A stretch of DNA of 64,000 nt, from assembly GCA_025558095.1 (NCBI GenBank), contig JAIVFI010000034.1, positions 310,001 through 374,000 on the forward strand, read 5' to 3'. The position numbers and the translations under genes are program-made. Below, piece by piece: positions 1-64,000 of the stretch. The stretch is from Hyaloraphidium curvatum SAG 235-1 (Eukaryota > Fungi > Monoblepharomycota). The notes under the pieces are model-generated. The model searched no databases, had not been told where the DNA came from, and saw only the letters and a list, made by a program, of their open reading frames with translations. Every line of letters starts with the position of its first letter. Within the stretch, counting starts at the first letter, position 1.

Positions 1-520
1 GAGGAGGACGCGTGCCAGGTGCCCGGTCGCACCATTCCGAAGGTGGGGCAGGCTGCGCCTCAGCCCGCAACTCGTGGTCATGACACGCCACCTACACCTG
101 CTGCCTCAGGGTGCGCTCATCGTTCGGCACTTCAGCGGAAATCCCACGCGCGAGGGATGGCAAACGGTTGTGTCATTCCACTTGGAGTGCGTTCGGCCGA
201 GCTGGGTCAAGCGTTGGGAGCTGAAGGACGACATGCTGGATTCAGCTCTATCTGCCCAGGTGAGACCGGCTTTCTGCCTTGACGATTGCATCTGATGGCC
301 GAACTCTGCGCAGGACAAGGCCTACATCAAGGAGTGTTTCGACGTCGGCCAAAACGAGCGCTTCTGGGAGGCGAGGCGGGGCTCGCTGCATGAGGACCAG
401 TTGTTCGTAGCCCGCACCGTCTACGAGGCGCAGCAGCAGTCGCTGACGTCCCCTGCGGCGCGGAAGGCAGAGGCAAGGAGGAAGGCGGAGGCCGATCGGA
501 TCGCGGCCGAGGCCGAGTGA
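1..520 (+). CDS. 3' part of a protein with a PARP-type zinc finger (5' end outside window)
   Basis: Exons 1-42, 110-259, 314-520 joined at GT-AG introns give EEDACQVPGRTIPKGALIVRHFSGNP...SFHLECV...LSAQDKAYIKECF, matching the zf-PARP pattern C..I.KG.L...H..C...L...D...IK; stop TGA 518-520. Confidence 0.6.
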
Positions 521-1029
521 CGGTCGTGCCTCCTGCCTCGGAGGCGTCCTTGGTAGAGACGGCGACTCTTGAAGGTGCTTTTACACGATCCGTGATTCTT
601 TCTGAAAGGCACCGTCGATCCTCTTTTGTCCTCTTTGTTGGTTCGATCCCACTGATCTCCTGAAGCTGGCAGAGCATTGCTCCGCGTCTGGTCCCGCGGT
701 CCCGAAACGACACAACCCGGCGTTCGACCCGGCAGGCCTTCCGCTTTCCCCGCTGCGCCCTCCCAAAACGGCGCATCGCCTCGTACTTTGAGCGAGTCGC
801 GTGCCTGCTGGCCGGGCGCCCTCCTTTTCCGCGGCGGTGCGCCCGTTTCGCGACTCTTTGGTCGCGCGACCTCACACGCTTCCCGGGACCGCTCCGGCAG
901 GGCAAGGAGGTGCACGTCGCCGCAAACCCACTGTACCTTCTCTTCTATTGCCTCTTTTGCTCGCCGTTTGATCCAATCGCCTCCGGCAACGCAGTTCTCC
1001 AACGTTCCTCGCGCGACGTCGGACGCGAG

Positions 1030-1950
1030 ATGCCACTCCAGCGGAGGGCGGTTTCTTCCATCGTACCGAAATTCTTTAACCGTGGATCGTGGCTCACTGA
1101 CGATAACGAGTGTATCATCTGTGGTGGCGTCCTCCGGGACAAGGAGGATCGGGGTGAGGTCGAGGAGCATCTCAGGTCATCGTACCACGTCAGGCGCTAC
1201 GTCCAGGAAGTGGTACGTTCCTTTGTGCCGTATCTTTGTCCTTGATTGCTCATTGGGAATTTGCAGGACGTGCTGCTCCTCGGGACGGCGGCATCCGAGG
1301 CCCTGGATCTTCTTCAACGTGCCCATGACCGCGAGCAGGTCCGCTTCGGACTCGACAGCGGTGAGCTCCGGCACATGTCATGGCGTTGATTTTGCTGCTG
1401 ACCGCGGTGGTTTGCCTTTCCCAGTCCAGCGGTACCTCTGGGGGCACAAGCACCTGAACATTGCCGGGGAGGCCCAACCCGTGAGGCGCAGCCAGGGACC
1501 GGTGGAGTTCGTCCTCATCGCCATGGACGTCACCGGCAAGGCGACGAGATGCGTGGAAGCCATCAGCGCCCTGTGCAAGGCAAGGGTACGGCGCTCACCG
1601 TCTCCTATCGGCTTCCCTTCTAACCTGTCTTTCCGCCCCCATGTTTGTTTGTGGTACGTTCGTTGACATCTCTTCTACTCGCGCAGAACGTCCCAGTGGC
1701 AGCTGTCCGTTCCCAAGTGCTCCTCGGGGCGGCGTGCGGCTTCTCCAAGGGCACCACGTGTGCGCTGGTCAAGGGCGGCACCCACGTGGCCGATCGGCAA
1801 CGGATCAATGAACTGGTTCGGCGGATCCGCCTCATCCAGGAGGGAACCTTCGGGCCGGACGAGGATCCCGGAGACTCTCCGTCGTTCGTCGCTTTCGGGC
1901 CTGGTCCCGCTGGCAGACCGGCTTCAGCTGACGAGTCGGACGGCGGATAA
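1030..1950 (+). CDS. C2H2/U1-like zinc finger plus L7Ae/L30e/S12e/Gadd45-fold protein
   Basis: Exons 1030-1212, 1267-1360, 1425-1585, 1687-1950 splice in frame at GT-AG sites. CIIC...EEHLRSSYH finger, then ALDLLQRAHDREQVRFGLDSVQRYL...VEFVLIAMDV...ISALCKARNVPVAAVRSQVLLGAACG, aligning by eye with Snu13/L7Ae. Start codon uncertain. Confidence 0.7.
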
Positions 1951-2119
1951 CGGACATTTGAGGTTATGCTATCGAGTGTTGCTATCGGATGTGGTTATCA
2001 CATGTTATGTTTGTGGAAGACTGTATACTAGAACCATTACACTGCGTGCTCCGAGAACTCCGAACGCCACGATCTTCCCGATGCCCCAAGCAGTCGTTCG
2101 AAGGAATCCGTCGGCCTTG

Positions 2120-2854
2120 TCATCGAACGACCCATGTCGGCTCGATCCGGACGCCCTTCTCGATGACCCTCTGGAGGATTCGTACGATGTTGCGAGTGTC
2201 ATCTATCCCGCGGTGCGGCGTGCCTTCGAATCTCTCCCCCATTACTCGGAGCATGTCGGGGATCTTGAGCTTCCTGTAGTCACGGCGCTTGAAAGCCTGG
2301 CCGAACTTGACCTTGAGATCCGTCCACCTTTTCATGCACGGGGGAACAACGATCTTGTTGATCGAGCACGTGGTCGGAATGAACTTTTGAAGGTCTGTGT
2401 CGCCGTCCGTCACGAATAGCGTATCGGTTAGATCCGGCGTGGAGTCGAAGATTCGGAGCCAGCTGACGAACGCCCTGAACGCTTCCTCGAAAGACGGCGC
2501 TTCGTCGACCTGCTCTTGCGTGATGCCCACGAATCCGTTGCAAAAGGGAGACAGCTCCTTGTTCAAGACTGGCTTGGCGAAAGACGTGAACTCGGCGACG
2601 GGCAGGAGCGAGCGAGCGCAGACGACTATGGCCGCCATCTCGATGACCTCATTCGGGTACTCGGTGCCGCTGCCTTCCTCGCAGGTGCACTCGAGGTCCA
2701 TGACCACGAGCCACTCGGCCGAGTGCGCGTTCGGCAGTTCGCGCCGGCGAGCGAGGAGCGTCCGAACACGCGCGTCCTCGCGGGTCTCCTCGGCGCGAAT
2801 CCCGGTGCGCGGCACGGGAGCGGGTCCTTTGTCTCCTGCGCCATAGTTCTCCAT
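2120..2854 (-). CDS. ERI1/3'hExo-family DEDDh 3'-5' exonuclease, intronless
   Basis: VVMDLECTC (Exo I), NEVIEMAA, LSPFCNGFVGITQEQVDEAPSF, VTDGDTDL (Exo II), FEGTPHRGIDDTRNI (Exo III); all DEDDh residues present. Confidence 0.9.
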   Translation of the reverse strand: MENYGAGDKGPAPVPRTGIRAEETREDARVRTLLARRRELPNAHSAEWLVVMDLECTCEEGSGTEYPNEVIEMAAIVVCARSLLPVAEFTSFAKPVLNKELSPFCNGFVGITQEQVDEAPSFEEAFRAFVSWLRIFDSTPDLTDTLFVTDGDTDLQKFIPTTCSINKIVVPPCMKRWTDLKVKFGQAFKRRDYRKLKIPDMLRVMGERFEGTPHRGIDDTRNIVRILQRVIEKGVRIEPTWVVR

Positions 2855-2963
2855 TTGTTCCTGCCGGGCTGGGCGTTTTCCGTCTTTCGAAATGTGGATG
2901 TCGTGCGCTGGTGATTGCAACGCGTCGCGCTGCCACCTCATCGCTTCCTGCCGACCTCGCGCG

Positions 2964-4004
2964 ATGTCGCGTCCCTCCTCTACCGGCTCCAGGGACGAGG
3001 AGCTCGACCTCCTCGATGCTCAGCTCGCCGATTTGCAAGGCCTTGAAGCGGTCGCGCGCAAGTTCTCGGGAACCCGCGTGATGCCGCGGCCCCCTCCGCC
3101 TCCGCCTGCACCTTCTCGCGGCGGACGGGCGAAGCGCCCCGCCGGTCCTGGTGGACGCGGCAGCCGTGCAGGTGGACGCGGACGTGCCGTTCGGGTCGGC
3201 GGCGAAGCAGGTGGTGGGGAGGATGAGGAGGCGTTCGCCGGAGCTGCGCCGGCGCCTCGCGGGCACGGGCGCGGGAAGGGCCGCGGACGGAGCCGTGGAG
3301 GTCGGGGCAGCGGCCGGGCTGGGCGTCGCGGCCGGGGAGTTGGGCGAGGTGGCTCCGCCGCGGCCGATCGGTCCCCGGTCGAAGCGCCCGCGGCGGACTC
3401 GGACGCGGACCGCGTCTCGGACGCCGGTTCTGGATTCGTCGAGCTCGTGGACCTGCCGGAAGGAACGCTGACGGAGCCCGACGAGGACGACGTCGCCGCC
3501 TCCATTTTGGCGGGGATGGGGGCTCTCGGTGCAGGCTCAGTCGGCGTCAAGGACGAGCTCGCAAATTCGGACGGCGTGCCCTGCGTCGCGGGCGATCGCT
3601 GCAAGCGCAGCATCTCGCGAGGTGTCCCGGCTCGCGTGCCTCGATCGTCGACGGTGCAATGTGGCTTTTGCCGTGGAGCCGCCTGCAGCACGGGTTGCCT
3701 CATTCGCGTGCGGAACGAAGCGGGAATGATGGATTTCTACTGCCGCGGCTGCCATGCCAACTTCGGTAGGTCTGACTGCATTGCATTACCGTTTCCTGCT
3801 GCTGACTCAACCACAGGTCCACCTGAACGTCGAGGCATGGCCGGGCGGAAGCGCTCACACCTCGTCGACGACGCTGGAGGCACCACGGCTTCCGGATCTA
3901 CCCAGAAAAGGAGGAAGCTTGCGAAAGGCGCGAGCGGCGAAGGAGGTGCCGACGAGATCTCGTCGGAGCAGACAGTCGCGCAGTCTGATTCAGAGATGGA
4001 TTAA
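2964..4004 (+). CDS. RG-rich protein with PHD-like Cys8 zinc finger and basic NLS
   Basis: RGG/GRG repeats; C-x5-C-x19-CGFC-x4-C-x3-C-x14-CRGC preceded by DFY; QKRRKL. Probable in-frame 51-nt intron 3766-3816. Confidence 0.55.
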   Translation: MSRPSSTGSRDEELDLLDAQLADLQGLEAVARKFSGTRVMPRPPPPPPAPSRGGRAKRPAGPGGRGSRAGGRGRAVRVGGEAGGGEDEEAFAGAAPAPRGHGRGKGRGRSRGGRGSGRAGRRGRGVGRGGSAAADRSPVEAPAADSDADRVSDAGSGFVELVDLPEGTLTEPDEDDVAASILAGMGALGAGSVGVKDELANSDGVPCVAGDRCKRSISRGVPARVPRSSTVQCGFCRGAACSTGCLIRVRNEAGMMDFYCRGCHANFGRSDCIALPFPAADSTTGPPERRGMAGRKRSHLVDDAGGTTASGSTQKRRKLAKGASGEGGADEISSEQTVAQSDSEMD

Positions 4005-4243
4005 GGCATAGAGGAGAAGATCATGATGTCAGTTCATCCGTACACTGTAGAGCCTTGGAGACAGCACATGCACTGCACGTCCTTGTCATGGTGCGGCATT
4101 GCAATAGATTTGAACTTTGACCGATGGTGGAGGTGGAGCTGCGCTGCTCGTCGCTGTCGCTCGCTTCCTTCGCTACTCCCCACGCTCGCTTCCTTCCCGT
4201 ACGCGTCGCTTTTGCCCCGAAACATCCTCTGCGCTGCTCTACA

Positions 4244-5289
4244 ATGCCTGCTTCTGCTCTCTTCGTCGGCGTGCCGCCGCGGGACCAGCTCGTGGACCCG
4301 GCCACGGTCCCCTTCTACCGAGGAATGTTTGAACATTATGCGATGGCCCGCGTGCCTACTGCCGGGGCGGATCGCGGCTCGCTGCTGCAACTGGCGCGGC
4401 ACGCGGGAGAATTGGGCGGATGGGCTGGCGAGCCCGCGGTGGACTACTACGTCGTCTCGGAGCAGCTCATCCGCGACGAAGAGCGGCTCGACCTCCTCCG
4501 TCTTCCCAAGGCCTTTCGATGTCTGGAGAATCTCGAGCGCTCTCGCAGGCAGCGGTACGAGCTTGGTGATCGGAGGGTGCTCCAGGCGGAGAAGGACCGC
4601 CTCGCTGCAGCGGCGGAGGCCGCTATCGACGGCGACCCCGTGATTCTGCAAGCGATCGATTTCCGCGACGCGGTGGCGGCCACGGATGAGATGCACGCCA
4701 AGCTGGAGAGGCAGTGCGAGTTCGTGCTCTTGGTCAGCGCAAAGCTCGTAGGTTGCCCGGCCGCGGATACCACCGTTCCTCATTCGCCAACTTCAAACAG
4801 GTCATTGAGATTGCAATGCGCCGCGGCAAGAGCCCGGAACAGGCCGGTGCCATCGTCAACGCCCTTTATCCTGCTCCAGGGGGAGCCGTGCCAACCCATA
4901 GTCCCTTCGAACTGCGGCATTATGGCTACGACTGTCGGGCGTACCTTACGGAATTGATTGGAATGCTTGACCGCGCCCTCCGCAGCGCGAGCGCCGAGCA
5001 GGGATCCGAGCTGTGGGTCTGGTTTCGGACTCGGCATTGCTGGTTTGCCAACGCCATCCATCGCAGGACCCCGGACCAGGTCGCTGGTGTGGTCTCGCAG
5101 TACACCGACCCGACCCGAACCTGGTCCTACGCCTGCGCCAAGATCACCAAATACCTGACGTCCTTCTGTGATTTCTTTTGGGGACACGTCGGACCGTTGC
5201 TCGAGCGTTCCGGTGGTGCTGGGTACCGGGACGAGCTGCGCAGGGCTGCCGAGCAGCAGGCCGGCGAAGTGGAACTCGCGGAAGGGTAG
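4244..5289 (+). CDS. Hypothetical protein (2 exons)
   Basis: ORFs 4124-4957 and 4714-5289 join in frame via GT-AG intron 4733-4800; coding-like composition; no family recognised. Confidence 0.55.
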
Positions 5290-5530
5290 TGGCTGCGGTC
5301 GATCGAGGACCGGTTCCGGAATGTGGAGGTCTGTCTGCTTGACCGTGCGATGCGTCGGAGATGGGTGATTGGGCTCGGTCCCGAACCAGAAACTGTGAAT
5401 AGGAAAAGGCGTTTCGGAGTGCTTGAAAGGAGGAGCGAATCCTGGCTTGGGGACGAAGTCGAAAATGGCGTCCTGCTCCCGGGCGTCATGCAACCTTCGG
5501 TGCGAGTCCTGTGCCGAACAAAGTCGCTAA

Positions 5531-5637
5531 TTAACCCTTAGTCCCCTTGCGTCCCGCATTCTGACCGCTCTGGGCCTGCGCACCGCTCTGGGCCCGCATC
5601 GCCCCGCGCCTCGCGCGTTAGAGGGCGGGCTTAAGCC
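5531..5637 (+). repeat. TTAA-CCCT motif with 13-bp direct repeats; candidate transposon end or promoter element
   Basis: TTAA 5531-5534 followed by CCCTTAG; ACCGCTCTGGGCC at 5564-5576 and 5582-5594; second TTAA at 5631-5634 inside palindrome GGCTTAAGCC. Confidence 0.4.
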
Positions 5638-5713
5638 GGGCGGCCGGCGCGGTCGGCGGCGGAGCGCGGCAGCCGGGAGGAGCGCGTCGCACTCGCTGAG
5701 CGGCGTTCCCAAA

Positions 5714-8583
5714 ATGCCCGGCGGCTCTGTCGAGCACACTTCACACTCATCTCGCGGTATCCGTTCCTCCAGCATCCTGCAGCAGCTGCTGCTCCGCGCG
5801 TTGCAGAAGGCACCGTTCCCCGACAAGGCGGATCTGGAGGACCCCACCCTGACCTGGGAAGCACGGGAGGGCATGGTCAACCACCGCGACTATCGCTTTA
5901 CGTGGCCGAAGATAGCAAACTCGGACGCAAAGATCGCGAACGCCCTGACTGTTTTCATTCGGGCATGCGCGCTGGCAAACCCGCCGCTGCCGGCAGCCCA
6001 GCCCGAGGATGATGAGGGGCCTCAGGAGGACAGCGAGGAGCATGCCAAGCGCTTTTGGGACGAAGTCGCGTCGAAGCAGCTGAAGCGGGGCAAGGCGGTC
6101 CGCCCCGTGCCCATCCGGACCAAGGTCGTAGACTCACCGGTCAAGCTCTCCGCGCGCAACCTGGAGCACCTGATCATAAGGCCTCTGTCTCGCGAGCGTG
6201 GGGGTCTGGTGCAAGGTGTGCCGTCGAGAGATATCGTCGACTTCCGGGAGCACCTGTACAAGCGTACGGAATCGGATCTTCTGGAGGGCGACTCGCAGGA
6301 GCCCGACGTGGAGCAAACGGAGGCCGATGACCTCGTGCCGACCGGCACCATGACCTCGTGCGAGTTCTTCTCCAACCTCATGGCCATGCGATTCTTCGTG
6401 CCGAATTCTCAGATCGTCGAGGTCGAGATCGGCGAGGGCAGGACGGTGCGCAAGCGTATCCTGGTGCGGCAGCGCGGGCGCTGGTACCTCGTCCTCGCCT
6501 TCAACATGTCTACCGACGGCTTCGTCATGTACCTGCACCTGTGGCTGTCTGCTTGGCACGATCCGGAGCATCGCTTCCGGCTGGTGATCCCCGGGAACCC
6601 TCCGATCACGCCCGAGAGCCGAGGACATCTTCTCCGAGTTCGTGTCCTCGAAAAAACGAGCTCAAGTTCACCCCAAAGGGCCACATCTTCCCCTCTCCGG
6701 AACTCGCGCTGGCCAGCGGCGGTGGCGGCTCGATCGGCAACATGGGCGCGGTGGTGATCAGGCCCGAGGATGCCAAGCTCCGCGGCAGCACGATGAACGA
6801 CGCCGACCGCACGCCCATTGAGGGTCCATTCCGGGACACGGTGGGCGTGGACATTGGCGGCCACCACGCCGCGGAGATCCGCTACCGTCCAGTCGAGATG
6901 GAGCGAAGCGTCGCCCTCAAGATCTCGCTGAAGTTCATCGAGGAATGCGATGCCGGCGAGGAGGATCTGGTGCTGTTCCAGCTGCTCATGGCGGCGTTCA
7001 ACGAGGCGGCGGACCTCATGGGCGTCCCGCGGGCGGACAGCTACGAGCGCGAGGTGGAGCTGGCCGGGATGGGGCTGCTGCTGCTGTCAGAGGACTTCCA
7101 CAAGCTCGAAGTCGCCCGAGAAGTGCGCAAGCGCATCCGGGCGCTGCACCGCCAATCCGGTGCATACATCTCCAACCGTCAGCTCGCAGAGTTCAGCGGC
7201 CGCGCGCGCTACGATCGCTTCAACGCCATCCTGCTCGCCTCGGTCCCGGACCAACGCCGGCCCGGCCTGACTCTGCAGCAGATCCTGGATGCATTCAAGA
7301 GCACGACGCGCCGGCTCTTCCCGAAGCAGGCTGGTGCGGCGCCGTCCCTGTTTCATGGCGAGCTCTCGGAGCTGGACGTTGCCCACCAAGCCTACAACTC
7401 GCGGGAGGCGAAGAAGGCCAAGTTCGACCTGATGCGAACGATCGACCGTAACAAGCAGAAGGAGGCGCGCCTCTGGGAAGGTTCCACGTTCGTCGAGACG
7501 GATATGGTCGATCGGGACTATAAGCTCGCGTACAACCAGACGCAACTCCGGCAGTACCGCCACGGGGTGCTGCACCCGAAACCGCACATGCGCTTCACGG
7601 ACTCCCAGCCCGCCCGCGAGCCGCGCCGGGCCCTCGAGCTTGCCATGTTCCGCCCGAGCGAGCCGGACCGCCGGAAGCCCAACGTGCGCCAGCACACTGA
7701 CCCGTACTTTGGCGACATCTTGTCGGAGCCCGGGCCCAAGGAGGTCCTCTACCAGCCTCTCCACAACAACCCCAACGGGCCCGCGCTGGCCAAGATCGTC
7801 TACGTGGGCAAGGCAGGGTATCCACATCCTGGCGGGTACCTGTCGGTTGACCAGGCAGAGGTGGCTCACATTGTGGCTACGCACGGTCACCTGACGCTCA
7901 GGACGGACGAGAGGGGGACAAGTTCGCTGGACACGAGCTTCCACCGCCCCAACGCGTCCTACCTCGACATCAACCACCCGGACTCGCACACCTTCAACAG
8001 CATCACGCGCGAGTCCCACGAAGAGAACGCGCTGTCGAAGCTGCGTTTCAGCGAGACCACCTGCGGCCACGAAGGCACCAAGTTCCGGCGGCGGCACGAT
8101 CCCGGCGGGAACCGGCTCCTCCCGTACTGCATCACGCAGACCGGTGACGCCTTCCGGCGCTTCAAGTCGTACCGGTACGATGCAGAGGGGCTCCTGCTCG
8201 CCGGTGAGCACGTCGCCGGCTGCCCGAGGCGCGCGGCGAACGGGTTTGGACCCGTGCGTGCTACGCAACGCCTCCTTGCCGGGCATCGCCAGCGGCCCAA
8301 CGACCCGCCCGGCGTGCTGCAGAGGCACCTGGACCCGATCGGCTCGTGCTGCCGCCGCATCATGCAGCGCACCAAGCAGATCGAGGCGCTGCCGGAGGAG
8401 GAGCGGGAGCACAAGGAGGTCTATGCCGACGACGAGCAGCGGAGACACGCGGTGCACGGCCGAGACGCGATCGGGGCGAACGACAACGGGTTCGTGGGCG
8501 ATTCGTACCTCAGGTACGAGGGCCAGCGCCACGAGTTCAACATCCGGCCGGGTTACGTCTTCGATCCGCCGGCATTTCCGTGA
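5714..8583 (+). CDS. Large Fanzor-like (eukaryotic TnpB-family) RuvC nuclease, ~956 aa, with a 1-nt frameshift at 6650-6657
   Basis: ORFs 5714-6757 and 6358-8583 join at GAAAAAAC. RuvC-I DTVGVDIGG (Asp 6850-6852); IVYVG with Gly at the canonical Glu position (7807-7809); alternative Glu in TDERGTSS (7909-7911, cf. Fanzor vdE..TS); RuvC-III HGRDAIGANDN (Asp 8464-8466, cf. RD.NAA.N). No introns. Confidence 0.72.
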
Positions 8584-8830
8584 AGCGATGTAGCGTCGAA
8601 GAGCCGAGTTTCGAAGCGGATTTTCGAGCTGGACGGGAAGCAGGTCGAGGTGCTGCGGGGATCGCAGCTGCCGCCGGGGCCGGGCAGGGCGTTCTGGGAT
8701 GCGGTGGAGGTCAGGGAGGACGGGACGGGGGTGGTGATTGTGGAGATCGACTAGTGCAAGGTGGCGGGGTTGCGTTCTTTTTCATTTCATCGGCAAGCCG
8801 CCGAACTACATCTAGAGACGGGTATCGTGC
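8584..8830 (+). ncRNA. Candidate Fanzor omega-RNA scaffold / element right end
   Basis: Directly 3' of the Fanzor-like ORF; stems GCTGCG/CGCAGC (8652-8668) and GGCGG..TTGC/GCAA.CCGCC (8763-8802), then CTAG (8812-8815). Positional inference only. Confidence 0.35.
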
Positions 8831-8882
8831 AGACGAAGGCCCATACATTACACCCGCGGTCTTCTGGACACGTCGGTCCTCT

Positions 8883-10398
8883 TCATTGCTTCCGCCTCCT
8901 CGCACCGCCGGCGATCGCCGTCCCGTTTGTCGCGGCCGCCGCCGCCGGTACCTCCGCGGCCTTCCCTGCCTCCGCGGCAAACAGCGGCACCGCCGTCCCG
9001 CCCCACCTGACGCTGAACCTGCCTCCCCTCCAATCGATCTCGGACCCCACGACCCCCGCGCACCACAGCGGGAACGCGAGCAGCTCCCGCGCGCACCACG
9101 CCAGGACGAGCTGCCACGCCGGCCGCCCTGCAGGCGCGCGGCGGTGCGACGCGCGCCAGATGACGAGGTCCGCGAGGGCCCAGAGGGAAAAGTGGGCGAG
9201 GAGGAAGAGGTCCGGCCGGGGGAAGCCGGCGGTGCGGAGGGCGAGGGCGGCGCAGAGGCCGAGGAAGACGGATTCCGTAAGGGGTTCGAGGACGGTGGCA
9301 GCGGGTTCCGTGAACTTGCGGACGCGGATCCAACGGAGGCGGCGGGTCCAGTAGTCGCGGAAGCGCATGGTCGGGGAGAGATGCTGGTAGGCGAGGTCAG
9401 GAGTCATGGCGTGCCTAGATCAAACCGTCAGTCCTCAAACAAAAAGAGTTACCAAATCGACAGCTCACCTCTTGCCGTTGTTCCAAAACAGCTTGGCGAT
9501 CGAGTTGTCCTCGGCCAGGTTGTCCTTAAAGTCCTCGATCCCCGTCCCCCCCGTGAAGCGCTCCAGCAAGTCCTTGCGGTACAGACACGATTTGCCGATA
9601 ACGCACGACGCGATCCCGATCCAGTTGAAAAAGGTGTACATCTTCGCATGCGCGGTTCCGAGGAAAGCGGCCTCCAGCATCGCGCCGACGCCGCAGCTGC
9701 CCGAAGGGAGCACACCGACCGGCAGGTGGTGGACCAGCTCGGCGCCGTCCACCACGGCCTCGACCGCGCGAAGCAGCACGTCGCGGTCAGCGAGGAGGAC
9801 GTTCGAGTCGATCGTCCACACGAGGGGGTGGCGCGCGGCGCGGAACGGTTTGGCGAGGTTGCGGACCTTTGGGTTCTTGCCGGCGGCCAGCTCGCCCACA
9901 AAAACCTCGGCGACGTCCGGAAACTCCTCTTTCAGTTCGCGGGCGATGGGAAGCGCGGGGTCCGCGGCGTCGGCGACGCTCATGATGACCTGCAGCTTCC
10001 CGTCGGGGTATCGCTGGTCCAACGACGAGCGCAGGTTTTCCCGCAGGTTGGCGTCGACGCCCTTGAGCGGGCGGAGGATCGTGACGCCGGGGAGCAGGGC
10101 GGCGTCCTCGGGGACGCCAGGGTCCAGCCGGGGCGGGGGTGGCGGCCGGGAGTAGCGGCGGTACCTGGGAACCAGCCGGTCAGCAGGGGTTCCGGGTCAG
10201 CCGGCAACCGGCCCCTCACATGTTAATCGTGCCGATGAGGCTGATCACCGTCATGACGCCGTACCAGACCGCGATCCCGCCGACAAAGGCGCGCTGGGGC
10301 AGCGGCAGGGCGTCCATTGCGGCGCGCAGCTCGCCCATCTGCGCGACCAGGGGCGCCGCGTCGCCGCTGGCGAGCAGCTGCCAGCCGGAGGTGTTCAT
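8883..10398 (-). CDS. GCS1: Ceramide glucosyltransferase (glucosylceramide synthase, GT21)
   Basis: N-terminal TM helix; GVTILRPLKGVD, KNPKVRNL, VWTIDSNV, CVIGKS, LAEDN, RRLRWIRVRK; two introns. Confidence 0.92.
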
Positions 10399-10742
10399 CT
10401 GCGGCCGGGGCGCGGCCGGGCGGGATGTTGCGGGACGGGCCGGGGCAGATGGGGACGGCGGGCAGGGCAAGGGGAGCCGGCGGCTGCCACGCCGGGTGGC
10501 CGCTGAGGGCGGCGGGGCCCGCGCGCCTTAAATGAGCACTGTCAGGCCGGAATGCCGGGGGAACCGCCAATCTTGAGCTTTTCCAGACCAGGGACTGGCG
10601 AAGCGAGCGCGTGACTCGATCACGATCGGAAACCCGAAAGGGCGGAGGAAGTTGGACGCAAACGATCTTTGCTATGAGCTCCTCCGTCACGCGCACCGAT
10701 TCCCTCGCGGTCCCCGGCCGCGCCCGCACGCCGGACCCGGCC

Positions 10743-12336
10743 ATGTCGCTGCCCCGCCCAAACAACCCGCTGTGGGCCGCGCGGCCCGACAAGCTGCGCA
10801 CCCCGGCCGCCTCGCCGCGTCTGCCAGGGTCACAGTCACATCGGTCCCTCTGTGGGTGTGGGGTGGCCGACGACGCCACGGACCATTCGCACGACGAGGG
10901 GTCTGCCATCAGCGACGAGACCCTCGCCGTGCCGTGCTGTTTCTTCGACGGCGTCTCGTCGCGGGCTGCCTGCAACCTCGAGGGGTGCTTCCTGCTGGGA
11001 GAGGGCATGGCGAAGGTCGCGGCCTGCCCCTTCGACCCCGTGACCAAGTCTGGCATCGTCAACGTCGGCAGCGCCGAGAACCGGCTGATGGTGCCCGAGA
11101 TCCTGGAGAAGCTCAACTCGATGGAGCTCAAGTTCACGAAAGACATGCTCGGCTACGGGAGCTACCACGGCAGCCTCGCTCTGCGGACCTCGGTCGCCAA
11201 TTTCGTCAATCGCCACTTCGCCTGCGCGGAACCCCTGAACCCCATCCACGTCGCCGCTTTTGCCGGCTGCGCATCGACGCTCAGCGCGCTGTTCCAAGTC
11301 ATTGCCGATCCAGGCGACGGCGTTTTGCTTGCCGGCCCTTTCTTTGGAGGGTTCGACCAGCATCTCCGGCTGGCTTCGCGAGCACGGCCCGTCATTGTCC
11401 AGATGGATCCGGACGACGGCTTCAAAGTTTCGGTCCCCCGGTTGGAACGCGCGCTGGACCGCGAGCTCGAGCGGGGCCTCCCCGTCCGCGCCCTGCTCCT
11501 CTGCAACCCCAACAACCCGCTCGCATTCGTGCACACCCGCGAAGAGCTTATCGAGATCATGGAGTTCTGCGCCCGGCGGAATCTTCATTTGGTCGTAGAC
11601 GAGATTTATGCTTGCAGTTCGTTCGGCGCGCCCTTCACGTCGTCGCTCGCGATCAGGCCCGAGGAGGTGCCCGGCGGTTTTTCGCCGAACCGCCTGCACG
11701 TCGTCTGGGGACTCTCCAAGGACTTTGCGATGAACGGATGTGGGTGGCCTCGTTCGAATTCGCTATTAGTTTGATCTGACGACGCCTCCAGTCCGAGCCG
11801 GATTCGCAATCACCCGTGCCCCGCGCGTGATCGCCGCGCTGCACCGCATCGCCTTCTTCCACAACTTCCAGGCCCCCATGGACAACTTAATCGCGCGGTT
11901 GCTCGCCGACGACGCCTGGTGCGACGGGTTCCTCCGCGCCAACAACGCCAAGCTCCACGAGACCTACTCGCGGCTGTCCGAGTGGATGGACGAGCGCGGA
12001 TGGACGTACCTGCGGGCGGGTGGGGGGTTCTACGTCTTTGTGGACTTTTCGCGCTGGGTGCGCAAGCTGGGGTGGCAGCCCCCGGAGGCCGGGTCGCCTG
12101 CGGACGAAGAGGAGGAAGAGGAGGACGCCGCGGCGGGGGACCGCACCGCGGAGAGGCAGCTCTGGCACCGGTTCCTCGATGCCGGGGTCTACATGGCACC
12201 AGGTGAGGGGTTCGGGGTGCCCGCGACCCAGCTGGGTTGGTTCCGGCTGGTGTTCGCGCTGGATTGGGCCGAGCTGGAGCTGGCGCTGGAAAGGATGCAG
12301 GGGGTCCTGGATGCTATCGACAAGGAGAGCAAGTGA
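10743..12336 (+). CDS. ACC-synthase-like class I/II PLP aminotransferase
   Basis: PFDPVTKSGIVNVGSAENRL, LCNPNNPL, LVVDEIY, WGLSKDFAMNG (PLP Lys), PG..F..GWFRLVFA; intron near 11740-11791. Confidence 0.85.
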
Positions 12337-12447
12337 CGGCAGTCGGTCTTTGTACAGAATCACTAGTAGTAGTTCAATGTAACGCTACAATACCCGTGCA
12401 GATCAGCGGTGGAGCGTCCACGACTCCACAAGCATTTGTCCAGAGTT

Positions 12448-15400
12448 CTATGTTCTCGAAGGCGAAGCAGCGGGATCGGGCAGGCCCTGTCCCAGTCCTT
12501 CGCCTTCATCGTGCGCGCCGTGAGGCGCCGAAACGTCCGACCCGTAGTCGCCGACGGATCCGCGATGGCGGCTGGATGCCGACCCCAGCCAGTTCCGGTG
12601 TTCCCCGTCGTCCGCCGAAGACGAGGCGCGGGAATGCACGTGCTCCACGGCATCCTTCATGCCGGGCTCCGCGGCAAAGGCAAATCCGGAGTAGGGCACG
12701 GCTTCCGCGGGACGGTCCAAGTAGACGAGGTTCGCCTGGGATGACGGACCTTGGCCCCGAGCGACGCGAGCCTTTAAGGCCGAAAAGGAGGTGGTGATTG
12801 AGCGAGAGAAGGAGGAAGCCACTCGGCGGAGGCGGAGGAGGCTGTCGAAGGATTCGGAGCCGGTCGGTCGATTTGAGAGGGAGGCTGAGGCGTTTGAAAA
12901 GTCGGCAGGGGCAGATGACTTTGCTGACGTTAATCCCTGTGTGTTGCTCGATGCTTCAGGCGCCGTTAGCTTCTCCCAAGAGGCGTAGAGCTGATCCAGA
13001 TCGTTGCTGGACCAAATGTCGGCGCCGTGCAGCACCGGACTCTGGATCCGGAACTTCTCGATCTCCCTGACGATGCCTGAATCGGTCGGAACGAATTCCT
13101 GGCGCACGTACTCCGAAAGGAAGCGCGGGAGGAAGGCAGCCACGGTGCACAGCGCCCATTGCAGCCAGAAGGCCGGCATCGTAAGCAGCTGCGGAATCGT
13201 CCCGTAGGCCAAGCTTTCTGGAAGGCCCCAGTAGACAAAGGTGAAGCAAAGGAAGATGGCAAGGGTGATGCCCAGGGAGCCCATGATGATCCAAGTCCAA
13301 CGCTTGGCGATGAACAGGATGTACAGGTTGCCGTTGATGATGAGCATCCACGCGAGGAGGTTGCCGAGCTGGGTCTTGTCCGAGGAGTAGCCGTTCGGGT
13401 CGGGAGTGGCATCTTCGAAGAGGAAAATGCAGCCGAAGAAGTAGACGCACGATTGGTAGATGGCGTCTCCCATGTAGAGCCTGTGGCAGGGAAGTCAGTC
13501 GCCGTGTAGAATCGACCAACTGGCCCAACTCACCAGAAATGCTCGTGCGTGAAAAGAGCCTGCCGGATGCCGACGTCGTACAGCTGCGGGACGGCCATGG
13601 CCGCGCGATCGTTCACGTCCTGCTCGAATATCCCGATCACGAAGTTGGGCAAGAAGGTGAACAGCGTCGAGTAGAACATCCCGAAGACGAAGTCGGTGAT
13701 GTCCGAGGCCGAAAACCCGCAGTAGAACTGGTACCAGAACAGGACAAAGAGCCACAGGATGTTCTTGTAGAAGTAGATGAAGATCATGTCCGAAATGCGC
13801 ATGTAGCACCATCGCCCATGGACCAGGAGCAGCCGTGCAAGGAAGCGGAACTGCGCGATCGTGTAGTCGGACGACATTGCTGCCTGCAGACCTTCCTTTC
13901 CGGTGATGCCGATGCCGATGTTGGCCTGCTGGATCATGTTCACGTCGTTTGCGCCGTCCCCAATGGCCAGGCAGGCGGCACCGAGGCCCTGGCGCACGAG
14001 CTTCGTCACGTCCGCCTTTTGCAGCGGAGATGCCCTGCAGCACATGACCGCACGGCACCGGCAGGCGAGCTCAAGAAAGAGCTCGCGGTTGTCGGGATCC
14101 AGCGCGTACTCGAGGCTGTCGCCGTCGATGATGAGGGCGCGTTCAAATGAGTGGTCTGAGGGCGCTCCAGATGGGTACCAAAAGCTCTTGAGGGCTGTCA
14201 CCATGTTTCGTCGTGCGGCTGCAGCGCTTTGGCACGATTTGATGATGAGAAGCGTCGAGTTCTGATGAAGCAGGTTCGACGCGAAACCAATGTTGATAGC
14301 GGTCTCGAGCTTGTCGCCCGTCAGAACCCAGATCTTGAGGCCGGCCGAACGTAGCTTCTCGATCGCCTGAGGAACGCCATCCTGCAGCTGGTCATCGATG
14401 CCGGTGCAGCCGAGTAGCTGCAGGTCGACTTCGATCTGCTCGGCGACGCGAGCCATTTTCTCGTCGCGGTTTTTCAGCAGGGTCGATGCGGCAACGTAGT
14501 TGCAGTTCCAGGTCGAGTACTCGGCCGCCGGAACCTGGCGGTACGCGACGCAGAGCGTCCGCAGACCCTCGCTGGCAAAGCCGTCGATGTGCGACACCGT
14601 GAGGTCTTCCATGGCTCGCTGGCGCAAGGCAGCAACGCCATTCCCGTAGACGGGGGCGAGCCGCTCGAAGATGACCGAGTCCGCACCCTTGCAGAACAGG
14701 AATATCTTGCCGTCGTCGGCTTTGGCTATGACGCTCATGCGCTTCCTTTCGCTCGTAAACTCGAGAACGTTGAGGACCGTGAAGACGCGCTCCTTGCCGA
14801 GAGCAAGGATTGTTATCTCGGTGTCCTTCCTCCCGAGAAAGACGAAACCCGAGTCCCTGGCGGCCGCCACCAAAGCTTCCTCGTCCGGACTTTGCGCCTT
14901 GTAGTTGATAATCGTCCGCGGCTGACCGGGCCCCTCCTTCTTGAGCTCCACGAGCACGGTGTGGCACACGGCCAAATGCGTCCAGAACATCTGCAGCCGC
15001 CGCATCTGCTCGCGGCCGCTGTCACCCGACAAGTCTCTCCACATGCGTTCGTCCGCAAAAGTGGGATCCTTTGAGATGTGGCGGCGAGCTTGCGGAGGGA
15101 GGACCCTGCGCATCGCCTTCCGCGCACTGCGCTTGGCGTCTTCCCAGTCGGCCTGCCCTCCCGCACTCTCGGGCCCATCGTAGGCGTCCGCACCGACGAA
15201 CGCACGCTGCTCTGTGAGGAAACCGCCACCATAGACGATGCCGTTGACCGAGCACTTTCGAAACTCCATGAGGTTCTGCGTCAGCGTTCCCGTCTTGTCC
15301 GAGAACACAAACTCGATCTGGCCCAGATCATCGGACAGATTCCAGGTCCGAGGCGTGGCGCGCGAAAGCTGCATCGACTTAAAGTCATCTGCGGACGCAG

Positions 15401-17374
15401 CTCCGGCTTCAACGATGGGCTGAGCCAGGAAGTCGTCAAAGTAGATGAAGAGCGCCTGCGAGGCCAATCAGATGTTGACCAGCGGAGGCAACGAGATTGC
15501 TCACCTGCAGGGTCTTGCCCAAATCGGCGCTGATGTACAGAGCAAGGGGGATAATGTTTTGAAACATGATCATGCAGTTGAAGAAGATGAAGGTGGTGGA
15601 GGAGGCCGTGTTGTCCTGCGGATTGCTAGGAGTCCAGGGCGCAAACGTGAAGTTGAAGGAGTTGGCGTAGATGTAATGCGTGATCGCACAGGTGAGGCTC
15701 ATGCAGATGAGGATGAGGATGTTGAGGACCACTTGGGGGTTCATCTTGCGCTCAACGAGTGAGCGCTTGGAAGGGGTTGCTCCGGCGTTGCGGATGATTT
15801 TGGCGTCAGATCCGGTATAGACGACCAGGGCGATGCACCAGTGCGTGTTCCGAATCACGGAGCCCCGCAGCACGAGGTTCGTCAGGGTCAGGGGAGCGAC
15901 GGTGCTCGTGAGCGTCGCCACCCGCAGGTCAGATGTCGACGTGTTGATCTCCTCCATCACACCCTGGAACGAGTGCAGGTTCTCGGACGGCTGTTCGGCG
16001 TCCATCTTCAGCATCACGCGGCGACAACTCGCGGCGTCCCGCATGTGGTGGTTCACAGTCATGATCGGGCTGCGCCGGACCTTGAGGTTCGTCTCGCCGT
16101 CCAGATTCCGGGTCTCGACGAATATCATGCCGTCTTGCTCCGAGGACGACAGCACCACGCAATCCGCAGGGACCGGATCACCGTCCTGCAAAAGGAGGAT
16201 GTCCCCGACAACGACGTCCTGCCATGAAACGTCGCCCCATCCGTCCAGGAGCCCCGAAAACTCTTCCGCGTCCGCGGCGAGTTCCAGCTCGTCCTCCAGG
16301 AGATCCAGTTCACCGAGACTGGCGACTTCGGCATCGACGCCCGCGTCCGCACCACTTTCCGCCGGTCGGGCATCCAAGACCGTGATTTCGGGGCCAACGT
16401 GGGTCGGGTCCGCCGAAGCAACCACACGCTCTGACGCAGCAGGGACCCCGATCGCCTGTGAGGGCGAACGCTGCACCGGCACTGCCCCGTCGAGTTCCAG
16501 ATCGGGAACAGATAGCAGAGGGCCAGTTTGTGACCGCGTGCGTACCCGACCGACATTACGACCGACCGTCGCAGACGGAGATTTCGGTGCTGGCTGCCGC
16601 CGAAAGACGGCGCTGAAAAGCGTCCGCAGCAGCTTCCAAACGAGATTCAGCAGCGCCTCAATCCATAGCACGGGGTTGAGCTCCCTCAGACCGATGGAAA
16701 TGCCACCCCGAACGTTCGGGTTGGTCCACGGGCGCCCATCTGGACCGAGGAGCCGCAGTGTCCGCCGCTCGTTCAGCTCCTTGTCCTGTTTGTGGCGCTC
16801 CCAGTCTTCTATCCCGTTCTTGATCGCGACGACCGTCACGATGAAGGTGAGCGGGGCCGCTGTCACGATCGGGCTCGTGTACTGGAACTGCGGGAACAGT
16901 TGGAGGATGATGAGGAACAGGAAGTAGGCGTTGGCGAAGGACCGGAACTGCTCGTAGAGGTTCTGCAGACAAAACAGCAATCAGCGCAGGTACGGATGAA
17001 GCGCAAGTGCCGCCCACCTTGGGTATGAACGTCACGAGCGTGTACTTGCTCGACTTGACCGCGTTCGAGGCATACCGCACCCGCACCCTCCCCTTGTGGT
17101 CGGCCCATTCTCCGTCGGGAGCAGTGTTCACAAAGACCCTCCTCTCTGTCTGGGCCGGGTCCCGGCGCTTCGCCTTGGCGCTTCCAAAGACCGGGAGGTT
17201 TAGGGAGAGCCCAAGGGACAGAATAGAGCTCCGACGCGTCCGTGGGAGCCCTTGCCCCGGCAAAGGGTCGTCCAGAGCATCGGCCTGTAGCCCCGGTGTC
17301 CGCAAATCCTCTGCCTCCGCGGCCCGAGGTGGATCCCGGGCTTCGCCCAGAGGTTCCCCTCCCGGCTCCGCCAT
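12448..17374 (-). CDS. P4-type ATPase phospholipid flippase (Dnf-like)
   Basis: NLDGETNLK, FSDKTGTLT, QSPDEEALV, FTSERKRMS, GLRTL, TGDKLETA, IGDGANDV, FYKN; several introns. Confidence 0.95.
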
Positions 17375-17688
17375 GCCCCGGGCTGCTACCGAGAGAACAC
17401 GACGGCGGATGCCGGGACTTTTGTAGAACCCATCGCAGTTGCCAATTTGGCCCGGTGGCGGTCCATCGTGCCTTTGGCGAGGCCGCCACGAAACGTCACC
17501 GTCCCCGCACGCGCCACTGCGGCTCAGCGTGCATCATCGATCGACCACTCATCGACCACAAACCACGGATAGAGGATTCCGCTAATTGATATTGAGATCC
17601 AGTACAGTTTGGGCTCGGAAAGATGGACGGGCCCATCACTCGCCATCCCTCCCGCTCTTTCTTCTGTTTCCCCATCCAGAAAGATGAC

Positions 17689-18817
17689 TTAGGCAGCGGC
17701 AGCAAAGGCGCCGCTGAGCTGAACGTAGGCGGAGATGAGACCGAGGATGCCGATCTGGACGTCCGACAGGAGACCCAGGTCGGGCCTCGACATGTGGAAC
17801 TGTCGAAGGATACGGGGGATCAGCCCTCCGAATCACACAAAGCCCGCGAATTTGACTAACGAAGATGGGAGTGAGGGCGGCGTTGTTGATGAAGCGCATG
17901 GTCCAGCCGGCCTTCTCGTCGCGGAGCTTGCCGAGGCCCTTCTGCCTCTCGGCGCTGTCCGTGACGGTCAGGGCCTGCGATTCCCTGGCGATGATGCCCT
18001 GGCGCTCCTGGTACAGGATCAAGAAGCCGATGAGGAGGTTGCCGAGCATGGCGCGGACCGAGCGCAGCGCGTGCTGGCCGGCGCGGGCGGGCTCCATCTT
18101 GATGACACCCTTGCCGCCGAGCCAGGCGAGGTGCTCAGAGAAGAAGTAGACGAGCATGCACGCGAGCTGAGCGCGGCGCAGGTTCAGGCTGCAGTTCGTG
18201 GCGATCAATAGAGTCCCAGGAGTTGGCCGCCTCGCAGGACCCACGCGACAGCGTCGGCCGGGGGCGAGTTCTCGAGCCTGACGAGGCCGGCAATGACAGG
18301 CAAAGAGCCGGGCAGGCGGAGCGCAAACCGCGCGTCGTTGAGCGAGGCCGAGAGGGCCGAGACCTGCTTGGTGAGCTCAGGGTTGCCGGTCTTGTTCAGG
18401 TACCAGTTGATGAGCCTGGCACCGAACGTGTAGGTCTGTGCGGAGCGATCAGACGCCATTCGGCAACAGAAAAGGGCGGAGCTGGCCGGGGGCTACCCAC
18501 CATGAACATCTTGTCGATGCCATTGGTCGTGGCCGTGACCTGCAGTCCGTGCGCCAGTCGAAAGAAGACGGCACGAAATAGGATGCGTTCCGCGATGATG
18601 ATGGCCACCGGAGCATCGATGAAGACGCCAGAGACGATCGCGAAGGGCAGCGGCCGGTTGAATTTGTGCCGAACGGGACGGGATCGGGAACGCGTCAGAG
18701 CGAATCCCGGGGCGGCGCGCGCCCGGAGCGCATTGCGGCGATGCGCACCTTGTTGAAGCGCTCGAGCTCGGGCTTCGGGGCGCCCAGGAGCTGCGCGAGG
18801 ACCGTCTTGTTCGACAT
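17689..18817 (-). CDS. PEX11: Peroxisomal membrane protein Pex11 family
   Basis: Spliced product ERFNK|VTATTNGIDKMF, SASLNDARFALRLPG, YFFSEHLAWLGGKGVI, C-terminal IGILGLISA helix. Confidence 0.75.
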
Positions 18818-19089
18818 TGCTGGAGGCGCGATTACGTGGCCCGGTGCGCGTCAGCTGGCTCGCGGGTCGCGGGGCGGCGCGGCGGCACGGGCGGCAGCGA
18901 CGTACCGGGAAGCGAAGGCGGGCGAGGCGAGGAGTCGGCAGTCGGCGCTGACGGTGCAGACTTGTCTGGATCGAGGACCAAGAACCGTGCGGTGCACCAG
19001 CCGAGGTCGGCGTCGAGGTGCCGGGGCGGCTCGGAACAGGCCGCCACTTCACGGCCCCAACACCGCTTTTCCCCTCGCAACGCGCCGCG

Positions 19090-21054
19090 ATGTCCAAGTC
19101 CGAGAAGCCGAAGGCCCCGGAGGCCGGCCTGCTCTTCCCCAAGGACCCGCGGAAGGGCGATGAGCGCGGCTCGACGTACGGCAACAAGAACGCTTGGGCC
19201 GCCGCCGTCGGCGCCATCTCCAAGGAGGACGCCGAGAAGGTCCTGAGGGAGAAGGAATGGCGGAAGAAGTACACAAAGTGCGTGATCTCGCCCCGCGCAC
19301 GCGTGCCCCCGCGAGTGCGCGCTCCGGAACGGACTGCTCACCGGCCGGCGCCGCCGACAGGTACGTTGTCAAGATGGTCGAGCTCAGCGCCGGAAGCTAC
19401 GACAAGGTACGTGTTCTCGGTGTCATCGAGCCTCCTCTCATCTACGATTGATCGCTGAAACTCCTCGCCTACCTCCGCACAGGCTCTGTCGTCGGCCAAG
19501 GCCGGCCTCGACTACTGCTACAAGAACTTTGAATTCGGGCGCGACGGGGCCGTGCTGCCCTTCGGCGAGGCGATGGACAAGTTCCAGGACCGCATCTTCA
19601 AGACAGGCCACGTCAAGGGCACGGCCCCCAAGCCCACGTCGGCCGTCAAGGTGGGATTGGACGGGTGTCCTCGTGCGGCATTACCCCTCACACCCTCCCT
19701 TGCCAGGTTCCGTACAAGGGTGTGGAGCTTAGCGGAGACGCGCTGCTGAAGCAGCTGGACGAGTGGTGCAACTACGGCACCATCGAGCCGTCCTGCCGGG
19801 ACGCGATCGCCGCCGCGGTCAAGAACCCTGGCTGGTCCGTCATCGAGCGCGATGATATGTGATCTGCCTTCTGATCTTGGCGAACCTCACACAGGCTCGA
19901 CCTCTCCGACTCTTACTTTGTCCTCCTCGGAGCCGGCTCGGCCATGGGCCCGTTCCCGCTCCTGATGGCGCTTGGTGCCAACATCATTGCCATCGATCTG
20001 GACCGCCCGGGCATCTGGAAGCGGCTGATCTCGGTCGCCAAGAGCTCGCCCGGCTCCATCACCTTCCCCATGAAGGTCGACCAGGCGGGCCTGACGGACG
20101 ACGAGATCGCGGAGAAGGCCGGCTGCAACCTTTTCACCGAGACCCCCGAAATCCGCAACGTGGGTCTCCGTTGGTGCCGTGCCCGCGCGGTCCCTGACAC
20201 CGCATCCGTCGCAGTGGCTCGTGGATCTCTACCCGGGCAAGCAGTTCTACACCGGCGCCTACGCGTACCTGGACGGCGAGCTCCACGTCAAGGTGTCCCT
20301 GGCCATGGACGCCATCATCCGCGACCTCAACTCCAAGAGGAAGGCCGGTGCCGCCTACCTCTGCACCCCCACCGACGCCCACTTTTGCGGCAAGGAGGCC
20401 CACGATGCCGCCGAGGAGAACTACAACTCGAGCATGGTGTCCACCGTCTTCAAGCCGTTCCTGACCAAGAACGCCCGCAAGCCCATCACCACCGACGACG
20501 GCAAGCAGGTCTACATTTGCGATGCCCTGGTCAACGCCCAGGGTCCGAACTATGCTCTGGCGAAGCGGATCCAGCACTGGAGGGCCGTCGTCGCGCGCGA
20601 GGTGTGTCCCACCGGCTTTTGTCCGCGCATGCCTTGCTTGACCCCCCATTTCCAGGTTGACGGCTGCATTGTTTCGTCCAACATTGCCCCGTCGACGTCG
20701 ACCGTCTCGGTGACGCACAACAAGATGTTCGCCTGGGCCTATGGCGGCATGCCCACGTTCAAGCCCATGGAGATCTTTGCCCCCGAGACCTCCAACGCCG
20801 TCATGGCAGCGCTCCTCATCCACGACATTCGCAACCCCGAGTCGGTTTCGAACCCGAAGAACAAGCTGTCGAACCCGCTCGAGCTCTTCCAGTACGGCAG
20901 CTTCCACGGCGGGCCCTGGAGGACGGCCTTCACCCTGGACTCCATCGGCGCACCCAGTGCCATCATCTACCTCCTCGGCCAGCCCCAAGTCCAGCTCGGT
21001 CTCGGCCTCTGGTTGGCTTGGGTCGGCTTCTTGATCTCCAGCCTCCCGAAGTGA
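19090..21054 (+). CDS. Conserved uncharacterised protein with Rossmann-like segment
   Basis: Multi-exon with strong codon bias; VPYKG, WCNYGTIEPS, FVLLGAGSAMGP, YAYLDGELHV, QGPNYALAKRIQHWRA, NIAPSTST, FHGGPWR. Confidence 0.8.
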
Positions 21055-21464
21055 AGTTCAGGCGGCGATCTTCCTGGCTCGAGTGGGAACTGCGCGAAAC
21101 TACCATCCATGGCGTGTACTCAGTGAAGTGAATTTAGAGACTGTCTTGTGGGCTTACAAATCGGTGGAGTTTTGGAGGGCACGGACAAAAAACGAGCCGT
21201 CGTTGACTGACTCAAAGCGCCACCGCGCCACCCCCGGACTCGAAAACTCCGTTCGCCGGACGTGGTCGGCTCCCGCTTGATCGTCCCTTCCTTTTCCCGG
21301 TTCTGCAGCCCCGGATTCGGAGGCTCCGCGCCTGCCAGACGCCGCGGACTCGTGCCCATTCCTCCCTTCGTTGTTCCGGCTCCGCATTCCGGACTCATAC
21401 GGCCCGGTTGCCACACCGACCGACTCCTACTCATTTCTCACTCTTCCTGGATTCTCGAGCTGCC

Positions 21465-22268
21465 ATGCCTGCAGACGTCGTTGCCGTCGAGGAGGAGCCC
21501 GTGACCGCCGCCCGGCTCACCAAGCTCCTCGCCGTCGACGTTGCGGGAGCCGCCGTTACTGCCGTTTCCGTCGCGCCCATTATTGCGATCATGGACAAAA
21601 GCATTATCGCGTCAGCTTCCGGGAGGGAGCCTCTGGCTGCCGGGGTCGTCAACGGTTTCAAGCAGCTCTTCACCCAGCCGTTGTATTTCGTGCGGCAGCC
21701 GTTCTTCCGCTGGATCGTCTTCGTGTACTCGGGCACCTACATCATTGCAAACTCGGTGCACACCTCGTGCGATCTGCTGAAGCGGGACTGGCAGTTCCCC
21801 AAGTTCGTGGGGTCGTCCTTTGCGAACGTCTCGCTTTCGATCTTGAAGGATCGCGCGTTCACGAGGATGCTGGGGACCGTGGCGGCGAAGCCCCTGCCCA
21901 CCGCCTCCTACATTCTCTTTACCACTCGCGATTGCATGACGATCGCAGCGTCTTTCAACTTCCCGCCGTACGTTTCCTCGGTTCTCCAGGCGCGGACCGG
22001 ACTCTCGGCCGCCAGCGCAGAGTTCTGGGCCCAGCTCGTCTCGCCCTGCGCGATGCAATTCGCGTCAGCCCCTCTTCATCTCGCGGCGCTCGACATGTAC
22101 AACAATCCGGGGAAGACGTTTGCGGAGCGTGTTTCCTTCATCCGGTCGAACTACCTGGGAACGTCATTGGCTCGCGTGGGTCGCATCCTCCCCGCGTTTG
22201 GCATCGGCGGGAACGTGAACAAGGCCGTGAGGAAGGCGGGTCGCAAGATGCTGCACGTTTCTTCGTGA
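21465..22268 (+). CDS. Sideroflexin/mitochondrial-carrier-like membrane protein
   Basis: VAPIIAIMDKSI, VYSGTYIIAN, KDRAF, RDCMTIAASF, PLHLAALDMYN, RILPAFGIGG. Confidence 0.7.
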   Translation: MPADVVAVEEEPVTAARLTKLLAVDVAGAAVTAVSVAPIIAIMDKSIIASASGREPLAAGVVNGFKQLFTQPLYFVRQPFFRWIVFVYSGTYIIANSVHTSCDLLKRDWQFPKFVGSSFANVSLSILKDRAFTRMLGTVAAKPLPTASYILFTTRDCMTIAASFNFPPYVSSVLQARTGLSAASAEFWAQLVSPCAMQFASAPLHLAALDMYNNPGKTFAERVSFIRSNYLGTSLARVGRILPAFGIGGNVNKAVRKAGRKMLHVSS

Positions 22269-22383
22269 ACTGCAGCGCTGGGGACAGACTTCGATCATGG
22301 CGAGAGTTTAGAGTTTCTGAAGACGACACAGAGATCGCAGACAAAGAAAAGGTGGAGATGAGACATATCCTGTACAAGATACA

Positions 22384-23558
22384 TCAGAGCTTCGATACAA
22401 CGTCCTCCTCTTCCACATTGACCCCTGCGCGAACGCTCCTGTCCGAGGCGTCGAACTTGGTTTTGCGCCGGATAACGGGGAGGATAACGCTCTGCCGGCC
22501 GACACACACCACGTTGCCCGTCACCGGATCCCAGATCGTGATGGAAAACAGACCAGTCCCGGATGTCGGCGACGCTAGCTCAATCTCGCTCCGGGCGAGT
22601 ACGTGTGTGACGCCGGGAGTGATGGGGTGGGGGTAGTGAACTTGCAAGCTGAGGGTGCTCCAGCCGATCGCGAGGATTTCTTCGTCCGGTGCATCCTTGC
22701 CGGCCGCCTCCCGTGCCAGTCTCCGGTACGCCTCCCCGACGGACACGTGAAGATTCGGAGGCAGTACGCCGTCCGACCAGTAAGTGAGCGACAGCGCATC
22801 GTGCGCCTGCTCGTTGGCGAACGAAACCCAAGACAGCGCAGGCATATCCATCAGGCCCCCGTCGATCGGAAGCTTGGTTCTCTGCTCAGCGCATGAATAT
22901 CTCCGGAAGGCGGGGAGTGCATCTTGTCAACCCACCCGATTCACAAAGTAGCTGAATCGAGGATCGGAAAGGATAACGCTCAAGGGTCGAAGACGACCTC
23001 CTGGGCGGAACCTCGGTCGACCCTTCATGTACACCTCGGAGAACTCAACGCAGGCATCCGGCGGAATCATCTCAGGCATCCGCATCTGCTCGATTGAAAG
23101 CTGCGGCCCAAAATCCACAACTGCAGCGGGAACGCCCGGAGCCTTGACCGCTTCGCCGATGCAAAACGTCGCCACCAAGGCGATCTCGTTCTTCCCGTTG
23201 ACAGTTGTGGATTGAGCAAAGGCGAACCGCTTCCCGTGCCGGAGGACGCGCGCCGTCACCGAAATCAAGCCGTCCCTCGGGTGCGCCGGAGCCAGGTACT
23301 GCGAGGTCACGCTCAGCGGATGCTGCAGGTTGGGCTTCACTTTCGCCGTTTCCTTTAGCACGGCGTTGAGGTTTAATGCAAGGAGCCATCCTCCATGCGC
23401 GGCCCCAATCCCGTTGCTCCACACACTATCGGAGAAGTGTGAGCCTACGCCAGGGAGGATTCGTCACAGGGAACGCACGGGGGAACTGCCGCCCGGTACG
23501 TGCCCGGCTCGATCTCCTCCAATTGAGACATGGACTCAGCAAAAGTCACGTCGTCCAT
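22384..23558 (-). CDS. Hotdog-fold acyl-CoA thioesterase family protein
   Basis: WSNGIGAAHGGW, HPLSVTSQYLAP, VLRHGKRF, YWSDGVLPP, WSTLSLQVHY, IWDP; introns. Confidence 0.8.
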
Positions 23559-23692
23559 CGAAGCGGTTTGAGCGCTCATCGCGCTTTCGCGTTGTGGTGG
23601 GCTCAATAATCGCGTCTCAAAGTGTGACTTTGCGGGGAAACTAAACGGAAAGAGGGGCGACTTCGTTCCGTCTCCGAGCAGAGCTGCGCCAA

Positions 23693-25572
23693 ATGAAGGA
23701 CATTCCGGAGCTCGTTCTTTTGCTTCTCCTCGACTCGCCCTTTCTCCGCCCTTCGTCCGCCGTTTCGCTCCTGCACGCGTCTCCGGCACTATGGCGCCTC
23801 TCTACGGCCGCGGACGCTCCGGACGGCTCGGGCCGCAGGCCCGCTTCCGGGCCGCCTCTACCCGCGAACGACGACGACGGTGACCGTCTCTGGCGGCGAA
23901 TGCTGGTCGAGCATTTCCCTTTCTGGTGAGCACGCAGCCGATGCCCTACTCGGTGCGTTCCTTGTTTTGGAAGGATCTCATCCTTACTGTTCGATCCAGG
24001 GTCTACGACGGCCAGTGTGAAGGCCACGTTCGCTGTCCGGCTCAGCATATCCCTGTTTCTATGGACGCGTTCAAATCCCGGCACCGGCTGCCGTCCTCGC
24101 CGCGCCTGGCTTTCCTTCGCATCGTGCGCGGAGGTATCTCGCTGGTCTGCCAGGTCATAAACTCGGAGACCCCGCTGGAGCGCATGCAGAGCGTTTGCTT
24201 TGGGCTCGTCACTTTCCAGCCTTACGTGCCGCCGCCGGAAAAGAGTCCCGGATTGGAGGAAGCTGGCCCGTCGTCATCGGCGGCTGGACCCTTGTACACC
24301 CCATCCTCGTCAACGAACCACCGGCCGCCCGCGGATCCAAGCGCAGCACCGGCTGCCGCGCCGCCTTCCGCGCCGCCGTGGCACGAGGACGATTCCTGGC
24401 TCGCAAACTACGACCCGGCGTTTATTGCGCGGTCGGGTTACCATCCGGTCAAGGTGGCGCTCCCGGCATCTTCGCGGCCCTCGCCTCCTCAGAACCCGCG
24501 CAACAAGTTTGAGCTCGCGCCGTTGCACGAGCCGTTCACCGTCGTGACGGCCGCGGTTCAATTCCGCCGGGTTCCCGAGGAGTTCATTCTGTCGGGCTGG
24601 GACCCGCGCGAGCTGTGGTTCCGCGAGATTTGGGATCGCCGCGCGAAGTTCGGCGCCACGGTGGACGACGGGCCAAGGAGCGACCGCGGAAGCCACGTTA
24701 CGATTCCCGGAACAATCGAACCCACCGAAGCGGACGCCCCCTTGCCCACGCCACCGGCGAGCCTGCAGGTGCCCGCCTCGGGCTCTTCTTCAGCGGCCCC
24801 GGAATCCAACGCCTCGCAGACGCCGGAGCCCGACCCGTTCATCTACGAGCCGGGAACGCCCATCGAAGTGCAGTGGTTCCAGCCCTCGCTCTTCTTGCGG
24901 CGCAACGACCAGCTCGATTTCTGGCACGGCCGCGTCCTGGAGCACAACCCGGTGACCCACGCCATCGTGATCGACTTCCCCCAGTACAGGCTGAACAACG
25001 ACATTTACCGGCGCGTCGTGGCCGACGATCGCGGCATGCTGCGGGAGGGCGTGGCCGGCATGTGCGGCGGCATCCGCGAGGTCCGGTGCGTGAGGGAGAG
25101 GTGGAAGTGGGCAAAGAACTTTGTCCTCCTCGAGTCGGGCGGCGGTGCGCTGCCGGAAGGGATGGCCGAGTGGGACGTGCAGGGGCCGGACGACGATGAC
25201 GACGAGATCGACGAAGGTGGCTGGCTTCAGGCGGCGATGGATGGCCCCATGGGCGCGCTCGAGATGCAGGCCGGCGCGGCGGCCGAGGCCTTTGTCAACC
25301 TCTTCAACGCAAATCAGGGCGGAAACGACGGCGAGGACCAGATGATGGGCTTCATCGAGCAGCTGCAGGCTCAAATCGGGGCCGCGGTCCAGCAGGTGCA
25401 AACGCAGATTGGGTTTGCCGCGCAGCAAGCGCAGGCCCAGCTCGGCATAGCTTTGCAGGCACAGCAGCAGGCACCGGATCCTGTGGCGCAGGCAGCTGCC
25501 CAGGGCGGAGCGGCCGACCCTGTTGAAGACGAGGTTGAGGACCAGATGCAGGACTCGGATGACAGCGATTGA
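23693..25572 (+). CDS. F-box protein with Tudor/Agenet-like C-terminal domain
   Basis: N-terminal F-box-like DIPELVLLLLL...LWRR; PGTPIEVQW..FWHGRV..IVIDFPQY..GMCGGIRE; intron ~23926-23999. Confidence 0.6.
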
Positions 25573-25723
25573 CGTGCTCGGCGCGTGCGGGGGATGCAAC
25601 AGCTAGCTTTTGGAAATCTCCAGTTTTGCCTATTCAATCTCTTGAGGAAGATACAATGGGTGGCAATGGTATTGTAGCGATGCGTGCCTGGTATCGGTGT
25701 TCGTGTCCACTACGGGATGAGGC

Positions 25724-26964
25724 CTAATACCTCAGCCTCGCGGGCGGCTTCTTAGGGGCCGAGCCAAACTTGGACGTGATCGAAGTGAGGTTGCCGTTCG
25801 CAATCTGCCCCAGGTCCGCGCCGTTTAGGATCGACGTGAGGTCGTACCCGAGCGCCTCCGCCACCTGCGTGGCCAGCGACAGGATGTTCGTCCCCGGGGG
25901 AATGGTGAGACCGAGGTCCGAGGCCTTGCTTATCAGGTAATCCTGCAGCTGCGCCGGGTCGTCCGGTATCTCGGACGGGTCCACGCCCAGGCTGCCGAGC
26001 ACCTCCTCGGCCGTCTTCACCAGGCTCTCGCCGATGCTGTTGGCGGGGCAGTCCACGTCCTGCGACCCCGAGATGGGGAAGCGGGCAAAGGTGAAGAGCT
26101 TGAGGACGATGGTGGCGGTCCAGTTGATGCGGATCTTGCCGCTGCCGCCCGAGGTGGCGATGTTGCAGTCCTGGAGGAGGGAGGAGATGACGGGGTCCGT
26201 CAGGTTGTTGGCGGTGTAGTTGACATTGAAGGGGATGGCAAGGGAAGTGGTCGACTCGGGCGCAAAATAAATGTCCGGGAGCCGCCCGCCGGCGACCTTG
26301 ACCCGGCGGCCGGTGCCCGAGGGCGTGTAGAAGCCCTCCGTCTCGATCGAGTCGAGCGGGATCCCGATCTTCATCTGGCTCGTCACGTTGATCCGGATGA
26401 TGACGGGCACCTCGACTTTGTACGGGTAGACGGCCTGCAGCGTCGCCGCGCCTCCGACTTCGACGCCCGATACGGTCACGGTGGGCGGGATGCCGCGCGG
26501 CCAGCAGAAGTACAGGGCGACGCCCACGCCGGCCAGCACCGCGAGCCAGATGAAGAGGCACATCCACTTGGCCCACGTCGCATAGATGCAGCAGCAGCAG
26601 CTGTTTGGAAGCCGGGCGGCCGGGGTCAGCGGGGAAGACCAGGGCTTGCCGGTGCGGGCACGCACCATTTCGGCTTGCAGCAGGGACCGCAGCACTTCGG
26701 CTCCGGCTCCTCGTACACTGGCATCGCGGCCATCTCCATGCGCACCGAGTCATCGTAGGTCTGCTTCCATGCTTGTTGGGCAGATGGAAGCGGCTGCGGA
26801 GGAAGCAGCGGCGTAGGGCTCGGGACGGCCGAGCCCGGCACGGAGTAGTAGCCGGGGTCCAGCTGCGACATTTGCTGCGGCCCGGCGTAGGAGGAGGTGC
26901 CTTGCTGGCGGTAGGTGGGGTATGCCGGCTTTGGCGGGCCCTCTTGCCAGTAAGGCGCGCTCAT
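25724..26964 (-). CDS. Single-pass LEA_2/NHL-type membrane protein
   Basis: Pro/Tyr/Gln-rich N-terminus, Cys cluster, TM helix ending FCWPRGIPP, beta-rich domain; one intron. Confidence 0.7.
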
Positions 26965-27553
26965 CGCGGGGGGTGTTTGCCGGCTCAGCAATAAACAAGT
27001 CGACTTTCCCCGGCCGGGCAGGCCGCTGCGGCCGCTGGCGGTGCTCGGGACGAGTCAGAAGACTGCGATGCGCTGCTTTCGTGCGCCGTGGGCCGGGAGC
27101 TATGTATGGAGAGTGGGCGGCGGAGCGATGAGGCGCTTCCGCCCCTGCGGCGACCATGCGCTGTGCTCTCGCCAAATCCGGCACGCGATGCAATGCACCC
27201 AGCAACTTCCCCAATCGGACGAGGCGACGGTGCAGTTAGAACGGGATGATGCCGAAATAGAATTCATGAATTGGATTTCTGGCTCTTCCCCGGCGAAGAG
27301 GACGGTGCGGCTTGCAGAGTTCCCGGAGGGTGATCGACCGCCGTCCCCGCGGGCAGGACGACCGCGAGCGGCCTCGAGCACCCAGGAGGACGGTGTACCG
27401 CTAGACATGCTCCAGTGCACCTGTCCCCGCTGCTTCTAACTGCCTGGTGCGGGAGGAGCGGCCGCCGCCCCGATCGCGACGCCGCCCCTGCGGAGTGAGG
27501 AACAACAAAAGTCCCACGACTGAACCGCGCAGCATTTAGCACTTGCCGCCGCG

Positions 27554-28530
27554 ATGGTCAAGCGCCCGCGATCGTCGTCGCCGCAGCCCGCGGGCCCCAC
27601 GTCCGCGTTCCCGCTGCGCGCGCTGGCCGCGCTGCCTGCGCTGCACGTGCTCTCGGCGGAGGTGCCGGGCCCCGACGCGCCGCGGCCGCCCGGCGCGGTC
27701 ACAGCGCACCACGCCGAGCACGGCGCGGCGGTGCGGTTCCACCCGGCGTCGCCCGCGCCCGCGGTGGTGCCCGACGGCGCGCGCGGCTCGCTGTACGTCG
27801 CCGAGTCGGAGCTCATCTTCTGGCTGCCCGGCGAGGGCCGCGGGCTCGCCGTGCCCTACCGCGCGATCGCGATCCACGCAATCTCGCGCGGCGCTGAGGG
27901 CGGCGAGGGCAGGGACCCCGAGCCGCCGTGCGTGTACGTGCAGGTCACGTCGGGCGAGGTGGTCGACGCGGACGGCAAGCTGCTGGCGCGCGGGGGCGCG
28001 AACGGCCACGGCGAGGAGAAGGAGGAGGGCGCAGAGGCCGCGGAGGACGCCGAGGAGGAGGAGAAGGACCCGCGGTACGACGACGACGAGGACGAGATGC
28101 TCGAGATCAGGTTCATCCCGCAGGACGCCTCGGCCCGTGGGTTCCCCCCCCCTTGCCTTGCCTCATCCTACACTCACCGTACCCGCGTGTTCTTGCAGTC
28201 GACCCGATCTTCCTCTCCCTCTCCATCTGCGCCGAGCTGCACCCCGACCAGAACTCGGACGGCGACGACGCGCCGTTCCCCGTCTTCGGCGGCTCCGACG
28301 CCGACGCCTCGGCCGGCGCCGCCATGGCGCGGCTCATGGCCGCCGGCGGCGCGCTGGGGCAGCCGGGCGGGCCGTCGCTGGGGGAGCTGCTGGGCCCGGG
28401 GTGGATCACTGCAGACAGCATGGCGGCGATGGAGGACGAGGAGGGCGGGGAGGGCGATGAGGGCGATGGAGAGGATCCGGAGGGGCGGTACGAGGACGCC
28501 GAGGAGGCGGACGAGAAAAAGGACGAATGA
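27554..28530 (+). CDS. pICln/Lot5 methylosome subunit (Voldacs domain)
   Basis: GSLYVAESELIFW, GLAVPYRAIAIHAISR, PCVYVQ, EIRFIP|VDPIFLSLSICAELHPD, acidic tail. Confidence 0.88.
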
Positions 28531-28638
28531 TGATGGCGAATAAATCACATGCGCGACAGACTCCCCAGGGGGTACATTGAACGAGCCGATCGATCCGACC
28601 AAGACCACGCTATTCCTTCCCTCTCTCCCTCCCTCCGA

Positions 28639-30196
28639 CTAGGCCCGAGCCGTGCCGTCCGAGTCCGAGTCCCTCTTTGCCGCCGGGTCCATGTTGTCGA
28701 GCTCCAGCGCGCTCGGGCTGCCCGTGGCCGTCGCCGCGTCGTCCTCGTCCTCCTCCAGCAGCTTGACGCTAAAGGATTGGGGAAGAGTCGACAGCGGGTC
28801 AGCTGCAACTCCGAGCCAGTGACAGCACGAAAACTCACTAGGGGCTCTTGTTCTCGATGTAGGACGGGTAGTAGGCTCCCTCGGGGTCCGACGACGCCTT
28901 GCGGCCCCCCAGGCGCGGCAGCACGCCTCCCAGCACCCTCTCCCTCGCCAGGTCCTTCTGCGCGGCCCTGCGCCTCCGTTCCACGCGGCGCCAGCAGTAC
29001 ATGGCGCACAGCGCGATGCAGAAGGCCCCGATTAGGGATCCGATCACGATGCCTGCGATGGCGCCCGCCGAGAGGCCGGCCGGAGGCGGGGGCGGGTCCG
29101 AGATGGTGCCCGAATCGGGATCGTAAACGCCCTTGGGCACCGCCACGGACATCATGACCCACGCCTCGACGGTGGTCGCCAGCTCGGGCTGCGGGACCTG
29201 CAGCTCGATCCCCTCGGCCTGGCGCGCGGCCAGCCTGCGCGCGCGCGCGGAACCGGCCTCGAAGAAGCGCACGCGCGCGCGGACGGAGACGTTGAACCGC
29301 GATGTGCCGCCCATCTCCCACGGCTCGAGCCAGGCGCCGCGGAGCATGGTCGACATGGTCGGCCGGACATTGACCATCGTCACCGGCCCGTCCTCCATGT
29401 CGGTGATGCGCAGCAACGAGCGGCGGCCGAGGGTGCGCAGGAAGCCGGGGGTCGAAAAGCCGCCGGGGGATTCGCCGAGCAGCTCGGTGGCGTAGGGCGC
29501 GGTGGTCGGGCGGGGCGAGGCGTCGGGCCCGATCTTGGCCACCGAGACCGAGATGATGCGGACCTCCTCGATCGGCGGGTTGCCCGACGACGGTGAGAAG
29601 CGCAGGGCGATGGTGGGGCGGTCGCCGAAGGCGTACTGCTGGCGGTCGACCTCGGTGGTGACGGAGATGAAGGGCACGGTGACGGGCACGGCGCACGGGT
29701 TGGCGCCGGCGGCGGCGGCGGTGGCCGACAGCAGCACCGATTGCGGCAGGCCCGAGCAGTCCGCCTGGGCGAAGTTGAGCGCCTCTGGCGGCGACAGCCG
29801 CGAGATTTCCACGTCCTCGGAGCGCACGCAGGCGGTGCGGAATGAGAAGGCCCACGGCCCGCCGATCTCGCACGAGCCTGCGCCGGCCAGCGGCAGCACC
29901 AGCGCGCCCGAGTGGAAGCACTGCGTCGCGCCCTCGTTGAGCCCGCCGTCGGGCACGCACACGGTCGGGCGGCGGCTCTCCTGCGCGGGCGCCGCCGCCG
30001 CCAGCGCGCCCGGCGGCGTCAGCTTCTCCAGCGACAGCGCGACGGGGAAGAGCGACCGCACGCGGTACTCGACGGTGACGGTGCGGCGCGACGGGTCGTA
30101 CAGCAGCGCCGTGACGTTGAGCGTCGAGATTCCCGACAGGCGCGACAGCCGGTCCCCGCCATCCTGCCGCCGGGACAGCGCGCCGGAGTCCGCCAT
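28639..30196 (-). CDS. Single-pass type I membrane protein of unknown function
   Basis: GLSAGAIAGIVIGSLIGAFCIALCAMYCWRR TM with basic stop-transfer; Cys-containing ectodomain; 3' intron; start uncertain. Confidence 0.6.
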
Positions 30197-30380
30197 CGCC
30201 CCAAAGGCACCGGAGTGTCGAGGTCGGCGCTCACGGGAACCCAGGAGCGGGGCACAGTCGGGGCGAACGCGATGACCGCCGCAGCCCAAAACCGGCTGCG
30301 GGCCGGGGCGGTGCACATCGAAGGGACCTCATCCTTCCCCGTCCTGGACACCATCAAACGCAATCGATCCATCAACCACG

Positions 30381-31484
30381 CTACGAGGCGCCCCGCACGC
30401 GCACGTACACGAACCGCCGCACCCCCGCCGCGTCGCGCCACGCCTCGGCCGACCGCACAGCCGGCATCGCCTCCGCGGCCCCGATCAGCACGTTCGCCTG
30501 CGCATCACCGTCCGTCTCCATCACCAGGCTGTTGGGCGCGCCGTCGCCCGGCCGCAGCAGCATGGGGGCCAGCTCGAGCAGCCGCAGGTGGAACCGCGTC
30601 CCCTGCGGGTCATCGCACGCCTTCCCAGCGGACGCAAGGGCGAGGCGAGACTCCCAGTCCCGCACGCTAGCATCCAGCGTCGGGATGCGGTCCGCGGGAA
30701 TGTAGGGCGGGTTGGACACGATAGCATCCGCCGATCCGGCCAGGTGCGACATGGCAGCGTCGTCAAAGAGGTCCATCTGGGCGAACGAGACCGGCAGAGG
30801 GGCCCGGCACGCGAGCACGCCATCCATCCGCAGATCGTCGTGCAGCCGCTGGTTGAACCTCGCGAGCCTGACGGCGGCGGGCAGCACGTCGAAGCCCAGC
30901 ACGCGGAAGGGCGGTTCCGCTTCACGCAGGCCCGCCCCTACGCCAACCGCCCCAGTTCCCTGCACCAGCCTGTGCGCGATGCCCAGCGCCGCGCAGCCCG
31001 AGCCCGTGCACGCATCCAGGACCGCCAGCGTCCCGCCGTCCCGCATCCGGTCCCCCAGTGCCGGCAGCAGCACCTCCTGCACCGCCCTCTCGCACAACTC
31101 CTCGGTCTCCCACCGCGGGATCAGCACCGGCGGCCTCGCGGCGACCGGCACGCCCATAAACGGCACCCACTGCAGGATGTACTGCAGGGGTTTGGCGCGG
31201 ACAACTCGCGAGCGAACGGCCGCCGCGAGCCACGCGGCCTCGCGGGGCTCGAGGAACGCCTCGGCGCGCGTCCAGCTTGAAATTTCGGGCACGCGCAGCG
31301 CGGGATGCGAGGAGGAGAGGCCGTACCGCGCCAGCCTCGCGCGGAGGGGTAGTTTCGCGGCGGGGGCGACCGTCCCGTCTCGCGGGAACAGCGCGAGGAC
31401 GTGCTCAACGAGCCACCGCCGCTCGGCCGATGGGAGACGCGTCCACAGCGCGGCAATGTCGGACGCCGGGTGCGATGCGGCCAT
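30381..31484 (-). CDS. MTQ1: HemK/PrmC release-factor glutamine methyltransferase
   Basis: PLQYIL, VLIPRWETEEL, LDACTGSG, IVSNPPYI. Confidence 0.9.
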   Translation of the reverse strand: MAASHPASDIAALWTRLPSAERRWLVEHVLALFPRDGTVAPAAKLPLRARLARYGLSSSHPALRVPEISSWTRAEAFLEPREAAWLAAAVRSRVVRAKPLQYILQWVPFMGVPVAARPPVLIPRWETEELCERAVQEVLLPALGDRMRDGGTLAVLDACTGSGCAALGIAHRLVQGTGAVGVGAGLREAEPPFRVLGFDVLPAAVRLARFNQRLHDDLRMDGVLACRAPLPVSFAQMDLFDDAAMSHLAGSADAIVSNPPYIPADRIPTLDASVRDWESRLALASAGKACDDPQGTRFHLRLLELAPMLLRPGDGAPNSLVMETDGDAQANVLIGAAEAMPAVRSAEAWRDAAGVRRFVYVRVRGAS

Positions 31485-31554
31485 GGGGAGGCTTTGGGTT
31501 GCACCTCCTTCCGATCAATCACTTCCCGGGTGGGATGACTCTATTGCGGCCGTG

Positions 31555-32232
31555 TCACGGCTCGCCCCTCGCGAGGGAAATCACCCTGACGTCCACTCCC
31601 GCAGACGCGACCGTCCGCTCGAGATCAGCCCACCGGAGCCCCACGGTTTGCGCGTTGTCACTTGGATGGACCCACAGCCTCCCTTCGCAGGCCACCAGCG
31701 CGTCCTCGGCCACGAACGCGATCGGCTGCCCGTCGGGGCGGCGGTTCAGCAGCGCCAAGGGCGTCACGGCACCCTGGGGCACCGAAAGCTCCTGCAAGAG
31801 AATGTCCTCCGAGGCGAAGCGCAGGCTGGCGCTCGCTGGGAGACCGAGCGCCTTCTGCAGGGCTTTGAGGTCCACGGAGCGCTCCCCGCCCACGGAGACG
31901 AGGTACAGTTGGCCTTTCTTGTCCTTTAGGAACAGGTTCTTGACGCTGGACGCGTGCGTGCCGTGAAACGTCCAATGAGCCCAATCGAATCGTCCGACGC
32001 GTCCAAGAGGTCCAGGCGAGGCAAGAGCAAATGAATGAGTCCGATGCACGTCCATGGAGCTGCAATCGGGCATTCCTCACACAATGTCACCCTCCTCAAG
32101 GTGGGATGCGAGAACCGGCAGCATCGCGTCCATGGTGAAGACCGGCTCGTGCGAGGCATGGGCAAAGTCAATCCCGAGCGACTTTAATCGTTCTAGATTG
32201 GATTCCGCAAGAGAAGGCGGCGAGTCGGGCAT
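31555..32232 (-). CDS. YbaK/ProX prolyl-tRNA editing domain protein
   Basis: HEPVFTM, KNLFLKDKKG, LRFASE, GAVTPLALLN, HPSDN; one intron. Confidence 0.88.
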
Positions 32233-32379
32233 GGTCAGCGCGACGATGGGGAGGGGGGACGGAGTCAAGATTCTCCGCACTGCGGGCGCCACTCCCACCT
32301 CCTTCCGAAGGCCGCCCGAGCCCAGAATCGCTTCCGCCCGCATTCGCATTAGCTTGCTGCGTCGTCCACCTGCACCGCC

Positions 32380-33514
32380 ATGGCCTCCACGGCGGCCGCT
32401 GCTGGCCCGCCGGCCGCCGCTGCGCCCGAACCTCCGAAGTCGCTGTGGGGCCAAGTCAAGCATTATACGATGGCCTTCCTGCGCTGGCTGAGCCACCCCA
32501 TGAACATGCTTGAGTTCCTCCTGCTGCTCACGATCGTTGCCTCGGGTGCGCTCCTGGTGGGTCGGGGCCGGTGCTCGTCCATTCGCGGCACTCACCTTCT
32601 CGTGTCTCGTCCCGCCTCCTTCCCTGCTACAGGTCATGTGCCTCCTCCGCTTCCCCTTCTGCCGCGACTGGCCGCAATCGCAGGTCGACTACTGGGTCGA
32701 AGTGTGCAGCCAGCTGCTCAACGCGTGCTTCACCTTCAACGCGCTGCGCTTCTTCATCCCGCGCGGGATCCAGCTGGACCGCTGCGTCAAGATGAACAAG
32801 GCGCGCAAGGCGGGGGACTGGGCGACCTACGACATGAGGGAGGCGCAGCTGCTGGTGCCGTACCCGGGGGTCGTGTGCTCGCTGACACCCGAGGAGGCCG
32901 AGGCGAGGAAGGCGTACCATGCCGCGCGGAGGGCGGAGGAAGGGGACGTGCCGCTGGAGAACCTGGGCAAGGACGCGGCGGACAAGGGGGCATCGGACGC
33001 GGGAACGCTCGACAAGGCGCCGAACGGCGCCCTCGCCGTTCCGGCACCGGGCGAAAAGGCGGCCGAGGCGGCGCCGGCCAGCCCCACCGGTGCGACGAGA
33101 AGAGTGTCGCTGACGCGCTCGCAATCGCTCGTCGATTTGGCGGGCCAGAAGACCCATTCCTTTGAGGGAGACCCGGATGCAAAGGAGGCCGCGGCCGAGT
33201 ACGTTGCGGCGCTGGAGGCGCCCGTTGCGGTGGCGGAAGCGCCCCCGGCGCACGGCCCGCCGCCGTACCCCATCCCCTGGATCAACATGTTCTGGATCCT
33301 CATGCTGCTCAACATGAACTGCCATTTCCAGTGGCCGATGGCCGCCGTGATGTGGGCCTGGGCGGGGGACTATGGAAGCCGGCCGTTCTGGGTCGTGGCG
33401 CTGTTCCTCGTGCTCTCCTTCTCGTGCATGTTTGCGGGCTTCGGCTGGCTCTTTTACTACTCGTGGAAGAACAACAGGGAGTGGAAAGCAAAGCAGGCGG
33501 CCCACCAGGCATGA
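32380..33514 (+). CDS. DUF2985-like multi-pass membrane protein
   Basis: WLSHPMN, YWVEVCSQLLNACFT, LLNMNCHFQWPMAAVMW; one intron. Confidence 0.65.
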
Positions 33515-33658
33515 GGTCATCCCTCTCTCGTCTATCACTGGCTCATTTGGGTTGATTACACTATATGGGCCGTCATGGCGCGGTATCTTTGGAAATGTAG
33601 AAGGGGCCGCATGGCCTGAAATGGCTTGAAATGTGGTGTTGAATGGTCCGAATGAGAA

Positions 33659-34415
33659 TCAGATGTCGACAAAGACCGAGGCCCCTCCCTTCTCGTCCGG
33701 CACGCAGGCGTCGAAGAACACGCGACCCAGCCCGTCCGGCAGCGGCGACTCCTTCAGCACCGCGTACTGCTCCGGCGTGAGCTCGAACAGCGTGTGCCTC
33801 CCCTCGGCCGGCCTCTCGCCCGACGGGGCGCACTTTTCCAGGCCGGGGACGAGGTACTCGCTGAGCGGCGCCGGGCACCAGGGTGCGCGGTCGTAAGTGA
33901 AGTAGTCCTCGACGATTTCGGTGCCGGCAGGCAGATCGCGCGCGGCGACGGTGACCTGGTAGCCGTTGACGAGGCGGAAGACGGAGGTGGGAGACTCGGA
34001 GTGGTTCAGGTAGCGCCCGCCGTCCAAGATGAACATCAGCGCGTTCTTGGGTTCTTCGTAGTAGCAGTAGCAATGCATTGCGTCGCAGAGAGGCCCGTAT
34101 CTCTCGGGGTGGAGATTGGCGGCCCAAAGCAGGAGGTCGTGGTTTGCCTTGGTGACGCGCAGCACCTTCTTGTCGTCCAGGAACCAGAAGATCTACCGGA
34201 AACGGGCGTCAGGGCGTCAAAAAGTGGCCGCGAAGCAAGGCTGCTACCTGTCCCTCCTGCAGCGGCGCTGTCGTGAAGGTGCCAAGGCCATGGATATGCG
34301 ACACGCGGTTTTCGATGAGTTTGGGGAGCCCGGCGAGTTCTGCGGGCAGCTCCCGGCGGCCGGCGACTTGTACAGACGCAGCCTGGGTCGCATGGCTGCC
34401 GATGATAGGCGCCAT
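33659..34415 (-). CDS. Small SET-domain protein
   Basis: SHIHGLGTF, RYLNHSESP, AARDLPAGTEIVEDY; one intron. Confidence 0.8.
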
Positions 34416-34849
34416 TCGATTTTGGCCGGGGGTGAGCTTCGGGGAACGTGGCGGTGCGACGATGATTATCTGATCACGAGTCCGATCACAGCTTCTCCGT
34501 TCCTTCGCGCCACCCACAGACCGCATGCCACGAAGAGAGGCAATGATACCGCTGTCAGCGCACAGTGCGGCAACTGCTCGTAGATTGCGGGCGAGCGGAG
34601 GCTGGATGCCGCCGGCCTGCACGGATTGCAAGTGATCTGTCATCACCAGTCACCGTCCATCGTGCCGTCCCAGCGGATCCTCAGCGCGTTCAGACTCCAG
34701 CAGCTAGGAGACTGCCATTCAGACCATGCTAGTGGATGTGATGTTACCTACTACTGGTGGGCGGGCATATGGTCGTGCTGATCGTGTCCGAAGTGGCGGC
34801 GCCCCAATCGCCGCCGCGCCGCCCGCCCTCCTGCCACTTTTCGCTGCCA

Positions 34850-35548
34850 ATGGGCAACCGGCATACGTTCACGCCGACGCCGGCCGAGAACACCGCGCGC
34901 GCGCTGGAGCTGCGGGGCGCGATCCAGCGGCTGCTCGCCGCGGTGCCGCCGCTGCCCGCCTCGGACGCCGACGGACCGCCCGACGTCGCCGCGTGGGACG
35001 CCTTCTGGGCGGCGGGGCAGGCGCTGCTCGACGACGTCGACGAGCTCGAAATCACGGCGCCGATGCTGCGCGAGTCGCGGCTGCCGAAGAGCGTGCGGCG
35101 GCTCGCGCTGGTGCCCGCGCCGTCGTTCCTGCCCTCGCACTCCGACGAGCTCACCGCCCGCTGCCTGGGCTTCCTGCGCCGCTGGAAAGCCGTGCAGGCC
35201 GCCGAGTTCGACGACTCGGAACCCCCGCCGCTCGCGCCGGCGTCGTCCTCCGCGCTGCCGCTGGGCTTGCCCGGCGCGGAGCTCCTGCGCGCAGGCCGCT
35301 CGCACGAGTCGCTGGTGTCGCGGCTGCTGGGCCTAGCGAGGGAGAGGGTGGCCGAGGGCGGGGTGGACAGGGGCTGGCTGCCTGCTGGCGGGTGGGCAAC
35401 GCCGGGAGCCGCGGGTGGCCGGGTCCGGGTGTCGATGACGCTGCGGGACGGACAGGGGGACGGGGAAGGCTCGGACGGAGAGACGTTGGAGCGCGAGGTG
35501 GCGCTGGAGAGCGATTGCCCGCCCCTGGTGCCCGAAGTCGCCCGCTGA
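34850..35548 (+). CDS. TFIIS N-terminal (TND)-like domain protein
   Basis: LEITAPMLRESRLPKSVRRL...LTARCLGFLRRWK. Confidence 0.55.
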   Translation: MGNRHTFTPTPAENTARALELRGAIQRLLAAVPPLPASDADGPPDVAAWDAFWAAGQALLDDVDELEITAPMLRESRLPKSVRRLALVPAPSFLPSHSDELTARCLGFLRRWKAVQAAEFDDSEPPPLAPASSSALPLGLPGAELLRAGRSHESLVSRLLGLARERVAEGGVDRGWLPAGGWATPGAAGGRVRVSMTLRDGQGDGEGSDGETLEREVALESDCPPLVPEVAR

Positions 35549-35754
35549 CAACGTGGATGGGCTCTGCCATGGTCGACTCTGGTTTGAAAAAGCTGGACAA
35601 CTTGTGGCGCTGAAAAAGGACTCTTCTAGGTCTTGGTATCGCTCTTTATCAGCGGCATCGCCGCTCAATGACCAATCGTCAGAGATCATATCTCGTGGCT
35701 CGCCATGTCGCCCGTGTCGTCCGCCGTGTCGCAGCAGTCCACCTTGCCGTAGGA

Positions 35755-37561
35755 TCACCTCACCGTGTGTGCCGCAGCCGCCCTCTTGTCGTCATCTTCC
35801 GTCACCCACCCCTCTTCTTCTTCCACCGGCGCAGCAAAGGGCGCCGCAAAGTCCGACGACCTGCTCTGCGCATTCCCGCCCGATACGTCCAGGCCGGTGA
35901 ACAGAGACACCAGTCCTCCCGGGTCGCCGCCCACGCGCCGCTTCTTGGCCTTGATCTTCCTCTTCTTCTTCCTGGCCGTCCTGTTGTGCCCGGGGTCCGA
36001 AAAGTAGGCGAGCAGCGACGCCGTGACGTCCTCGGGCCCCAGTCGGTCCGAATTGGCCTGCTGGCCCGGATGCGGGTCGGGGCACTTGCCGTCCCCATCG
36101 AGGTCGCTGCCAGCGGACCGCGGCTTGCCGTTGGGCCGGGCGCCCTTGCCACCAGCGTGTCCCTTGTGGGCCTTCGGCGTCGCCGGGCGCTCCGCGGGCG
36201 GCCCGTCCATTTCCCAGTCGGATTCGTCGTCGCTCAGCACCCTCTTGCCGCCCTTCTTTTTCGTCGCCGCGGGTGCATGGCCGGGAACCTCGTTCTTGGC
36301 TTTGGCCCGCTCCCTCGCCCTCGCCACGGCCCACCACAGCTTCTGCTCCCCCTCCACGGGCCGCGCGAAAGCCACCGTCCGTCCGCCGAACCCGAACTCG
36401 ATCTCCGCTTCGGCTCCCGGCGTTTCGGGCTCCCGGTTTCCCGCTGCCGTCCGCACGGCCTTCATGGCGCTCATGGCCGAGTTAGCCCACCGTACGGCGC
36501 CCCACGGGTCCCCTGCGCGGTACGCCACCCCGACTGTCCTGCCGAACCGGGACAACCACCGCTCGAGATCCATCCTCGACGGCGGAGGCTCGTCGGCTTC
36601 GGAAGAGAGGCGGAAGAGAGTGATCCGATCGGGCTCGTAATCGACCGTGAGGATCGCGGACCAATCCGGCGGCGTCGGAGGCAGGGGGAGGGAAGAGGTG
36701 ATGGTGCCCGGCAAGCCGACGTGCACGGGGTCGCCCTGGAGGGAGAGGTCCGCGGCCAGCACGCCGAGGGCTGCCCCCGGGTTCTCAAGGATGACCTCGT
36801 ACCGGCCACGGCCGAGGTTCGAGATGCGGCGCGGAGGGCAGGGTGGGCCCCCGGCCGAGGCGTGGGGAAGGAGCAGGGCAGTGAGGTCTAAAGGGGTGAG
36901 GCCGTCTGGTAGATTGTACTGAGGTGATCCGAGAGGGGAAGTGGGGTGAGAACGGAGATCTCCACTGTGAATGGCGAGGACGGCAGAAACCCACGCATTC
37001 GATCGCGTAGTCGCCCGATGCGGCTCCATCGACGATGCTTGCGGTACCCGCGTGTGTGACGCGCCTGCGCAGCCAGAGCGAACCCCGCGCGTTGGCGAGC
37101 AGCGCCGATTCATCAGTCCGCCCTTCCAGCAGTTCCTCCAGCGTGTGCAGCTCCAGAAACGATGTGCAGTGATCTCTGACTGCCGCGGCGAGGCGATCCG
37201 CCGCCTCCGCCGGGGACAGGGCCGGCCGCGGGGCGCCGTGCGAGTCGGCCGTGCCGGGCGGGTCCAGCAGCCGCAGCAGCGCGCGAACGCGCTTGAAGTC
37301 GGCCAGAAAGCGGAGCGGCAGGTTTCCCTCGTTGCAGAGGCGCCTCCACGCGTCCTTTGTGGGCTGCTTCAGCTTCCCCTTCCTGCCATCCCCGCCGACC
37401 AGCCGCTCCTGCGCCTGCGCCGTCGCCGCGCTGCCGAGGTGATTTCGGAGCTCGCCATCGGTGAAGTACGAGGCAAGGAGCTCCCGCAGCCGCGCCCTCC
37501 CTTTCTCCCCTCTCCCCCCCCCCCCTTCTTCCTCTCCCTCCTTTTTTTCGTTCTTCCCCAT
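35755..37561 (-). CDS. Hypothetical protein with possible RRM-like segment and basic C-terminus
   Basis: ORFs 36785-37753 and 35755-37113 are coding-like and probably joined by intron(s); KKKRKIKAKKRR NLS-like stretch. Confidence 0.5.
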
Positions 37562-37815
37562 CGCTGTCGGCTGCGCGGGGGAGGAGACGAGTCCGGCAGG
37601 CTGGCTGGCGCTCGCGAATCCCGGACGCGAACGTCGGCCGCGTGGAAATGAAAAATGATACGATGGAATGACGCGCTCGAAAGGCCACGCCGGGCAGTGC
37701 GTCGCGGGAGGCGACGTGAAGCGGAGCGCGAGTCCATCGTCAACCCAACCCACCCGGGAGCCTAAACTCGCCCCGGTGCACCCCGAACACTAACCGCTGG
37801 ATCCCCCGCGCCGTC

Positions 37816-38808
37816 ATGGACGTCCTGAGCCGCATCTGGGGCTTCTTTGCCCCTCGGGCCGACCTCGCCGGCCGCGCCGTCTTTGTCTCCGGATGCGATT
37901 CAGGCCTCGGCGCAGCGCTGGTCGCGCAGCTCGCCACACAGGGCGCGCGCGTCTTCGCGGCGTGCCTGACCGACGAGGGCGCGCAGCGGCTGGCCGGCCT
38001 GGCAAACGTGGCCCCGCTGAGGCTGGACGTGACCGATCCGGCGCAAATCGCAGATGCCGTGCGAACCGTCGAGCGTCTGCTCGACGGCGAGCCGCTGCAC
38101 GGCCTCGTGCTCAACGCGGGGGTAGCCCGTTCCTTCTTGCTGGAGTGGTCGAGCCCGTCGGACATTGCCGCCGAGCATGCGGTCAATTTTCAGGAAGGCG
38201 TGGTGTCAATGGTTCACTCCTTCCTTCCCCTCCTTCGATCGTCGGGACACCGTTCCCGTGACTCCCGATCCCCACCTCCGAGAATAGTCTGCATCTCCTC
38301 CATCTCGGCGCTGTACCCAATCGCCACCTTCTCGGGCTACTCGTCGAGCAAGGCCGCCGTTAGGGCCTTCTGCAAAGCGATCGCGATCGAGCTCGACTGG
38401 CACAACATCCGGGTCTCGTGCGTGATCCCGGGGGCCCACAAATCCCCAATGACCGAGCAGTTAGACGTGCGGCCTGCCAGGGCATGGGAGAGGCTGGATC
38501 CCCGGACAAAGGCGGCGTACGGGGAAAAGTTCTACGCCTCGCTGCTGGAGCAGTTGGAGAACACTCGCAGGTTCTCGGTCCTGCCACCGATCTCGAGTGC
38601 GGCGGAGCGGACCGCGGACGTACTGGCCAGGTGGACCCCGCCCGGAGAGGTCTTTGTCGGCTGGGATTGCTATCTCTTCTGGATCCTCGAATGGCTTCCG
38701 TGGCGATGGCAGGTCGCGGCTGGGAGGGCGTTCGCTGGCATGGTGGAAACGCCTGCGTTCCTGCTGCCCGCAGGCACGTCGCAAGACAGAGAAAACAAGT
38801 CTGAGTGA
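37816..38808 (+). CDS. Short-chain dehydrogenase/reductase (RDH/BDH1-like)
   Basis: VSGCDSGLG, LDVT, LNAGV, YSSSK. Confidence 0.92.
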   Translation: MDVLSRIWGFFAPRADLAGRAVFVSGCDSGLGAALVAQLATQGARVFAACLTDEGAQRLAGLANVAPLRLDVTDPAQIADAVRTVERLLDGEPLHGLVLNAGVARSFLLEWSSPSDIAAEHAVNFQEGVVSMVHSFLPLLRSSGHRSRDSRSPPPRIVCISSISALYPIATFSGYSSSKAAVRAFCKAIAIELDWHNIRVSCVIPGAHKSPMTEQLDVRPARAWERLDPRTKAAYGEKFYASLLEQLENTRRFSVLPPISSAAERTADVLARWTPPGEVFVGWDCYLFWILEWLPWRWQVAAGRAFAGMVETPAFLLPAGTSQDRENKSE

Positions 38809-38876
38809 GCATTGCGCTGGTTGCTGGCGAGGGTGGTGGCGGGTAACCATATCTAATTGACGCCGGTATCTGGATA

Positions 38877-41246
38877 TCAGTTCACGGCCCACTCCACGAG
38901 CGAGACCACGCGCTCCCCCAGCTCCTCGTCCTCGCCCGGTCCCATCCACCCGACCACCACGTCCGAGTCCCGGACCTGCACCGTCACCCCGCCGCCCTTG
39001 CCCACGCGCAGCACCCTCCCCGCCTCCCCATCGGCTTCCTCTGCCGCCACGTCGGGCAAAAACCGCGCAATCGCCTCGGCCAGCTTGCCCCTGATCCCGT
39101 CGCGGACCTCAGGCGTGGTGAACCCCGACCCGGGGGGCGGGCGCACCTCGAAAGGTTTGCGAACGACGTTGGCGACCGATCGCGGCGGCATCCCGTGCTT
39201 CTTCTGCGCCGTGGCAGGGGAGAGGAACGCGAGCGCGCCAAAGTCAGCCGCGCGGGCTGGCTTCCTGCGCGGCGGCCTGGACCGCGGGGGGGCGCCGCCG
39301 TCCGAATCCTCGCCCGGGTCGGGCGTGGCGGCTTCGTTCGGATCACCGATTTGCAGCTGATCGTCCAGGCGGTGCGCGAACGCGCCAAACTCGGGGTCCT
39401 CGAACACCTCGCGGGGCGGTTCCGGTGCCGGCGTGGACGGGGCTTCCGATGCCGTTCCAGTGCCGCGCTCCGACCCGGCGTCCGTCGCCGTCGCTTCGCC
39501 ACCCTCGCCCTCGTCCGAGCCCGGGTCGCGCTCGCGCTTGTCCCTGCGATCCCATTCCAGAACCCCGCGCACGGGCAGGCTCTGCACGGGCTTGATGTCG
39601 GCCGCCTTCCAGTTTCCCGACTTGAGCAGCTTCCTCATGCTCAGCCTTCGCTCAGTCCAAGCCTTTTCGATCAGTCCCTCCTCAACCCGGACCCCGGAAA
39701 TCTCCCGGCTGGCAGGCACCGAGACAGTCTCGCCGTTGGCGGGGAAGTAGGCCGCGATCCCGAGCTCCTGGTTGATGCGCTGCTTCAGGAAGGCCATCTT
39801 GTGCTTCTCCCCGTGCACCAGCACGACGCTCCTCGGTTCGCACATCCTGACAAGCTGCAGGATCCCCTTGGCGTCCGCGTGCGCCGAGAAACTCAGGTTC
39901 TCCACGGCCATGTTGACCGTCACGTGCGTCCAGCGGTCCACGTCGATCTGCCGGTTCCCGGCCAGCACCTTGGCCCCGACGGTGCCGGGCACGCAGTATC
40001 CGGGCATGATGACCATGTTGCGCGGGTCGCCGCACCATTTCTTGAAGGCCTCGAGGCTCGTCCCGGCGTGCAGCATTCCGGGCGTCGCAAAAAGGACCAT
40101 GGGACCCTCGCGCTCGTACGACAGGCCGTGGTCCTCGAGCGCGCGCACGTGGTTGAATCCGAAAGGATTGCGGTCCACGAAGGTGCGCTTGATCTTCTGG
40201 TTGGTCCACTGCACGAACAGCTTGTAGTACTCGTTGGCGCGCGCGGTCATGCCCTGCGAAAAGTAGACGGGGATGTGCGAAAGCTGCATGCGCTCCCAGA
40301 ACGAGTCGACGAGGATGCAGAGCTCCTGCGCGCGGCCGAGGGCAAAGACGGGGATCAGCACCTTGCCGCCGTTCTTGACGCAGTTGTAGATCTTTTGGAG
40401 GAACTCGCGTTCGCGCGAGCGCTTCGAGTCCCGTATCGTCGTCGCGTACGTGGTCTCGGTGATGAGCACGTCGGGCCGGCAACGGTCGATCCACGCCGAA
40501 CCCAGGTGCCGGTCCGGGGTCATGTTGTAATCGCCCGTGTAGACAACCGACTGGTTGCCCGAGCGGATGTGGAACATGGCCGCGCCGAGCACGTGGCCGG
40601 CGTAGTAGCACTTAATTTCCAGGTCGTCGGCCACCTTGATCACCTGTCCGAGGTCCACGGCGATCACCTTGTCCATGCAGCGCGCCACGTTCTCGGCCGT
40701 GAAGAAGCGCAGCGGGACCTCTTCCGGCTCCGGCGTCGCGCCGTCGGGGGCCTGCGCCCTCGTGCGTGCGGCCTCGTTCTCGGCAGCCGTCTGCCGTCCC
40801 GTGACGATCCGCCGGAAATCTTCCAAGAGCAGCGGGCAGATGGCTTTGGTTGGGTAGGTCATGTACACGGGGCCGCGGTACCCGACCACCTCCGTGAGGT
40901 ACGGCAGGCCGCCGCAGTGGTCCAGGTGGAAGTGCGAGATGATGACGCAGTCGAGCTCGTCCGTCAAGTCCTTGTCCTTGGCGATGAACGAGAAGTCCGG
41001 GAACCGCCGCTCGTCGGTGTAGCCCATGTCTGCCCGTGGACGGTGAGGCGGGCGGAACGGCTCATCCGGGGCGCAGACACCCACGCATACCGCAATCGAG
41101 CATGATGCGTTTGCCATTGAGCCGCAGGAGGATGCACGACCGGCCGACGTCCTGCCCTGCGCCTGTCGCGGGGCGCGTGAGCGACGCCGGGGGACGCGTT
41201 AGCCCGCCTCACCGAGCGGGATGACCTCGATGTGAGGCAGAGCCAT
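38877..41246 (-). CDS. INTS11: Integrator subunit 11 (CPSF73-like beta-CASP endonuclease)
   Basis: [82 protein letters not shown] are INTS11-type rather than YSH1-type. Confidence 0.92.
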
Positions 41247-41355
41247 CGCGTCGACGCGTCGGGACGCTCAGCTCCCCGCGTGCCCGCCGGACGATGTTTG
41301 ATGTTTGGACGCGCGGCAACAGCGCACCACCCCACCTCACCAGGAACGCGTGCTC

Positions 41356-41731
41356 ATGTCGGTGGGCTGTGCATCCTCTTCGGCGTCTTCTCGCTGCTGC
41401 GTCTGACACCAGGATTCGCCCTCCCGGGCGGCGGCGTGGGGCCGACTGTCTCCCGCAGGTCCGCATCCTCTACTTCGCGTCCGCCCGCGATGCGGTCGAC
41501 GGGGTCCGGGAAGAGCACGTTGCTCTTCCGAGCACCGGCGATGGCGAAGTTGCCGGCATGTCGGTGCGGGACTTTGTCGCGTGGACCGTCGACCGGCGGC
41601 CAGGACTGCGGAAGCTGCTGGAGACCATCCTCGTCGCCCTGAACGAGGAATACGTGGAGCTGGACGACGCCGAGACAAAAGTGCATTCCGGCGATGTCTT
41701 TGCATTCATCCCGCCCGTTTCCGGCGGATGA
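41356..41731 (+). CDS. MOCS2A: Molybdopterin synthase sulfur-carrier subunit (MoaD)
   Basis: MS|VRILYFASARD...VALNEEYV...GDVFAFIPPVSGG-stop. Confidence 0.92.
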
Positions 41732-41736
41732 CCTCA

Positions 41737-41818
41737 TACTCACTGGAGCTGGATGGTGCCCAGACCGAACTGCACTGTGGCGACGTCTTTGCATTCTCGC
41801 CACACGCAGCCGGATGAC
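41737..41818 (+). repeat. Diverged tandem duplicate of the MOCS2A 3' coding end
   Basis: YSLELDGAQTELHCGDVFAFSPHAAG* mirrors YVELDDAETKVHSGDVFAFIPPVSGG* (41651-41731). Confidence 0.75.
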
Positions 41819-41838
41819 TGCCTACGGTGGATGACCGC

Positions 41839-43058
41839 CTACTCGCCGTCGCCGAATATCCAGAACGGGAGGAACCAGCTTCCGCCCGAGCCGGATGAGT
41901 GCCTGGAGAAGAAATCAAAGTCTGTGCCGGCAAGCGATCAGGATCCCTTGCGACCAGCAGGGACAGCGCCAGAACACCCACCGATCGTCACTGCGGCCGC
42001 CAGGGCCACGCTTCTCTCGTCGAGACTGAGCCCCGTGGCCTCGCCGTCCTGCTCGAGACCGTCCATTCGGAGGACGTACACACCGGTGTCGGTGAAGATC
42101 TCGCGGACGAACCCGGAGAAGTTGCGGTTGATGGTGCCCGTGAGGCGACCGTCTTTGCTAGTCATCGTGAAATCCCAAGACAAGAAAGGCGCGTCGATCC
42201 GGGCGAACTGTGTCTTGTTCACGAACAGCTCGTACTGGCGGCGGAAGATGTGGAAGATCTGATGGACCTCGCCTATAAGGTTGTCTTCCGGGTCGAAAAC
42301 GTAGACTTTGGAGTTGATCCACGTGAAGGGCCGGTAGATCTTCAGGGCCAAATTGCCATTTGCGTCGACCAAGAAAGCCGTGAACTGCCTGTGCGTCCGG
42401 AACAGCTGTCGTTGTATCACGGACAGCATGCCAGCTTCGTGCTCGAGTATCTGGCCAATTTGCTGTCCGTAAACGTCCCGGACCGCGTACTTCCCGTCCA
42501 ACATGTTTGAGCTTCTCAAGAGAACAATCGGCCGAGGCCGCTCACCTTATTTGCTTGCTCGAAGCCGATAAGCAAGTTGATGGCCTCCAACTGCCTTCCG
42601 ATGACAAAAGTGCCATGGTTTAGCACGTTCGCGGCCGGCGAAAGCGCGGTCAGCACGTCGTCAGCCTTTGCTGGAGGCAGCGAAACGACATCCTGGACGA
42701 GTTCAGAGTTCTCCTCAAAAGTCTCCTTCAGCTTCGCAGGTGGCTCCCGAACCCTAACCCTCCTGATGACCGTGGGTCGGCCGGATCGGATCACGCCTCC
42801 CGGGCGGCGCGAGATCCGCTGCTGTTGCGGCGCGACCGATGCGTGGAAATGGCTCATGGCTGCGGGCAAAGTGTTCCGTTGCCGGAAATGGCTCACGGCC
42901 GCGGGCAAAGTGTTCTGCTGCCATGCCAAAGAAGTCCTAGAGTCCCGTCCGAGCGTCGTCGATTGGTGGGCTACGATGGTCCTGGTGGCAGGAACCCGGA
43001 CTCCGTGGAAGCTCCTCGAAGACGACACAGGACTCCTCCCGAGTCTCAAGTTGGGCAT
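41839..43058 (-). CDS. AIM25: Phospholipid scramblase family protein (Aim25-like)
   Basis: RQLEAINLLIGFEQANK|YA, RQLFRTHRQF, RPFTWINS, FARIDAPFLSWDF, REIFTDTGVY, DFDFFSRHS. Confidence 0.88.
42845..42922 (-). repeat. 39-bp tandem duplication in the scramblase presequence
   Basis: Encodes QQNTLPAAVSHFR followed by QRNTLPAAMSHFH. Confidence 0.8.
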
Positions 43059-43206
43059 CGCAGCAAAGATCTGCAGTTTTTGTCCCTCGCGCAGGAACGC
43101 GAGGGCGCTCGATCCGAAATGGCGCGTCGTCATTGTGCGTGCGTGGAGTTCTGGAGTACTTAGCGTCGCGACCCTGAATCGTCAGATCGTCATCTCTATG
43201 GATACA

Positions 43207-44623
43207 CTACGCCAAACACGCCTTAAGCTTCTGCAGCAGTACCGGATTCTCGTCCTTGTTGCCGACCGTGATCCGGAGGCACCCGTCGCAGCCCAGCTCC
43301 GTCCCGCGGAATCGCACAACGACCCCCATCGTCTCCGCCATGGTCTTGTAGACCCTGAACGCCTCGTCGCTACTCGGTGCGCCCTTGGTATCCAGCACCT
43401 CGACCAGGATAAAGTTCGAGTCCCAGCCGCCGAGGACGCGGCCGATCCGGGGCATGGACTTGAGTTGGGAGACCAGGTTCTCCCGCTCGCGGGTGATCTC
43501 GGCGACGTACTCCCGCAACCGCGTCGTAGAATCATCCATCAGCGCCATGCGCGCCAGGATCGAGGTGGGAGTGGCGACGTTGTACGGCGCCTTGGTCTTG
43601 TTGAGGACAGCGGCGATCTCGGGCGTCGTGATCGAGAACCCGAGCCTGAGCCATCCGATCAACATCGCGGCACGGCCGGCAACAGCACTGAATTAGCCCA
43701 CCTAATGCCTGCGAGCCCAAACCCTTTGCTCAGCGTTTGAGTGACGATCAAGTTGGGGTAATCCTTGATCCACGTCGCCACGCTGCCCTTGTCCGCTCCA
43801 GGCTGGGTGAAGTCGACATATGCCTCGTCCACAACCACGATGCCGCGGAAGTCTTCGAACTCAAGGAGTGCCTTGATGTCCGAGAGCCGGAGCGCAACGC
43901 CGGTGGGGTTCCCGGGCGAGCAGAGGATCACAAGCTTGATGCTAGGGTCACCGCGGACTGCGGCCTTGATCTGCGGAATGGCAGTTCGAGACGGTGAGTG
44001 GCAGTTAGGCGATGGGCTGCGCGGAGCATCACCTTGTCCACCTGCAGCTGGTACCGGTTCTCGCCCTCACTCGTCACGTCCAGCGGGACCTTCACGATCC
44101 CGACATCATTCGTTTGCGCGGCCACAGTGTACATCCCATAAGTCGGCGGGCAAATCAGAATCTTGTCCTTGCCCGGGACACAGAAGACCCTCATGATGAG
44201 GTCGATCGATTCGTCGGAGCCCACCCCCACGAACAAGCACTCCGGTCCATATGGCAGTCCCCGGAACTTCACCAAGAGCTGTTTCGTGTCCTCCTGGTGG
44301 GGATCCGGATACCGGTTGAGCGCGCTGTCCGGCTGTGCCACCGGGAAGCCATCGGGCCGAGGAGCTCCGGCGAGCAGGTCGAACGCGGCGTCCCCCGAGC
44401 CGTTGCCTGCGTGTCCATTTGCCTCCGCGGCCTTGGGAAACGCAATCACCGGTCCGATCGAGTTTTCGTTCGCGTCCAGCAGGATGCCCTCGGAGTAATC
44501 GTCGCGGGCGCACCGGTACGGGTGGAGCGCCCAAATGTTCGGCCGGACGATGTCCTGGAGACTCCACTTCCGGGCGGCCGAAGAGCCGTTCTGAGCCCGA
44601 CCGGAATCCTCGGCTTGGCCCAT
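43207..44623 (-). CDS. HIS5: Histidinol-phosphate aminotransferase
   Basis: PYRCARDDY, LLDANEN, NRYPDP, GVGSDESID, CSPGNPTG, TLSKGFGLAGIR, LRITVG. Confidence 0.96.
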
Positions 44624-44770
44624 CGTGGATGACTGAGGAAGTGGAACAGTCCGCCGTTTGTTTACCCGCGGCACCTCTGCGTAGCGTCGCGGATCACAAC
44701 GATTTCCTCCGGGTCAGGGGAACCCGCCACTCTGTTCGCTGCCCGCATCGTGCTTGAGAAACCTTCCAAC

Positions 44771-46399
44771 ATGGCGTCCGCGCCAAAGCAGGCGCCGTCG
44801 GAGCACGACAAGTACGCGTCTCCGCTCACGTCGCGGTACGCCTCGCCGGAGATGGCGTTCAACTTCTCGGACATGAAAAAGTTCAGCACCTGGCGGCGGC
44901 TCTGGATCAACCTCGCCAAGGCGGAAAAGGAGCTGGGCCTGAACATCCCCGACGAAGCGCTAACACAGATGGAGGAGAACGTTACCAGTGCGTGGGGGTC
45001 TCCTGTTCCGGCGATTGGTGCTGACCCTGAGCTTCAAAGACATCGACTTTGAGATGGCCGCAAAAGAAGAGAAGCGCCGGCGGCACGACGTCATGGCCCA
45101 CGTGCACACCTTCGGCGTGGTGGCACCGGCTGCTGCCAGCATCATCCACCTCGGGGCCACGTCGTGCTACGTTACGGACAACTCGGAACTCATCATGATG
45201 CGCGATGGACTGGATATTCTTCTCCCGAAGCTCGCATCCTGCATCCAGAAGCTGGCGCAGTTTGCGCGGAAGCACGCGGACCTTCCCACCCTTGGATTCA
45301 CCCACTTCCAGCCCGCGCAGCTCACGACCGTAGGCAAGCGCTGCTGCCTGTGGCTTCAAGATCTGCTTTTTGACTTGCGGAACATCACTCGCGTCCGGGA
45401 GGATCTGAGGTTCCGAGGCGTCAAGGGCACGACGGGGACCCAGGCCTCGTTCCTCACCCTTTTCGATGGCGATGGAGAAAAGGTGGGAACATGTTCGTCG
45501 CTTCGCCGGATCATTCTCACACTCGCCAAAGTGTGAGAAGCTCGACGAGCTCGTGACGAAGCTCGCGGGGTTCCCCTCGGCGTACCGTGTGACCGGACAG
45601 ACCTACTCGCGCCACGTTGACCTGGACGTTCTCGCCGCGTTGTCTGCTTTCGGAGTCTCGGCTCACAAGCTAGCCACTGACATCCGGCTTCTCGCGCACA
45701 TGAAGGAGGTGGAAGAGCCGTTCGAGAAGGATCAGATCGGAAGCTCGGCCATGGCCTACAAGCGCAACCCGATGCGCTGCGAGCGCGTTTGCGGCCTTTC
45801 CCGCCATCTCATTGCCCTGGTGCAGGACGCACAGATGACGGCGGCGACGCAGTGGTGGGTCGGCGTCCACGGAGCGGGAATCTCCCAGCTCAATGTCTGC
45901 CCACGTCAGGTTCGAGCGCACTCTCGACGACTCCGCCAACCGCCGGATCTCCATCCCCGAAGCCTTTCTGACGACCGACATCCTCCTGTCGCTCCTCCAG
46001 AACATCTTTGACGGAATGGTCGTCTACCCGAAGGTGATCGCCAAGCACATTGCCCAGGAGCTGCCCTTCATGGCGACGGAAAACATAATCATGGCCATCG
46101 TCAAGGCTGGTGGCAACAGGCAGGATTGCCACGAGAAGATCCGAGTCCTCAGCCAGGAAGCCGCCAGGGTTGTGAAGGAATCCGGCGGTGACAATGACCT
46201 GATCGCCCGCGTGAAGGCGGACCCTTACTTTGAGCCCATCTGGGACAAGCTGGACGCGCTTCTGGATCCTTCGACGTTTGTCGGGCGCGCTCCGGAGCAG
46301 ACCAGGCGCTTCCTGGACGGTGAGGTCGCGGAAGCTCTGAAACCGTGGATGGAGCTCCTGGAGGGCGGAAAGGTTGCGCAGGAGGAGATCGCCGTGTAA
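44771..46399 (+). CDS. ADE13: Adenylosuccinate lyase
   Basis: [46 protein letters not shown]; three introns. Confidence 0.97.
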
Positions 46400-46620
46400 A
46401 TTATAGGAAAACACCATTTTGGCAGTGGATTGCAGCTACAGGAGATGGCACGACACTTACCCGGAGCTTGAGCACGCGGTGTGTCGCATAAGGGCATCAG
46501 TGGGCATCAGCAGTATCAGCGGTCGTCAGATCTTCGTCCCCCGCGTACGGCGGCATTCAGGAACCTTTGAGCATTCTGAAAACAAATTGCCCCGCACCGC
46601 TTTGCCCGCAACGGCTCGGC

Positions 46621-47313
46621 ATGGCTGTCGAACGCGTCGACGACAACGCGGGGGAGCCAGACCATGACGCTCCGCCGCCCCACGCCTCGTTGCTGCTTCA
46701 AAGTCCCCCGCGGACAACGCTTGTGAAGGAGCAGAGGAGCGCGGAGATGAAGCTGAAGCTGCTGAACCGAATGCAATCCGCGTCACCGGCCGTCGGCGCA
46801 TCGAGAGCCGAAGCGGGCGAGGCATTTGGGTTCACAGAGGAGCACAGTCCGTCGCAGCAAGCTCTGCATACCGCGAAGCGGCAATCAGTGCACGTCATGA
46901 AACGGGCCATGTCGAACCAGAAACTCCTGCGACACACGAGCACGTCGTCCACCGCAGCGGGCCAGGCGGAGGATCTCGGAGCTTTGCGATCGAGGATCCA
47001 ACGACACATGCGCAGATTGACATTGGAGGATGATGCGGAAGGCTCGTCAGGAGAGCCCGCGACGGACTTGGTTGCACCAGGGGCCATCTTTGCCGCGGAT
47101 CCGGACGAGTTGCCTGCAGACGCCCCGCCGTCGAAACCAGTCAGACCATTGAGACTCGAGGAACTTCCGGGCCACGTGAAGCGCCACCTTGCCAAGTTGG
47201 ACGCTGCGCGATCGGGGCCAGAGGCAGGGGCGGAGGAGCGATCTGAGCCAGTGCGGACTCGGGCGGTTCTCCCTGTTGCGCCCCCGTCGGTTGGACGGTG
47301 GCGGATCGCATGA
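46621..47313 (+). CDS. Hypothetical protein
   Basis: Single coding-like ORF filling the gap between ADE13 and the CAF-1 gene; no family recognised. Confidence 0.45.
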   Translation: MAVERVDDNAGEPDHDAPPPHASLLLQSPPRTTLVKEQRSAEMKLKLLNRMQSASPAVGASRAEAGEAFGFTEEHSPSQQALHTAKRQSVHVMKRAMSNQKLLRHTSTSSTAAGQAEDLGALRSRIQRHMRRLTLEDDAEGSSGEPATDLVAPGAIFAADPDELPADAPPSKPVRPLRLEELPGHVKRHLAKLDAARSGPEAGAEERSEPVRTRAVLPVAPPSVGRWRIA

Positions 47314-47466
47314 TAGTTGAATGCTTTTAGCGATCTTGTAGAGAAAGGTCGAAGAAGCTGAACAAAGAATCCTGGGGTGTGATTGTGGTGTAGGAGGACT
47401 CGTCCAGGAACTTGGTCGTCTTGGGCCGGGGACGTGCTTCCGACGGCCCCCTCGCCCACGGACCAA

Positions 47467-50400
47467 ATGGCCGCCGGGGCCCCGAGGACCATTGCTTCCT
47501 TCTTTTCCGCGAAGCCGTCGCCGGCGACGCGGAAGGAGGTCGTTGTCATTGACGACTCGGACGACGTTGTGGACTCCGCTGCGGACGCCGGGGAACCCGT
47601 CCCGCGGGACGACGCCGGGGCGCCGGAGCCGTCCCACGCCACGCCTGCGAGAGCTCCTCCTCAAGATGCTCCCTCTGCGGCGGACGGCCTTGAAGGTCGG
47701 TCCTTCCCTTTCGCAGCGGTGCCGCGGTCTTCAACGGCTACCGCGGTCCCAGGCACGTCGGGGTCGGTCGAGCGCAAGCGCAAGAGTCCGGACGCCGCAG
47801 CGGACGACGATCCCATGATACTGGGTTGGAAAGCTATGCGCTACCGGCTCGGCGCGCTCTGAACGCGTTTCGCAGACCAACCAGCCTCGCCCCCCCCTCG
47901 TCCTGTACCCTCGGCGAAGAAGGCCAAGACAGCTTCTGGTGGGCAACGACCTCGCTCTTACTTTGCGGACCTATCTCAAGGAAGAAAACAGGTGCAGCGT
48001 CGCCGTCTACCCCGGATTCGAGGGCGGCAGAAGTGAAGGATGGGAAGATTGTCTTCAAGGAGAGCAAGATGGAGTACGGGCAAGCTCCGTACAGCCTTAA
48101 AGGTTCTCGCCTCGCGTGAAGACTCTGTCAGTTGCTCACCCATTTCCCTCGCGTAAAGAAACCTTCACCTTCATGGAGTTCCGGAAAACGCAGACTGAAC
48201 CGGCCACGACCTTCCCCGAGCAGTGGCTGCCGCTGGTGGGCAAGCTGGTGCAGGACAAGACCACCAGCCGGGAGGTTTTGGCGAAGGAGGTGCTGAAGAA
48301 GCTCTGCCCCAACGAGGAGGAGGATTCGCAGGACCGTGGGTTTCGCACCTGAGCCCCGCGGAGCGCGTCTGAGGTTCCCAACCAGCGCCGGCACCGCCGT
48401 ACCTCTCGGCATCCGTGGTCGCGGAAGCCATTTCTTCCGTTGCGGAGAGGAAGAACTACGGGGTGCAGCGGAACGGTGCCGGGCCCCAGCAGTTGTCGAT
48501 TTGGCGTTGGGAGGTGCGGGATCTGGAGGCCACGTTCCCAGCGGACGTGGTGCAGAAAATTCGGACGAGGAGGGAGCGGAGAGTCAAGGCGCAGGAGGAG
48601 CTTCAGGGGTGGCTGGATGCGCTTCCGGAGGAGAAGCAGACCGAGACCCTGAACCCGGAGAAGAAGAAGCGTGCGAAGAAGAGCGACGTTCTGCCTGGGA
48701 GCGCGGTGGCTTCCCCCGCGCCAGCGAACGCTGCAGGTGCTGCTGAAAAGGTCAGCAGCACGAACGTTTCTCGGGACACCTCACCGACGGCAAATTGCCA
48801 GGAGAATCAGCCCGCTCCCGCGGCTCCAGCGCCTGCGCAAGCTGCGTCCGAAACGCCGGCCACTGGCAAGAAGAAGAAGGAACCGAAAGCCCCCGTGGAC
48901 AAGCAGAAGACCGCGGAGAAGGGAAAGGTCGCGGAGAAGGGCAAGAAGGCGGCCGAGCCAAAACCCGACCAGGTGCATTACGCCTGCAGCGGGTCGTCGC
49001 CGAGGATCTGACCCTCGGTCCAGCACAACCTTACCACCTTCTTCAAGGTCGTCGAGAGGGAGAAGCCGGCGCAGGGGTCCGGCGCCGCCGCCCTCTGCGA
49101 GTTCGATCGCATGTTCCTTCCGTTTGTGGGCGGCAAGGAGGTGCAAATCGCTCCGCATATTCCGTTTCCACGGGTTCTGCAGGACAGCTTCGAGTCGCTG
49201 CTTGAATCCCAAGATGCCACCGTCTCGATAGCCGAGTGGGTCGCGCAGGCAAAGGCGACCAACGTGGAGCGCGTGGTCAAGAGGCATGCCCCGTATAAGG
49301 CGTTGTACGCGGAGAAGGACGGGGTCGTGATGCTGGACGATGCGCCTCTGAAGCTCGCCGAGCGGAAGCCCCTGCGGAAGAAGCTGTTGCAGTTCCGGAG
49401 CGAGTACGACCTGCGTTTGCGGCCGCCGTACTGGGGTGGGTGGCTTTCTCGCCCTTTCTCTTCCACTCTGACCCGCCCGCGCAGGCGTCTTCACCAAGGC
49501 TTCCAACGTCGTCACCGGCCGCCGGCCTTTTGCCCGGGAATCGACACTGGATTACGAGTACGACAGCGAGGAGGAATGGGAGGAGGAGGAGGAGGGCGAG
49601 GACCTGGGGAGCGACGACGAGGACGAGGACGACCGCGCGAGCCGATCCTCCTTGGAGCCGGACGAGGACGACGACGGCTGGCTGGAGAAGGACGACGGTC
49701 AGGCCGACGGCGGGAGCGGGCTCGGCACACCGCGACCGTCGTCCCCTACGGGGCCCAAGAAGGCGCGCATCCAGCAGATCTCGGAACCGGTCGTCATCGG
49801 GCCGATATTCGACGACGTATCACTCGGGGAGTTTGCGCCCAACGCCCGGTTCGCCGAGTTTGCTTGCGAGGTGCTTGTGGAGAGTGGGTGTGTCGTGGGG
49901 TGGGATTGGTCGCGGCATCTGATGCAGTCCCGCCAGCCACCTGGTGCATCAACCCTTTCGACGTGCAATTCAACGATGCGCTGCTGGGCGGGGACGGTGG
50001 TGCTGGCGGCGCTTCCGAAGGACCGGGCGGTTCCAAGAGTGCGGGGGCAAAGTCGGGCCGGGGGAAGAAAAAGCAGGTCTTCCCGCCCGACAAGCTGCAG
50101 GAGCTCGCCGGCGTGGGTCCTTGTGCTGCTGCTGCACCCGATGGCCCTGATGCTTGGGTTCAGTACGTGCAGGGGTCGACAAAGTCGCTGCCCAACCTGG
50201 TCGAGGAGGTCAAGCTGAAGTGGGAGACCGGCGCCGTTTCCGCCGTTGCACGACTAACGGATGCCCCGTCCAGGTTCCCGGACGTTCCCAAGAAGACCCT
50301 GTCAGACAAGATCAAGGAGATCGCCGACACCAGGAAGGGATCGGTGCGTGGCTTGTGGCGTCGAGTGGAGTGGTCCCTGATCGTCCGTGCAGAAACCGCT

Positions 50401-50552
50401 GTGGCAGATCAAGCCGAACGTGGTGCAGGAGATGGCGAGTGCTGATGGTCCGCGCGCTCTGCCGGGTTTTGGCTGACGTTCACCTCCAGGCGGGGGGAGG
50501 GGCCGCCCAAACCACCGGGGAAGCTGGGCAGGGATCCCTCGAAGTGCCGTGA
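47467..50552 (+). CDS. Chromatin assembly factor 1 large subunit (CHAF1A/Cac1/Rlf2)
   Basis: KLLQF..RPPYWG, LDYEYDSEEEWEEEEEGEDL, DDGWL, C-terminal winged-helix-like region; many introns, boundaries approximate. Confidence 0.85.
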
Positions 50553-50886
50553 GTTCCGTTGCGCTGTGGTGCCGCGTCAGAACATGGATTTCATGCCGAC
50601 CCCGCAGATCCGCGGCCCCTGTCGATGCCTTGTAGGTCGACGTATGAACCCGGGATGAGTGATGAGTTCAGGTGGAGGCGGTGCAGAGCGGTCCAGGTGC
50701 CGCCAGCCGCCTGTCGATCATCTGGTCCGGAGAAACCCGTCCCGGCGAAGTTGGACACTCCTCCCCCTCTGCGTCCCGGCGCCCGCCGCCGACGCCCGGC
50801 CCGTGATGGGCCAGCCGTAGCCGGCCCTGCGCCGCCCGCCCGCCGGCCGCCCCGCACACCGTCCCCCACCCCTTTGCCCCTTTGCG

Positions 50887-52787
50887 ATGAACCTGCCCGT
50901 GCTGTTCGACTCCATCATCCTCAACGCGCAGGGCGCGCGGTCGTGCTACTTCGCCGGCCGGGAGGACGAGGCGTTCGTCAAGCTGGAGCAGTGCCAGCGC
51001 ACCATCGCGGCGCTGCGCGAGTTCCGCGACAAGGTGCACGCGCTGCTCAACGCCGACCCGACGCCGCCGCCCGCCGCCGCCGCGCTGCGCGCCGAGAAGC
51101 CGCCCGCGCGCCGTGGCCGCCCGCCCGGCTCGGGCGCGAAGCCGAAGCCGCCGAAGGCCGCGCCCACGCCGCCCGCGCAGCCGTCGCCCGCGCCGCCGCC
51201 GCCGGCAAAGCGCCCGCTGCAGCGGCTGCCGTCCGCAGAGTACCCGCCCGACCTGGGGCCGCACGCCTCGCTGCCCATCTCGCCGTACCACACCGCGAAC
51301 GACGTGTCGGACGACGGCGACACGGCCGACCTCGGGCACCCGTCGCCCGCGGGCGCCACGGAGCTCGTGCCGGACTTCATCGCGCGGCTGGACGAGGTCT
51401 TCTTCGGCTTCCTGGCCCGCGTGTGCTCGGACCTAAACGCCACGGACAGCGAGGGCGAGCGGATGTGGGCACCTGCTGCATCCCCCGCGACCGCATCTCA
51501 CCCACCTCCGTTGCAGCCACCAGACGCAGACCGCCAAGCGGCTCCAGGGCGTCAGCGAGTCCGACTTCAACGCCTTCAAGTTCCGCATTCGGCCATTCAT
51601 CAACGCCTTCAGGGAGGAGCTTCAGTCCAAGGGCTTCACCCCCGACGTGCTGCCCGAGAAGCTCCTGAAGCTGTACCTGGCGCAGCAGCGGTGGGCACTC
51701 ATTCCTCGACGTGCAGTCCTTCCCCTCGCTGACCTGCGCCGCCCAAAGGTACATCTCCCGGTTCAATGAGGAGGGCCGGAAAGCAAAGTCCAAAGGGACG
51801 CACGTGTGGATGGTCGAGGCCAAGAAGACGGCAGACGGCGGCTTCATCTTCCGCGAGTTCGAGCGCAAGATCGTCGGCCCCGAACCGCCGGCCGTCGCGC
51901 ACGTCGGTTCGCGGTTCCGCTACGAGCCCCGCATCTTCGATCCCCAAACGAGCAGTAGGCATCGAGCCGGCGACCACCGCGCGTGCCGCTCTCGCTTACC
52001 CTGACTTCATCTAGGCCCGAAAGTTACCTTCAAGTCTCCAAACTTGCCTGATTGGCTGCGGTGGGAGAGCAACGTGCTCACCGGGATCGTCCCGCCGGAC
52101 GCGATGCCGGTGGACATCCAGGTGCTGGGCCACTACCGCTCCGGTGACGATGGTGGGTTCCAGGCTTGCTTGGCAGCGTCCCCGGGTCCCTAACCTCTCA
52201 TCTGTGCAGTCGTCACCGTCGAAAAGTCTTTCCACCTGGACATCGCGCCCTGGGACGCGAGCAGCGTGCCACCGGGCATGTTCCCGGACGGGAGCATGCC
52301 TTACAGCCCCACGGGCACCTTGGACTCGCGGACATTTGCCCTGCCGCCCACGCCGGCCGACACGATACCGACGATCTCAGTGGATCTCGCCCAACCAAAG
52401 ACGAAAATGCCGCGGCGCAACTCCATCGGCGCGCAGCCGCCGATGCCAGTCGGTTACGACGGTTCCCTGGGCTTCGACACGATGGAAGAGATCCCGGGGA
52501 GCCTGAAGCGGAAGCGGGGACGCCCTCCCATGCACGGGGAGGCCGAGTTTGCCAACAGCATCTACCAGGACATTGCCCACACCCACGGCGCGTTCAACGG
52601 GAACCCGCATTTCGGCGAGCACGAGGGATTCTCGGACGAAGGGGATCTGGGGCAGAACCCGGACCTCCTGTACGCGGCAAACGGCTATCCCGGGTCGATG
52701 TACGACGATTCGTTCCGGTATCCGCCGCCGCACGCCCGCATGCCGCAGTTCCAGCAGAGTGCGTACCCTGCATTTGAAGACTATTAA
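50887..52787 (+). CDS. Uncharacterised fungal nuclear protein with AT-hook-like motifs
   Basis: FFGFLARVCSDLNATDSEGE, FKFRIRPFINAF, YISRFNEEGRKAKSKGTHVW; RRGRPP and KRKRGRPP. Confidence 0.7.
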
Positions 52788-52959
52788 GTGGCTGGCGAGG
52801 CGTCTCTGGAGCATGGTGGTCAGGAGATCTTTTGGCAAGGATGTACAGCGAAAATATGCCCTCTTTGCGTGTTGTGATTTGAGTCATTAAATGGCACAGT
52901 TCTACTAGCCGACTGGCGACAGAGGTATCGGGTGTGGGGGAATCTGCGGGCTCCGATCT

Positions 52960-53545
52960 CTACTTGGCACTTCCACGCGGAGCCAGCGGCTGCCCGATGT
53001 CCTACGGAGGTGGAACGTGAGATCACCCACAATCGCCCGCGGCAGCGACGCACCTTGCCACGCAGCTTGACGCCGAGCACCCGCTCCATCTTGCCGAGAA
53101 CCTGGGGGTTCGGGACCGCCTTGCCGGACTCGAACTCACCCACCACCGTGGGCTTTTCGTTGATCTTCTGCGCGAGGTCCTGGAGCAAAGGCATCGGTCA
53201 GATCTCCGCAACGGCTGCTCGCTGAACGGACCGGCCGACCTTTTGCGTCATCTCTTTCGCCATCCTAGCCTGCTGAATGGCCTTGGAGAGCGACAGCGAC
53301 ACCTTCTCGACGTGGAAGTTGCCCTCGTCCGTCTCCCGGTCGACCTTTGCCAGCTTCTGCCCGTCGACCGAGTGCCCGGCGTTCAGGTGGACGGCCTTCT
53401 TCTCCGTCTCGAGCGAGGCCCCGGACCGGCGGGCAGCGTTCAGCTCAGAGTCGGTCCGGAGGGTCGAGGTGGAGACCGGCTTCTTCTTGATCACGGTGAC
53501 CGAGTCCCAATCGCTGTTGGACTGCGGTACTCCGGCCTTCGACAT
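52960..53545 (-). CDS. MBF1: Multiprotein bridging factor 1
   Basis: [20 protein letters not shown]|[18 protein letters not shown]. Confidence 0.95.
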
Positions 53546-53683
53546 CTCTCTTTCGGCAGAGGCAAGAATGAAAGTGGGGAAGTTGACACGAGAAAACGTC
53601 CCGCGCGGCCAGGCTCTCCGTTCTCAGAACATATCGCGCCGCCCCGCGTCGAACGGCGCGCTCTGCCTGGGCCGACGAATGCG

Positions 53684-55635
53684 ATGGCGACGGACGCGAC
53701 AGCAGCTGTCGCCCACATGTCGCTAGTGGAGCCGCGGAGTCCGGAGGAAGTCACGGACGAGGACCGGGCGGCCGCGGAGGCGCTCAAGGACGATGGGAAC
53801 AAACTCTTCGCCGCGAGGCACTATCCGGCGGCCATCGAGGCCTACACTAAGGCGATCGCGCGGAATCCGGTAGGGTGGCCCGCCGTGCTGTCCGTCGGCG
53901 GCCGATCTGAATGTGCTGCCGGGGCGCGGGGCCTTAGTTCGTGGCATCATACTACTCGAACCGCGCGGCGGCGTACATCAGGGAGGAGTTCCTGGGATAC
54001 GCCATCGCGGACGCAAACAAGGCGATAGAGATAGATCCCAAGTTCATTAAGGCCTACTACCGCCGGGCGAGTGCCAACATGGGACTGTCCAAGATCAAGG
54101 AAGCGGTCAGGGACTTCCGGTGGGCCTCGCTGGAAGCTAGTGGCAGAGCCGTGCCCTGATTAGAGCTGTCCAACGACTCGGCAGCACCGTGGTCAAGTTC
54201 GCCCCGCAGGACGCGGACGCCAAGGGGAAGCTATCCGAGTGCGAAAAGGAGCTGCGCCGGCGGCAGTTCGAGAGCGCGATCTCCGTCCAGGAGCAGCAGG
54301 TTTCGGCTTTGGAGCGTATTGGGGACATCGATAGCATCATCGTCGAGCCCTCCTACGATGGGCCGCACTTGGAAGTGGATCCCGAAACAAAGCAAGATGT
54401 GATCACGGAGGACTTCACGCGGCGGTTGATGGAGGACTTCAAATCCCAGAAGAAGCTCCATCGAAAGTATGCCTACAAGATTCTCAAGAACGTGAAGGAG
54501 CTGCTCAGCAAGCAGAAGAGCCTCGTGGACATCTCGGTGCCGGACGGCGGCCAGGTCATCGTCTGCGGGGACATTCACGGGCAGTACTATGACCTCCTGA
54601 ACATCTTCGAGCAGAACGGCCTGCCTTCTGCGCAGAATGTCTACCTGTTCAACGGCGGTCGGTTCGATGCTGTATTCGGGGGGTTGGGGTTCTGACACTT
54701 CCATTTTCTGACCTCAGACTTTGTCGACCGCGGGTCCTTTAGTGTGGAGTGCATCCTCGTGCTGTTTGCCTTCAAATGGTTGTTCCCGGAAGCCTTCTTC
54801 CTCACGCGAGGCAACCACGAGGCAGACGACATGAACAAAGGTAGGAGCTCCATAGCACTCGGGGGGTTTCGCCGCGTCTGACCGGGGCCGCCGGCGTTGC
54901 TAGTGTACGGCTTCGAAGGAGAGGTCAAAGCCAAATTCAACGATACCATGTTCAAGCTCTTCAGCGAAGTCTTCGACGCGATTCCCGTGGCAAATGTGAT
55001 TGAGAACAAGGTTTTCGTGGTTCACGGGGGGCTGCCGAGCCAGGAAAACGCCACACTAGGTAGGTCTCGGCGCATAAATGTGCTGCACAAGCTGACTTCT
55101 CTGGAAGACGATATCCGGAACATAGATAGATACAAGCAGCCAGGCTCCGAGGGCCTCATGGCGGATCTCCTCTGGGCGGATCCGCAACCCATGCCTGGTC
55201 GCGGACCTTCGAAGCGAGGCGTCGGCCTTCAGTTCGGCCCAGATGTGACCAGTGACTTTCTGAAGCGGAACAATCTCGAGCTTCTCATTCGGAGCCACGA
55301 GGTCAAGGAGGCCGGGTACGAAATTGAGCACGGCAAGAAGTGCGTGACGGTGTTCAGCGCACCAAACTACGTGGGTTGGAGCCTCGCGAACCTAACCTAT
55401 GGCGCTGACTTCGTTTGGGGCACAGGTGGATCAGATGGGCAACATGGGCTGCGTTATAGCCGTCAAGAAACGCGGTTGCCCCTTGGTCGCCGGAAACGGC
55501 GGCTACACCGTCACCGATACCTTGACCGTCGGAGATTTCGACCTGCAGTTCCGGCAATTCTCCGCCGTGCCTCATCCTGTGGGCATCAAGCCGATGCAGT
55601 ATGCGGGCCGGTTGTCGGGCCTCCTGGGGGCATAA
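53684..55635 (+). CDS. PPT1: Serine/threonine protein phosphatase 5 (TPR plus PPP domain)
   Basis: TPR repeats, GDIHGQ, FNG|DFVDRGS, RGNHE, VFSAPNY. Confidence 0.95.
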
Positions 55636-55660
55636 TGTAGGATGGTGCCGGAGAGTTTTA

Positions 55661-57005
55661 CTATGTCTGCAGCATTGTACGCGCTGCTTGCTCTACATCC
55701 AGCTCTGATGCCATGGTCCATTCCCACGGTCCTAGTCCGCTCACAGTGCCTCCGCCGAGGACGAGGTCGCCATGGTACGCAGCCACCCACTGGCCGAGGG
55801 CGGCCCCTCTCACTGGCTCATCAAATTCGATTGTGGCTTCCAAACGGTCCGGCATCCTCCCGGACTGGCGAACGCGCAAAGTAGCCAATCGCATGGTGTC
55901 TCGATAACATGTTTGAGCAGAGATCCGCAGCATCGCAGGGCCCACTTCGCGCCGAACCCAGCGCCAGTCATGAATTGTCAGGGAGCTCCTGAAGAGCGCT
56001 GGGTGATCATGATCGGGAACCACGACGACGGTGTCTAGGGGCACGATCTTCTGCGCCACGTAGTGCTTCGATCTTCTTCCAGGGATCCTCGCCGACTGAC
56101 CGATAGTCAGGTACCGCGACGGCTCCGTGTCCTTCAAAAGGTGCACGGGGGCACCACGCACGTCCTCGGAGTCCGCGAGCACCGCGAAGTGCCCCGCTCC
56201 ATTGGTTTGCTGACCTACGTATGCATCTGTAGCATGGCGTGAACGTCCGAGGCACGGCTCCGCGGCAGCGATGCTCACCGAGAAACTCCGAAAAGCGCTT
56301 CCGCTTCCCAACCATGCAGATCCCCATGCTTTCCTTCCTATTCCGAAGCCACGCCATGCCTGCTTCTTCGATGGCTATAGTCTTCACTTGCGACTTTAGG
56401 AGGCTGCCGAGCGGAAAGAGCACCGTCCGGAGCTGTCCGCTGCCCAGCGACGACAAGAAGTACGATTGGTCCTTGTCCGGATCCACGCCTCGCAAAAGCT
56501 CGGGCGTTTTCAAGGAAGAAGACGGCGGCCGTATCCTGGCGTAGTGTCCCGTCGCGAGCCAGCAATCCCCGCCAGCGAGATCATCCTCGAGGAGGTCCAA
56601 CAGGCGCCCGAACTTGATGTGCCTGTTGCACATGACGTCCGGGTTCGGCGTCCAGCCACGGCCATAGTCGGCCAACATGGGATCGAACACCTCGGTCCAG
56701 TAGTCCCTCACCAGGTCGACCCGGCGACAACGGATCCGGAGGTGAGAGCACGTGCGTTGGACGTCGGCCCAGTCCCGCTCAGACGTGCATTGGCCGGTTT
56801 CATCGCGCGTGTCCCAGTTGTGCATGTACACTCCCTCGACGGCGTAGCCTTGCTTCTGCAGCAGGTACGCCGTCGCGGAACTGTCCACGCCTCCGGACAT
56901 GGCCACAATTGCGCGCGGTCCGGGCTTCGAGGGGCCCATGGCGCCCGCGGAAGATGCCCGGCGACGTGATTCTAGGAAAACGGCACGTCTGACCACCGTC
57001 GCCAT
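55661..57005 (-). CDS. SLM3: Mitochondrial tRNA 2-thiouridylase (MnmA/Slm3/TRMU)
   Basis: AMSGGVDS, TPNPDVMCNRHIKF, ATGHYA, KDQSYFL, ESMGIC. Confidence 0.95.
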
Positions 57006-57100
57006 GATTGCGAAGGGTGAGTTGCTGGGCGGGATTGAGTGTCGGTGGCAAAGGCAACTTGCCTGAAAACCGGCGTAAACAACCGGGTTCCGGAGCGCAA

Positions 57101-58639
57101 ATGGCCGATGCGGGGGAGCAACGGCGCGCAGCGCTTGCAAGATACTCGAAGAAGTCTCTTACGATCGTCCTGAAGCTCGGCACGTCGTCGATTTGTGACG
57201 AAAAGACCCACCTGCCGCTCCTCTCGAACTTGTCGGCGCTCGTGGAGACGGTAGTGCGCCTGCGCGGTCTGGGGCATCGCGTCGTCATTGTCAGCTCGGG
57301 AGCTATTGGTACTGGCCTCAGGAGACTCAACCTGGACAAGAAGCCGAAACACCTTGCCAAGATCCAGGCACGTGCTGCTCGTCCCGGTTGGCCAAGTCCG
57401 CCGGCTTATGTCCCGTGCTGCGCAATCCAGGCGGTGGCCGCTGTGGGTCAAGGCCGCCTAATGAGCCTTTACGACGACCTATTTGGCCAGTTCAATCAGC
57501 CGATAGCTCAGATTCTGTTGTCCCGGAACAATCTCTCTGAGGTCGGCTCGTCTGTGCAGCCGACGCAGGAGAGCCTAACATTCGACGCACAGCGAACACA
57601 CTACCTCAATGCCTGCAACACCTTTCTGGAGCTCCTGAACATGGGCGTGGTCCCCATCGTGAACGAGAACGACGCCGTGTCGGTTTCGGAGATCCGCGAG
57701 GGAGGCAACGGCAAATTCGGCGACAACGACACCCTTTCGGCTATCACGGCCGGGATGATCAACGCAGACTTCCTCTTCCTCATGACCGACGTCGATGCGC
57801 TCTACAGCGATAATCCTAGAACGAACCCGGACGCAAAGCCCCTTCGAGTCGTGGACGACATTACAGAGACACGCGGTACAGGTGGGCGTCTAGGGCCATT
57901 CCGCAGTACGCCAGAGCACCCTTCCTGATGCCCGCGCACAGTCAAGGTCACGACCCCCGGGTCGTCCTTGGGAACCGGCGGCATGGTAACGAAGCTCATC
58001 GCCGCGGAGCTGGCCACCGCGGCTGGTTGTGCCACGGTGGTCTGCCGGGGCTCCGAGCCGTCAAAGACCTTGACGATCATCCAGGACATTGCAGCGGGAA
58101 AGGAGCCGTCCGCGGGCACGGTCTTTCTCCCGAAACCGAACCCCATGATCGATCGGAAATGGTGGATCATGCACGGCCTGGCCACGGCCGGGACGATCTT
58201 TGTCGACCACGGGGCCGTGCGGGCCATTGTGGCACACCGCTCGAGCCTGTTCGCCGCGGGCATTACCAACGTCGAAGGCAACTTTGGAGCCAGCCAGGCC
58301 GTGAAGGTCGTGACGGTGGTCCGGGAGCCGGGCGCCGAGCCGGATAAGGAGGTCGAAACCGTCGTCGAGATCGCCAAGGGGTTGGTGAACTACCCGAGTG
58401 CGGATGTGCAGCGCATCAAGGGCTGCAAAAGCTCCGAAATCGTCGATCGCCTCGGAGTCATGGAGTCGGACAGCGTGATCCACCGCGACAACCTGGTGGT
58501 CGATTCGCGGGCTCGGCTGGTTTTAGAGAGACTTGCTGCCCTTTTGGCAGATTCGAAACGGGCCAACCCGCTGGCTCGAACGCTGAGAGAAGATGGGAGG
58601 TCCCCCTCCGTCGGTAGCAACATGAGCGAGGATGGCTGA
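57101..58639 (+). CDS. PRO1: Glutamate 5-kinase with PUA domain
   Basis: [50 protein letters not shown]. Confidence 0.96.
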
Positions 58640-58646
58640 GGGAGGA

Positions 58647-59476
58647 TCATGGTCCCAGGTCGAAGACGCGGTAGAGCCAGCAGTACGTGGCAAGCCAAAA
58701 GGCCGAGCCCAGGAAGCTGCCCAAGAGCTTCTCCTGCCAGTCGTGGAAATAGAGCGACGTGGCGAGCAACATCACGGCCCACAACGCCACGATCCCGAGG
58801 AGAAACACTCCCAGCAGCAGTTGGGCACGCGCAGCGGTACCGAGGTTGTCCATCTGGCGGCCCAGCAGTCTTCGCAGGGGGAAAAGCTCCTCCAGCGCAA
58901 ACAGGGACGAGTGGATGAGCAGGAGGCAGTGCCCGCTAATGTCGAATCCATCCCAACGTCCGCCCTCCGCGTGACAGTGCTTATGGTGGGAATAGTCGCC
59001 GCCCAAGGAGCACGAGCCCGTCCGAATAAGCACGCGGTCGAAGACAGAGTAGCCAAAGAACCACTGGGTTAGGAGCGCCCAGTAAACCGTCGCCAGAGAC
59101 CACCGGACCGCTGCCTTGGCGACGCGCGTCCACCTGGAGGAAGAAGCGGTGGTGCCTTCGCTGTATGCTAGGAGCGGCATGAGGAAGAGCAACGGAGTGC
59201 TTGTCCAGGCCTGGACGCAAGCGAGCCCGTCAGGAGAGCGTTGCCGACCGAGTGGAGCCCACTCACCCAGCCAAGCTTCACAAAGACCGTGTTCAGCACG
59301 TTCCGCTTGTTGGAGAATATCGAAGGCGGGATCTCGAAGAGATGCTGCGCCAGCGTCCCGAGGAGCACCAAGGCCAAGTATCCGCCCAAGGAAACGCGCT
59401 GCCGGAAGTCCAAGCGGAACGGCTGCCGCTCCGTCCGGGTGCGCGCGGCGCTGATCTGGGTGCGCCCCAAGTCCAT
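58647..59476 (-). CDS. FIT family acyl-CoA diphosphatase (Scs3/Yft2)
   Basis: FSNKRNVLNTVFVKLGW, TQWFFG..FDR, GFDISGHC, TSLYFHDWQEK. Confidence 0.9.
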
Positions 59477-59588
59477 GCCGCTACCGGTCCGCCCTCGTGC
59501 CCGAGGATTCCGCCTCCTGGGGGTCATTTTCCGGGCCTGCTTTGATGCCGGCGGAGGTGCGCGGTATCAACAATCGACAACATCGCAA

Positions 59589-62308
59589 ATGCCAAAGTCG
59601 GAGCACCGCCGTGGCCGCCGGGGCGTCAAGAAGAAGAAGGCTGACAGGAGCTCGGCCGGCGATGAGGAGGCGGGCACAAAGACAGGCCGCCGCAAAGAGC
59701 GGCGGCAAACGGAGGAGCCGGAAGACGAGGTCGTCGCGGAACTGCCCGCGGCCCCGCCGCAAGCCTTCTACGGACCGGTGCCTTCCGATGTTAGGCAGTA
59801 TGTCATGAACTTGGACAGCTTGCTGGACGAGCAGACTTTCGAGGACGCCGAAGGTGCGGGGCTCGTGTCAACGGCAACCAGGCGATGTGACAGCCCACCC
59901 CCGGGCACCAGAGCAATCAGCTTTCGTCGGCAATGTGTTCCGTGGTCTTAGCGACAATGAGCTCCGCCTGGCGACGGATGTGGATTGCTCGGTTGTTCTG
60001 GAGAAGCTCTTGCGATTGTCCGACGACTTCCAGCTGCGGGTCTTTATGGACCGCCTGACTGGCCGGTTCGCGGATCTTTTTCGACACCAGTATGCTTCCC
60101 ATGTCGTTCAAACTCTCATCACTGTGGCCGCGGATGTCGTCGATCGAGAGGTTTGGTTGCGAAGCTGCGTAGGCGGCGACGTCTCATTGGGCCTTGCATT
60201 TCAGGTTCGCGACAGCAATTCGGACGGGCCGCAGCCCGTGACGGGCGAAGAAGGTGTACTTCTTCCCATGCAAGACCTGATCGTGGCAATGTGCAGCGTG
60301 GGTCGTCAGCGCATCTTGCACACGATGCCAATTGACGGCGGCCGCAACAGGAAATCGAAGGCGACGTTCTCTCGCTCGTTTCCGATCGATACGCCTCCCA
60401 CGTCATCCGAACGTTGCTGGCCGTTCTGGTTGGCGAAGAGCCTTCGCACCTTTCTTCGACCATTCGCAGCAAGCGGAGCCGGGCGTTTGCGCAGAAGCAT
60501 ACCGAGTCAGCTCCATCGTTTCGCAAAAGGGTTCGTTCTTCAATCAACGGTCGAGGAGTCGTTGCTGATCCGGGCCGCAGAATCGCTCCGTTCCGAACTC
60601 TTTCACTGAAGCAGCCAGGAGATTCGTCGCCGCGGTTTTCGGGGACCTCGCCGAGGCGATAGTGTCTCAAGTGGCGTTCGATCCTGTCACCAGTCCCGTC
60701 TTTCAGCAGACGCTGGATGTTCTTGCTAAGCTCAAACCAAACGCCGATGACCCCGCTGCATTGGATTCGTCTGCGCTGATCCAGCGCCTCCTCGGCTTCG
60801 GCCGCGACGCGAAGAAAGGTCGGCCGCCTCGACATTTCCTTCTGCCCAGCTTATGATCTTCCAGACTCCCGCCTCGATTTCGTCGAGACTATGCTGCGAG
60901 ACTCTGTGGGCTCGCACCTCCTGCAGAAGATTATTCAGCTCGCCGACGCCAAAACGCTGCATCGACTCTATCTGACGTACTTTCGCACGCGAATGGACGA
61001 ACTCAGCTTGCATCCGCTGGCCAACTTTGTCGTGCAGGAGCTTATTGCGTCCGTCAAGACAGCCGTGGAGCTGGAGATGATCGTCGAGGAGACTGGGCCC
61101 ATCTGGGCCAAGCTGCTATGTGGCTGTCACGCTTCACGCTGTGCTTCCCTTCATCAACTAACCTCGATGTACCAGTTGGTGCTCGTCCTGGGGTGGTCGT
61201 CAAGATCTTGGAGGCCTGTTTGCGGCTGCAGGCATCCTTTGCCGAGACTGTCAAGGTTCGCACACGTTGATAACGCCCCGTGCCCTGTAACTCATGCCGC
61301 TTCCAGCATCTTCAACAAAACTTTGGCGTGGGCAGTGCCGAAACCAGGAAGCTTTTCGTGAGGGCTGTGCTTGAACTGCGGCGGCTAGATACTAGCCCAG
61401 ATGGGCCGTCGTTGGATCTGGACGCCATATCGTTCCACGGCTCCCTGCTCGTGCAGCACTTGCTCGCCTTTCCGGCTGCGGAGAACAAGGACGTTGTGCA
61501 CTGGATCTTGGATCTCTCTCCGGACACGCTGGCGTCGCTTGCCAAGCACCCCCTGGGAGGCCGTGTGATTGAAGCTTTCATCCTGTCGTCCAACGTTGGG
61601 ATAAAGCTGCGGCGAAAGCTCGTGCGCCGCTTCGGGGGCAGCTTTGCCGGACTCGCGATGGACAAGTATGGAAGCCACGTGGTTGACAAGCTCTGGGCGC
61701 ACGTTGCAGACATTGACGACAAGGAGAAGATAGCCGGCGAGCTGCTGGAGTCGCTCGTGGCACTCCAGAACAACCACCATGGACGGTTCGTCGTTCGCAA
61801 CTGCCGTTTGGAATCCTTCAAGCAGCAGAGAGACACGTGGCGTCAGAGGGAGATCGGTGTTGATCGTCGGCGCGACATGTTCAAGGCGATCCTCGACGGC
61901 CCCGGAGCACCGGCAGGGCGTAGCTCGGACCAAGCGCCGGTCGCGCGCGACCCCGTCGTGGCGTCGAAAGCTTTTGATTCGACCATGCAGTCCTTGGGCT
62001 TTCAAACGAACAGCACCGCGGCGCAAGGGAAGAAGAAGGACAAAACGAAGCACAAGAAAGCATCTTTGCACCGCAAAGATTCGGAAATGGCTCTTTTCAA
62101 GGACGACGAGCTCGAAGGGAGCGGGCGGAAAGAGAGAGTCGGTGAGGCGGTGGACGGGAAGCGCATGGCAAAGAAGGGCTCTGCTGGCGGCGATTTGGAC
62201 TTTGTCCTGGCCGCAGTTGCATCCAGCAAGAAGAAGCGAAAGGCCGGGGAAAAGGAGGAAGGCGATGGGTCGGCGAAGAAGGATAAGCGCCGGAAGTTTG
62301 AGGGGTGA
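59589..62308 (+). CDS. NOP9: Nucleolar protein 9 (Pumilio-repeat)
   Basis: LATDVDCSVVLEKLL, HQYASHVVQTL, GSHLLQ, HPLANFVVQ, DKYGSHVVDKLW, Lys-rich tail. Confidence 0.9.
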
Positions 62309-62382
62309 TGTGTGGGGGGTGATCAAACCCTGGCCATCCAAACAGCTCGCGCGCAATTCCCGCAGCGGGACCCCGGCAAATG

Positions 62383-64000
62383 ATGGATATCGTGCGCGTT
62401 TTCCAGCGAAAGCGTCGAGAGGCAGGTGTGGCTCGCTTGCCCCGGGGCGCCGGCCTTGGCTTCAACCCCGCGCTAGTTCGGCAGACCCGTGGACCTCCGG
62501 GACGCATTGGCCTTTAATCTCAATGCCGACATATGGCCCGACAAGGACATCCGGGCAAACTACGTTGCTCGGAAGGAAGTCGCTGCCGAAACGCAATCGG
62601 TGCCGGAGCTCTCGGAACACGAGGCCAACACGGAGCACGCGACCCACCAGAGCGTGGCCGTCCAACACTCCGAGGGCGGGTGGCCTCGGGATGTTGATTC
62701 TGCGGACAATGAGCAAACCGCTCGCTTCCGGAAGAAGGTGGAAAAGGACGAAGGCTTCGCCAAGTCCGTCAAGAGCCTCGCTGAAGTGCGCACGTCTGCT
62801 GGCCACCGGGGAACGCGTGACTGACATTGATCCCAGACCGTGGAGCACGCGATCATGCAGAACAATGCCATCGACATCTATGAAGAGTATTTTCCCGGCG
62901 AGAGGGAAGACCTCGTCCAGGAGCAGCCCTCGGCACAGAACATTGGCCGTTACCTGTGAGCGCCGTTGCGGTGGATCATTCTCGTTCCCTGACAGCCGGT
63001 CAAGGTACCCTCACGAGTCGCCGCCTTCAGCAACACACACATCCTGGTACCCCGAAGAAGGACACCGCTTCGCAGTCTCATACGCGTGCCTCGAGTTCCA
63101 AAAGCCGTGGCCACATGGGATACCAAATGCGCTCATTTGGAACGTTGATCGCCACAATGTCCCGGATCAAGTGCTGTCTCCCTCCTCCGCTCTCGTGCAG
63201 TTGAAGTACAACCCGAAAGATCCCCACATTCTCCTCGGCGGCTGTCACAACGGAACCTTGGGTGGGGCTGCACGCACCTACCTGGAGGCACCGCTTGACG
63301 CATTGCTGCAGCATTCTGGGACACCCGCAAGGGTGCGCAAGCAGTGGAAAGCTCGTCCAAGAAGCTTTCGCACGGAGAGCCGGTCTTTGACGTTTCCTGG
63401 ATACAGTCCAAGACAGGTAAGCCGCAGGGGGTCGCTTTAGTGCGCCGCTCATCATGGGCATCCAGGCACGGAGTGCTTCTCCGTGTCAACCGACGGATGG
63501 GTCAAGTGGTGGGATACACGACACCTGGCGGACCCGGTGGATTCACTGGCGATGGACGTGGAAAAGAACGGAAAGCTGGTTGGGGGGACCTGCCTTGATT
63601 ACGATCTATCCCTGGTGGGCGACTCAGGACCCGTGCCGTCATCTTGCTGACATCGATTCAGCCCACCAAGTTTCTGATCGGAACCGAGGCCGGCAGTATC
63701 CTTGCATGCAATCGGAAGCTAAAGGCTGCGTCGGAGAGGATACAGCACACGTACAGCGCTCACTTTACCAGGGTCTGCGCAGTCAAGGTCGGTTGCGTTG
63801 CCTCATCTTGTCCCGCTCCTTGAATGACCTCCCCCTTGGAACAGCGCAACGCATTCTTCCCGAAAGCGTTCCTGTCTGTCGGCGACTGGACGGCAAAGAT
63901 CTGGACCGAAGATGTGCGAACTTCCATCTTCTCGACGGCTCGTGCGCCATCCTACCTCACGGACTGTGCATGGAGCCCGAGCCGGCCAGCAGTCTTTGCC
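62383..64000 (+). CDS. DNAI2: Axonemal outer-arm dynein intermediate chain 2 (IC2/ODA6), runs off window
   Basis: [13 protein letters not shown]|[43 protein letters not shown], then WD40 repeats. Confidence 0.92.

Follow-up and report, generated by a model that had tools for sequence, protein, structure and literature searches.

Most Fanzor1 proteins are 600-700 aa long, and PpFz1 carries a Fanzor RuvC Insertion (FRI) of ~100 aa within its RuvC domain (PMC11423790). DPG is the RuvC-I signature of Fanzor, and the Fanzor zinc finger begins six residues after the shifted glutamate (bioRxiv 10.1101/2023.08.09.552727). In viral Fanzor1s, the TNB domain is accompanied by DUF8286. No link between Fanzor and Hyaloraphidium curvatum was found in the papers searched. 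This chytrid-like fungus is the host of the gene described here, which occupies 5714-8583 of the window, the whole stretch of 64,000 nt that was analysed. A first-pass annotation had joined two overlapping ORFs across a single frameshift into one intronless, Fanzor1-type RNA-guided nuclease, said to be much longer than the characterised ones and hidden from automated annotation.

The overlapping ORFs were recovered as described, and by codon usage both are strongly coding, with GC3 of ~0.8-0.9 and a frame switch near 6650.

5714-6757, plus strand: ORF1, 347 aa, the N-terminal third, presumed REC/WED; its coding signal stops near 6617.
6655-8583 (coding part; frame open 6358-8583), plus strand: ORF2, the RuvC/TNB-like half with large insertions, overlapping ORF1.
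6617-6657, plus strand: frame break, likely two extra bases, one at ~6617 and one in the A6 run at 6652-6657.

The gene had not in fact escaped annotation: it is present at NCBI as DFJ74DRAFT_646499 (KAI9006893.1, 946 aa), the sole protein matching ORF2, in a model that joins both ORFs by a 29-nt intron at 6638-6666 and leaves only the function unannotated. One RNA-type contig spans 5709-8557 with 0 differences and 0 gaps relative to the genome. Such contigs show the main transcript, and rare spliced forms can be dropped from them. The run behaves as RNA, since two introns of the neighbouring upstream gene (53 and 54 nt) are spliced in it; the ungapped contig therefore indicates an intronless main transcript for the gene, as had been proposed. 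The annotated 29-nt intron was rejected for this transcript, as the contig leaves 6638-6666 unspliced.

The genome and the main transcript both carry the frame break, which is identical and unspliced in the latter; because the RNA-type contig carries the same sequence without difference, assembly error was ruled out as its cause. Fine codon analysis did not favour the single frameshift first proposed. It pointed instead to two candidate extra bases 35 nt apart (~6617 and 6652), with 11-12 third-frame codons between them, the two-shift path reaching 32.3 bits against 18.0 bits for one shift (14 bits better), a margin matched in 0/889 control windows. Read through the third frame, the two-shift path gives ~955 aa. 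At each break site an in-frame CGA codon and a G follow. That two lesions should arise independently only 35 nt apart in a gene of 2.9 kb, both at CGA-G, would be improbable (~2%), and the abundance of the mRNA is contrary to what is expected of a plain pseudogene. A canonical -1 frameshift was rejected, as there is neither an in-frame slippery heptamer nor a stimulatory structure (z +0.70). As follows from its sequence, ordinary translation of the main transcript would yield only a 347-aa N-terminal piece without RuvC, and production of the full protein from this transcript is impossible without recoding.

Comparison with the Fanzor1 family placed the following features on the gene.

6509-6520, plus strand: STDG, candidate Fanzor1 WED strand motif; best WED-block site (p ~0.5 alone).
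6841-6861, plus strand: VGVDIGG, candidate RuvC-I strand, with D at 6850; best strand-block site (p 0.045).
7168-7200, plus strand: ISNRQLAEFSG, aligned by eye with the Fanzor1 S-N-x-E...G helix start after RuvC-I; not significant alone.
7372-7434, plus strand: block resembling the Fanzor1 FY...KWRRLRF helix, from alignment; pLDDT 70-81 in a Fanzor-guided and hence circular model.
7795-7926, plus strand: rearranged RuvC-II, with the G of IVYVG at 7807 and the alternative E of TDERGTSS at 7909.
7927-8460, plus strand: expanded TNB/zinc-finger region, ~180 aa against 37-61 aa; no CxxC pair.
8461-8562, plus strand: degenerate RuvC-III (RD at 8461-8466) with GRDAIGANDN, D at 8464, and a terminal RP..F motif.

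The four motifs of the first-pass annotation lie in the places and order it gave, at 6850, 7807, 7909 and 8464 (D380, G699, E733 and D918). The candidate RuvC-I aspartate at 6850, D380 in that numbering, is D370 of the annotated protein; an alternative candidate at 6949 (CDAGEEDLV) scores better on downstream residues. STDG was absent from the earlier motif list and fits the family pattern behind the WED block, T/S-D/N-G. The spacing from G7807 to E7909, 34 aa, is the modal Fanzor1 spacing. In Fanzor1s the RuvC-III D/N sits in an RD..AA.N helix; the RD at 8461 was the top site for the long RuvC-III block (p ~0.2) and the third for the short one.

Searches with the single ORFs or NCBI's annotated protein as queries gave no match in Pfam, NCBIfam, PDB sequences, or viral or metagenome contigs, and no homologue in a 5.8-billion-protein search or among 1.84 billion representatives. 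A full-length Fanzor HMM, an HMM of the GHLTL-sharing clade and a gap-tolerant profile did not separate the gene from shuffles, and neither small RuvC-II/III profiles run on the genome nor hhalign picked it up. Block models were built from a Fanzor1 reference set gathered from H. curvatum itself, from metagenomes and from giant viruses, with the protein of the gene itself excluded. The RuvC-II block profile peaks at the glutamate chosen in the first-pass annotation (p ~0.003 alone), and the best WED, RuvC-I, RuvC-II and RuvC-III sites fall in the correct order (p ~0.001). The score of the ordered chain was reached by 5/5000 shuffles with the full RuvC-I block, by 0/5000 with a short RuvC-I block that was picked after viewing the data, and by 0/98 real decoys. 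Unguided MAFFT matched all five invariant family columns (G, E, S, R, D), which occurred in 0/60 shuffles and 0/29 decoys; G, E and D by themselves were matched in 9/60 shuffles. The motif match lies beyond chance, though modestly so (p ~0.001-0.004).

The top named ESM Atlas clusters for the annotated protein were DUF8286, Cas12a RuvC and Cas12b, at scores of 0.80-0.83 that, being below 0.9, serve as leads only; by the rule of the listing, the first 18 matches fell within the DUF8286 and Cas12a sets. ORF2 alone, run with no filter, returned nothing from ESM Atlas. A single-sequence AlphaFold model reached pLDDT 34, and a Foldseek search with it was uninformative. When a Fanzor alignment was supplied as guide, the model rose to pLDDT 70-82 over the motif blocks, with triad distances that are not readable; its comparison with Fanzor2, Cas12 and TnpB gave Z of 6-7 (7.1), a value below the threshold of the tool and circular on account of the Fanzor rows. 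For RuvC homology to Fanzor/TnpB, negative whole profiles thus stand beside ordered blocks (p ~0.001) and ESM leads (0.80-0.83). The richness of the genome in Fanzor1s was also counted for Fanzor1 ancestry. Taken together, these weak but converging signals make Fanzor/TnpB (Fanzor1) ancestry likely.

The gene departs from the family in several respects. The RuvC-I DPG is absent and replaced by DIG at 6850 (or DAG at 6949). At the canonical RuvC-II position, where the family has an inert G or P, lies a G, and a C-terminally shifted E is present (G7807/E7909; p ~0.003). No Cys lies at +6 from E7909, and the zinc finger is represented by five scattered Cys with no CxxC pair. The D-to-E distance is 353 aa against 157-228 in the family and the E-to-D distance 185 aa against 37-61, so that spacers are two to four times normal. 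Because two defining features of the family were not found, the gene is classed here as a Fanzor1 derivative and not as a family member; among the Fanzor relatives of this Fanzor-rich genome it is probably the most derived. Of the label "Fanzor1-type nuclease", the ancestry and the choice of D/G/E/D residues were supported by the block profiles, the alignment test and the ESM Atlas features, whereas "nuclease" was not, given a degenerate RuvC-III, missing zinc-finger pairs, no omega-RNA or transposon ends, and a broken frame. Its size had been described as exceptional, which is correct against the 600-700 aa norm (PMC11423790) but not against other long Fanzor1s, which include proteins of 855-922 aa and Fanzor frames of 960-1230 codons in the same genome. 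What is unusual is the placement of the extra length, inside RuvC and TNB.

Three further features lie at the margins of the gene.

5341-5722, plus strand: upstream block, probable promoter/start context, common to an unrelated orphan gene on C24; 75% overall.
8431-8607, plus strand: duplicated 3' end, found again at C3:668172-668348 (177 nt, 94%), in frame and with the same stop.
8584-8754, plus strand: 56 codons of coding-like character that follow the TGA in the same frame; present once, GC3 0.86.

The upstream block is 82-95% conserved in 5341-5460 and 5541-5720 and 30% in 5501-5540. Two conserved modules around a diverged middle suggest a promoter that may have been kept by selection at both places. 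The C24 gene (L008:4730-7624, minus strand) is a spliced orphan of ~950 aa with no Pfam match that has the ~380-nt upstream block; it was rejected as a paralogue, the proteins being unrelated. The codons at 8584-8754 score +12, against -36 and -27 in the other plus frames. Upstream lie a DEDDh exonuclease (PF00929; 2120-2854, minus strand) and a transcribed orphan gene at 4124-5289 with two introns (4748-4800, 5013-5066) and no Pfam match; a glycosyltransferase family 21 gene (8883-10470, minus strand) lies convergent to the gene at its 3' side. As the PF00929 and glycosyltransferase neighbours look like ordinary host genes, the region does not stand out clearly as an island.

The search for intact copies suggested earlier returned one full copy and one 177-nt fragment only in the genome. 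The fragment, on C3, is transcribed, starts 11 codons before RuvC-III and ends 24 nt past the stop, and has no matching left end; 6/9 of its coding changes are synonymous, including one in the RuvC-III aspartate (p 0.011). By analogy with the ghost loci of S. punctatus (PMC10432273), a stand-alone omega-RNA locus is conceivable, but the resemblance to a captured gene fragment is closer. It sits inside a small chimeric ORF (L002:1340-1720) with a flanking 9-nt direct repeat, the two units 236 nt apart. The C3 fragment adjoins a short stretch that resembles a truncated pyridoxamine-phosphate-oxidase-family gene. No terminal inverted repeats were found around the full gene, and a short direct similarity between 5346 and 8586 was rejected as element ends, as 2% of random pairs reach the same level. 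With a single full copy and no inverted ends, the gene does not appear to reside in a mobile element. Near the gene, no Rfam match, distinctive fold or family of ends pointed to an omega-RNA; folding z-scores are powerless here, as genuine right ends also score near zero, and small RNA is invisible in RNA-type contigs.

The H. curvatum genome holds a large Fanzor1 repertoire, with at least 34 RuvC-II and at least 35 RuvC-III matches genome-wide, at loci L025-L032, L036 and L040-L076 and at C14:722300-725400, C31:259843, C7:693815, C1:1445043 and C2:359651. These include a 10-copy, a 5-copy and a 6-copy family, the last having open frames that span 666-1230 codons. In the 10-copy and 5-copy families (L061-L073 and L051-L055), sharp right ends, GTGTAGCTA and GTGTAGCCA, lie ~470-680 nt past the RuvC motifs, and upstream of those ends the two families share a conserved 35-nt core, a candidate omega-RNA with variable guides. 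A three-copy Fanzor1 family (L029, L030 and L031, on C12, C15 and C23) has a long insertion after RuvC-I and a conserved 70-nt stretch past the stop, ending GTAGTAGTAGAA. L028:2816-5863 is a near-intact Fanzor1 of ~1000 aa that carries a long N-terminal extension rich in Cys and His and has 47-49% relatives in metagenomes (P0002, P0003). L026:2577-5623 (C5) is a Fanzor1 with the non-canonical motifs DVG and RDELSG, adjoined by an ORF of helix-turn-helix/IS630-like look (L026:6696-7538). Weak RuvC-II matches in open frames of 449-1230 codons (C21:509843, C7:333483, C15:535916 and C37:279643) are possibly further diverged Fanzors that might bridge to the gene.

The explanation we favour, with moderate confidence, is an immobilised Fanzor1 derivative, long under selection and recently broken, with a 347-aa product that would lack RuvC. 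The gene would descend from a Fanzor1 (eukaryotic TnpB) RNA-guided nuclease that, judging from the family, bound an omega-RNA and cut DNA beside a TAM with a split RuvC (D, alternative E, D). It may then have turned single-copy and immobile behind a promoter block common to another gene, acquired ~300 aa of insertions in RuvC and TNB, and shed the cysteine pairs of its zinc finger. Prolonged purifying selection during this remodelling is suggested by a GC3 that is high throughout, by the 6/9 synonymous changes relative to the C3 copy (p 0.011) and by the conserved promoter modules. By then the protein may have been nucleic-acid-binding, with weak nuclease activity or none. Two nearby extra bases would later have broken the frame in this strain, where the mRNA is still made. 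The gene is thus probably a relic rather than a hidden working nuclease.

That the gene is not Fanzor-derived, but an orphan or a member of another RNase H-fold or transposase family with RuvC-like motifs arisen by chance, is unlikely. Such an origin would account for the lack of a significant whole-domain match, for three of the four blocks not being significant alone and for spacers far beyond the family range, and the p of ~0.001 is weakened by the ORF having been picked from many orphans. It is harder to reconcile with top named ESM Atlas clusters that all belong to the TnpB superfamily, with four best sites in order, including a WED site that the first-pass annotation did not use, and with a G-to-E spacing equal to the family mode. 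An ordinary active Fanzor nuclease, its full protein made in other strains or from a minor form in which the 29-nt intron, or a longer one, is spliced out, and its omega-RNA supplied by the 3' end or the C3 copy, is improbable. Contigs do lose rare forms, the transcribed C3 copy resembles a stand-alone omega-RNA locus, and two active families have right ends resembling the TGTAGC that lies past the stop; however, the neighbouring introns are 53-54 nt, the RNA-type contig has no splice joint, the zinc finger is lost, and the C3 copy lacks a left end, evolves like coding sequence and has no Rfam match.

A working domesticated Fanzor that reaches full length by recoding and uses guide RNAs in trans is more improbable again. 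Recoding could take the form of one -1 or transcriptional slip at A6, or of two +1 shifts at slow CGA codons (AGC CGA G and AAA CGA G), both of which yield GAG. CGA-G follows both best break points, CGA is rare (0.4% of codons), C|GAG occurs at 3% of junctions, and CGA stalls favour +1 shifts in yeast with impaired Mbf1 (PMC6301793); the 2.9 kb carry no further lesion and the mRNA is abundant. The CGA-G argument is post hoc, however, since an extra base upstream of C|GAG yields CGA automatically, and four to five other in-frame CGA codons in the gene are read normally. There is also no canonical slippery heptamer or structure, and a strict scan of 197 kb, run with no positive control, found no clean single shifts. 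The fullest version, a domesticated Fanzor with a zinc-free rebuilt TNB, a captured promoter, two successive +1 CGA frameshifts and trans guides from the other Fanzors of the genome, is the least probable of these alternatives.

If the Fanzor1 ancestry of the broken derivative is true, a Fanzor lineage exists that is invisible to Pfam, HMM and BLAST, surveys would miss the most derived members, and RuvC and TNB would tolerate ~300 aa of insertion. A single-copy, selected and promoter-equipped Fanzor would be a candidate for eukaryotic domestication, of which no described case was found in the papers searched. As it stands the gene is unpromising as a tool, and better prospects are offered by the intact, multi-copy and giant Fanzors that the same genome carries.

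Among known systems, Fanzor1 (SpuFz1, GtFz1 and PpFz1; PMC10432273, PMC11423790, PMC10530073) shares with the candidate motifs of the gene the order of WED strand, RuvC-I D, G, alternative E and RuvC-III D, an alternative E 34 aa past the G in a DE..TS context and a RuvC-III D near the C-terminus, and with the gene itself a fungal host. The candidate RuvC-I D lies ~370-380 aa from the start in the gene; the RuvC-I D of SpuFz1 is D383. The gene differs in its DIG, long spacers, lack of CxxC pairs, single copy and broken frame, and in that no omega-RNA or terminal repeats were found at it. The other Fanzor1s of H. curvatum (L025-L032, L036, L051, L056) are likewise long, and in L026 DPG and the usual RuvC-III are missing too. 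Unlike the gene, they are picked up directly by PF07282 or the block profiles and retain the zinc finger, and several families occur in multiple copies with sharply defined right ends; pairwise comparison showed no similarity between them and the gene. TldR (bioRxiv 10.1101/2023.11.30.569447), a nuclease-dead domesticated TnpB, is a precedent for an immobilised, selected TnpB-family protein; TldRs are bacterial, have lost catalytic residues and kept the guide RNA, whereas the gene has a candidate triad and no guide was found. The FRI of PpFz1 offers a precedent for an extra domain inside RuvC, the difference being that it is one insertion of ~100 aa, while the gene has several, ~300 aa in total, one of them within TNB.
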